Source: Pseudovirgaria hyperparasitica (Eukaryota). Taken from it: a stretch of 64,000 nt of DNA. Position 1 is the first letter of the stretch. Every line of letters starts with the position of its first letter. Both the position numbers and the translations under genes were made by a program. The notes under the pieces were generated by a model, which saw nothing but the letters and a program-made list of their open reading frames with translations, had not been told where the DNA came from and made no database searches. The stretch lies in NCBI GenBank assembly GCA_010093815.1, contig ML996566.1; one strand, given 5' to 3'. Positions 1 to 64,000 of the stretch are shown here, piece after piece.

Positions 1-299
1 CGTCCGTGTACGAAGATCTCGCCCTGGCTCTGAGCCGGTACTCGTCCAAAGATCCAGTTCCATGCAAACCGAAGGTCTCGCGGGGGTCCACGCTGCCTCA
101 ACAGGCTCTGGTGAGCTAGACGAGCCATCCGTAGGGATTCGTCAAAGGCAGGTCGGTATTCATATCTAGCACATGATGGATGGAAGGCATAAGTTTGGTG
201 TACTTGCGAGGAAGAATGAAGCGGATTCCCTCGCGAAAGACTAGAAGTATCACCCACCAGCGGACGGACACGTACAGCTGCTAGCGAACGAGAAGTGAA

Positions 300-1220
300 G
301 AGTGCTATAAGAAGCGTAAGCGAAAGTATGGAAGAAAACATTATACTTAGAAAGAAGTGTATCGTAAAAGCCCTTTTTTTGAGTATAGAAGGGATTATAG
401 TAAGGTTATAGAATGCCTAGTAAAATTTAAAGCTTTCGAATGTCACTATAGACCATAAATCGCGCATGCTTTGCCTTAGTATTCTATATATATATATATA
501 TAGAGACAAGTATATTTTTCTTTCTGTATAGAGCTCGGGTACATATTATGGATATATTTTAGATAGCAGGACAGGGGCAGGGGTCCACCGATCGCCGACG
601 TACCTCCGCGCGCAATTCCTACAGTACTACTAATATATGTATCCTTAGGTATATTTGCTTTATAGTACTCTGATTATCAGACATAAGTAGTTTGTAATTA
701 AAGGCGACGTCGTAGAACTATACTATGAAGATGATTGTAGATTAGCGATCAGTGATTATCTTGGACCCCTATTAGGAGTTATTCATGTACACAGCGTGGA
801 TACAATAATAGGACATCAATAAGGGTCGTTCGCCGCCAAGTCTTCAGAGCGAGACAGGATAAGAGAGATCCATCCGTCTGTAACTATGGATTTTAGCGCG
901 ACTCTTGGCACGCGTTTTTCGCGCATCTTCGCATGGATTCTTGAAACCCCATAATTACTATTCTTAATACCTATATGATTCCTAGAGAAGAATTAGAGAA
1001 GACAGGTCAAATATAGATTTCTCGATTTTTCTTCCTTTATAGACCTTTCAAACTATGAAACGGTCTAAGAAATATTCTTAAATATAAGATAAGTATAACA
1101 GCACCTAACACTATCTTTTATATAGATATATCTAGAGATTTAGATTTTATAACCTAGTAAAAGGAGGATAGTGTTTGCGCGCGACGCGTGCCAGGAGTCG
1201 CGCTGAAAAAAGTTACAGAA
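300..1220. mobile_element. AT-rich, RIP-like degraded repeat/TE relic
   Basis: Sharp drop in GC with many TpA/TAG words (tatag, ctag, a (TA)n run near 486-502) and no ORF in the track. This is the expected footprint of RIP. Confidence 0.6.
877..1219. mobile_element. MITE-like non-autonomous DNA element with ~45-bp imperfect terminal inverted repeats
   Basis: 877-925 reads tctgtaactatggattttagcgcgactcttggcacgcgtttttcgcgca. The reverse complement of 1177-1219 reads tctgtaacttttttcagcgcgactcctggcacgcgtcgcgcgca. The interior is AT-rich. Confidence 0.65.
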
Positions 1221-1596
1221 TGTCTTGTCTGGTACACAGCTCGCGACTACTTCAAGATTCATGGTTCAGTCACTCATCAACCAACAAAGTAACAGCTCAT
1301 TTGTAGTGTTCATCCAACCATTCATTGTCTGAATCGAAACTGCACAATCCTTCCTTTGTTACCACAATCCCATATAACGCCTCTCCATCGCATTACTATT
1401 CCCTTTGGCCGAACGCCCTGTGGCCCGCGGGTATCAAGAATGAAAAATTCCAATGCTTATCAGACACTCTATGCGTACGCACGAGAACAGAAAGGATGCA
1501 AAGAAGCACACTAAGTAGCCACTTCCGTAGACGAATTGGCCAGAAGAACATGAGAAACCCCAAATGGAGCCACGTCTAGAATACCCCAGGCTGTTT

Positions 1597-2437
1597 TTAC
1601 AGCACAAATGCAACAACACCAGCAAGCAATGCACCAAAGCCGAAGCTTGTCTTGATCACACTACCAGCACCTTGAGACGGGCTCGGCTCAGAGCCAGTGG
1701 GTGTCGCCGGAGGGTTGTAAGTCGGGGCGCCGGTAGGGGGCGCAGTGCCATTCGGACCAACGACCGACGAAAAACCACCAGAAGGTGAAGGTGAACCGGT
1801 ACCGACAGGGGATGCCGGAGTGCCAGCGGTGAGCATGGTGAAGTTGGCGCAAGTGATACGAGTGCTGTTGGAATAGTGGATCACGATGGAACGGTTGCCA
1901 AAGAAAGCGCCGATGCCCTCCTTGAGCGAGGCGTACTGATCGTCGTACGACGCGGTGAATGATGTGCCGCTCATGGCCCCGTGCTTGCCTGAGAGATCAC
2001 CAACTTCGCAGGTCTCGGGCTTCTCTTTGTCACACTTGGGGGCAGCGGGCGTGTTGCCTCGCTCGTAGGGGTCGAGATGGGCGAGGGTCTTGGTGCAATT
2101 GCCATCCTCAGGAACAGGCATAGCGTGGAGGTGGTAGCCTTTGCAGTGTTAGCAAGAGTAGATATGGTTACGAAAGATCCAGAGTCTGCATACCCCAAGG
2201 ACCACCGGCTTCTGGTAGACCCGAGACAGAGACTTCGAAGTGAACACCCTTCCCGTCTGGGTTGCTCTCGGCTTTTACGGTTCCTCGAACAGTGTTCTTC
2301 TCACTTATTGGGAAAGTGGCGACATAGTGAGCGCCAACAGGGTTATCGCTGATGATAGCAGCATCACCAAGCTTCCCAGTCGTTTGGGCAGCTACACTGG
2401 TGGTGAGCAAAGCGGAGATAAGAGCGTAAGAGCGCAT
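1597..2437 (-). CDS. Secreted, probably GPI-anchored Cu-only superoxide dismutase (SOD4/5-like), 2 exons
   Basis: Signal peptide MRSYALISALL. An intron at ~2139-2193 (GTATGC..CTAAC..AAG) joins GGPW to GYHLHAMPV. Motifs HLH, AHLDP, CEVGDLSGKHG, RSIVIH and RITCANF are present, followed by an S/T/P-rich stalk and a hydrophobic C-terminal GPI-type tail. Confidence 0.9.
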
Positions 2438-4358
2438 GTCGACGGCGAGGTTGTGATTAAAGACAGGTTGTCGGATAGAAGATGGGTGTAATCAGTGCTG
2501 AAGAAACCCAGGAATATGTCAAAGAGTCTTTAGGCCGCTACAACGCTTGTGAGTGAGGTGTTACTAATGATTATGGAGAGTATGATTGGGGTTAAGGAAC
2601 CTTAACGCTGACGAAGAGACGAGGTAGAACAGTGTTTATAGCACCTTTGGGTGGTCGAGAAAGCAAGGAAGGAACAACGAGGCCTAGGTATGAGGTTGGA
2701 AGGAACTTACATGATATGAAGAACAACAACAACAATAGTGAGGATGGGCAAATCGAGCAAGCGCGGCTCAGCTTTGATAGGCCAGGCGATGGCAAAATAG
2801 TTTGTTGAAGTTCCTGCGGCGTAGTCTTGTAATGTCTTTGTATTAAGGAGCTGGGGTGTGGGAATGTGGAGAGATGGGAGAAGTTGAGGCTCGCGGAATG
2901 TTTTACGGAAATAGAGCAACGAGGGTGGTGATGGGTCTGTTTAATTAAGCAGGGGATGGCAACGAGGCAGAACAATTGTACAGAGCCGTTGTTACAGGAA
3001 TAGAAGAGTAGCAGGAGTTAGTGAAGGCGTCAAAAGTAGACTGGGCGCTTAAAGCGATGGTGGACGTGAAGGAGTAGTAAAAGCGCGTAAATTGTGGAAG
3101 CCGGGCTGGGCAATAGGTCAAGAGTTATATAATGATACGAGGGTCTAAATACATGTAAGTGAAGAAGACATGCGCGGGATGCAAAAAGGGCCGGCAGGAG
3201 GAATATATGAATCGCTGCACATGCTGCACATCGCAACGACAGATCCCAGACCCACAACAAGGCGAAGAGGATTGCGGCGTGAGCTTGACAGAAAATAGCA
3301 AGGCTTTGCTCGTCTGATGCTCGGGACGCTGAGTAAATTCGCGTTCTTGGACGACGTTTCACATACATAGATTATCCCATTCCATGACAACTGTATACAC
3401 AATACACAGTGGAGGTGATGATGTTGATGCGGGAAAAAAGCAGCTGCAAGCGCCGCAGCCCAACCAGAAGCAGCCAAGCGCAGTTGTTTTGAAACCAGCG
3501 ACAACACGACTCAGGGGCTCCCCATGGATGATTGGCCATCGTATGCCAATTATACTTATTCCTACAGGCCAATGCTATCAAAACAGACCACTTGGCCGCG
3601 AGTCTCTATCGCTGTGCTGCAGCCAGATGCGTATTCGTGCTCCGTCTCACCGCAGTCAACAACCTGGAAGTGCTTCTAAGCGCCCCTAGCAGCACGACTG
3701 TCGTCAAACATAATTGCGCACCTGCAGCGCTCGACGTCCAGCCGAGCTCTTGCGCCTATGCACTCCTGCGGCGTATCGTTGTCTACTACGTACTAATTAA
3801 TACGCATTCTGTTCTATTCATACCTAACCAGGTTCAAGTCCCAGTCTTGACTCATGATCTCGGCAGCCAGCCCTCCGGCCGCTCGGGAGACGCCTCCTGC
3901 TTCTACGTCCACCTAATTACCCTGCAGCCTGCATGTTCGTCTTGCCGTCTCACCTCTAGATCTGGCCAGCGGGGGATTATATGGGCACACTTTCTGCCGT
4001 GTGGCAGTGTCTGTCAGCTTCATAGCCTGCAGCAGCCTAGAAAGCTTATTGACAGCTTGTCACTGGCAGATTGCGAGTACATGGCGCGGTCATGACTGTT
4101 GATCTACAAGCACAAGAGTGCCACAGCCTAATGATCCGTCCCCCTAATTTCCCTCAAGTCCCCGTTAGGCATTTATAATTTCGTCGAGCTATAAGCCGAT
4201 ATCTGTATGCATTCGAGGCACATTCATCCAGGGAGAACCGCAAGCCACGAACGATGTAGCCTGTTTTAAACCCGCAACCAGCCTCGAACAACCATTGCCA
4301 AGCAATTTCATCACAGTGAAACCGTCCATATATGCAATAAAGCTCTCCTTCACAATTT

Positions 4359-6091
4359 CTACCTCCCTTCATTTCTGACCTTGTAACTCACTCGCGGCCG
4401 ACACCAGCCCAATACCTCAGCCACGTCTGCTCGAACCAGATCTTCCGCGACCCGGTACACGTCCTTGTACGCCTCCGGTGCTTCCTCGAACACCAGCTGC
4501 TTCTCGTCGCAAATGACCCATGTCCCACCACGTATGTCAGATCCATCTTTTGCGTGAGGTCGCTGGAACAATACAGAGGTGGGGACGGTGAGCCTCTCTG
4601 CCTTGCCCCATCGGTTTGTCATCGCCAGGTATGCGTTCGCGCGGGACATGCTGCGTCCAGCACCGTGTGCAAGCGAGAGAGCATTGTCGAGGCCAAACTT
4701 CGTGCTTGCCGTAAAGCGCGGTCGAAGAATGAGCGTTGGTGTTCCCCGCGATCCTGGCAGCGGGAGGATGTTTAACGGTTTGTTTGTGCTTGGATTATAG
4801 GTCGGCGCAGCTCCTTTACGGTGGATGTATACGTACTCGTCTCCTGGAACGATCGTGGGAGCGTCCGAAGATAGCGCTAGCGAGGTAGCTTGCTGAATGT
4901 CTATGCATTCTGGGCTTCGCGGAGGCCATCTCGTTCGTTCGACGTTGTTGTGCCAGATGTCAACTACTTTGCGCTGCTGAAGAGTCTTCTTGACGTCAGC
5001 TATAGACATGTCGGAGTCAACTTGACACTTGTTCTGACCCAATGCCCACGCGTCTTCTCCCGGTTCGAGACAAGAGAGGAATCTCAGCGCGATCAAGTCT
5101 CGGTTGCATTTTGCCCAATTACAAGCGCGGTCGTGCTCCTTCATATACGCCTTCGCCTTCTCGTCATCTTCATGTAGGCTGTCTTGTGAAGCTGAGGTGT
5201 ATCGCTTGAGGATGTCACCTCCGTATCCACGAGATCCAGAATGTACGAGTAGAATCACTTCATTCTCTAGTAGAGCTGATGAGCCTTGCTCAACCACTTG
5301 GATTTCCGCAAAGTGATTGCCTGCCCCAATCGTACCTAGTGACTCATCCCATTCCGCACCAGCCGAATGTGATTCATGCCCTTCCGTCAGCCAGGCCTCC
5401 CGCTCAGTCTGTGACCGCCATGGCCCCTCAAGCCCATGAAGCTTCTCGCCTACCTTCTTCCCTTTGTCGTCGTCGACTTGTGATCTCTTTAGCGTGGTTC
5501 TATACCAAGACATTCCACATCCAATGTCACCTCCTATCAACGGCGGATGAATCCATCGCTTGGACACAAACACCGCACCGATCGGGTATTTCGACCCAGG
5601 ATGAAGATCTGGCTGGCCACAAGCGTGCACAAGTCCAGGTAAGGTCCGTACAGTATTTTCAATCTGCGCGATTGACTGTGAATCTACTAGTGCGTTTTTC
5701 GCGAGTACGTGGATCGAACAATCTGGACTGGGCACAGCTGTATGACGTCAATTGCGACACCACAGACTCCAGTAGTGATCAACTTACGCCCGTCTTCAGG
5801 AGTTGGCTCCTTCCTCACCCCTACATACCCCTCGCCTGCAGATACAAGAAGTATAACATCGTCTCGCAGTGCATCGAGCCAGTCTTGCTCTTGGAGGAGC
5901 TCTCGTCCGTCGCGGAAAACGAAGATTCGGCTACCTTTCCTGAACTTGAGTTTGGTCTGCGCAGTCTTAATTACAAGCGCTCTACAGGATTCTCTGTCGG
6001 CTGGATTGCGAGAAAGGGTGAGTGGGAGGAGTAAGGGCGCTCTTTGGGATTGGTTCGTGTTTAATGCGACGGTGATACGTTTCGTAGGCAT
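4359..6091 (-). CDS. RtcB-family RNA ligase (RtcB2/release-factor-H-coupled type) with extra N-terminal domain; ~560 aa, 2 exons (6091-5788, 5737-4359)
   Basis: Motifs PDLHPG.YPIGA, GGDIGCGM, SLGTIGAGNHFAEIQ, LVHSGSRG, WHNN, HRKGA, LPGSRG, SLAHGAGR and EEAPEAYK. A 50-nt intron at 5738-5787 (GTAAGT..ATTGAC..CAG) joins ORF 5687-6184 in frame to ORF 4359-5735. Confidence 0.9.
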
Positions 6092-6711
6092 CTTTGCTGA
6101 CAGGCTGGAGATGGATGGACAGATTGCGCTAGCCAGATCCATTGGGAGTCTTTGGGTTCTTTGGCAATGTGTTTCCCTCTTCAATTCTGATTTTGCTGAG
6201 GCCTATTTCTATGGATATCTTGAAGGGTATACAGCACACTTAAATGTATCAACTCACTTATTTCATCCTCTCCATTTGCCGTATCAGTCCGTCAATGAAA
6301 CAAGGCTTGGGGCCAAAGCATGTGTGCACCGCCCCATGCTAAGTCAATTAGCGAGTGCTTCACTGTGATTCATCTGACGCTGCTCTAGAAGATGAAACAT
6401 TACACAGAGTGCTGCCTAGAGCGTTCATCTCTTTCTCCCTTTTCATCCCGAATCCAATCAGGCATTGTTGACCACTTGCTGTCTGAGTCATCATATGACT
6501 GTTTCCAAGGTTGGCACCTGCACAGAACGAAACTCATGGACGGCTGGACAGGAGTAGACAGAACCTCAACGATATGTTCATAAACTCGATAAGGTCTCTG
6601 AACTTAGCTTTGTCTACTATTACTTACGTGCTCTAGGACACTTGAGACTCGACAGACAGACATTACCCGTAAAGATAACATAATATATTCATACTATCCG
6701 GGATCTTAACC

Positions 6712-6830
6712 ACATTCGGCCATACCAACCAGAAAACAAGCGGTCCCGTTCGCTCCCGCCTATTTAAGCTGGTTAGGGGTGGATTAGTAGTTAGGTGGGT
6801 GACCACTAGCGAATACCCACTGCTGAATGT
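6712..6830 (+). rRNA. 5S rRNA (dispersed single copy)
   Basis: ACATTCGGCCATACC...CCCGTTCGCTC...TAGTAGTTAGGTGGGTGACCACTAGCGAATACC..GCTGAATGT. Terminal helix ACATTCGGC/GCTGAATGT, followed by TTTT terminators. Confidence 0.95.
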
Positions 6831-7178
6831 TTTGCGTTTTGGCCCCTGAATCAAAGAGAGACTATATGGAATTAAAGCATTCGTTCTATCATCACATCAA
6901 GTATGTTTGGACATACGATATTATAGCTAATTAGCACTGGAGAGACAGCATGATATTATTAGACCGACCATGTAGCATGAACTACTTAATGAAAACCGAG
7001 ATTTCGCAGGAGTGATATCAAAAGCTCTGGGAAGTGGTAACGTAGCATGTCAAGGCAGATGGTTCAGCACAGTAAATGTACTTATTTACATAGTATAATT
7101 ACAATACGAGGCAGCTGATATACATGTCCAATGCGCCAGTTTATATAATGCTCGCTACTACAAAGCGAAAATAGGAGC

Positions 7179-8650
7179 TCATAGAGTCTTGCCCCCATAG
7201 TATACCTTGCGCACATCCACCAGCTTTCGCCCTCTTCCTCTGGCGATATCTTCGGGTAGCTTTTGTTTGTGCAGAGCCTCGAAGGTCGCCTTAACGATGT
7301 TCATAGGGTTTCGTGACCGCGGAACGGATGCTCTGATGTCCTGAATACCAGCCATCTTGCAGATTTCGAAGATAATGTGCATGGCACGGTTGCCGAATCC
7401 TTGATGAAAAAATAATGTCAGAATGTGTAACGTGCATGATGTTTGATGAACTTACCTGGATGCTTCGCAGTCAAGGTAACCTCAGTCGCACCAACTTTGG
7501 CAAAAACCTCGCCATAAATAGTCCTATTCTCATAACGAAGAATCGGCTTCATGTTTCTGATCGCTCGCGCCCTTGCCTGCGCAGCTGCTTCGGTGGGTTC
7601 TGTCGACTTTCCATGACCGATACCAATCATACCATTGCGATTACCAGCAACTGCAAACATGGATGAAGATCCTATCTTGCCCATTCGAGTCTGGTTAACA
7701 ACATGTCTTCGAACAAGGACTTTGGTATAGATCTTTCTCAAGTCATCAGCAGACAGGCCAGTGCGCAGCATCGACCTCGTCATGGAGGGATCTTCTTCAT
7801 CAGCTATATCGGTCGCAGTGTTTCTCGAGATTCTGTCCGAGAGACGTGGTAGCTCTGCAGCCGTTGCTTTTAGCTGCTGTTGTTCGAGGAGCTTATAAGT
7901 TTCCTCATTAGGCGCATTGAAGAGGGTACGTGGATTCGTTGCAAACTTTTCCCAGTCTACTTCCATTTCTTCTAACCAACCTTCCTCTGCTCGATCTTCT
8001 GTATCTTCGCTCGCTTGCCATTTCCCGGTGTTGACGTATTTCTTCCCTGACGACTGTATGAATTCGGCAAGCTTTGCATATAGCTGATCTTCAGTTTTTA
8101 AGTTGATATCCTCGCCCTGTTTGAGTGGCCAGGCTGTGGTGTCTTTCTGTTGCTTGTCGTATAAATAGTCGATTTTGGAAAAGTCATCATCATTGTACTT
8201 AATCCGGGCGCCGTCGCGCCTGATCTTTCCTTGTGTGAGGAAGTCCCTGTCATCAATCGAGTGTTCCGCAGCGCGAATAGCAGCCACTTGTGCAGGTGTG
8301 TAGGCTAGTTTCAGCGCTTCCTTATGCTCCTTCCCATATCGATTATTAATTTGAGCGGCTGCTTTATTGAGCGTGGTGAGTTGGTCTTCTGTGGGCGAAA
8401 AGTTCGACGCCGACATATTATGTTTCCGGAGCCTCCTCTTGGTACTCTGGTCTAGTTCTGAGAAATGTACTAGCTTTCTCTGCAGATCCTGCATAGTTTG
8501 AATGTCATCGGCTCTGATACTGGCATATCGTGGACGGCGTCGGGCGCAGACGGCGGAAGAAGTGTGAAAGAGTCGGAGGTCGCTCGGGGACGATCGTAGG
8601 AAGGCATTTGACTTTGATAGAAGAGACTTTGCAGGACTCGAGACGCTCAT
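7179..8650 (-). CDS. MRPS5: Mitochondrial ribosomal protein uS5m, 2 exons
   Basis: Arg/Ser-rich presequence. S5 motifs [34 protein letters not shown] and [15 protein letters not shown]. Intron ~7400-7455. Confidence 0.92.
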
Positions 8651-8810
8651 GATGGCACTGCTTGATGCGCACCAGGCAATCAATCAGGTAGACGTGCACG
8701 TTGATGATTTATAAATGTAAAGGTTAGAGCTCTAAAGGCCTTGGCGTGGCGCGCCATGCATCAAAAATAAATGTCTGTGCTCTCGAAAGGACTCACAGCT
8801 TGAGCTTCAC

Positions 8811-10583
8811 ATGATCTACAAGGCAGTATTTCAGTGGCCTTTACGAGCCCTACCAACAACTTATCAAAGACTCTGCGGTCGTGGTATGGCTTCTGCTAAT
8901 ATAATTCTCCCTGGCGTCCAACGCAACTATGCACCACCCAAAAGACAACGCGATGGATATTCTCAGTATAAATTCAAGAACAAAAGACAAAAGGGCAAGA
9001 CAAGCAATGGAGGAAGTACCCTTGGAGACCATGATGAGGTGCTACTTCTAGACGTCAAGGCTCTACTGGCGACACATGCGTCTCCTGACGACATCGTCGA
9101 CAACATCGACAGTCAAGAGCCGCTTGTGTCTGAGACCGAGCATAACGCCAAGTCCCTGCCTGAGCTGAAAACAGAACTGTCATTGACAGTACAGGTCATT
9201 TCGTCGACAGGGGATGGACTAGCGACTCGGGAGGAGGATCCAGGACATGTTTACGTGGTTCCGTTTACTGCACCAGGCGACAGAGTCAAAGCCAGAGTTT
9301 TCAGGCATACCCCTAATAACTACTCGATGACGGACTTTCTGGAAGTCGAGTCACCTTCAGGATACCGAGACGACTCGTTGATCAAATGTCAATATTTCGC
9401 TACTTGCGCTGGATGTCAATTTCAAATGCTCCCCTACAGCTATCAACTCGCGCACAAGCAGCGCATAGTTCAAAAGGCTTACCAAAACTTCTCTAATCTG
9501 TTGCCAGAGCTAGTTCCAAGTGTTGATCTCACGATGGGCTCTCCCCTGGAGTACGGGTATCGTACCAAATTAACGCCACATTTTGATGGTCCGCCGAATG
9601 CAAGGAGGAGCGACGGCCGAAAGGGCCGGGTCGTTGAGTTCGAAGAAGTCCCAAACATTGGCTTCATGAAGAAAGGTACACGACAAACCATCGATATTGA
9701 AGATTGCCCCATTGGCACCGAAGCAGTCCGCAAGGGTATGGGCCGAGAAAGGAAGCGCGTGGCCGAGCAAATCAAAAGCTACCGAAAGGGGGCCACGATA
9801 CTCCTACGAGAGACCACAGAGAGGCTACCAAAGGCATCTCAAACCGGCAACACGGACTCCAAAGAGTCGAATGACGACAACGAGACAGTCATAGTTCTGG
9901 AGGATCGTGGCGAACACGTACATAAGAAGTCATGTATCAGCGACAACAAGGGCAAATCAAAGGAGTACATCGATGACTTCGTATTCGTCAATCCGGCTGG
10001 ATCGTTCTTTCAAAACAACAACTCGATCCTCTCTCCCTTCACGCAGTATATTCGCGAAGTGATCAAGCCCCAAAATGATTCAGGAGCCCCGATCACATAC
10101 TTGGTCGACGCTTACTCTGGCAGCGGCCTCTTTACCATCACCCTATCCTCGCTTTTCCAACGCTCTATCGGCATCGATATCTCTGCCGAATCAATCAATT
10201 CTGCAAACACAAACGCCAAGCTCAACAACCTCCCAGAATCTCAGGCATCTTTCATGGCTGCTGATGCCGAACACTTATTTGCAAAGCTAGACTTCCCTGC
10301 ATCTGAAACCGTAATGATGCTCGACCCTCCCAGGAGCGGATGCAACAAGCCTTTCCTGCGCCAATTACTCGAGTATGGACCTCAGCGAGTCGTGTATGTA
10401 AGTTGCAATGTGCATACACAAGCAAGGGACGTCGGCATTCTCGTCGGTGGCATGAAAGGCATTGATGCTGGTCTCGGAGAGGGCAAGGGCATCTACGAGA
10501 TAGAAAGCTTGAAAGGATTCGATTTCTTCCCACAGACGGGCCACGTGGAAGGTGTTGCTGTATTGAGGAAGAAGTCAGCTTAG
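8811..10583 (+). CDS. TRM2: tRNA (uracil-5-)-methyltransferase, TrmA/Trm2 family
   Basis: TRAM-like N-part, CQYFATCAGCQFQ, YGYRTKLTPHFD, FFQNN, DAYSGSGLF, DPPRSG, YVSCN and FDFFPQTGHVE. Confidence 0.93.
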   Translation: MIYKAVFQWPLRALPTTYQRLCGRGMASANIILPGVQRNYAPPKRQRDGYSQYKFKNKRQKGKTSNGGSTLGDHDEVLLLDVKALLATHASPDDIVDNIDSQEPLVSETEHNAKSLPELKTELSLTVQVISSTGDGLATREEDPGHVYVVPFTAPGDRVKARVFRHTPNNYSMTDFLEVESPSGYRDDSLIKCQYFATCAGCQFQMLPYSYQLAHKQRIVQKAYQNFSNLLPELVPSVDLTMGSPLEYGYRTKLTPHFDGPPNARRSDGRKGRVVEFEEVPNIGFMKKGTRQTIDIEDCPIGTEAVRKGMGRERKRVAEQIKSYRKGATILLRETTERLPKASQTGNTDSKESNDDNETVIVLEDRGEHVHKKSCISDNKGKSKEYIDDFVFVNPAGSFFQNNNSILSPFTQYIREVIKPQNDSGAPITYLVDAYSGSGLFTITLSSLFQRSIGIDISAESINSANTNAKLNNLPESQASFMAADAEHLFAKLDFPASETVMMLDPPRSGCNKPFLRQLLEYGPQRVVYVSCNVHTQARDVGILVGGMKGIDAGLGEGKGIYEIESLKGFDFFPQTGHVEGVAVLRKKSA

Positions 10584-11476
10584 TCTTTGATCTTGATCCT
10601 TCGGGATAGATAAAATGTATAATAAGAGGCTCCTGAATATCCGATAAACCCATCACAAGACCATGGAATGATAAAAACTACGTACATCACGTGTAGCTTC
10701 GCGACCTCAAATATAGACTGGCAACAGAATACGCACGGGTGAGTGGTCCTATATGTCAGGATCCCTGTCCACGCAAACAAGCATCACTTGCTGTAGTGGG
10801 ACCTCCTTCTTAGCCTGTAGAGAACCTACACAATATACCCCAAAATCTATATGCTTGTTATCAAAACAAGAACCATCTACACCCGAATAATGAGTACCGT
10901 TGTGTCGATAACCAGCGGGCTCGTCTTGGTCAGCCTGAGTCTCACAGACACAGAATCATATGAGCCAACCGCTTCGCCACCCTGCCACGTTCCCGTAACC
11001 CCTCTCTGTCTACACACTAAACTAGTCAAATGTGGGGTTATAGCGTCAACGACGGAACGGATGCGCCTGATGTGGAGCGAGCGAACATGTGGTGGATGCG
11101 CAGGTAACCGAGCTAGGACGAGCGGAGCCGCGATAAATCGTCTCGCGGTGGGATCATGGGAGAGCGTTTTCCTCATCTGGTCTCGAGGCGCGCTATGAAT
11201 AAAGAGCTTAGGGGTAGGAGTGGGGTGTAGTAGACAGGGATAGGACTTCGAGAATTGGGAGGTTGTCATGCAAGGAGGACTTGTCATGCGAGAACTCAAT
11301 TATATGCTCGATAAGATTTATGAACCAAGCCGGGTTCATTTGGTCATGCCAAGTTGAGTTGGACAACATGAGGGGTAAATTGTTGATTCAATTTCTCGTT
11401 AGGTGATATATACATGACAGGCAGGTAAAGCTGTGCCTATTTCCTTGAAATTACATTATTTTTTGGTTCATATTGC

Positions 11477-13071
11477 TTAACCGAAGAGAGCATCACCAAG
11501 GCGAATGGATACAGTCTTGGTCTGTAGGTAATTATCAAGAGCGGCCTCACCAAGCTCACGGCCGATACCAGACTCCTTGAAGCCACCGAACGGTAGCTGG
11601 TGATGGAGAGTATTGTAGGTGTTGACCCACACTGTCCCGGCGCGTAGAGCATTCGAAACCTCGATGGCAGTATTGAGGTTCGATGTGTGGACAGCCGCGG
11701 CGAGACCGTAGGTAGTGGCGTTACCTAGACGAATAGCATCTTCCTTGTTCTTGAACTTTGCAATGGAGCAGACTGGGCCGAAAATCTCCTCTTGCATTAT
11801 CTTCATGTCCTCAGACACGTTGGAGAAGATGGTTGGCTCGATGAAGTAACCCTTCTCACCCTTTCGCTTACCTCCGATTTCGACAGTGGCACCAGCAGTC
11901 TTACCAGCATCAATGTAGCTCATAATGCGGTCAAACTGAACTTGCGAGACCTGAGGACCCTGGAAAGTATTGGCATCGAATGGGTCACCAACAACATTCT
12001 TAGCCGCGCGCTCCTTGAATCGCTGGACGAACTTGTCGTAGATAGACTCCTGAACGTAGATACGAGATCCAGCGCAGCAGCACTGGCCATGGTTGAAGAA
12101 GATTCCAAAGTTAACCCATGATATGGCGTTGTCAATGTCGGCATCCTCGAACACTAAGTTAGGGCTCTTTCCACCGAGCTCAAGAGTTACCTTCTTGAGG
12201 TTAGAGCCAGCGGCAGCCTTCATGATAGTGCGGCCGACGACAGTTGAACCTGTGAACGCGACCTTGTCGACATCCATATGTGCAGAGATAGCGGCACCAG
12301 CAACCTTGCCGAAACCAGAGATGATGTTGATAACACCTGGTGGAAAGCCAGCTTCTTTGATGAGATTCGCAGCAATCAAAGCTGACAGAGGAGTCTGTTC
12401 AGCGGTCTTAAGGACAACGGTGTTACCGGCAGCGACAGCGGGGCCAATCTTCCACGCCCACATGAGGATTGGAAAGTTCCACGGGATGATCTGACCGCAC
12501 ACACCAATCTGTACAATGTTAGAGTATCCTCTCATGTTATTCAAGGGAATATATAACTCACAGGCTCCTTCTTGATGTAGTTAAAGGTGTCAGGTGTGGT
12601 GTCTACGACCTTACCCTCAATCTTGTCTGCCCATCCACCGTAGTATCTGAGTGTAGCGGCGGCCATGCCCACATCGCCCTTTGCCATAGTGATGGCCTTA
12701 CCGTTATCTAGCGACTCACAAGCGGCGAGCTTATCGATGTTGGCCTCCATGAGATCGGCAAGTTTGCGTAGAAGCTTGCCACGGTTCTCTGGGGTCTCTT
12801 TTCTCCAAGCACCCTCGAATGCCTTGCGGGCGGCGGCGACAGCAATGTCGACATCCTTTTCGGTGGCCTCAGCAACAGAAGTGATGACTGTTTCATCGGC
12901 TGGGTTGACGACTTCAAAGGTCTTGCCATCAACACCGTTGACCCATTCGTTGTTGATGAAGCTGCAGCAGGGTTAGCAGTCCGATAGAGTGACGGATGGG
13001 TTGTCGGAGACTTACAGGCCAGTGGGCTGCTCCCACGAGGCGTGAGCGGTCTTCAATTGAGCGGTAGACAT
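11477..13071 (-). CDS. NAD+-dependent aldehyde dehydrogenase (AldA/ALD5-like), 3 exons
   Basis: [53 protein letters not shown] and EEIFGPV. Introns at ~12962-13015 and ~12509-12561. Confidence 0.95.
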
Positions 13072-14381
13072 GATATTTTCGTGTTATGAGGTCAACTGTT
13101 GATTGTAGAAGGTGTATGTGGAGAGCAAAAGAGATCTGGGCAGGGTGGCGGGGAATGTGAAGGTTAAGTAGGCGCACGGCAGGTCGAGCATCACGGTATC
13201 AGCGATCCATTGCTCGTCCTGCCCTCATCATAGCGCGGATGCATCAACAGGTGGAGCTTCCGGTTACTACTATGGATACAGCCAGATCCGCGCGGTCTCG
13301 AATGGAACAGGAGTGGGAGCCAGCTTGATCAAGCCAATTGGAATGCCACCACCAAACATGGAGGCCCCTCCCAGCTAAACAAGCTGTCCCTCCGCCCGTA
13401 AACATTTCACTGCGGGGGCTGTCTCGACCCCGCAGCGTCACTCTCTGCACAACTTGTTGAACTGTCCGAGCCTTCTCCGAGCACTCCTGATGCAAAGTGT
13501 GTTGTCATGTAATATGGAGGTTTGCAATTGTCGATGACCTGCCTCGGATTTCCTTCCCAGTCCTGTCGCATGCATCTAGAATCAGCACCAGCAATGGATC
13601 AATTCTACGCTCTTCTATGCGTGCTGTAAGAGTGATATATATGTCGGTCTCATGGCCACCGAGGTCGTCTGCACAGTAGTAGAATACTGCAAATTTACAC
13701 TCACCCTGGTAGATGATATGCCACTAAGCTGCCCCTCGTCTCACTCGGCTTCCTTTGGAGCGAGCCATGTTTACCGTCACCACGGGTGTTCAATAATGAC
13801 AGAGAGCGGGCCTGGTGTCAATCCAGGCGTGGTGGACGTACACCATGCCCAATTGTCTTCACAATACGCTGCGCCTTCAACGCAGTCGTACCCAGCTACA
13901 ACGTTATCTGCAGAATCTGAGGCACAGTGGCGTCTTTGCCTAGCCAACCACTCCTTATCCCGTGTCAATATTCCGCACAAACGGAACTTGGTTCTGCCTA
14001 GTGAAAGTATTGCGTGACCTCCTGTCGCCGAGCAATGTGCACTCGTCCGGGCCGTACACTGGTAGTGGATTGGCGCTGTAATGGGAAGTCATTCAAGAAC
14101 CGTAAATCCCGTGATTGGTAGTGGCAAAGGTGTTTCCATTCCTTTTGTTTGAATATGCCCTAACTATCAGAACCCTGCATGACCATCGCCCGCCTGGTCC
14201 TGATCGTGATGTCCCCTCTGAATCAAACTCTTACAAGCGCCGTTGCCCCATTGTTGACCATTTGGATATGTCGATCGATAATACAGATATAAGAAAAGCC
14301 AGTCTGAGAAAACACTTTGAATGGAAATCCGAATGCAGGTCGTATTACCGCGCAGCGGACAAATGTCGGATCTGTCATCGA

Positions 14382-16016
14382 TCACTGAATATCGTCGACC
14401 ATGCCGACATCTCCACCATTAGTGGCTGGTTGCGCTGAACCTCCATTGGGTACGGTTGTATCACCTGCTCCGCCAACGAAGTAGTCAGCCATATCAGCAT
14501 CGAGCTCTTCCTGTGTCTTCTTGGGCTTTCCCCTAGGCCCACCACGCTTCGCCTTTCCAGCCTTGCCAGTAGCCGGCTTCGCGGCGTTGGCAGGTTTAGG
14601 CTGAGCCTTTGTGGGCTTAGGTTTTCTGCGGGAGTATTAGAATTGCGCAGGCTCCAGAGAACAGTGGCTACACTCACGTGATCCGATCTTTCAAGTTCTT
14701 GGCCTGCGGAATTGCGGGAGCATCGTGAGGTCCGAGGACGAGTTCAACCTTCATGGGCGATTGGTCAACCTTAACGCCATTCATCTCCTCCGCGGCTTGG
14801 GCGGCTGCATGAGAATCGCGGAAGATAACGGTGCAGATCCCGCGGCTCTTGCCGTCTGGTCCATAAGACATCAGCACTTTCTTGACGGGGCTAATTGTCT
14901 TGCCGAAGTACTCCTGTGAGAGAAAGGGTTTTGATTAGTCCACGGCAAAGAAGTTTGCGATGAAAACGCAGAATACACAAGGATTGCATGGTAATATTGC
15001 CAATCCTGAAACTCCAGTCCGGTATGCAGGAACGTATGATGTCGAAAAAGCCACAACAGCGGTCACAGCAGCAGCAAAGGTCAGCAAGTTAGTAACGGTG
15101 ACCTGCTCCGTGTCGTTCGGATGACTAGGTCAAGTGTGTAAAGATGTGACCTATGAAAGCCAAAGTTGGACCGTTGAGGTTCATGATGACGATGAGATCA
15201 TCACTAATCCCGTTGGTGCGTGTCTGGAAACACGTACATGAGCGAATATAAACAGACTGAGGAAATTGGGCGATATTCATCAATCGAGAAACAGGTCCGG
15301 CCGATATAAAAGACTGCTGTGAGGCTGCCCTTCGCTGCTGTGTTCACTGATGGGTTTGTTTTCACCATGAACCAATCGCGCCGGTAAATCGAATAACATG
15401 AGTCTGCTTCGTACACTCCTACAGTCCTGCATACTAGCTGAGATCTGTGCTGACCAGGCACCACTAAGCAGTATTCACGCCAGGAACTGTATGTATAGAG
15501 TGGTTCTCGATCCGCATTCAGCATATTCAATGCGAGCAGGATGAGAGAAGAGCACGCATAACTCCAGAGCGTTTGACTCATGGTTTGCTCCGGGTAGGAG
15601 TAACTTTGTGGAATAGGGGTGGATGATATCGCACGAACGTCTCACGGATAGGAGTAGGAGTTTCAAGGGCTCGATAGCCTTCACGGCAAACGTACCTTCA
15701 TCATAGCCTCAGTGACATCTGGGGGCTGTAATTGTTAGTGCGAGATCTCTTTACGTTCTTGGCATGGACATCTTGTACGAACCAAGTTGCTGACGATAAT
15801 CTTGCTCTCGACTGAGCGATGTGGTCCAGTTGGTACAGCTCGGCTCCCGACTGGCTTGACGGCCTTTGTCGTCTTCTTCACGCCTCCAACAGGAGCGGTG
15901 ACAGTTCCATTGGTCTTGGCAGTACCTCGTGGACCGCGACGAGTTGCACGCCCTTTAGTCTGGCTGCGAGCTCCTTTGAGGATGTCATCGAGAGATTTGT
16001 CAAGTTTTCCGGTCAT
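14382..16016 (-). CDS. YRA1: mRNA export adaptor Yra1/ALY (REF family), 4 exons including a 782-nt intron
   Basis: N-terminal KLDKSLDDI box, RRM (SKIIVSNL|PPDVTEAMMK|EYF..YGPDGKSRGICTVIF) and C-terminal KKTQEELDADMADYF box. Introns 15726-15782, 14914-15695 and ~14626-14677. Confidence 0.92.
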
Positions 16017-16510
16017 CGTGCTGGTGTCGGTTGAAGGATAGTTGAGCTAGGTATTTTGATAGCTCGTAGCAAGGAGCGTTATGCAGTAAGCGAAAGGTAT
16101 GTAAGACTCAAGGACTGAGCTCTTCTGAAAGCAATTTTGGTCGGTGAAGCCGTGACGCGCGCGCGAAGTATACGCGGGATGGCAGGCTTGAGGTGAGAAA
16201 TCTTTCAGAAGCTAGACGTCGGATTAAGTGCGACGACGGTAAGTGAGAGTTCGTGACGCGTTTTTGATGATGCGCAAGGTTAAAGTGATGTGAGGTCGGT
16301 GGTGACTGATTTAACAGTGGTAAAGAACAGGAATCGCGACAATTAGGCAGGAGGGAGGCGGCCCAGCTTAGACTATAAGGCTAAGCCTGTTGCGATACAT
16401 CGATCACGTGCCAGGCCTGAGGCTGCCGCGCTATTGATCCATGCCGTAGCTCAAGTTACCAATGCACGCATTCCGACGGTACCTAGAAGGCAAGAAGATG
16501 GACCGGTGAA

Positions 16511-19500
16511 ATGGCGTTGTCAGTAAGTCGACCGTGAACCAAAACTCGCGTGCACATCCACTGATCGCGCGCAGTGGAAAGCCTTCAAATTCTTCGACGT
16601 CGCCCAGGTGAAGCTTCCTGAAGATGAGATTGCTTCTCTATCTGAGGTATGAGCTGTAACGATGATCACAGCGGGTTTGCTAAGATAGAGTAGCAGGGCA
16701 ATATCACCTCAGTAGCCTCTGGTTCCGAGAATGTATTTCTTGGAAGCACAGATGGCCAGGTTCGCATCCTCTCGCATACTTTCAAAGTTGTCCGAACCTA
16801 CAAGGCGCATGATGAGGGTGCTATTACCCATATGAAGCAAGTCCAGGGAACTTCGCTGCTAGTCACAATCGCAGAAGACTCCCCGAAGGAGCCTGTGCTG
16901 AAGGTGTGGGCGCTGGACAAGGTAGAGAAGAAAACTGGGATGCCAAGATGTCAAAGTACGCTGACGATACACAACGGGCGGAGACCTTTCCCTGTAAGTA
17001 GAGATAGGTGGACCATAATTAATGGCTGACATGAAAAGATTACTGCATTCGCGGCCCTCGAGGACCTATCACAACTTGCCGTTGGTTTTGGAAACGGATC
17101 CGTCACAGTGGTACGTGGAGATCTGATACACGATCGCGGCGCGAAACAGCGGACAGTCTTCGAGACTGAGGAGCCCATAACTGGTATTGAGTTCCGAGAA
17201 GGCAATACAACAACGCTTTACATCGCTACTACGGGAAAAATTTCAACTCTGATCATATCCGGGCGGGGACAAGGGCAACCGGCTCGTTCGCTAGAAGACA
17301 CGGGTTGCGCAGCTGGTTGTATGTGCGTGGATAACTATACACGTGATGTGATAGTGGCCAGAAATGATGCAATATACTCTTATGGTCTTGCCGGACGAGG
17401 TCCCGTACATACATATGAAGGACCTAAAGATCGAATTGGCATATTCAAGGACTACGTCGCTGTGGTTTCTCCCCCTAGGACAAACACCAATATTCGCACC
17501 GGCGTTTTTAGGGCTTTCGGTGTGGGTCAGGCCGATGACTTATTCAACACATCACGTTTCACCATCCTTAACACAGATCTAAAATTCATTGCATACGAAG
17601 AGTCTCTAAGCTCACGTGTGAAAGCCATATTCTCGGAATGGGGAGACTTTTTCGTTATGACCGATGATGGCAAAGTCAGTACGCTCAAGCACATAAGTGG
17701 ACCTCTGCTGACGTTTACAGCTTTTCAGATACCGCGAGAAAACTTTGCAACAAAAGCTAGATGTCTTGTACCAGAGAAACTACTACATACTTGCCATCAG
17801 TCTTGCGCAAAAGTCTGGCGTAACCACTGCACAGTTGAACGTAATCCTACGGAGATACGGGGATCACTTATATCAAAAGCAAGATTATGATACAGCGATG
17901 CAGCAGTACCTCAAAGCTATCGACAACACAGAGCCTTCGCAGGTCATTAGAAAGGTGCGCTGGCCCGGTAGCTTTCATAAAGTATGTTCTGACAAGTACC
18001 AGTTCCTGGATTCCCAACGTATCCAAAATTTGATAGAATATCTGGAGGAACTTCATGAGCATCATAGAGCCACTTCAGATCACACAACATTACTTCTAAA
18101 CTGCTACGCGAAGCTCAAAGATGTAAAGAAGCTCGAAGAGTTTATCAAATCACCAGGTGATCTGAAGTTTGATCTAGACACCGCCATATCAATGTGCCGT
18201 CAAGGTGGCTACTTCGATCAAGCCGCTTACTTAGCAAGGAAGCATAATGAGCACGAACTTGTCGTGGATATTCTGATCGAAGACTCGAAACTCTACGCTG
18301 AAGCCTTGGCATACATATGGCGGCTGGAGCCGGAGGAGGCATGTGGCATGCCCAGTATATTGAGGGGAATAGAGCTAATGCTTTCCAGGCCTTTCACAAC
18401 ATTACCAAGTATGCGACAGTACTCCTGGAGCATTGCCCAAGAGATGCAACCACGCTTTTCATCGACTACTACATTGGCCAGTTCCGGCCGAAGAAGGATA
18501 CTGTGGTGGTTCAAAATGTGGCCACGAGCTCGGGAGGCATGGTCTCAACGGCATCTAATGCTGTCCAGAACCTTGCAGCACTCTTGCCCTTGCCATATAT
18601 GAACGCAAATGCTGCCCAAACGTCCAACGAGGAGCAGAAGTCCACCATGAGCCAAACACAGATCGTAGAGATGGATAATGACGATTCCACTCCAGAGTAC
18701 AAGATCCCGAAACCGCGTTCCGCTTTCTCGGCATTTGTGGATCACCCGGATGAGTTTGTCACGTTTCTCGAATCTTGCATCAATTCTCAAAAGCTGGGCG
18801 AGGATGATAAGACAGATCTGTATACTACTCTGTTTGAGATGTACATCCATACAGCTCGCAACAAGAAGGACGAGGAGCGGGAAGAATGGGAAACCAAGGC
18901 TAAGAAACTTATTGAAGGGAAAAACATCCCTATCGACACCTCAAATGTCCTTTTGCTTTCCCACCTTTCAAATTTTCGCGACGGCACCATCCTCGTACGT
19001 GAGCAACAAGGCCTCAGGTTCGACATATTCCGATCTTATACGAATGCTAAGGATACCAAAGGCGCCATTAAAGCACTTCGCAAATATGGTCCAGAGGACC
19101 CGCAGTTGTATCCCGCGGCTCTAGCATATCTCACGTCTAGCCCAGCCATCTTGCAAGAGGCAGGTGACGAGCTCGATGCAGTTTTGCGAAAGATAGACGA
19201 CGACGGGTTGATGGCACCCTTACAGGTCATACAAACCCTCAGCGCTAACGGTGTAGCAACTATGGGCATGATCAAGAAATATCTTAGTGGGACTATTGAG
19301 CGCGAAAGGCAGGAAATATCAAACGTAAGCTTCATACCTTTCTGGTCCGTAATGCAAATCTGACGTGGGCTGCAGAATCGACGAACTACAGCGACTTTCA
19401 AGAAAGACACAGCCGAGAAGCTAGCGGAACTCGAAACGCTCAACACAAAACCGGAAGTCTTCCAAACAACGAGGTGTTCTGCATGCGGTAATTCGCTTGA

Positions 19501-19759
19501 CCTACCGACGGTACGCTTTCTATGTAAGCATTCGTTCCATCTTCGATGCTTGAACGTTACTCAAGAAGATGATATTGAGAGCGGTGACGTTGAGTGCCCC
19601 ATATGCGCCCCCAACAACGCAACGATCAAGGCAATACGAAAGGCACAACTAGAAAGTGCGGAGCGTCATGATCTTTTCAAAGATGCATTAAAGAGTAGTC
19701 AAGACGGCTTTGGAACGATCAGTGAATGGATGGGTCGTGGTGTTATGGGCGTCGAATAG
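16511..19759 (+). CDS. VPS11: HOPS/CORVET subunit Vps11/Pep5, multi-exon
   Basis: MALS|WKAFKFFDV start and a beta-propeller region. YGDHLYQKQDYDTAMQQY, FLDSQRIQNLIEYLEELH, DHTTLLLNCYAKLKD, a C-terminal RING (CSACG..CKHSFHLRC..CPIC) and a Vps11_C tail. Confidence 0.93.
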
Positions 19760-20242
19760 CTTGGAATAATGAATCAAGCATGACACCAAAGCAATGCATG
19801 TTCTTGTGTACAGGCTATGGCGTATATGTATATCAGAGCTATGATTCGGAACATGCTTGGAGAAAGGCACGTTACTGCTCTGGAAGTAGATCCCACTAGT
19901 AAATAGAAACATAGTACTAATCAAAGGATAATCATATATTGGTATATTGAATACTATTCTGCTAATACAGAATTATACTATATCATACTACTCAAAAGTC
20001 TTACATTTACCAGAAATCTATTACGTGAACTCTCCAGGTAGAAATAAAAGCTATCCATATAGTGTACTCTATATTAACCCACAGTTGAATCAATAATGTA
20101 ATAATCGAACAAAATGTTGATTTATGCTCAGATCTACTTAAGTCCTCTTGTCGCTTTCCTTCTTTTCAGCCTAGGGACTATATAGCCTGCCTGGCCTCAT
20201 TTGGCAAGAGCGCATTGCTCGATAATCATGTACGCAGTCATA

Positions 20243-20880
20243 CTATTTCAGCTCCTCCTGAAACGGATCCTGCGCAACTGTGACTGACTCCTTCAGTCCC
20301 GGCATGTTGTTCTGGTCCATAGTCCCTGTCGCACAGAACAGTGTTGCATTGCCAGTGCCGTCATTGAACTGTACGTCGATGGTGTAGGAGAATTTCTTAG
20401 GCCCGCCGAACAAGCTCAATTGGAATATAGGACTTTGTAACACAACCAAGTTCCCTGGAATATACTCTTGAGGACAATTCGTGCCATTGGTAAATGTACA
20501 CCAATCGTACGACTGCATCAATCCGCTTCCTCCCCACACTACCCAGTTAGAATCGATGTTGATATGAGTATTGGCGGTAAAATTTTGGAGGTCGGTTTCT
20601 GAAACAGATTCAAGTAACCAGGAAAACTGAATCGGTGTTTCAGGAACCTGTGTGCTATTGTCCGGACAGCAACACTCGTATTAGCAGGACGCTTATTGAA
20701 ATGTTTGTTGACAAGGAGGGCTTACAGTTGGCTCACAAATGTCAGATTAGACGAACCAAATGACCATAAGCTCGGGTCGCTGCAATAGGTCAAGTTACTG
20801 TTGCCGGATACTGTAGGCCATGTAGAACCCAACGTAGTGGCAGCCATTGCCAGTAAATTCAATACTGTGCCATACCACAT
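20243..20880 (-). CDS. Small secreted protein (~188 aa), ML/NPC2-like lipid-binding fold likely; 2 exons
   Basis: Signal peptide MWYGTVLNLLAMAATTLG. Intron 20655-20725 (GTAAGC..CTAAT..TAG) gives a continuous frame. Four Cys in a YC / DWC..CP / LFC pattern resembling ML domains. Confidence 0.65.
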
Positions 20881-21157
20881 CGTCAGGCCTCTCTTGAAAT
20901 GATGTATACGTATGGGTAGTTTGGAAAGACTTTTGTAAAGCTAATAGCAAGGATAGGAGTAGCAAGGAAAGTGGAATGATAACCTCAGTACTAAGCTATT
21001 CGTTGTGAATCAGGTCATGGGCTCGGAGATATATAGACACGAAAATATAAGTAGGATTCTTACTCTAGCCTTTTACAAACAGCATCGATCCGTGTTCATG
21101 CTCTACAGAATAGATAGATACAGTGCTGAAAGTCCACTCCTTGATTGAAGCAGTCCA

Positions 21158-21255
21158 TCCATTAGGACGTGGCTGACAGTCTAGGCCCAGTACTTCCATG
21201 CCAAGTACTCCATTACGCGACGTGGCAGCAAGTCTAGACCAGGTATACTTCCATC
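21158..21255 (+). repeat. Degenerate ~45-bp tandem duplication
   Basis: tccattaggacgtggctgacagtctaggcccagtacttccat versus tccattacgcgacgtggcagcaagtctagaccaggtatacttccat. Confidence 0.6.
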
Positions 21256-21299
21256 TAACACGAGGTAGAAGCCAACCATAGCCGTCTTGAATCGTCTCT

Positions 21300-21660
21300 T
21301 AATGACAACTCACTAAAAATAAACCTCCATATAATGCTAAACCTGTGATAAGAAAAACGACACAAAAAAGAGCTAAAGAAAAGTTAAGGCTTAGAAATGA
21401 AAGGCAACTTATTAGATGTATACTATGGTAACTTTAGATAATTAGCTAGAATTAGATTATCTACTTATTATTCGCTCTAGTACTTAATATACCTAATAAT
21501 TAGAGGGTATACTTAGAGAGAAGAAGGCTATATATCTATATTACAACGTAAATAAGTTCCTACTAGATAACTTATTAACGTAATAAGAATTATAATCAAT
21601 ATGTATATATATCTGGATAACCACTCTCATAGAACTTACTGTTATGAGGAGAGGTAAAAG
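21300..21660. mobile_element. AT-rich RIP-like relic next to the tRNA gene
   Basis: Very low GC, dense TpA/TAG words, no credible ORF. Confidence 0.5.
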
Positions 21661-21688
21661 AATATCATCGCATGTCCCAAAAGAATAG

Positions 21689-21797
21689 TGACAAGAGTGG
21701 GATTTGAACCCACGCTCTTTCGAATTACGGAGCTGAAGCCGAGTGCGACACTCGGGTCTGCCTAAACGTAACGCCTTAACCACTCGGCCATCTTGCC
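21689..21797 (-). tRNA. tRNA-Leu(UAG) with 30-nt intron (21731-21760)
   Basis: GGCAAGA/TCTTGTC acceptor stem, TGGCCGAGTGG A-box, TTACG/CGTAA anticodon stem with TT-TAG-G, extended variable arm and GTGGG-TTCAAAT-CCCAC T-arm. Confidence 0.93.
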
Positions 21798-22432
21798 TAT
21801 TTTAGAGAGTATCTCGTTGTGATAATTATATATTAAACTCAAATTTTGTGAGACAGCCGCATAGCATAACGTGATACGTACGTAATATAGAGACTAATTA
21901 ATTAGTATCTACTATATTCTCGACAATTCGAATTTCTAATCTACCATAACGTCGGAGACACCAGCTTCGGCCTTGAGAGTGCACCCTACGAATGCGACAA
22001 TCACATCGACTGCTCGCACTGATGCACATCCATATAATGCCGCGATCATTCATGTATAGTGTAGTGTGTGCAGGACCAAGATCATTTTGTTTCTCCCTGT
22101 AGGGCTCGTCGTATCAAGCTCTAGTCTTTGTTTGGCCTATGCGATAGAGCCTAGCCTACTCCCTAGCTTGAGCTCAGATATGATATTGTCATGCTTATAA
22201 TTATTAGTTATTTGAGTATGATTAAGATGTCTTGTTGGTAGGTAAACTAGATACTAACGTACGGTATGCGATTTACTGTATTAAATTGGCCCAAGCGTCG
22301 ACTTTTTAGAGCTCTGTACCCTTGTAGCCTGTTGGGCTGACTTCGAAAAAAGCTCCATCGGCGGAGTCACATCGCACAACACACGTTGGACACTCCACCA
22401 CACGCTTTCTTTGTTCATAACGTCTGTCCAGC

Positions 22433-23763
22433 ATGGCAGACATTGATGAAGACACTATGGAACTTCCTGGGGCTGTTAATGGCGACATCGACCTCAGCGA
22501 TGAGACGCAAGACTTCCGCTTCCTGAATGTCCTCAAGTATAGCCTTCGACACGCCCTGAAGACAATTGCTGATGGGTACCTGCAGTTTCACAGGCGGTAC
22601 AGATGTCAAGATACCCAAGCGCGGAGAGAAAGACTTCGAGCCACACAAAACATCGCTCCAATCGTCTACACTGGCTGCTTCGCGCGAGGCGATGCATAAT
22701 GCTCTATCCACTCCCAGAGTCCACAAGCCGAAAGCACACCAGATCGCTGTTTATGACCCGCACTCGAACATGGCGCATATAGAACACACAAAGGGATCCT
22801 ACACCGCCTCGATGGGAATACATAAGGCAGGCAAGCTTTGGTTACTGCCAGAGGAGGCCTTACATCTACTTGAACGCGGCGACCTTGACGTGCGATGGAC
22901 TGTACATGAGGACACTCATGAAGTGAATGATCGTACACACGAATCAGGAGGGATACCTATGAGTCTGCAAGGTGCATATGCAGCGTTCATAGGCATGGAA
23001 CGTGCTGAAGGCAGGAGACTCACCCTTGAGATGTACACAGTATACTCAGCACTCAAAAGGGGAGGATATACGGTTATGCGTTCTGAGGATTGGAGCGATA
23101 CGAGACCCCCAATCGACACCTCCTGTGCGCCTAAGAATGGAACTTCTTTCCTTTTGAATACTTGGCTAGGACGCCTCTTCTTTGGATCATCACCAGTGCC
23201 CTCGGAGGGGTATGCCGTAGGACCGCTTGTTAGGCCAGGGCTATACAGGAGCTACAGTATGATTCGTGTTGAACTATACTAGGCCATTCGCTAATACTAC
23301 CACGTCAGAGGACATATACCGACTTCTTAACATCGTTTCTACGCATAACCCCACCGCTCCACCATCTTTCTCTCTCCCCTCAGACATCGAGAACCCCTTT
23401 CGATTGACATACAATGTCTGGAAACCCAACTCGAATTTCAAAAAGCGAGCACCGCCACCTCCAGATTTCCGAATTTGTGTCATTGACGCGCGAAATACAC
23501 CTGTGCCCACTCTTTCCCAATTGAACGATCTCATCGTGACGACACCGTATGATCCGCCCCAGAAAGATAAGTCTTTGGAGCAATCGATGAAGCATGGACA
23601 TCGCAATGTCGTACTTGCTGTGGTCGATCAAGGTATAACCAGTTACATACGCTTCAGTGATGCTGGATTTAGCCAGGATCCGATGCACGAGAGGAAGCTC
23701 AAAGCCAGCAGTAAACGGGGCGGAAAGGGAGGCAGAGGACGTGGACGTGGACGAGGACGATGA
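22433..23763 (+). CDS. SEN54: tRNA-splicing endonuclease subunit Sen54, 3 exons
   Basis: DETQDFRFL, IPKRGEKDFEP, LWLLPEEALHLLERG, MSLQGAYA, VYSALKRGGY, PGLYRSY, VWKP..FKKRAPPPPDFRICV and VVLAVVDQG. Confidence 0.92.
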
Positions 23764-26700
23764 GCCTCCTCTTCTGTCTGTCTACATTGCAAGACGATAT
23801 GGCGAACTTCGCTGCAACTTTCGAGTTACTGGAATCAATCTCAATCGTGTCACGCCGATCAACCTGGGTCCAATCCACAAATAGAGAGGTAAGCCATGTA
23901 CCTATACAAACACACATATAGCACTTATGATTAACCAGTAGTACCCTTTAGATGGTGAAAAGGGCTTACCAACATAACGTCTTTCCACATTCCCAAAGAC
24001 AGGCGCAGGCCGACAATAACCGTCACTCGATGTCATACACTACTGCCATCATTTAACGCGCGTTTACCAGTACTCGGGTGCACTTGCCACACCATTCGGC
24101 ATCATGTGCGTGTCCTATACGCTGCAGTACCAAATCGGCATCGCCTTCCATCGTTGACCGTTGGCCGATAGTGTACCAAACAATGTCCTGGTAACGCTAA
24201 CGCGGCAACTACGGGATAGGAACTATTGCTACCCCGGCCAGAAGCCTTTACGAAAAAAGAGAAATGAAGAGATTCCGCGGACGTGACGATGACCCAATTG
24301 CCTGGTTCATATGAAATACCCTATCGCAAAAATAGTGTCGTATATCTGGCGATTCTCGGGAACCAGAGTAACGACCGTATAGTATACTTTTCTATGTCGA
24401 GTGATCCATTTATAGGGTCACTTAAAGTAGGAAGGTTGTGCGGGAATTACGCTTAAGTAGGGCTAGAACTGTATTGTGTGGCTGGAATGTCTGCAGGAAT
24501 TGATATGCGTGTTGACTTAGCGATGGTGCTTCACGGGTGTTCAGTCGCGTATTCAAAGATGTGAAGGACTGTGCGCTGGGACCCTTCGTCATGACGGGGC
24601 TGTTGAACCGCCATGTCAAGTTTGCACGTTTTGGGGTTGCGAGTGTCGCAAACGGACGTGCTTCGCGACCCGATCAACGAAGAATGCTGAGCTCAGACAT
24701 GCGAGACTTGGGCAAAGCAAGAACGCATTGCGCCTCCTCGAGGTGCTGCAAAAGACACTTACCTGGTCGAGGCTCAGACACATAGCGGACTCTCTCCTCC
24801 TAAAGCACTTCTCTGAGAGGATGAAGTCGCGGCGTTCTGTGACATGTGGCTAGCGAGCCGTGAAATTACTGTAACACCACTGCACAGTGCGTCTCTCAGC
24901 AAAGCTGCATACAGAAGAGCGCGGCCGGCAGCTTCAAGCGTTCCGGCCGACTTGTCGTGGTCCGTGGAGTACATGTGGGCCCCTCACGACCCTTGCTCAG
25001 CCCTGCGTTGGGGAATGATGCTTGGAATGCTTGTATGGAACCTTGACCCAAACAAACAACCGCAACAGCCTCCCGCAAACGCATCTGTCAATCCTTCACC
25101 CACAAAAACTGCTAAGGCCTTCAATAATTACTTTGCCACACAACTTTCCGCACTCAGCCAGACGATGCCAGAGTGCCAGGGCACCTGCAGCCGATGGGTC
25201 ACTGGCGATACCCGTTATACGCCCGCTGAACGTTCAGCACGTTCCTGCTTGCCCAAGGGATCGTGCTGCTCCAGTAACTCCGCCCTATACTTCGGGTGTT
25301 TTCTGTACAGACCGCTGCGGATGCAGCCGATTGATGCACAGGGGGCTTTCGCGGGGAAAGCGGCGAATGACGGAGCTTGCGGTTTGGCATGATATGGTTT
25401 GTACCTGTGCGTCTGAGGCTCTGTTGATCAGAGGAGGCAGTTTTACAGCATTCCCAGCCGTTTGGGTGGTCCCTGGGTTGCCTATACTTAGAAATAAGCA
25501 AGGTACGCTGGGGTGGTCGATCGACTGTACAGACGGATTTGCTCTTCATTGAAGCTTAGGTGAGAAGATGAGTATTCCTCTCTCTTACTGAAGCTTATGA
25601 TCATGACTGTACGGTAGCCCACATTAGTATTATCTGCTTGTGGCAACAGCATGATGTGGATTACTTCGACCGGAGCGGGATAGGAATGCACTGTAGTACA
25701 TCAAAACATGTGAGGCTCTCAATGTGATACTGGACATGATTTTGCCGCAACAGTGGCCGGTTTGGAGGAAGATTGTAGTGGGCATAGTCATGGGACCGAA
25801 CGGCCCTGGGCTGAGCTGGGCGGCCACACAGCTTCATCGAGAGGAGGACCGATGAGGGCCACTCCGATGACAGCATCTAGCCAGGACACTGGGATCTACA
25901 ATTGTGACTGCTGTCTGGCAGGCGTGTGCTTGTGCGTGTTTCTGTGGGCCTAAGCCAAATTCTGTCAGGTGTGGGTGGATGGCTGCAATTGGCATCGGCG
26001 TCAAGCGAAGAATGCTCGACGACCTCGCAATCTCTTTGTGTAACGATATGACCCCCCTGAGCTGTCGGAGACAGCACAACAGGAGTATCCCATCTTGGAA
26101 TGAACGAGCTGTGTTCCACTTTTTTTTGTCTGGTCTGGAGACAGTTTGGCGGCTGCTTTCGTCCAGTATCGCCCATGCTCGAGCGCAAGACTGTCCACGA
26201 TGGATCTCCTTCCAGCAATGATTCTTTTGATAGGACGAATAGCTCGAGGCGTTTTGGCTTTTTTAGGGCCTATTCATGCCCGACATTTGGGTGTGGCGCC
26301 GAATAGTCCAGTTGCTCCGCAGTAGTTGTATGTTAGTGACCGTTTTCGATTGAGGACTATGTTTGGTAGCTTCTAGCTGCTAGCTTGCTGTCAACTTGTT
26401 CTGCTAAGTCCTTTCATGAACCGTTCCCGTATCAGCTGAGGGCACTCCCTTTACCTTACCGGAAACAGTGGTCGACAACCAATCGCCGACCAGTTTGAAT
26501 CCGGCATACACTGTGCCCTAGTTGCCCGTCTTCAACGTCGCTATTGTCGATTTGCGGTCGATGTCTACATGTCGCTCATACCGGCTCCTTACAAATATTG
26601 GCCGCCGGCACGCTCATGCGTTGTAGACAAAGAATAGACCTTTCTTCGAGGGTCCCATAAATGCCGGCTGGCTTTCAGCGATTCAAAATACCAACAAAGG

Positions 26701-27353
26701 ACATCTCTGACCCTGCTCACTTGTCCTCATCGACATCACATTACCTCCTTTCCCTCCCTTTTACTCTCACACATACCCTTCTCTTCGCCGCCACTTTTGC
26801 ACGGAACGTTCGTAGAATATTCTTTTACTTGTTCTTTGGCTACTTTGCAGTTTGGTTCGGAAGCCTGCAGGATCAGACGTTTCCAACGACAAACAAACAC
26901 CTTAGCATCTTTCGATCTTCTCTTCATACTCTTCTCTGACATTTTCGACACCTCGTCATACAATACTTTCCGATTCTGGAGATATCGGGAGTTTTGATAT
27001 TATATAATCGATCCTCACAGTTGCTCGGCTGGCCTCGAGCATACTACAGCCTAATCACGAATCAGCTGAAGCCACAGTGGTCAGATAGACTCCAATCCTG
27101 GGCGTACTTCGTTCCGGACGAGATAATATCTGCAGACGTAAGTACCAGGACTTTACACTTTGCCAAGTCCTTCCAACATGCAGCCAGATTTGCCTTAGCA
27201 AGCTTAGATCTTGTGTGTCACTAACATCGCCCCTTCAGAGCAACGTCTCTGGCCACCTTCCCACGCTGCACCTGCATCTCCAAACATCAGATAACAACGT
27301 CTCTCGTGATGAGAGTCGCACCCCTTGTGCATCAGCAGCCTCCAACGCCCCCG

Positions 27354-28999
27354 ATGGCCGATCAGGAGCTTCAGTACAACTCGCATCATCTCGCACATCA
27401 CACAACTGATCAGGGTTACATGATGTCGAGACCGAATCCCTCATATGACTCGCCGATGCAGCATCATCATTCATACTACTCCCCTGTGCAGTATCACACA
27501 CACCTAGGAAGTCCAGTTGTCGAATCAGGGATCCAATTCGTGAGTGAACTCAAACGTTCAAGTGAGATGTATCGGTCTGACAGGCCAAGGGCGGCTACAG
27601 CGAAAATCAAGCCAACCCTTATCCCATGATTCCGGGTAACATGCGTCAACTCCAGGTACGTGTCTAAGCCCTTCCAATCATGCCCCTTGTAATGACCTTG
27701 TTTGCTTAGCAGTGCTCGCAATCAATACAGGGAAACTCTCCTCCAACTCCAAGATCCAGAACTGGAAGCGAACTGGGAGGTCGGGTTCCAAACGACTTTA
27801 ACGTTTCTATTCGACAGCGGATGGATCAGGGCTACTTCGCTCGCTCGATGAGCCGTACGTCATCTCCGCAGGTAGACGAGGGTATCTTTCGACCCAAGCT
27901 TCAACCGAAGGCCCGCAGGAGCAAGACAGGAAAGACAGATATGCCCAAGACTCCAAAGTTAACAGCTCCGCTCAGCATTCTCACGCACAACTTGATTGAT
28001 GTTCCCGTCAAGGACATGGAGACATGGGTTAATCGACCGCTAGCAGAACGACGCATCGAAGTCGAGAAGCGCAATGGATATGTCTCGCGCCCAATGAATT
28101 GTTTTATGCTATATCGATCGGCGTACCAGGAAAGAACGAAGGTGTGGTGTGTACACAACAACCATCAGGTCGTTTCGTCCGTCACAGGCGCGAGTTGGCC
28201 GATGGAACCGGCGGAAGTCCAAGAGCACTACAAAGAGTTAGCCAAGATCGAAAGGAAGAACCACGCAGCCGCATTTCCGCATTACAAGTTCTCCCCTAGC
28301 AAATCAGGAGTGGCTCCCAGAAAGCGCAAGAAAGAGTCATCGGAAGCTGGCGATACGGTCTTCGGCAGCCACAGTGAATTTGATGACGATGGGACGAATT
28401 TTGAAACGCCGAAATGTCGTGGCTTTATTAAGAGGTTCAAGAATGAGATGGATGACGTGAAGTATGATCCCGGAAGTGACTTTGGGAGCGAATCGACCAT
28501 CTATCCTCAGACTTCGAATGTCGACATCTGGCGGGACGTTGACACAAAGCCGCTGCCGAACTCGATAGCGACTGGGTCGTATGATGGGGTATATACGTCG
28601 CCATTGCAATCGACTGTAGCTTTGTTGTCCACGCCGCAAATGCAGCTAATGGATTACAATTCGGCCTACTATGCCCCTGTGCAGACTCTTTTAAGCATGC
28701 CCGAACAGCAACATGGGTTGTTCCAGGTCGATGCACGGACGGGGACGCCTATTCCAGAAGAAGGACATGTCGACCCAATGCTGATCACGCGTAGCCCGGA
28801 TGGTTCCAGGCTCAAACAAGAGTATGATTACGCACATGATCCAGTCATGACCCAAACACCTTTCTACCACAATGGTATGGGTTCTCCGATTCAACCGAGC
28901 GAACAAGAGTATAAGCCGGCACAGCACATATGGCAACAGAGCAGTCCTACAGCTATGACGCTTGAACACGAATCTGAATACAATAAGTGGTACGATTGA
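27354..28999 (+). CDS. MATA-type HMG-box transcription factor (possibly Ste11/FMF-1-like), 3 coding exons
   Basis: HMG box RNGYVSRPMNCFMLYRSAY..NNHQVVS..W..E..Y..LA.IER.NH...FPHYKFSP. Introns 27540-27583 and 27656-~27709 keep the frame. A further intron at ~27137-27238 lies in the 5' UTR. The N-terminus is uncertain. Confidence 0.8.
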
Positions 29000-29752
29000 A
29001 AGAGTTGCTGAGCCGAGTCGTAAGAAAATGTTAAAATGAGCTTGAAAATAACCGAAAATGCTGTACAAAGATGTCCATGGCTACATTTGATGCATTCATG
29101 CAGTAAAGGCGTATAGAGGATTCAACGATGGGCGATGGAGCTAAGGTTTATTATGTTTGGCTTGATCTAGTTGTCCGTTCATCGGTCTGACGATACCCCT
29201 CGGAGGCGGTGGTTGGAAGTCAAGAATCAATTGATCTACTTTATGTTAGTGACTATTTGCATAGTGTTCCTTATATCTCCTGATCTATCTCAGCTGCTGC
29301 GAGCTCGATCACGCTCTAGAGCAATGACACTCAACCGATCTTAATGATGTCCGCGTGATACCTGTTCGGGGCCATCTTTGTACGACATGGGCTTCCGTGC
29401 CAGCGGATTGTGGTGTCGTTTGGCCTGCGAGGTCTCAGAACACGATCGATATGACCGAGTCTGATTGGCCACGGTATAATGTGCATGCAATCATAAAAAG
29501 AATCTTCTTCCAGGTGACTGGGACTTCAGTCTCGACGCAGATAATTAGTGGAAAGGAAAGAAGCCCAACAAAGAGCGACCACGACGGTGAACTTCTTCTG
29601 CAAGGTAATTAGTTTTAGGGAAAGTGCTAGTAATGAATGAGTTTTAGCGCCCTGACGACACCCCTCGTCTAAATTTTGTCCAATCGCCGCGCCTTGACTC
29701 GACTCTGGATCTCAGCTCTAACCTCTTCACCTTGCGATGAGAGATCAAAACA

Positions 29753-30507
29753 ATGTACGGAGAGCTCGGTAACAAGCTTGTACAAGCCACTATCATGCTC
29801 TCAACATCTGCCAATTCTCACTGTTTCTAGGCACAACATGCAAAGCGCACACAGTCCTTGGCTCATCTTCCACCATACCAGACGGACATTGTCCGCGCTG
29901 TGACGCGAGAGGTACGCGACTTGGACAAAGACGTTTCAAACATCCTGGAGCCCTTCGCAGGATCATTCAACCCAGCGACGGAGCCGGCAACCGCGTGTGC
30001 ATTGCTTGTGAACCACCTTTGTATGCGCAGAGATAAGCGATGTCTATTGGCTTATCATCGCGTGCGCTCCGACAAGCTTGAGGAGATGTGCTGGAGCGGT
30101 ATCGATGCCCTCGAAAGGTCTCAGCAGCAAAATCCCACTAGTGGATCTGGGGAAGGTAGTGGTAATGATGGAGCTGGGAACTCTAGCAGCCTTAGTCCGG
30201 AAGAGGAGGAATATGTACGGCAGTACAGTGACTTGCTGGCAGCCTATAAGGGCCAGTATACAGACGTTGATCTAACGGGTAGCCTGCAGCCTCCACGGGA
30301 TCTCTTTATAGATGTCCGAGTGCTAAAAGATGCCGGGGAGATCCAAACTGAATATGGGTATGTCACATTTGTCGAACATTGTTGTATCACGATTTCGGAC
30401 TCATCAAGCCTAGGGCTATCACTCTTACGAAGAATAGCCAATTCTATGTTCGGCAGAGCGATGTTGAGCGTCTCATCGCGCAAGGTTATCTTCAACGACT
30501 GAGCTGA
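29753..30507 (+). CDS. PSF1: GINS complex subunit Psf1, 3 exons
   Basis: MYGELGNKL, LPPYQTDIVRAV, RDKRCLLAYHRVR, DLTGSLQPPRDLFIDVRVLKDAGEIQTEYG and VERLIAQGYLQRL. Confidence 0.95.
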
Positions 30508-31732
30508 TTTGAAGATTCATTGCTTTGGATCACTTCCAAGACCAACGCAACACCCAAGCAGTGGCCTGTAGCTTTCAGCTATCAGCAAAACGTATTCTTC
30601 CGACTCCACCATAACTGCTGAGCGACTCAGAACGAGAAGCTGCAGTCCCAGGCCATTTATTGCAGATTCGTCATGCTCATGACTTTCAACAAATCTGCCC
30701 ATGCTGCTACATAGTGTGCATGTGCTTCCACCAGGCTGGAAGATTATTTCCAACGTACAGCAGCATGCGAATCGCACTGGCTTCGCACGGTTGTGGCCTC
30801 ATAGAGCTCATAAAGGGTGTAGCGCATTTAGACGATCACGGAGAAGATTGCACCCAATTCAGTTGAAGAATATGTTCAGAGCACCCTCCTTACTCACATT
30901 TGACAGTGATTGCTGAGTTGAAACCTAGAATAGTTTTCAGCAGCGGTGTGTTTTCACTTTCGACCACGTTAGCCCCTCATCACACCTGCAGTGATATTCT
31001 CTGTAGGCCACCTGTAGCCTCATGCGGGACCAGTAGACCATACCCGAATTGTATGTGATGTGCGCATGGCCTGCAGCGGGCGGGGGCTGGGTGACGTTTG
31101 CTGGGGTTGAAAATAATCCCTGTAGACATTATTGTCCCAATAACATTAAAGGACGGCTAACGACTAATTTTCTTATGGATAAGACATCGTGCCATTGGAA
31201 TCCTTATAGGGGAATGTATTGTTCCATTCGCTGATTAACATCCAATATGGCCCGAATGAGTGTGTGCAGGTGGGACAATGAGCAATGGCGCCATTGCTGT
31301 CCATGCGTCGCGTCGCATAGTGGTGCCCGTGGGCCGTGAGGGGAAAAAACCACCCATAATCCTAGCGGAAAGTTCTGTTGATACCTGATCAAGAAGTTAA
31401 AACTACGCACTCCTCACATACTCACACGAGGCACAGCACATAGATCCTAGCACTATGGCAGCATCAGCATTCAATCACCATCGTCCGTGCCATCACCTCC
31501 TCCTCGCTATTCACTCTGACAGGTCACTATACTGTTCCCCGTCTCGCTCATGGGACCGACCTTGACTACCGTTCGCGTCCACCCTAGTCTTATCATCCCG
31601 TCAACCAGCCCCAATTAAACCTTCTTAGGTCTATGGCTGGAATTCCGAATGTCCACTGCCCTTAACACGGTGCTGAACTCCCTCGTCAGACCGGCTTCGA
31701 TGCATCACTTCACCTGACGCCTGCTGCGCACC

Positions 31733-34700
31733 ATGACTAGTCGGTCGCGGACATCTGGGGAGTCCTCTCGGTATGCCCAAGGCTCTGTACAGAACGACGA
31801 GCGTAAAGCGTCCGCGGCTCGTGAGATTTCTGTGCGAGACAGTACAGATTCAAACTCCATAAGATCATACCCAACTCTATCAGGATCTTACTTTTCCTCT
31901 TCGTACTCGTCAAGAACACCAGCGCGATCTTTCTTCCATCAGGCTTCTCATGCACCCTTAGGTATATACCCCAGGCGCCTAGCTCGCGCACGCGATTCTG
32001 TCTCCAATGTGCTCATTCTCAACTCTAGACAACCCGCAATATGCCTCACTGGGTGTCCGAGAGAAAACACAAGAACTTGCCAAATACGCCCTTGGCTCCG
32101 ACACACCTCCACCTCGACGCTATACCACATCTGAGCCCAGGGACAGAACGAATAGCGTCACAAGAGTTTTGGCAAATCATAACGTGACAAACAAGACCGG
32201 CCGCTCTGTAGACTCACTGGACGAGACGTCGCTGTCCGAACCACTATCTCATCAGCCTATACCTCAAAGCCAATTGTCGAATGGTAAATCAACCATCGGC
32301 TCGCGAAGCCTTTCCACCTACGGCATGCCTAATGGGTGTTCGCGATCTGTGTCACAATACACAGCCAAGGATGATGAGCGACAACCGCTGCTCAATCAAA
32401 ATAAATCTGCATCCCAAGAACGGGACGTACAGTATGGCACTTCAAATGGGCTACCAAGCTTTAAAAAAGGTGCAAATAGCTTTGTCAAGCACATATATTC
32501 AGCCGCTATCAACAAGGGGACAGGCGCCTGGCGTACACTACAGAGTCCCGAGACATGGAGCAGCAAGTCTATGAAGCGCTATGGGGCCAATAGTGTCAAG
32601 ACTTTCTCCGCTGTGTTTTTGGGAACTCTCCTGAACATACTCGATGGCCTTTCATACGGTACTAGAACAACACATGTGGTACATGAGCTTAGCTAATCCA
32701 GTAATAGGTCTGATCCTGTTCCCGCTCGGACACCCTATATTCGCGAACACAGGCCCAGACGGTATATCTATGTACTACGTGAGCTGCATTGTATCACAGC
32801 TAGTTTTTAGCCTTGGTGCAACCGTCTTCAAAGGTGGTGTTGGATCTGAAATGGCAAGTATGAGAACAGCGAACGCGCAGAGGCGTACTGACGAGGAATG
32901 CAGATTGAAGTTGTTCCATTTTTTCATAAGATGACGTATGCCATCATGGCACATATGGGCGAGGATGACCCAGCCGCTGTCATGGCTACAGTGATCGTGT
33001 CATATGCAATGAGCTCTATTCTTACCGGACTAATATTCCTCGCCCTCGGAACATTCAAACTTGGGAATCTAGTCAGCTTCTTCCCCAGAAATATACTTAC
33101 TGGCTGCATCGGCGGTGTCGGATTCTTCCTTTTCGTCACAGGAATCGAGGTCTCGGCACGCATTGATGGAAACCTGGAGTATAACTATGCCACCCTTCTC
33201 AAGCTCTTCCAGGCTGATACCATCGCGCTCTGGGTAACGCCTCTAGTCTTGTCGATCGCCATTCTACTTCTGAGGACTAAGGCCAAAAGTCCTCTAATCA
33301 TGCCAGCGTATTACACCAGTGTTGCTGTAATCTTTTACATCGTTGTAAAGGGTATCATGCGTCGTGATCTAGAAGATGTTCGCGCTAGTGGCTGGATATT
33401 CCCGAAGCCAGAAGCTGGAGTGCCTTTCTATAGGTTCTACTCCTATTTCCGTAAGCATTATATCTCGTATTCACACCGACGACTATCTGTTAATTACGAC
33501 TGTAGAGTTCGGTCTAGTCAACTGGGGTGCCATAGCGCAAACAATTCCGTCAATGTTCGCGCTGTCATTCTTTGGTATCATACATGTACCGATCAATGTA
33601 CCCGCTTTGGGCTTGGCTGTCAAGGAAGACAACGTCGATATCAATCGGGAACTCATTGCTCACGGACTGTCAAACACACTATCTGGCTGCGTTGGCAGTA
33701 TTCAGGCGAGTTTATCAAGCTACGTCCAATTGCCCATGCTAACATCGTGTTACAGAATTACCTTGTGTACGCAAATAGCTATCTTGTCTATCAAAATGGT
33801 GGTGACACCAGAATTGCAGGACTACTTCTTGCTTTGGCCACGACAGCTGTATGGATTGCTGGACCAGCCATGATTGGCTTCATACCCGTATGCGTGGTCG
33901 GTACTCTTATCTTCATGCTTGGTATCGAGCTCCTTGGCGAGGCAGTCTGGGACACGTGGGGTAAGCTGCACAAGCTGGAATATATGACAATCATAGTCAT
34001 TGTCCTCATCATGGGTATCTATGACTTCGTAGTTGGTATTGTCACCGGTATCGTTCTGGCATGTCTCAATTACGTGGTCCAAACATCGAGAACACCAGCC
34101 ATTCGAGCTAGTTACAATGGACGAATCGCTGAATCTACAGTCCGACGACCGCCAATGGACAAGAGATATCTCAACCAAGTGTCATCCCAGATTAGAGTTG
34201 AGAAATTGTCAGGCTTTTTGTTCTTTGGTACAATCGTAGCCGTTGAAGCAGAGATCCGAGCGTTGATTGACGAAGAAGCGTATCGTCAACGCCCTGTTCG
34301 ATATGTCATCATCGACTTCAAGCACGTTACCGGGATTGACTTTTCTGCAGCAGAAGCCTTCCAGCGCATCAGCCGCATTCTTCATGGTCGCATGGTGACC
34401 ATGATTCTATCTAGCGTGTCATTCACGACCGACGTCGGCAAGAGTCTCAACATGGTCGGTCTCTTCGACTCTGAAAATGCCGAAACACCACGCGTTTACG
34501 AAGACCTTAACAATGCTCTTGAAGCCTGCGAAAACGAGCTCATCGAGGTTTTCCACAAGCATCGTCTAGGAATACATACCCCTCCCGAATCCAAATCCAT
34601 CTCCATATCTCCACCGCGAAGCTCGCACGAACACTCTCTCAAGACGGCCGTCCTCGCACCAGCTTTCAGCTCTCCCCGTGGCAACCTCCTCCTACAAGCT

Positions 34701-35285
34701 GCTGCACACACCATCGAGGAGCATGGTGACATGGCACTCACGCCCGACGAAGATATGGTGATCCGCCCAGCCTGGAAACACTTCAGTCAACCCGTGAAAA
34801 TCATGCTGCAAACATTTGAGGATGTGTCAGCGCAAAACGAGGACTTCTGGCAGCGTGCTGCACTATACTTCACTCGGCGCGCCCTTGCAGCTGGCACCGT
34901 GCTCTATTCACGCGGCGACGAGCCCGATGGCTTCTTCCTACTCGAGAGTGGGCGTTTCCGCGCCGACTACAGCCTGGACCAGGGGAGTCTGCATGAAATC
35001 ATTCTGCCTGGCACGACGTGTGGCGAGCTACCATTCTTCAGCGACACGCAGCGTACCAGCACGGTAGCCGCGGAGCAGGACAGTGTTGCCTGGTTGTTGA
35101 CCAGGGAGCGGTGGGGGGAGTTAGAGAGGGAGGATGGCGAAGTTGCCAGGGAGTTGTTGAAGGTTGGGTTTAAATTGACGAGTGAGCGGATGACCGCTAT
35201 TACTTCGTAAGTTCGGTGGTCGATTGAGTGCGAACTACCAAAGCTAACTTATATGTGCAGATATATGCTTGTCACTGCTAGTTGA
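31733..35285 (+). CDS. VSB1: SulP/STAS/cNMP-domain vacuolar transporter (Vsb1/YGR125W-like), multi-exon
   Basis: [46 protein letters not shown] ([27 protein letters not shown]) and cNMP-like [11 protein letters not shown]. Confidence 0.88.
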
Positions 35286-35404
35286 AGGGTGTGTCTGCGT
35301 TTGATAACAGATGATATGTTACGGTATTTGGACAACAAGGCTGCTGTCACATATTGCAGAGGAGTTTGTGTCACACATATATACGTATAATAGCGAATAG
35401 CGAA

Positions 35405-35918
35405 GGAAGGAGGAGGAGGAGGAGGAGGAGGAGGAGGAGGTCATCTTTAGCATTTTTAGCGGACCTGCTTCACGCGATATCACAAGGCGGTAGTTTTGTT
35501 CCCAGCTCAAGCAATCTGCTTCATGTATATATCAATGATGATGTCATTTACAAGAGCGTCGTCTGGAGCTCCAAATAGAAGCGCTTCGGCGTGTACACCA
35601 TTTTTAACCTTGTGTGACTAGAAAACGGTGGTTTATTGTAATGGTGGTAGTGGTCGTCACTATAGTCAACATTTGGCGTCCTAGGGCTTGTCCTGGGCGA
35701 GCGATGCTTGTGAAAAAAATTAATAAGAAGAAGAAGAGGATGAAGAAGAAGACGAAGGGTCTCTGCGTGATGATTATTAACATCTCTCTTGTGATAATGT
35801 TGTTCGAATCAAGGGCTATTGAATGCCGAATAGCTATGAGTACGTACAGGCGGGTAACACGTATATCAAAGCACAACCTGGTAACATTGATTCACACACG
35901 CAAGCCATGCTTAGGCAT

Positions 35919-35950
<32 letters not shown>

Positions 35951-36300
35951 TGGTCATCGACAAGGCGAGAGAGGCCCAATGGTAAATAATCTAAAATGCG
36001 GCATCTTCTTAGTACAGGAGAGTGTTGTCTAGCTCTCGCAATAATTATTGATGCATCATGCAGGCAGCCCTGTGCCTGGAGCACAAGCCACGAGTCCACG
36101 ATAGTACCGGAAATACTCGCAGAAACCCACAACCAGGGCAAGGCCGGCACAGAAACCACCCATCCGCCAAGGGGTTGCGGTTGGGGCGTTTGGCGTTTCG
36201 TGCCTGGCGTGGAAAAAAAGAAAGAAAGAAATAAAGCATGGTGCGGCCGCAGGTCCTTGCGTTCCTAACACATACACACAAACACACACACCACAAGAAA
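35405..36300. repeat. Microsatellite-rich tract: (GAG)n, (AAG)n, (CAT)n(CAG)n, (CA)n
   Basis: Runs visible at ~35409-35440, ~35725-35755, ~35916-35950 and ~36268-36292. Confidence 0.85.
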
Positions 36301-39191
36301 AAAAGGTTCATTTCCCCTTTCGGCTTTGGACGCTTTTGCCGTTCGGCCGGAGGGGTTTGCTGAATCTTGTGGTGAATCAACATAGATTGTCTTATGACTG
36401 GATAAGTGGATCAGATGGAGGATAAGTTTTTTAGGAGTTTGGATAAAGGGGGAAAAGACGGAAAAATTGTGTGGCTGTCGGGCGACACGTGCACGAAGTC
36501 CCCGTCGGAGACAGCGAGAGGCCTGTGGAAAGCGATGACGGTGGGGTACGGAGCTCGAGAGTGCAATCTTGGAGATGAGGCCTAGCCCAGCGCCGTTGCT
36601 CAGCCGCCGATCACGCTATGGAGAGGGGTCGATTGTGTGTGGATTTGAAGTGAGTTATGCTTTATAATGCACGTGATATACCATGCCAGGGTGGAAGTAA
36701 CGGGGCGGAATATGAAATCCACTCCACGTACCAAAGCGAACACGGCGGTGGGCTGTTTCTTCGTCCCATTATTCTGTGGACGGATTGTGGCACGCGTGCT
36801 TCAAGCTTTTGACGGTTTGTGCGCGTGAGGCTTTCTGTGGAGCTCTGATGCAGGCAGGGTTTGTTCACTCTTGGCTTGGCTCATGGTTGAATACTTTTCC
36901 AGGAATTCGTGTTTCATTCATGAGCTAGTATGCTAATCGTGAAGTACTGTATTAAGAAGGTCTCGGGTAGATCTGGAATCTGTACTTGCACAGATGTTAG
37001 TAAGATAAAGTCTGAGACTAGGATACTTTTCTCGTTCAGGGTCGTAGAGTCGCAACGTTTCAATCTGTGCGATGTGGAGTCCGCCCGTAATAAGCGTCCC
37101 AGGCTCGGTGTTGTACGTTGCTCTTTTAGCGAACCGACGATTGTCAACCCAAATCGCCGACTGCGAATCTCGAAGACGAGTCTGAGATATGCATGGTTAT
37201 GTCTGAGGTCTGTTAAGAGATCACCGAGAAGCCTTATTTCCTGGTAGTCAAATCAGCTGCGTGTTGGGCTCTCATGTCTGTAAGTGAATTTAGAGAGGAA
37301 GCGTTGGAGCACTAGAAGACTATGGGCGCAAGCACCAAACGGGGATCTTCATTGATCAGGCGCCGCGCTGCCCGTTGATTGGTTCGACGATTGCTCATCT
37401 GCAACACGGGACGTGGAGTTTAAAAGTGAGTGGGGCATAAGCAAAATGCTCGACTTTGAGACTGGCTAAGCCTTGAAATCAGAGAAGGACATAGTGGTGC
37501 TCCAAACTACGTGTTCATCAGGCGCTGTCAAAAAAGAAATCTTCAAAAGATGCTTGAGTGCTCCAGTGACAAGCTCTTTATGTGAAGAAACAGCGGCTGG
37601 CTGCGAGTCAAGGATCGGCTGAGAACAAACTTTAGCCTTTAGAGGGCAAGGAATCCTTACATGGTCGAATATACCAGAAACGCTATCCATCCTGGTTATT
37701 ATCATGCAACCTCAACGCTGACGTGACAAGCACGGCATTAACCCCCAAGAGCATCGTGACGTACTGCCTGGCAGGTCGCAGGCTCTGATGCCTCTCCGTG
37801 CATTGGTCGGTTGACTGGGAGGAAGGAAGACGCTTCTGCAAGCTGTTGAAACGAAGATAACAGCATGCATGCATGTAACCAAGGACATGCCTTGATGCCG
37901 AAAAAGAAGCTCGTGGAAAGCAGCGGCTGTGGCTTCAGGAGTCAGGAGCCTACCGTATCTCGAGATTCAAGACATGGTCACATGGAGTATTCGATGATCG
38001 GATCGAGGCAGGGCAGACTCCCACAGATGGTCATGCGCCCTAGGAAAATATTCCTCCACCACCATGATACGAGATGCCGCCATCGAACAGGTGCGCGGGG
38101 AATGCTGATAAGACCTAAGCCGAGAGGATTTCCCCGCTGGATATTATTAATGAGACAACGACAGTGACAGAGGCGGTGGAGGCCAAACTGGACACCGTTA
38201 TGATGGATCGAGGTGGTGTGGTGTGAATCAGAGGAACATCAACATCGACATCCATTTTCATCGTTCACGGTCCAGCTCATGGATGTGCATGTCACTTTTG
38301 CTAGTGGACCAGTAGACCAATGCTATGCAAGTATGCAGCGGCTGTCCTATGTGTGGACCCCCTTGCAGCATTGCAGTGGATGTGATCTGATCTTTGGCCG
38401 TGTGTATGAAGAGTGCTGTGAACAAGACAAGCATAGTTGGCCTCGCATGCCTTGACGGGTTCGTACCTTGGTCAATCAATTCCATAAGCTGGATAAATGG
38501 GTAGATTATCATCGTCAGGACAGCCGTTGAATAAAAGTAGGTGCTCTCACCAGATATTCACAGCGCGCAAAAAAACGCACAAGAGGCACAGGGGGCAAGT
38601 ATACAAAGCACAAAACACAAGCACACACACACACATACACACACACACATACACACACACATTGCACACACCACCAACCCACCACCCTTCACCCTCTCAT
38701 AAACCCAGTCGTCGGACAAGGTCAAGGGGCCCCCCAATGGACTGCCGTTACCGCAACTAAGAAGATATTGGACCCCCTGCTCGGTCCTAAGCTGTGCTAG
38801 CGCCTCAAGCAGGGACCGCGTCGCCGTTATTTAGGGAGGGCGCAATTTCGCCAAACCCTTTTACTTACGCGCCCCAGCAATATCCTCTCTTCTTCCTCTC
38901 CTACTTTACTTTTGACTGACACCTGCCCCTTCGTCAACTCATCTTCCTTCCTCTCTACCCTCAACACTACTTCCTCTTCAGAGATACCCGGTTACCTTTG
39001 TCCGTCACCTCGTGCTGCTTCACTTGCCGCATCGTACTCGTGTTCGACATACACGATCAACTTTTTGCTATCCACTTTGTAATCTCGCCGTTGCTACACC
39101 GCTTCGTCGTCTTTTGTTCTTGACGTAGCCGTTCAAGCACCTCCCTCACTTTTTCGACTTCCACTTTTACCATATCGCTTGAACATCAACA

Positions 39192-41336
39192 ATGGCCGAT
39201 TCTCAACAGCCCGTTACCGTCGCCGAGCCTGTGGTCGCTGAGACAGCAGCAGTAGCACCTATTGTCGAGACACCCACCATTGTCGAGCCCACTCCGGCTG
39301 CCACTGAGACTACAGCTGCAACAACTGAGCCTGCCACGACCACTGAGACCACAGCTGTTGAGGAACCAAAGGTCGAGGAAACCAAGCCCGTCGAGCCAAT
39401 CAGCTCTGGTGTCCTCGGATACAAAGCCCCAGGTCTAGTCAAGTAAGCCTCGCCAGCTGGAGTTTCGGTGAAGAACTAGATCTGACACGCTACATAACAG
39501 GTCCCTCATCTTCTCAAAGAAGTACTTCTGGGTTGGTGACGAAGCAGTTCCAACCACCAGCTTGACCAGTTACCTTCGTGGCGAGAAGCCTGAAGTCGCA
39601 CACCCAACTGCAGCATGGTCCTCACAAACTGGCAAAGGACTGCTGTACTTTGTCAAGCATGCCGATGACAAAAAGGCTCCTGCTGGTGTACTCAACCTGG
39701 TAAGTGCGAAAACTTTGCCCATTATGACTAGACTAATGCTCTGAAGTCGGAGGCTACAGACTTCCAGAAGGACGGTGCAGTTGAATTGTCACTCAAGCTA
39801 CACGGCCATAAGCACTCCTTTCAGTCGAAGACGTCGGCCGAACGTGACGGCTGGTTCATGACCCTCGAGAAAGCCATCGAAGAAGCCAAGGCTGCTGCTG
39901 AGGGCATTAAATCAAGCGAGGGCTACAAAGAGACGCACGAAAAACTTGGTGAGTCGCTCTCAGAACTCAGGCGACACTAGCTAGCCACGCTTCCGCCCGT
40001 GCGACGCTAACATATCGCTCTAGCTAAGCCAGTCGGTGCCATCGCGGGAGCCGCCGCTGCTAAGGATGCCACGCCTAAGAAGAGCACCGATGTCAAACCC
40101 ACTGATGATGCCACACGTGCTGGATCCAGCAGCTCATCTTCAGACGAAGAGAAGAAAAAGGAGAAGAAGACTAAGAGCAAGAGTCGCTCAGTTTCTCGCA
40201 AGCGCCAGAGTCTTTTCGGTAGCCTGATGGGCAAGAAGGAAGAAAAGAAGGAAGAGAAGGCTGAAGAGAAGGCTGAGGAAGAAACTGCTGCCAAGCCAGC
40301 GGAAACCGAAGCTTCTGCTGTTGATGGCACGACTGGTGAGTAAATGCAGGTTTGACATGTATCACCGTATAGCTCACCCGAAACAGAAGCCGCACCTGCC
40401 CCCGTGGTGGAGGAATCCAAGGCAGTCGAGCCAGCACCTGCTGCCGCCGAGCCTGCCGTTGAGACTGAGACGAAGCCAAAGCCTGTTAAGCGTGGATCCG
40501 TCTTTGGTTCCTTCTTTGAGAAGGTTCGTAGTCCAACTTCCGAAAAGAAGGAGGCCGAAGTTGCTCCAGTTGTCCCCGCAAAGGAGGGCGAAGCTGCCGT
40601 TGCCAAAGAAGAAACGCCTGCTGTTGTCCCCGCTCCAGCTGCTGAGCCTGACGTGCCGGTACCGTCCGCCGTCGAGGCTGCTCCTGTCGAGGAGACCAAG
40701 GCCGAAGAGAAGCCTGTCACACCCGCGAAGGAGAAGAAGGCGTCTCCGTTCGGCAAGTTCTTTGGCTCAGTGAAGGACAAGTCGAAGACCGCTTCTGACA
40801 AGACCGCACCCAAGGAGGAAACTCCAAAGGTCGATGAAGAAGCACCGAAAATCGAAGAGGTTACTCCTGTTGCTGCCACTGAGCCTATTGAGCCTGCCGT
40901 CGAGGCCAAAGCAGATGAGGTGAAGGCTGAGGAGCCCAAGACCGAAGAGCCTGCTAGCGAGGCCGCTCCTGTGGAGCCCAAGGAGAAGCGCCGTTCTTCA
41001 TTCTTCGGAAACTTGACCTCAAACGTCAAGAAGGAGAAGAAGGCTGATGGAGAGACTGCTGAGGAGGCTAAGGACGAGAAGCACCCCTCGAAACTGAGCA
41101 GCCTCTTCCGCAATCCCAGCAAGGCTGTGAAGAGCAAGAAGGACTCCACTCCCAAGGCCGATGAAACCACTGAAACCAAGGAAGAGAAGACTGTTGAACC
41201 CGTCGCTGAGGAGCCCAAGGCTGAGGAGACCGCTGCTCCATCTGAGGCTCCCAAAGCCATTGGCGACGTTGTTCCTGATGCCGTGACTGTAGGGCAGGCC
41301 CCCACCACAACTCCCGCTGTCCAGGCCACTGCCTAA
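39192..41336 (+). CDS. PH-domain protein (Meu6-like PH) with long E/K/A/P/T-rich tail, multi-exon
   Basis: GVLGYKAPGLVK|SLIFSKKYFW, AHPTAAWSSQTGKGLLYF, PAGVLNL and HSFQSKTSAERDGW. KRQSLFG/KRGSVFG/KRRSSFFG repeats in the tail. Confidence 0.85.
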
Positions 41337-42382
41337 GCTTTAGTGGAACCGAAGCCTCAACGACCATGATGACAACGGGATGACGGAAAAGCCGCTTGTT
41401 TGACCGCCTCTTTGACAAGATACCCCAATGTTCACATTGGATTTTCACAGCATCAAAATCTCTCACACCTCATCGAAAAATCCTATCGACCTTTCCTCGT
41501 GTCTTTTAACCACCTATCCGACCTCGACACTCGTTCATACTGTGGAAATTATTGTGGCATTGATGTCTGGCGGGGTTATACTGTTGTATCCGATGGCCAA
41601 AGCCCGTTGGATGCACTGCGTTACTCTCCATTTTTATGTTTGTTTCTTTGTTCTGAGTTTCTAGATTGATACCACTGTCGTGTTCGGTTATTGCTTCATG
41701 CTCAATACCCCCTGATACCCTACTCCATATGAGTACGCACAGCCTTATCAGGTTTGTGTGAGCGGCCGCTAGGGCACCCTCACTTAATAATCTCTAATAG
41801 AAGATAGGTGGTACATTGGATAGATGATGCTTGTTATCGATGACCTCGCGAGCGCTTTGAGTGCCTGAAATTCCCGACTTACCATTAATTGGCGATTCGT
41901 CAGTCGTGGTCCGTGGACTCGTGGAGGTGCCCTGGTTGTAATTCGCTAAATCCTAGCAGACTTCTTGAGGTTTTCATGCGCATCAACCCTTGGTTTCCCT
42001 GCAGTCTGCCTGAGGTATGTAACACAAGGTGCAAGCGCAAATCTGCAGGTCATCATCGCACTTTCCAGTCGTTGTTCTAGTCGCAGAGGAGAGAAGAGCT
42101 TGTTAAGGTAATTAGCAAGCCACCTTAACTCCCAATTTGAGGTTAGAGCTCAGCCTCCGAGGGCGTTGGACTATGGGTCCAGCAGGCCTCGATCTCTCCT
42201 TGACCCTCTAGACCCCTCAACACCAACTCTCGCTCACGCGTTACTGCGCCCACTGGTGGTGTCTTCTCTCCTCGCACATACAAGACTTTATTCATGGTTC
42301 TCATCATCACTCCTTATCGTTGAGCTTTTTTCACACCTAACGAGGTAAAACAACTTGCTGCTGCGCAGCTGCAACATGCACG

Positions 42383-43560
42383 ATGGTAAGTAGAGAGCAC
42401 CGTACCTTATAGACAACTTCCATGGCAGAAGCAGTATGACTTGTTCTCTGAGCGATCTCGCACAATCTACCTTGCTTAGATAAGACCTTTGCGCGACCTT
42501 GAGACCCACCACTCTCGACCTTTGCGAATCACGCAGCCCCACGTCTTGTATTTAACTATCTTGACATAGAAAGCTAATCGATCTTTCCTTCCTAGGGCTG
42601 CTGTTTCTCTAGCGGCAGAAATACCAATGACTCCGGTAACCGCCCAGCCGGTGTCTCTTCTCAGCATATCGTATCTTCACAGAATATAAATACGTTCTCT
42701 CCGCATCAGTCCTCCTCTGCCGTAAACGATACCCCACGCGCTTCTCACAGTCGTCGACCGCTACAGGCCTCGGAGACGGACTCAGTGCGCTCCATAGCTC
42801 CAAACAGTCCTCTTAAAGCGATACCCTCTGCTCGCCGATCACATACGCCACACAAAGAAATATGGACGCTTTCAAGACTGCGGCGCGAAAGAGAAGAGTA
42901 CTTCGACACCCGCACCAGCGGGCGGTCTGAAACATGGCTCGTTGTGCGGAGCATTACGACTATGATACGCGACGGGAACGTCTCTGAGGCTCAGGCCATG
43001 CTCGATGCGGCCGGCTGCACATGCCCGACAGGAAGCTTGTGGAAGGGGGTTTGGGACGAGCTGGGTGCATACTATCCTGTTCCCGAGTGGGTCGTCGTCG
43101 AACCGGAGGAGCTGGCAGACGAAACAGACGATGACGAAGGCAAAGGTACCGCCGGCACCGGAGAGCCAGAAGACGTAGATGAGGAGGGCAGGACAGCGCA
43201 AGAGAGAAAGGACGAGAAAGGCAAGGGCAGGGCCATGGCAGTTACGGAGTCAGATGCTGGAAAAATAGTAAAAGTGCGGGCGCGACTAAGCGATCGATCA
43301 ACAGATGTGGTGATCAAAATAGGACAGGATGAGAAGATCAGCGTTCTGGTGAGGAGGATAAAGACGGCTGCTCAGGTATGTTGAGTTATCTGTCCTGTGG
43401 CTTACTTCTTTGATTTGGCTGACCACAATGCTAGTTACCAGTGACCACAAAGGTTAGAATCGGCTACCTTGGCAGAATACTCCCAGAACAACAGTCTCTT
43501 TCATCTCAAAACTGGAATCCTCAGCATATCGTCAACGCCCTGGTATTTGAGACCGAGTGA
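42383..43560 (+). CDS. UBTD1/2-like protein (DC-UbP N-domain plus C-terminal ubiquitin-like domain), MGCC N-terminus
   Basis: ATG at 42383-42385, then intron 42386-42595, gives MGCCFSS in frame with LRREREEYFDTR..SETW..CTCPTGSLWKGVWDELGAYY.VPEW. Intron 43376-43434 leads to RIGYLGRIL..W...HIVNALVF. Confidence 0.85.
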
Positions 43561-44545
43561 TTGGCCACTTACATCACAGATATCACCCCTTGATCTCTCT
43601 ACAGTTCGTTCTGGATTTTCGCACACCCAATTATCAGCCAAAAGCGCACTGTACGGTCCATTCTTACCCGGCTCGAAGTCTCTCAAATTCTCGCCGTCTA
43701 CCGTGCTTCACAACCACGAGCATAGTTGAGCAATTCTGTGCATATTCCTACTTATATCTTCCTTGGGATCCGAAGCCGATACCACCCTACCCACAAGCAT
43801 GGCGTTTGGATAGGATTCCCTTCTTTTACGAGTTTTGGACCAACCCTCTGGACTGTTTTCTGTATGGGCCTGTTACTACGGTGGACACATGATACCCGGA
43901 TTATATTTTGGTACTTTAAGCTCGCCTTCATTCATTGAATATCGCGAGACAATTACATACGTGTGCGGAATACGAATACATTGTGTATCTATAGAATCTG
44001 GCTCTCGAATGAAAGATTCTACAGAGCCACTGCTTTCATACCAGTTTGGAGTAACCCCGTGACTTCACTCGCGGGCAATAACGATACCATCTCATCGCTT
44101 CAACCTCCTTAACATCACCCTATCATAGTCAGAGAGATATGACTATATGATGAGAAAAGAACACTCATAGTGTCTGCCCAACAGCCTGTTTATGCAGCCA
44201 TCTTCATACCTTCACCGATATGCATCATCTCGATTGACAATTTTTTCGCACAAGATAGTCTCTTCTCCACCTGTTCGATGTGAGGCTGCTACTTACATGG
44301 AGGATTGAGATCGCGAATATCAGAACTGAATTGTGTCGTGAATGGATTATTGGCTGCTTAGTCAGTACGATATTTGCCAAGACGTGCACAGGCGGGTTCA
44401 CAACTGCGGCCTTGAGCTCCGGACAGCTTCAAGCTATCAACCATCAATCCTCGAAGCATCAAGATCGGGCCGCCTCAGCCATTTATCTCTCGCTACCTCG
44501 AAGACAACAGCCGTATCTCGTTGTAACTCTTACACCACCGCAACC

Positions 44546-45089
44546 ATGGTATGTCCTTGTGCCAGGAACAGCAGCATCCTCGATCACCACCATCATCATC
44601 ACTATCATGAACTAACATATCCAGTCTCTCCGCATCGCCCCAGCCGCCGCCCATCCCTCCCAAACAAACCCACACAACTCCGCCCCCTCAGCTCCAGGCG
44701 TCCACGACACCCTCCGCGCAAATCTCGGCCTCACCGCCGCCATCAACCCATCATCCTCGCAAGACCACCTCCAACCGCTCCAGTCCTCACATCCGCTCGA
44801 GGCCCGCCTCACCGCCTGGCGCGCCACCCAAGACAACCTCAAGATGCAGATGCTCAGGCGCCAATACGGCATCGCGGAGCCGGTACGACGGGGCATGGAG
44901 ATGAAGATTGTGCAGGCGGGTGAGTGGAGGCCCGCGGCGCTTGGGGCGAGTGCTGGGGTGCACAGTGATATTCTGGCGGGAAGGGATGCTGAGGTTGGGT
45001 GGGAGGATGTGTTTACTACCGGTGCTGAGATGCGGGATGGGCCGGATTTCCATACTGAGATGGAGCACAAGTTGAAGATGCATTCGTAG
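44546..45089 (+). CDS. UMP1: Proteasome maturation factor Ump1
   Basis: ATG|intron 44549-44624|SLRIAP. APSAPGVHDTLR, HPLEARLTAWRATQ, LRRQYGIAEPVRRGME, HSDILAGRD..WEDVF and FHTEMEHKL. Confidence 0.92.
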
Positions 45090-45657
45090 AGATTGAATTA
45101 GTGGAGAGAATAGAAGGCAAGCAGGGGCGATAATGCCAGCTTGAGTGAATGGATGAGAGATCATGCTATGTGCCTGTAGATTGGCACCTTCTCACGCACT
45201 GAAGCATCACGCTTAGCTGTACGATATATCAAAGTATAGATCAAATCAAATCAATCAACATCAAACTACGACACCGAAGCATATGTGAGGCAGTCGAAAT
45301 GGCGGTCAGTCTATCAACGATCATGTCTTCCAACATGTTTCAATGTGAATAATCTTGCGTGATGTCATTGCATATCTGATGATGCTATGTCTTCCTTCAA
45401 TGTACCAAACATCCATTGTACAGCATTACACCCCTACTCCAAACGATCGATTATAGACGCGCCCATTAACATATGACGAATATGTCCGACCCAACAGACT
45501 GACATAAAACTTTGTTACCAAGCGCCGTTGCACAATGCGAGACTGAGAGGTCCAAATGTTGCAAAAGAGAAAGAATGCCTGAGTGTCGTCCACCTGGTGG
45601 TGCTGCGGTAAAAACGAGCTGAATATGCAGTTCTGATAGGTCCAAGAGCATTACCAA

Positions 45658-46542
45658 TTATAAAATAACACATCTGCATCCGGTAGTACGTTCTTCCCCG
45701 TCACGGTCGCGGCCAGTACCACCTTTGCCAGTCCTTGCGTCTTCATCGTCGGCTATTTCCTGGGGCTTGATCGTCATATGTATCACATTTGGGGTCTGCT
45801 GTTGAAATCGACATTCTGTCGAGAAGTTCGTCAGTTATATATATCGTAGGATGACTCTCTACTAGCATACCTCTCAGTGGCGTCTTATCGTCGAGCATCC
45901 TCCCAAAATGAATTAGGCGGATATAACTTGGCGATGTCGGTCGTGGTTCCCATTCTACTCACCGCCACACATGTCAGCAGTCCGCTCATCTAAGAAATCT
46001 ATGCTCAATGGAGGAGTCGAACCTTCACGCCAGTCTCGCCATATCAGCTCCTTGAGTGTGTATACGCTAACGTTGAAGGGGTTCATGGACTCGACGTTGA
46101 CATTACGCTTCTTCAAATATTTCTCATCGAGCCTATATGGATGTCTTGCGCCCGTCGTTAGGAGTAACGTTATCATCACGGCCGGACCCGCCGCCGGATC
46201 TGTTTTTATTACGGGATTATCTGATGACGGACCAATGGCCTCGGTTTCTAATCGTTTAAGGCCAGTGGGAGGACGTGGCTTAGATTCTGAGGTTCTTGTC
46301 TCTATTTCTGAAGAAGGGCCTTCCATAGTGGTCTGTGGTATCGACATTTTGGGTTGGGTCTGTGAGGAGATGCCTGTCGATAAGGCTGCGGCATCGGTGG
46401 TGTCTCCGGAGACTTTGGCTGAACTCGAAGGTTGCGACTGTAGGTCGTTCATTTCGACTGCACTGGACAGTCGCTTGTCTTGCAAATGTCTCGTGGCTTC
46501 AGGGAGGTCAGCGGCCAGGGCGGTTGGAGACGTGGAGGCCAT
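45658..46542 (-). CDS. Membrane-anchored ubiquitin-fold protein (UBL3/MUB-like) with CaaX end, 3 exons
   Basis: ITLLLTTGARHPY, SVYTLKELIWRDWRE|EWEPRPTSPSYIRLIHFGRMLDDK, NVIHMTIKP and C-terminus GCRCVIL*. Confidence 0.88.
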
Positions 46543-47083
46543 GGATGACGGGTATAGTATGCGGCAGACCAGGGAGCAGAGCGCAAGGCTGCGACGGCTA
46601 ATGAGTGGATTTATACGTGGTACAGAACGCAAATGTTCAACTAGAGATAACAGGGACGCTGGGATGAAGCTCGTAAATGCGATGCACTTATGAAGTCAGA
46701 CCTGAGAGGATTACTGTGTACATGTCACTACCCACGACTAACAAACGCTTGCCTCAATCGTCCTGTCCTTCCTGGGGAAAGTGGCCTGAGCGCTCGCGCA
46801 GGATTTCGGAAGCTAATAACCGGAACTAGCACTGCTGCTGCACAGAAACTGATTGTACAGTATACGCAAATATCCCAGCCACTTGCCATGATTCATTCTC
46901 CGAATGTCTTCTTACCACCAATGACATATATTACACTATTTCTGGTAGGGTGTATCCATAAATAGAAGTGGAATTCGTAAATATCTAACTTCCGCTGCTT
47001 TTGTCTGCTTGACATAATGCTATTGCCTCTTTCGGAGATTTGTAACCCAACATCGTTTTCATTTGCGTGAGAGTCCCGGTGCT

Positions 47084-48298
47084 TCAGCTGACGAGGCTGG
47101 TATAATCTAATGGAACACCCCAGCTTATTGCAGCCACAATCATGGCTCCGAAACTGATTGTTGTTGCCATCACAAAGTTCACTGCGTTATTGTCCAATAT
47201 GTCTCGACCAACCTCCAGCTTTCTTGTCTCCTTGACTTCTGCTGCCTGAGACTGTCGCGATTTGTTCTGTCCTCTAGTATTGGCCGCGTTACTTTGAGAT
47301 ATCGCAGAAGTATGACCCTCGCTGCTCAGGCCTGCTCGCTTGCCGCGCGTGCTATCCCCAGCGTGCAGCAGAACCTTTCCTCCTCCTGCTCCTTCGACTA
47401 CCAAACCGCTATGAGTATCGACTACACTAGCCTGTAGCAAAGCTCCTAGTAGGGAGTCTAGAATGGTCCCACAGAAGCCAGCTGCGGTCATAGCTCCAAG
47501 ATATAGAATCCTTTGCTCCCATGTCCAAGAGCCCTCCATTTGAGTCGAAAGTCTTGCTGCACCACTAAGCTTTGCGGTAGCCGAGGAAGGCGGATTACAC
47601 CATGGTATGAGAATAGAGGAGACAGCGGATATGAGGAAGGACCCTCCGAAGCCAGCAAGTAGCCCGGCGAATGTCACACCTCCATTTGTGCCTTTGGGTA
47701 CAACCTTCCACGGTGCTGTTATGAGTCGTGGTGCTGTGGAAGAAAGAATCCCGAGTTCGGACGAGAGGGTATCAGCGGTAACAGCAGCATAATTTCTACA
47801 TGCCATTAGTCCCAACTCGTGAGTACTTTGACTCCTGCTTACGCCACTATCCCAACGACAAGAACATCGCTACCGCGTCTCCAACAGTGTTCGTTGGAGA
47901 AGTATTTGCTTCTCGGTCCCTGGCTGAGTACCCACGTATGCAGTAGTATAAGGATACTTGCAGCGAGGGAGTTGGCAAGGACCTGTGTGTGAGTTCTTGC
48001 GCCCTCCCCTCCGGAAGAGCCATTGGCCGACTGTGTTAGTCGGGCTTTGATCTCGTGTTTCACCTATCTGGATTGAGTCCTTTGCTCTGTAATAGAGTTC
48101 CGAGCATCTCACCTTTGTAGCTGCCGTTCCAGCGAGAAAGAAAGTCGCTAAAAGTGCGAAGAAGACACTCCAAGGGTGAATGGCATGAGTTATAGCTGTT
48201 ACGAAAGCAGTGACTATACCTAGTGGAGTGAGCGACTTTCGAGAGTATGCTCGATATACAAGAGCCGAGATAGCAGGTACTGCAATGATTGGCTTCAT
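47084..48298 (-). CDS. DUF92/TMEM19 family integral membrane protein, 3 exons
   Basis: RKSLTPLG, ATKVKH, GARTHTQVLANS, YAAVTADTLSSELG, VPKGTNGGVT, DSLLGALLQ and LDNNAVN. Confidence 0.9.
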
Positions 48299-48827
48299 AG
48301 CTCCAAGAAGCCCACGGTCCGGGGAGATGAGTTGTTGTATTCATTGAGGGTCTCGCGCAAGCGCTGCTTATTCCGGCCTTTGCCCGCTAAGTGCGTCATG
48401 AGATACCCAGGAGCTACCAACGCGGAAGTCTACGTGTTTATAATAATAGCTCCAGATCAGATGATTCTACATTGCTCAAAAACCTCGCCCTCAGCATGAT
48501 ACTATACTATAAGCTTCATTATAAACGCTATAAAATCCTGAACTCCATAAGAGCAACACAGAACACCTCTAAGGTTGGAAACTCTATATTGATCGCGTAC
48601 TATAAGCTATGCTAGACATCATACTTCTCAACCATCATGTTATGCATGTATGGAAATCCACCAACTTATTTCAGCGCAAGTCTCGAACAGTGCCCAGTAC
48701 CGGCTAAGAATACAATCTCATAAAAGAAAAATGATCCACTAAATGTGTATCCCGCTACACCCTCGCCTCTATTTGTTTACGTGCGCCTTCGATTGCCATT
48801 GATGTCAATATACGCCAGACACGGGTT

Positions 48828-49797
48828 CTAGATCTTGTTGCAGTCCAATTCGAACTTGGGTGTGCGATCAGCCTTCATCACTCCCCACTTAGTCTCGTCT
48901 TTGGCCTGACCGTTGTCACCAACACTGCTGGGCTTCCATGGCTCGTCGAATGCCTCAAATGAAAATACATTGTAGCCCCAACCGATGAGACCGCAAACAC
49001 CCTCATCGTAGTATCTTTTGGCGTTGTTTGTGCCGGCTTTGGCATCTTCGTAGTCGGTTGCTCCGTCGGTGGGCCAACCGGTCTCACCATTCCAGAGTTC
49101 AATGTTGGTGTTACCGGCAACGGATTGGATATGTTTAAAAGCTTGCATGAGGTCGTCAGCGTAGGTGTGGGTTGCATTGTTGATGTCTTGGCCTTGCCAG
49201 TATCCGAAGGCGTTAACGAAGCTACTCTATGATCAGTGTGTGTGAGAGCTGTAAGGCTCGGAGGACTCACATCATATCGACGCCCCCCTTGATGACGGCA
49301 TCACCAGTTCCATCAGCCCACTTGTTCCATGAGTCGGCAGTGCCGACTTTGATCTTGTCGCCGAGCATGCCCTTGACTTCCTTGATTTTGCTGAGAAGCT
49401 CCTCACCGGTGAAGTTTCCACGATAAAGAGTCTCCGATCCGACCGTTACACCATAGATCTGATCGGCGTAGTCGCCAGCATGTTCAGTGATAGCTTTGGT
49501 GTCTGCATCAAAAGACTCCTGCACATCAGGCCAGATACCCAGCACGACCTGAAAGCCCTTAGACTTTGCAGCTGGGAGAATATTCTTGGCAGCATCGCAG
49601 TCGGAGGCAGCGTATCCACGGACCAGTTTAGACCCGGAGTGGGAAGAGATGGCTTCGAAGTCAGCCTCGTAATCGGATTGAGACTTGCAGTTTCCATCGC
49701 CCATCTTAGTTCCCAATGCAAAGCCAAGAACGCCATCAGCGGAGACAACTGTAGGGGCAAAAATCGCCGCAGTAGCGGCAATAGTAGCGAAACGCAT
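48828..49797 (-). CDS. BGL2: GH17 glucan 1,3-beta-glucosidase/transferase (Bgl2/Bgt1), 2 exons
   Basis: Signal peptide, VLGIWPD, VTVGSETLYR, VGTADSWN, NAFGYWQG, GETGWPT and FEAFDEPWK. Confidence 0.92.
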
Positions 49798-50381
49798 CGT
49801 GAAGTATTGAGGCGTGGAAATCGATGAAATGAGCGCTAAAGGGTCGTTCAAAGTCGAAGAAAGGTCAAAAAGAACGTAGATTGCCAACCAGAGCTATGTA
49901 ACGTAAGGTAAAGTCTGAAAGAGAGCGTCTGAAAGAGTGTAAGACGCAACGAGGAAGTAAAAGTGCGGAGAAACAGTGACGAGATGCAGAGTGGAAGTTG
50001 GAGAAGGGGGATTTTGGTTTCGGCCGCTGGGCCTTGGCGGCTGCATGGAACTCCAATCTGCAGGAGGAAAATCCACCTGGCCAGAAAGGGGAGTTTGGCG
50101 CTAGCGTCCGTTTTGGTCTAGCTCTTATACTTGTGCTCAAATAAGCTCCAACGCGTACCCTGATGGACGCAGACGACTCTGAGACTGCGTCATTCCGGCC
50201 GTCGTGTATGTTTGCTTCGACTGCATCTACACAAGACTCACTGACCCAGTCGTTTACCACAGAGCCGGGCTCCATTGTGTATCGTATCTCTTCACCCAGA
50301 AGAGCAACTCACTACTAGTCGTGGTCGTGGTCGTTCAGGTATAGAGGAACACGGAGAACGCAGCTGCCAAAAGAGCTTGTC

Positions 50382-52152
50382 ATGCAGAAGCTATTGTCAT
50401 ATCTATTTCTCACTGGCAGCTCTGCCCTTGGTGCATTGGCTTTAGATGATGTCCCAGACTATTTTGTTACTGACAGGAAGCATTTTGCTGGTGAGAGTAC
50501 CGAGCTATGATTAGTTCACTGTACTGACAACTGCTGTATAGGCCCTAAAGCCACGGGCATAGCTCCGTTCCTCCGTGCGACAAATCCAGCACCATTCCCT
50601 GGCGTGAGCTACATCCCAAATTCGCCATTAGAAACACAAGTGCCCATAGCGGGTAACGATCACAATGAGAACATATTCGAGCTGTTTGGCCACCTCAGTC
50701 ACTATTTCCCCAACCCAGAAGGCTTTGGTGTAGACGAGCATTCCTTACCGACAGGTGCGCAGATCACATGGGTCAATATGCTCTCGAGGCATGGGGCACG
50801 ATACCCAACTTTGGGTAGCGCTGCATTTGCATTCGCAGACAAAGTCAAAAACTTGACTGGTACATTCGAGGCAAAAGACGAATTAAAATTTCTGAATGAC
50901 TGGATATTCACATTGGGCTATGAAATACTAGTTCCAATTGGTAAACAAGAGTAAGGACCGGAAAACTGTGAGCTGCCGTCAGGAGGACTGACTATTTTCA
51001 AGACTCTTCGAATCGGGCACACTCCACTACTATCAATATGGCCATCTCTATCCGAATGATGGTAACAAGATAATTGCGCGCTCTACAACGCAAGATCGCA
51101 TGGTTGAATCTGCAGAGTACTTTCTCGCAGGATTTTTTGGCCTGGGCTGGACACAGAATGCCACTCTTGAAGTTATCATCGAGAAGCCAGGGTACAACAA
51201 TAGTCTCGCCGGCTACTTCTTATGCCCCAATGGCAACAAGCCAGCAGCACGGCAAGGGGACCACGCATCCGCACAATGGATTGCTTCATACCTGGCTGAT
51301 GCCACCGAAAGACTTGATGCGAAGATACAGGGCTTCAACTGGACAATAGCAGACTCATACGCTGCGCAGACCCTCTGTGCATATGAAACCGTAGCCCTTG
51401 GCTACTCTGCTTTTTGTGGTCTCTTCACGCTCGACGAATGGAAAGGACATGAGTACAGCATCGACCTAGCATTTACCGGTAACAATATGTTTCAAAGTCC
51501 GGTCGGTCGCGCTACTGGCATAGGTTACGTCCAAGAGATCCTATCACGACTGACGCATCACCATTTGCAAGAACCGACCGGTCAGGTGAACATCACCCTC
51601 GACAATAACACTGTTACCTTTCCACTGAATCAGAGCCTCAATTTAGACTTCTCACACGACACCAATATTGCTCACATTCTCACGGCGTTCGGCCTCACCC
51701 AGTTCGCTTCCCCTATCTTACCTACCGACCATATTCCACCCTTGGACGAACGGCCGCTAATAGTCTCGCATCTGACCCCCTTCGCTGCTCGTCTAGATAT
51801 TGAAGTCATCTCCGCCCCTTCGCCAGTATGTCAGTCTCGCTCGGAATGCACATACGAGACCAACGCATTTGGAAAACCAAAGGATCAGCCTACTCAGTAC
51901 ATACATTTTATATTAAATCAACGAACTATACCCCTAGGGCGAAGTTTCGCTGAGTGTGGCGAGCGAGACGACGGCTGGTGTGAGTTGGGAACGTTCTTGG
52001 ATGTCCAGAAGGACTCATTGGAGAGAGCTGAGTTCGAATATTCGTGCTTTGGAGAGTACGATAGTGTACCGTATGGAAATATCAAGGATGGCGTGCCGTT
52101 GAAGAAGGAGACAGAACGGGAGTATCGGCCAGATGAGCAGATCGAGCTGTAG
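50382..52152 (+). CDS. Secreted histidine acid phosphatase / 3-phytase, 3 exons
   Basis: Signal peptide MQKLLSYLFL, catalytic RHGARYP and FSHD, LCAYETVALG. Introns at ~50491-50542 and ~50951-51003. Confidence 0.9.
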
Positions 52153-52620
52153 CTCGTAAGTTCCTGGCGACATTTATCTCACAGCGGTTCTCGAAGCGTA
52201 TCATAAGGCATTAGCAGTTGAAGTGATACATATGGAGTTCTAGAATGGGAGCTCCTGCCTCCAAGAGGTCTAACAACTGTTGTTCTTATCTAGTCAATAC
52301 TAAAAGGTAAGATGCATTGTTTAAGCTGCAATGGCCGAACGTTGTATCTTTCTTTGGAAGCATGAGTCTACTAACTTTCATATGGATAGACTTAGTCGCG
52401 TAAATCGCTGAAGATCCAGACTCATACCTCATAGCAGATGTAAGGCAAACGAGCTCAGAAAAAATAAAGGTCACAATCATTGATGGCTATGTTGCGAACC
52501 AGTCAAGATGATCTATGGCATTGAAACTCCTAGCTACTCTTTAACCCCCTGCTCACCAACTCTTCTTCTTTTTCTCTCCAGGGCTATTGGCAGGATCTAA
52601 TCTCCCCAAATTCTGAATTC

Positions 52621-53423
52621 TCACGCAATGATGACTCGAAAATAGGTATTTCCTCCTCTAGAAGCCCTATAGGCGCTAAAACCATCGGTATACACCAAGA
52701 TACCGTCCCTCATTTTGGCGTTCGGAGCCATGTAGCTATCAAAAACATGGTGTCCTTTTATAATCGTCGCCGAACTGTGTGCAAGCTTTAACGGTAAGCC
52801 CATCTGTTTAATACTAGCCTGGTTAGCAGGCATATGGCTCCATTCAATGTTGACTATGTGCTCTAGCAGGATATGAATCAGAAGTCCATATGCCTTCGTG
52901 ATTGCCCTGCCATGGCCCACTTGGTATGCCTTGGGATTTGTGCCATATTCAGGCTAGTCAACCAGATATTTCAGAGAGTCAATGTGGTTCCCGGACATTG
53001 CTGCACGGAGAGAATTCCAGTGTAGGCAAGTATGTGTGTTATTCTGACCAGGTAGGAGGATCCATCCAACATAATTCTGTACAGATGTGCAAGAATGTCA
53101 GCATTTGCGATGGCATTAGGAATCATCCTGATCACGGCTTGATTAGGTTGCATAGTGTGAAATGCCAGCACTCCGTAGGTCACAGCAAGCTCGATGGCGC
53201 GAAAGTACATTATGGCCAGGCCACCTTCTGGTATCGCATGTACAACGATGATCTTGCGCCTTGCAGCGCTCATGCCAGGAAAGAGGTAATTCGAGGAATT
53301 GGTATTGCCTGCAACTGTAGGAGCGAAAACTGCATAACTTATGCCGAACCCAAAGTCTTCGACCAGCGTATCGGTACCAGTATCGAGTCCATTGAGTGAA
53401 TAGCGCCGACACGTACTGCTATG
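52621..53423 (-). pseudogene. Possible degenerate RNase H-like coding relic
   Basis: Broken frames contain ELAVTYGV, VRITHILAYTGI, VNIEWSHMPA and ILVYTDGFS, loosely like RNase H motifs. No clean start and interrupted by stops. Confidence 0.25.
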
Positions 53424-55489
53424 TCAAGCCGTATTCTCAAATGATCCTAAATCTTGAGATGTGCAAGATACGTGTGTTATTTACCAGAGAGAACGATATT
53501 ACACAACACCGAGCCATCGTCCCCGGAAAGGGGGTCCGCAAGAGACAAGCAGAAGGCCACTAAGTTCGTATATACAGTCCTCGGTAGTGACCTCACTGTA
53601 GTAATTAGGCATCACTCAGTTGCCGCGATAACCGTATTTCTTCAGTCCAGTTCCGAAATTTCGGCACATCGGCCGGGATTGATAGACGATGACCATCCCC
53701 TGAGCCCTTCGAAGAGGCGTGACGCATAGATTATTTGAGCGATATGTGTATCGAACCACTGTTAGCTCATTTGTTAGCCTGGTGAATATAGAGTGGAGTC
53801 AGCTAGCATGTTCACCAAGCGAAGCCGCAGCACACATGTCGGGCCAGCTTCGCGAACTACGTCTCCAAGAACGCTCAAAGAGTTCCAGCGGAAGTCTCAG
53901 AGATTTGTAGCATGGTGCGTTCCCACAAAATTGCCAAGATGCATAAGTTTGGCGCGTCTAGGGTCCATTAAAGTAGTCTAGTTCCCTACACCGATGATCG
54001 ATGCTCTAGAAAATTTCAGGCTTACAGAGACACTACAAACCACCGGTGTCTAATATAAGTGGTTTACGTCAGTTATTAGAGTTGACCTTGACTCGTCACA
54101 TCATGTTTAGATATACTTGAGCACCGATACATACTTCACGATGGGCGACTCCTGTCGTTGTGACCTTAGCCTCATGGATGTTTGAAGCTGGTCCGTGGCT
54201 TTATGTGGTCATGGATGCCGCAACGTGGCGAGGGCCTGCGCTCGAGTGGAAGACTATCTCCGGCCCGACTAGACCATGGAGCTTCTCAGGTGTGTTTCCT
54301 GATATTTACATGTTGTAGAAGGTTCTGGTTCATGTTAAGCTCTAATATAAGGATGATTAGGTTCTAGTGGAAGGATTCGATTTCGAGGACGATAAAACAA
54401 ACTACTATACAATAAACTTTAAGCGATCTGGGCTATCCTTGTAAGTTATGATATCTCTTATCCATAGCTCCCGAGTCCCCGAGATCCCGAGCCGAGGCCA
54501 CACTTGCGCTTAACCATCGCTTCACATGCGCTGTTTTCACCGGTTTCGTGGGTTATTTTGACATACAGTATGTTGACTACAAGATTGATCGCAATCTTGA
54601 TTGGCTACTCTTCTGTGACACCTCTTCAATATCTTCTTGTGAGTCTTCACGTCCGAGTTGTCACTCGGCGGATTTGCAGGTCAATTGTGCCTTCCGTGGA
54701 GAAGTCCTGGTCCTGTGGCATGGACGTTGTGACATTTGGAACACGCCGCGTTGTGTTATCTTAGAAAGCCCAGTCCCGCCGTATGTTCTCGGAAGCCCCG
54801 CTGGACATTGATGGTCCGGAGAAAAGTCCTGGCCGTGAGATGTGCTTAGATTCGAGCGATCTAGGGCGCTGCGATTCTCGCTGAGTCCTGACGCTATCTT
54901 CCGAACCAGGGTTCGCTGGATAATATGTAGAAAAATCTATGTGCAAGGGGATCCTTCTCGGACCCACCAAAATGAAACTAGCCTCAATATATGCGCCACG
55001 CCGTTGATATCCAGACCACTACCAATGCTTAGCTACGTTGCCCAATACGTCAGTATCTGGTACGGGCCTTTTCATACCATGGTACCAAAAGTTCCACTCG
55101 AGGCATAGGATCTCGCTGTTTCATGTTTCCTGGGATCTGGTCAAGGGACCGTTGATTCATTGGCAGCTACTGTTGGTGCATGTACGGCCACAAACCCCAT
55201 CAGTAGTGTATACGTACTAGTCTTCCAATGTTTCCAACTTCCTTTCTGGCCATTTCACAATAATTTCCGCACTGACGACAGTTTAGCAATATGCAGATCT
55301 CTACCAGGTCTCGGATTGAACCGTATAGAGAGAAAGGCTCGTATAGACCTTGAAGTATAAGATGCCCGTCAGGCCTACTCGACAGAAATCTTGATCTGTA
55401 TTGTGACAACTGAGGCAGGCTCCTTTTAAATTCGTTCATTCTTACAACATCGACTCTCGTTTCTATCAACAAACTTACAAACAACCATC

Positions 55490-56066
55490 ATGCACGCTGT
55501 CACTATTTTCATGGCTGCTCTAGCCTCTTTTGCCGCGTAAGTGTAGTGTGGCCCTCCTCTTCTCAGACTCCCCCCTCCACCTATGTATCTTCCCTCTTAC
55601 CCAGCATTCGTCGAAGGACGACTACTAATTAGTGGTCAGTGCTGCCCCTACCCTCAAGGGTAGCCACCTTTTTTTCGACGTTGACTACGCTCACCCGAGC
55701 CACGCTTCTACACCAAGCCAGGCTCCTACTCCAAGCTATGCTCCACAACCAAGCCATGTAGCTAGTGGGCTACCACAACACAGCGGAGCCTCGAGCCTCC
55801 CAAGCAGCTATCCGAGTGGCTATCCAAGCGCAGTCCCAAGCGGTGTCCCAAGCGGTGTCCCAAGTGGCGTCTCAAGCGGTCTTCCCCAACCACCAGCGCC
55901 AACTGGTCCTGTCACTTGCTTCGACGACTTCGACTGCTGGGTGTTGCCAGGAAGCAAGTGTGTCGGCGGATCCAAGGATACATCCTACACTGGGTATATA
56001 CCTTCTTCCAGTAGCTTCCACCTATCCTTAACTGACTGTTCTCATAGAATCTGCAAGGCGCAATAG
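55490..56066 (+). CDS. Small secreted protein (~139 aa): PSG-repeat linker plus 4-Cys C-terminal module, 3 exons
   Basis: MHAVTIFMAALASFAAA signal. Introns 55537-55639 and 55994-56047. (PSGV/PSGY)n repeats, then TCFDDFDCWVLPGSKCVGG..TGICKAQ. Confidence 0.75.
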
Positions 56067-57693
56067 ATTCAATGTTGTTCGTCGCCTTAGGCCGGGTCTA
56101 GGGTTCTAATTTGGACACCCGTTTTGATAGATGTCACTCTTTTTGGTATTTGCCGAGCAGGCGGCACATTGCTGGACAAACGAAATAATTCAGCGATGAC
56201 GCTTGAGACCCCTGTACATATTTATGATGGACTTTGACGTATGATGCTGTCGCATTCGTCAGTTCTCCTATGTCAAACGAGTCATCACGGCTTTTGAGCT
56301 TGATGAATATAACTTTCTAACAATGATATCTACCCTATCCTTAAATATAGTCACATATCTTATCACTGTTACTCTTGATGCCCTAAAAGATTATGTTCAC
56401 CTCTACCACTCCTTCCTTCTGCGTGTTCGTTTGACTGGGCGGTCGGTCATAAGCCTCGATGGCCACAACAGAAAGTTACATAAAATCTTGCCTTTCTTTC
56501 TTTTAGAGTCTGACAGATCATAGTCCTTACCTTTGTGTGCTCTTCGAAAGCAATTCGCAATCTCTCAAGGCTACACAGGTCAGTAAAGAGCTTCGAAGAG
56601 ACACATATCGTGACGCACAAATATAGGGGTAAATAGATGAAGCCAATGCATACTAACTGCTTTGACATGTCAAGAACTAGGCCATAACCTCCCACCTACC
56701 TCTGACGCTTCTACAGGTGTGCACAGAGAGAAGAGGATCACTTGACTTGTATACATACATCCTGATACACTGTTTGGAATGACTGCAGCACATCTTGAAA
56801 CCCTACCTACTTGTTTGGTTTGTTTGTGTACAAACTGTGTTATGTCTTGAACCTCTAGTCTAGAAATCTAAGGAGCTTGTGCGTGAATGTGAGCCTGTCT
56901 CTGAAATGACTCTATTGAGGTGTTACGGTGTGACGTCTCTGCATCCATACAGGATGTCGAGTATATCCTCTGTTGTGATCGTGCTAGAGTCGATGGGGGC
57001 AAGGTATGATAGCCTATATAAAAACATAAGGTAACATAGCTAATCAAGGAAGTATTAGGAACAAGTCTCAGTGCAAAAGATATAGTTGCCCCAGAGTACA
57101 TATGTAGGAGTCGTCTGATGGGGCAAATACGGCTATATCAAAGCTGAATATTTGGGTTCCATGACACGACAACGCCATCGGATTGCAAAGCCTTACCAAC
57201 ACAATACAAGTACCTTATTAGCACGACTCTTTAATGTCTTCTTAGGTTAGCCAAGAGCGATGGAGAGACTGGGCAAGCCGAGTATATCCATTTCCGGCGC
57301 TTGAAGCCCTAACGCCAGAGTGCTAGTTTGTCTAGCTTTATATGTCTTCCCTATCATTCATGATGGGCGTGGATGTAGTATATTTAGTCGTCTCTAACGC
57401 CCGGTATAGACTAGGCAGAATGAGCTTAAAGGGCAAAACTCGCCAGTATGATCCTTGTTCAGTCCTTCGAAGACACGATTGTATGTGGAGACTGGAGTGA
57501 TTCTTACTTCATTATCACTTCCTCGCACTCCGTTCTCCAATTTATATGGTGTTCCAATACACACTATATCTCTGTCTTCTTCAAATACATTCTCTTCAGC
57601 TTCTACCAAGATACGGTCGCAAAAAAAAAATCGAAAATTTACTATCTACGACAAGCCAAAAAAAAGGGGTCACAAATCGTGCAAAAATACAAA

Positions 57694-57817
57694 AGGCTCA
57701 AGCCCAGAGTCGAACCCTGGAACCTGCGCCTCTGCTCCCCTGCAGATACTTAGCTCCTTCATCTGGTGCTTTGCTTCAGTGGTAGGTCAGGTCGTTAACC
57801 AACTAGACTATTCTCCC
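57694..57817 (-). ncRNA. tRNA-like Pol III unit (pseudo-tRNA or unknown ncRNA)
   Basis: A-box TAGTCTAGTTGG at +8, B-box GGTTCGACTC and oligo-T terminators just downstream. The acceptor, anticodon and T stems pair imperfectly. Confidence 0.6.
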
Positions 57818-59346
57818 ACTGGGGTTATGAGAACCGTACTCGTTAGATTGATTATATACCTATCTGAAGCAAGAGTGTGTGCGTTCCGCCATGGTTGCGG
57901 CACGTGCAGCCTACCACCGTTCACTGGCTATAATGGACCGTGCTCAAGCTATGGATGTAAACAATGGTAGGTTCTGCACTGCTCGGCCGGACAGTCGCCG
58001 TTCGAGCTTGGATCGTGGTACCAATTTCTCGGACAAGGGATGCTGATGTCGCGCTGTTGTTTTAGTATGACGAATCACACTGACTTGATTCTTTCGCATA
58101 AGGCCATCGAAGGACTTCACGGAGGCATGCGGCGATGAATGCATGCCACTGTGAGTTATCTTGCATGATGGAGGCTTCCAGCGCCCTTGAAACCCCATCC
58201 TTCGTAGCCTCGTACTCTTGCAGGTACCATTGTCCCACCCCCTTCAATATGTTCCATCCCCGCAGTGTATCCGTGTAACTAGAATCCCTTACTTCGCAGG
58301 GGGTTGAGTATTTGTGTCCAGCACGTCTGCCTGTAATAGAGTCAGCCCTGGATTGCGGCTGCAAACAGCACACTCCCGTTCAAGCTGCCCTGAATGTCGT
58401 TCGACACCCTGACGTCAGCTGAAGTGTCGACAGTTCCTTCCCACCGCTGCGTGGTCCGGGTCGATAATTAAAAGTGACCACCATCTGCGCTACCTCAACC
58501 TCAGCGACAAAGACGTCCTATTCCTCGGAGCCCATCTACATGCTCAGAAGGGTGAACTTCAAAGCTATACGTCATGACAAGGTCGCTCGTTGCCACCAGT
58601 CGCTCATATATGCGGGACCTTGCGAAGAAGTGCTCTGCACAGACAATCGAGGCATCATTGGCATGAGGTGGAACTAGATGATGGTAACATCAGCAACCAT
58701 CCATTAAAAACACATTACGTTGATGAAGATGGCACATACACAAGCATGGGAACGAGCATGGTTGGAGTCTATCAACCCAGAGTACACGAACACCCACACC
58801 AGCTCGAAGCTGTCACAGCCACGGTCCTCTCTCTCCCCTGCGTCCTGCGTTCCGTCCCGCACAACCTCAAAACTCGCGCATAACAATCCCCACTTTTGTC
58901 TTTAAGGGGTCTCGCACTTAGAGGCCGTAGTGGTTTCTAGGACCACCCGACGGTGAGAAAAGAGTCCGAGAGAATGGAGATCAGGATGGGCGAGTCATTA
59001 TTGGAAAGACACACATAGGTCTTGTAGATAAGAGTCCCTCAGTTTCGGAATGGATAGGAGGATTTACCTTGGATTATGTTGGGACGATGCATGATCTTTC
59101 ATACGTACTCGGTCTGCTGTTCGGCGAAGCATTTATGATAAGGATTCAGGTCGTTTCTTCTGCTAAGCGAGGACGTCAATCTAACATGACTGTGGTGGTG
59201 CACTTGAACGAAGAAGTGACAGCAAGCATGAAGAGACGTGACATATTGACTTCTATACAAATGCAACTTCGGCACGAGCTGACACGTAGATGGAAACAAC
59301 TAGACTCTACCAGCGACACGACCACATGTCTCAAGAGTCCCCTAGC

Positions 59347-60297
59347 CTACGACGTTCCTCTAAGCTTACCAGTCACAAACTGCGTGCCCAAGTTCTGCGT
59401 GCTGGCATCGTTCGGATACTGGAGATGCTGCTGGTTGATGCCACGCCCGTGAGTGGTATCACAGACACCATCGCCCTACATAGTGTCAGCAAGATGCAAC
59501 AACAACAACAACAACCACAACCGAGTCTTCGAAACGGGCGGAGGGTAGGGCCGGGGCGACCTACAAAAATGCAAACATCCAGCGTCTTTGAAACCCAGTT
59601 GCTCGGGATTCCACGAGACCCAGCGGCAGAGAGCCCGTTGACATTACGCGTCGTCGTGCCGCCCATGTTGTCCACATTGCAGGTCAACCCAGACTTGTGC
59701 TCCGGGTCGCCGATGAGGAAGACGCCCTTGACGGCGTTGAAGGCGTTGCCGCTCAGCTGGGACAGCGCGTTGACCGTGGCCGCAGCACCCTGGGAGTAGC
59801 CCTCGAGGATGAAGCATTGGTTGGGGTTCGAGGAGAGTTCGGCGTTGATCTCACGGATGATCTGGCACATGGAGTTTGTTTAGTATGAGGGGGATTGGAA
59901 GGAGAGATATGTGGCTGCACTGACGTCTCGTGTACCGGCCGATGACTCCTGGTTGAAGCCAGCTGCGTAGACAGTGTTGTACTGAACAACAATGTCAGTC
60001 TGCGGTTTATGGAACGCGTTCTATGCATATCTTACTACTCTGCCTCCGGAGACTTGTTGCTGGATGTTGGCGTTCATGGTGCGGAAGCCAGCAGATGGTC
60101 CTTGAGCTTCACCAGTACCACGAGTGTTGATCAGGGCTGATGATGTCTGAAGTCAGCAAGGCAAGATTGGAGGCCTCATACTGCCAGATGGGTGTTTGCT
60201 TACTGTAGCTAGTGCAAGCAGTCTGCCGACTCTCAACAGCAAGAGAAGACGCCAGAGCCGCCAGACTGAGGCATGCACCAAGGATTCTGTACGCCAT
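59347..60297 (-). CDS. Secreted cutinase-like enzyme (CE5, CLE/PaE type), 5 exons
   Basis: Signal peptide, TRGTGEAQGPSAGFRTM, nucleophile GYSQG, FLIGDPEHKSGLTCNVD, LDVCIF|GDGVCD and QHLQYP. Confidence 0.9.
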
Positions 60298-60822
60298 ATT
60301 GTCGAAGAGGGGAGTGTCAATGTACGGCTGAAAAGGATAGTATCAGAATCTTTGTGATATAGACATATAGACTGCCTTTATATACACCAGCCTGCACGCA
60401 GTCATATAAGGCGTCCAAATCCGCTCGTAAGCAATGATCGCCATAACACACTCATTATAAGAGACATTATTGCTCTAGTGTACCTTCGAAGATAGAAGAC
60501 CTGCTCGAATCAGAACGTAGCTCTTATGATCGTGGTAGATCGGCAATGGAACCACCAGTTTGCTACCCCAGAATGACTGTAAGCGAAGCTTTGTAGAGCC
60601 GTGAGCCGAGACGGTTGTTGTCGAAGAGGGCATCATTGTATCCCCACTATTCACTCTTGCTAAACGAGATATAGGTCGAACCCCGAAGCTTGTTTCCTTA
60701 GCTTGTGTTAGCCTTGTGCTGGATGCGTGGCACTCTCCGTCTTAGTCGATGGAATAGAGAACGTTTCCGCTTCCGGATAGAAGACCAGACTTCGGCACAT
60801 CAGATAGCAAACTAAGCTTAGA

Positions 60823-61015
60823 CTACTACTGTCATATACTATGACTATAATATCATAAAGATTTTATGTATATAAGTCTACTGTTCTATAAATATAACTC
60901 TTATTAATTAATTACAATATCTTATAGAAGCCTATATCATAGAGAGAAGATATATTATTCTTATTACTTAGAAATTATTAAGCTCTCTATTAATATAAGA
61001 CTATAGCGAGACCAG
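60823..61015. mobile_element. AT-rich RIP-like flank (left of kinase)
   Basis: Abrupt AT/TpA-rich block. Confidence 0.55.
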
Positions 61016-61021
61016 TTAGGA

Positions 61022-61951
61022 CTAGGAATTGGCCTTATTACGTTTTATTCTATTTTCTAATAAGCGCTTCATAACATCGATAGTCATCTTAGCCGATTCA
61101 GCTTCCTGTCTCCAGCAGAGTATGATGATCTCTGCGAAGGCCACGTCGTCTAGTCCTGGAAATACTCCATCCTTATACAGTTCCCCCACCTGATCGTCAG
61201 TTAGCTCTTCGTACGGCTCGTGCCCTGTAACAATGAAGTAGATTGTCGAGCCCAAAGCAAAAAGGTCCTCTTTGACCGTCACTTCACCCAGGTTCGGCAG
61301 CCTGTATCTTACTCCAGGAGCAACCGTGGCCTGCGAGCCATCAAGGGAAGATCCGCCAAAGTCACAGATCCTCAGGCTAAGATCGATATCGAGCAGGCAA
61401 TTATGCGGCCCGACATCACCTTGAATAACGTTATGCGAGTGTAGAAGCTCAACGCCCTCAACGACCTCTTTTACCCACTGTTGCCTCTGCAATGGCGATA
61501 TCTCCTGTCCATGCTTCTGAACGTATGCCTTGAGATTGCCATTAGGCATGTATTCCAGTGTCAAGGCATGGCTGATAGGGTCCCAGTGTTTCATTCGTAC
61601 CAGTCGGGGGTGTGCTCCAAGTCTCTCATAGATCTGCGCCTCGACCGCCATCTCTTTCCTACAGTCTGATGCCGTAGGACGGCCCGTCCAAGGAGACTTG
61701 ACCACATCTCCCGAACCAAGACGTTCTACAAGTCCCGTCGCCCCCCCGGCTAGGAAATCGCCCTTCCCCTCGATGATATTGACGATTGGGCCGCCCTGAG
61801 GAGTGATATCGGCTTCGCCGCTCACTCCGTCTAGGCTCGTATGATCATAGGCTGCAAGTGTAAATGCGCGTAGGGATTAGCTTGCTAGTGTAATGATGGA
61901 AAATCTGTGAGGCAGCTCTATACCTTGCAAGACTGCTGCCTTCGAGGTCAT
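61022..61951 (-). CDS. Stand-alone protein kinase-like protein (~285 aa), 2 exons
   Basis: Exon 1 MTSKAAVLQ, intron 61852-61923, then GGATGLV, VVKSP, E..IYERLGAHPRLV, LEYMPNGNL, IQGDVGPHNCLL, ICDFGGS, DLFALGSTIY and CW. Confidence 0.85.
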
Positions 61952-62114
61952 TGTTTTTTGAATGTAGAGTCGTTTCACAGTTCACTGAAAGTGTAAGTCA
62001 AGTGCAGAAGACGGTCAAGCTCAGGTCGACCAGAAACAGCAGCAGCGCAAGCTCGTTCATTGGTGGCGGCTGACACCATCCATTGATGAGCTTGGCGTTT
62101 TTCGTTTTCACCTA

Positions 62115-62360
62115 TGCATGTATAACGTATACCTCTCTATCTCTATTATAAAGTCTATATATTATAATATCTATATAGCTGTATAGGCTATAGTAAGGGA
62201 ATTAAATCCATATACCTTTTTAGACTTTAAGCTCTTTAGTCTAGTCTATAATGAAAGAGCTAAATTCTTAGAAAAAAGAAAGAGTAGTGAGAATAGAAGA
62301 TTAAGTTATGATGATAACATTAATTTATTATTATCGCTATACTCTAGTTATATCTATCAT
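62115..62360. mobile_element. AT-rich RIP-like flank (right of kinase)
   Basis: Abrupt AT/TpA-rich block ending at ctaagctcaga. Confidence 0.55.
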
Positions 62361-62559
62361 CTAAGCTCAGATGTACAAGTCGCGAGGGATCGTCACGGCT
62401 GTCAGGATACCCACGACGGCCCAGGCCGTCGACATATACCTGAACAATTAATAGCTCAGACTAATACCAAGCTCATAAGCCAACAAGCGCTCGGACTTGA
62501 ACCACTGGTAATTACGACATCGCCACGCATCGTCTGTCGGTCAGCTCCAGAACATCGCA

Positions 62560-62716
62560 TTCGACGACATGACATGACATGGCTCACCGCGCGTCTGCTC
62601 TGCTCTGCTCAACTCACCATCCATCCAGCCCAGCACGATCCGCACGTCGACCACGGCCCGGGCCCGCACGCACAGTGGGATGATGAATGCAAGAGTGTTC
62701 AAATGCCAGCCACTCG

Positions 62717-62750
<34 letters not shown>

Positions 62751-64000
62751 CATGCATGCACGTAGATCGATCGGACGGGTACACACCAGCCGAGGAGGCG
62801 AGCGCACACACAGACAGACCCGAAACACCTACTACTTCTTGCTGTCTTTGTGTGTATGTGACGAAACGCCCACTTCTTGCTGTCTTTGTGTGTATGTGTG
62901 TGTATGTGTATACGTATGAGAAGCTACTGGATCTATCTACTTCTACTTCTACCTCTACATCGACAAAGACATTTCACGAATAGACAAATAAACAAACCCA
63001 CACAAACACCCAACCCATGGCACTATACTATAATCCACCTCTCCATCCATCCATCCCTCTCCAAACGCATCAATAAACATATACCGCACAACCACAACCT
63101 CACACCAACCCCCCCTCTTCCCACCCACAATAACACCAACACGCTAAACCCCCAACACAAAGCAAGGAAAGGGCCCAACACAACGCAGCGGTGAGTGTGT
63201 GTGTGCGTGTGTGTGTGTGAAAAACAAGGCAAGAAAGCCGCCGAATCGAGCCATGTACGGATTGGCCCATGGACCTACTGTAGATCAGCGGTGTCAAAAG
63301 TCAAAGTGGCAGCGGAGTCGACTAATTACTGCGCGTGCGTTTGGGGGGCGGGAGGCGGGGCAATAGACGCAACATATCCAACGTGGGGGTTGTGGGATTT
63401 GAGTGAGTGAGGGGTTGGGTGAGGAGGGGTGAGTGAGTGGTGAGAGTGGTAAGAACCCAAGTATTGAAGTGAGGGGGGCATCAGTGGATAGCAGCATCGC
63501 ATCACATCATCCCACAGTCATGCCCGGACCAGGCTACTAGCTACCTATCTACCCTACCTACTACCTACCTAGCTAGGTACTCAGTACAAACAAAAGGAAG
63601 GAAAGGAAGGTTATCACGTATGAAGGAAGGAAGGAAGGAAGGTAAAGCAAGCGCAACGCTTTACCCAAGCGGGCAAGTGTATGCGGGCCTATTTTTTTTT
63701 TTCCTTCGTTGTTGGAATATTTCCGAATACTACATACAGTACATACATACTATTTGATACTACTTGATGTGTGGGCGTGGATCGCGATCGGGGTGGGTGT
63801 AGTTTGTATAGTGGGGTATAGATAGTTTAAGGTAGGGAGGGTAGAGAGAGAGGGCGATATAAGGCATATACTGGACTGTGGTATACATGCATAGAGGCCG
63901 CATCGATGCGTGCGTGCATGACGCGTGGATCCAAGGAGTGGAGTGGGAGTGGAGTCGGGAGTGGAGGGGTGGTAGGTGGGCAGATGACAGATGACAGATG
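62560..64000. repeat. Dense mixed microsatellite/low-complexity region, including a ~38-bp tandem duplication (62821-62898)
   Basis: (GACAT)n, (CTCTG)n, (GCAA)n, (TG)n, (CTAC)n, (GAAG)n and (GGAGT)n. acttcttgctgtctttgtgtgtatgtg occurs twice. Confidence 0.85.

Follow-up and report, generated by a model that had tools for sequence, protein, structure and literature searches.

An intact RNA ligase gene of the RtcB2 type was found in the window, that is, in the whole 64,000-nt stretch of DNA analysed. It is a real, expressed nuclear gene of a dothideomycete fungus (Pseudovirgaria hyperparasitica), and its 560-aa product consists of an N-terminal beta-grasp domain, a short linker and a complete ligase domain of the RtcB2 clade. 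The best explanation of the protein as a whole is that it would be a cytosolic ligase repairing RNAs of the translation apparatus, with small-subunit rRNA as the first choice of substrate, a reading to which we give a probability of about 0.55.

The gene lies on the minus strand at positions 4359-6091 and has two exons, which join into an ORF of 1683 nt (560 codons plus stop). Its parts, and the two stretches that are treated differently in the public gene model, are as follows:

5788..6091, minus strand: exon 1 (304 nt), residues 1-101 and one further base, the first of codon 102; beta-grasp domain at the N-terminus (about residues 1-95), then linker
5738..5787, minus strand: spliceosomal intron (50 nt), GTAAGT...ATACAG; found spliced (5737->5788) in contigs from the public runs X1 and X2
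4362..5737, minus strand: exon 2, RtcB ligase domain, residues 102-560, from Pfam PF01139, NCBIfam models and alignments
4359..4361, minus strand: stop codon, end of the joined frame
4788..4838, minus strand: 51-nt stretch, residues 402-418 including HRKGA; spliced out in the public model, retained in the transcript
6092..6142, minus strand: possible 17-codon upstream extension from the in-frame ATG of the public model; unconserved among homologues

The first-pass annotation had placed an intact, intron-containing gene at 4359..6091, and the joined 560-aa frame bears this out. The start codon is the ATG at 6089-6091, and homologues begin with the same MP..R..T. In two public runs whose kind is not recorded (X1 and X2), contigs contain the joint of 5737 to 5788, which skips 50 nt with CT..AC ends on the plus strand, and one contig of 2611 nt covers 4063-6500 without any further joint. 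The unspliced form was also seen in one run, at lower depth. Because the intron ends are GT..AG and spliced and unspliced forms coexist, the data appear to be RNA-derived, indicating that a spliced transcript exists; the absence of such a transcript had been named in the first-pass annotation as a result that would count against the gene, and this objection falls away.

The first 380 residues are identical to those of the P. hyperparasitica database protein P0001, after the 17 extra N-terminal residues of the latter. P0001 lacks residues 402-418, which are retained in the homologues P0002, P0013 and P0034. Since the homologues retain this stretch and the transcript contig carries no joint there, the public gene model is most likely wrong at 4788-4838, where a 51-nt "intron" removes the HRKGA motif. 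The corrected model matters to anyone expressing the protein, as the public one would yield a ligase with HRKGA deleted.

The match of the protein to the RtcB family is, at the level of sequence, far beyond chance (Pfam RtcB PF01139, E 2.9e-50, 172.2 bits against a cut-off of 27). The best two NCBIfam models are both models of the PrfH-linked RtcB type, namely NF007153, which is matched almost end to end (279 bits), and TIGR03073 "release_rtcB" (228.8 bits). Both scores are under the curated cut-offs (407 and 271.8, respectively), and the ligase is thus not a strict RtcB2 equivalog. Every catalytic motif listed in the first-pass annotation was located in the 560-aa protein: PDLHPG (144-149), GGDIGCG (170-176), GAGNHF (239-244), VHSGSRG (266-272), WHNN (363-366), HRKGA (407-411), LAHGAGR (457-463) and EEAPEAYK (519-526). 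Alignment with Pyrococcus horikoshii RtcB and with the RtcB2-type proteins shows D172, C175, H243, H267, H364 and H459 all to be present. We take the first five to be metal ligands and H459 to be the nucleophile, with D145/H147, N242, H407-R408-K409, R463 and K526 presumably as further catalytic residues. An alignment of the protein to 31 RtcB2 representatives of bacterial type (34-40% identity) has 41 columns that do not vary in any of the 32 rows; among them are the Asp, Cys and His residues that bind metal, as well as the histidine of HGAGR. The alignment also shows several insertions relative to bacterial RtcB2.

Among sequence matches in the structure database, the closest solved structures, at about 60 bits, are those of P. 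horikoshii RtcB, the Thermus thermophilus protein and human RTCB, with no solved structure of any closer relative. A full-length model of the homologue P0002 (66% identical; pLDDT 92.1, pTM 0.88) matches RtcB with bound GMP and Mn in Foldseek (4dwq_A, E 1.3e-27), as well as human RTCB. The pTM of this predicted model is only a hint of how the N-terminal and ligase domains may pack together. The fold and the active-site motifs are those of canonical RTCB/HSPC117, the tRNA-splicing ligase of human and archaea (Foldseek E 1e-25 to 1e-27, TM about 0.5-0.6), but sequence identity to the latter is only 21-22%, and the two are in different clades (see below). Canonical RTCB relies on archease and on a complex of several subunits, and none of the present results points to such partners for the fungal ligase.

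A word-indexed search turned up 7933 relatives in a pool of 7999 candidates. The top 120 of these are 55-96% identical and 415-633 aa long; those with names belong to Dothideomycetes or to lichen-forming fungi, and the label "release factor H-coupled R..." is already attached to several of them. In an exhaustive search of cluster representatives, 3087 proteins were found at E 1e-3 or better and 229 at 1e-30 or better. Names were recovered for some of the best 150 representatives, and among these are the Pezizomycotina Vezdaea and Discina, the basidiomycete Cantharellus and many chytrids (Spizellomyces, Phlyctochytrium, Chytriomyces, Zopfochytrium, Fimicolochytrium and others), plus, outside the fungi, Capsaspora, Naegleria, the ciliate Euplotes, the euglenid Ploeotia and a marine protist transcriptome. 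The eukaryotic RtcB2-type group is patchy across eukaryotes, with members in Naegleria, Capsaspora, a ciliate and a euglenid; Trl1-using fungi, to which the gene had been linked in the first-pass annotation, are therefore not the sole setting of the family.

Prokaryotes were covered by a scan of one genome per species, which gave 599 relatives, the best of them 36% identical; the best 80 were kept for locus analysis. The PrfH model TIGR03072 scores above its cut-off in 26 of the 38 ORFs directly downstream of bacterial ligases, and an HMM was built from these 26 verified bacterial PrfH proteins. With this HMM, PrfH is found adjoining the ligase in 39 of the 80 best bacterial loci. The 32 distant loci (L049-L080) have a PrfH match in L060 only, and in the FastTree tree they are outside the RtcB2-type clade, except for L057 and L060. 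The fungal window carries a single RtcB, and the HMM matches none of its 451 ORFs of at least 60 aa, so that the ligase has no adjacent prfH here, in agreement with the first-pass annotation.

To place the ligase among these relatives, trees were made from sets of RtcB sequences. FastTree, with 190 rows, splits RtcB2-type from other RtcB rows with a support of 100. The N-terminal domain is present in 52 rows, and 51 of these are in a single clade (84 rows, support 94) without named bacterial loci. A quick IQ-TREE run on 85 rows, hand-picked from the 190 after removal of fragments without a near-complete ligase domain, recovers the same clade at 94, including one unnamed short row, and the RtcB2-type split at 100. 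In the full IQ-TREE search (LG+G4, bootstrap not fully settled), 77 RtcB2-type rows are separated from eight other RtcB rows (100/99), with the fungal ligase on the RtcB2 side. A fungal-type clade of 20 rows, made up of chytrids, Cantharellus, Pezizomycotina and six unnamed sequences, is strongly supported as a monophyletic group (100/98). All 41 eukaryote-type rows also form one clade, but with 53/79, and it is seen in 54% of 200 bootstrap trees.

Judged by these trees, the ligase is RtcB2-like and apart from canonical RTCB. The preference of the first-pass annotation for the RtcB2 type over canonical RTCB thus stands as far as the clade and the best NCBIfam models are concerned, and does not extend to strict membership, given the scores under both curated cut-offs. 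A single origin of all eukaryotic RtcB2-type copies is the arrangement in the best tree, where it is weakly supported and not firmly shown. In a 2025 diplonemid study, the RtcB proteins of eukaryotes are spread over several clades and interpreted as having been acquired from bacteria on separate occasions. Within fungi the gene is old, as the fungal-type clade in the trees shows. The picture of a "bacterial" ligase in one fungus consequently gives way to that of a member of this clade with a eukaryote-type N-terminal domain. The domain type is otherwise mostly bacterial, which might suggest bacterial contamination, horizontal transfer in recent times or a pseudogene in decay. However, these are contradicted by the spliced GT..AG intron with its transcript support, by eukaryotic flanking genes such as VPS11, Sen54 and GINS, by the placement in the fungal-type clade, and by the open frame with every invariant residue retained. 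An origin of this kind is extremely improbable, and all three versions of it are regarded as excluded.

The domain encoded by exon 1 matches no Pfam family at E up to 0.1, and it is thus not assigned to the CIDE-N, PB1 or DCX families by sequence profile. It is conserved over about 95 aa in 39 fungal homologues (44-64% identity). An AlphaFold (AF2) model made from that alignment (pLDDT 87.1) has the order strand-strand-helix-strand-helix-strand, as in the beta-grasp fold, and the fold begins at residue 3. Foldseek gave nothing at E 1e-3 or better with this model; its top matches are CIDE-N domains (E 1.1e-3, TM 0.59-0.65), followed by UBX, FAT10, PB1 and DCX. A second structural aligner also ranks CIDE-N first (4mac_A, Z 9.5, rmsd 2.1 A, 78 residues; 7v6e_A, Z 9.2), with DCX (2dnf, Z 8.5) and PB1 (1wmh_B, Z 8.3) next, and a language-model feature search (ESM Atlas) has a CIDE-N cluster at the top (0.91, 157 shared features), which is taken as a lead only. 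The predicted structure shows the domain to be a beta-grasp with a CIDE-N/PB1/DCX-like fold; the likeness is one of fold, without a sequence-family match, and does not show that the function is the same. Its conserved charged positions are basic at K42, K47, R49, K51 and R55 and acidic at E64, D78 and E87. CIDE-N and PB1 domains pair via charged faces, of which these conserved charges are reminiscent.

With an HMM, the domain was detected in 57 of 149 cluster representatives, those of chytrids, a euglenid and the protist transcriptome among them. In named bacterial ORFs the ligase match begins less than about 100 residues from the called start, mostly at residue 1-20; named bacterial RtcB2 proteins thus appear to start directly with the ligase domain, and the N-terminal domain would be of eukaryote type. 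Only six matches to it were found in other proteins of less than 310 aa, all short, 56-92% identical and resembling exon-1 fragments. When the family alignment was compared by hhalign with sequences from outside the fungi, with scores dominated by the ligase domain, the N-terminal part aligned from column 3 with Naegleria, partly (from column 37) with Euplotes, and not at all with Capsaspora. This is only suggestive of a domain shared with Naegleria and in part with Euplotes.

The start of the protein also bears on the compartment in which it may work. A bacterial-type ligase domain could suit a mitochondrial enzyme repairing the bacterial-type mitochondrial rRNA, a version put forward in the first-pass annotation, and the upstream neighbour is a likely mitochondrial uS5. 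However, a folded domain that begins at residue 3, together with the shared MP..R..T start, leaves no space for a presequence, the 17-residue upstream extension is unconserved, and the uS5 neighbour recurs in none of 80 related loci. The mitochondrial version is thus disfavoured and very unlikely.

A cytosolic role in RNA repair is suggested by comparison with the bacterial rtcB2-prfH module (E. coli ATCC 25922). The fungal and bacterial ligases are in the same clade and have the same catalytic residues, and the same reaction with GTP and Mn2+ is presumed for the fungal one. The fungal gene differs in being nuclear and intron-containing, in encoding 560 aa instead of about 380, with the N-terminal beta-grasp domain and four insertions added, and in having no PrfH in its window. 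Following the established RtcB mechanism, His459 would be guanylylated by GTP with Mn2+, and the GMP would be passed to an RNA 3'-phosphate, itself derived from a 2',3'-cyclic phosphate; attack by the 5'-OH end would then reseal the break.

Where 16S rRNA has been broken in the decoding centre between A1493 and G1494, the colicin-E3 cut, bacterial RtcB2 seals it after PrfH has released the peptide from the damaged ribosome (Tian et al., PNAS 2022, PMC9304027). The same paper notes 98 eukaryotic RtcB2 proteins, mostly from fungi and plants, and predicts in its Discussion that they repair the 40S subunit. The repair hypothesis of the first-pass annotation is therefore not a new idea. It is plausible in our analysis and in print as a prediction, guessed at but so far hypothetical, and no experimental characterisation of a eukaryotic RtcB2 was found in the literature on RtcB2 and on RtcB/PrfH in fungi. 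New here are the N-terminal domain, the placement in a fungal and a wider eukaryotic group, the transcript support and the gene-model correction.

From the kinship with bacterial RtcB2, the likeliest job of the fungal enzyme would be the repair of nuclease-cut cytosolic translation RNA, with small-subunit rRNA first. PrfH would not be needed for this, since bacterial RtcB2 alone repairs cut 30S subunits and (vacant) 70S ribosomes, and PrfH speeds the repair of translating ribosomes, according to a 2026 study (PMC13166195). The substrate specificity may have changed, however, in view of the sub-cut-off scores and the insertions. This divergence from bacterial RtcB2 weakens the case for a translation-RNA substrate, and so does the absence of any known toxin against the decoding centre in eukaryotes; where PMC9304027 treats eukaryotes, it states that neither such a toxin nor a PrfH is known in them, PrfH being bacterial only.

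The same divergence would suit a general or tRNA-directed break-repair ligase. Such an enzyme would mend tRNAs severed by anticodon nucleases, or would back up Trl1 under stress in the splicing of tRNA or HAC1-type RNA. RtcB chemistry is suited to any break with 2',3'-cyclic-phosphate and 5'-OH ends, and yeast trl1-delta cells with E. coli RtcB are protected from fungal toxins directed at tRNA, as the Introduction of PMC9223846 relates. However, the fungal ligase groups with RtcB2 and not with the tRNA-repairing RtcB1 type, and damaged tRNAs were not repaired by bacterial RtcB2 in the experiments described in PMC9304027. Relatives are also present in Capsaspora, Naegleria and the ciliate, organisms that have canonical RTCB as well, and this argues for a separate job. 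A general or tRNA-directed ligase is thus possible but doubtful.

Considerably less likely is some other end-modifying role, such as DNA or RNA end capping, an activity reportedly shown by one Myxococcus RtcB paralogue, or an RNA target outside translation. RtcB paralogues differ in activity, going by the title of Maughan and Shuman (2015), and this would leave room for such a role. The added beta-grasp domain and chytrid fusions of a ligase-family protein to a histone-deacetylase domain (P0182) hint at non-ribosomal contexts, but these fusions may be gene-model artefacts. All ligase motifs are retained in the fungal protein, and its nearest characterised relatives are true ligases, both of which speak for ligation.

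For repair of translation RNA by ligation, the fungal protein has to be seen beside Trl1, which acts on the same kind of broken ends. Trl1 is an unrelated protein with a multi-step chemistry (end healing, then ATP-dependent sealing), and it is essential, whereas the RtcB2-type family is patchily distributed. Fungal Trl1 and human RTCB re-join ribosomes cut by restrictocin in the sarcin-ricin loop, as stated in a 2026 bioRxiv preprint (10.64898/2026.05.26.727988). Since Trl1 thus already repairs rRNA breaks in ribosomes, the case for a second ligase is weakened. The proposal in the first-pass annotation that the enzyme deals with cuts of the alpha-sarcin type is weakened too.

The beta-grasp domain might stand in for the operon link to PrfH and dock the ligase, either onto a partner or onto itself. 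This role is speculative and is drawn from the fold likeness of a predicted model. A fuller version would be that of an old, patchily kept eukaryotic ligase for cytosolic ribosome repair, in which a CIDE-N/PB1-like domain took over the coupling role of PrfH by bringing the ligase to the damaged, stalled 40S or 80S or to a rescue factor. This version is tentative and rather improbable as a whole; if it were true, colicin-E3-like decoding-centre ribotoxins, so far unknown in eukaryotes, would be used in fungal and protist warfare. If ribosome repair itself is confirmed, the enzyme would be the first dedicated eukaryotic ribosome-repair ligase and would point to undiscovered eukaryotic decoding-centre toxins. 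RNA repair in eukaryotes is just gaining recognition, and many named and unnamed fungal RtcB2-type proteins were found here. The N-terminal beta-grasp domain offers a concrete handle on the missing eukaryotic counterpart of PrfH.

The genes flanking the ligase are ordinary fungal nuclear genes. They include the likely mitochondrial ribosomal protein uS5, which is the next gene upstream, a Trm2-like methyltransferase, an aldehyde dehydrogenase, VPS11, Sen54, an HMG-box protein, GINS Sld5 and a sulfate permease. A functional link of the ligase to its translation-related neighbours was considered and rejected, as the uS5m, Trm2-like and aldehyde dehydrogenase genes, along with four unnamed ORFs, have no matches in 80 related metagenome loci. 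Next to the ligase on its downstream side is a Cu-only SOD5-like gene; of 33 fungal-type loci that were examined, 12 also have it at a distance of at most 3.2 kb.

The public Pseudovirgaria hyperparasitica protein model of the RtcB2-type ligase gene (P0001) starts 17 codons upstream of the start used here, and lacks 17 residues, including the catalytic HRKGA motif, which it removes as a GTACGT..AG intron (window 4788-4838, - strand). A transcript contig and the homologues speak against this internal intron. Two chytrid proteins, as modelled, have a long N-terminal part ahead of the beta-grasp + RtcB unit: it carries a histone-deacetylase domain (E 1.2e-59) in P0182 (925 aa) and weakly matches arrestin-N in P0151 (946 aa). 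Each may be a genuine fusion or the product of merged gene models.

Among the best 80 of 599 relatives from a scan of one genome per prokaryote species, identity to the fungal protein is highest at loci L001 (36%) and L002 (35%), from Myxococcales and a proteobacterial MAG. Neither has prfH, the partner gene of bacterial rtcB2, within 3 kb of the ligase, in which most of their neighbours in the tree differ. A Cys-Cys C-terminus is found in 6/31 bacterial-type RtcB2 representatives in the alignment with the fungal ligase (P0196, P0215, P0223, P0260, P0262 and P0265), preceded in some of the six by a basic tail.

Downstream, the ligase gene is followed first by a gene for a predicted superoxide dismutase that has a tail rich in Ser and Pro and is hydrophobic at its C-terminal end; this gene is listed here with others near the ligase gene.

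Neighbours of the ligase gene (window coordinates)
1600-2148, - strand, further exon(s) upstream: predicted Cu-only SOD5-like cell-surface superoxide dismutase (match to C. albicans Sod5, 4n3t, E 1.6e-22)
7421-8683, - strand: probable mitochondrial ribosomal protein uS5 (long N-terminal extension)
8736-10580, + strand: Trm2-like tRNA U5-methyltransferase
22560-23279, + strand: tRNA-splicing endonuclease subunit Sen54

Of the 33 fungal-type metagenome loci, 12 have a SOD5-like homologue no more than 3.2 kb from the ligase gene, on a side and strand that vary among loci, and the association may be plain local synteny. The seven other neighbouring ORFs checked, the uS5 and Trm2-like genes among them, had matches in 0/80 related metagenome loci, so that these two are not conserved ligase neighbours. 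The uS5, Trm2-like and Sen54 genes are all translation- or tRNA-related.
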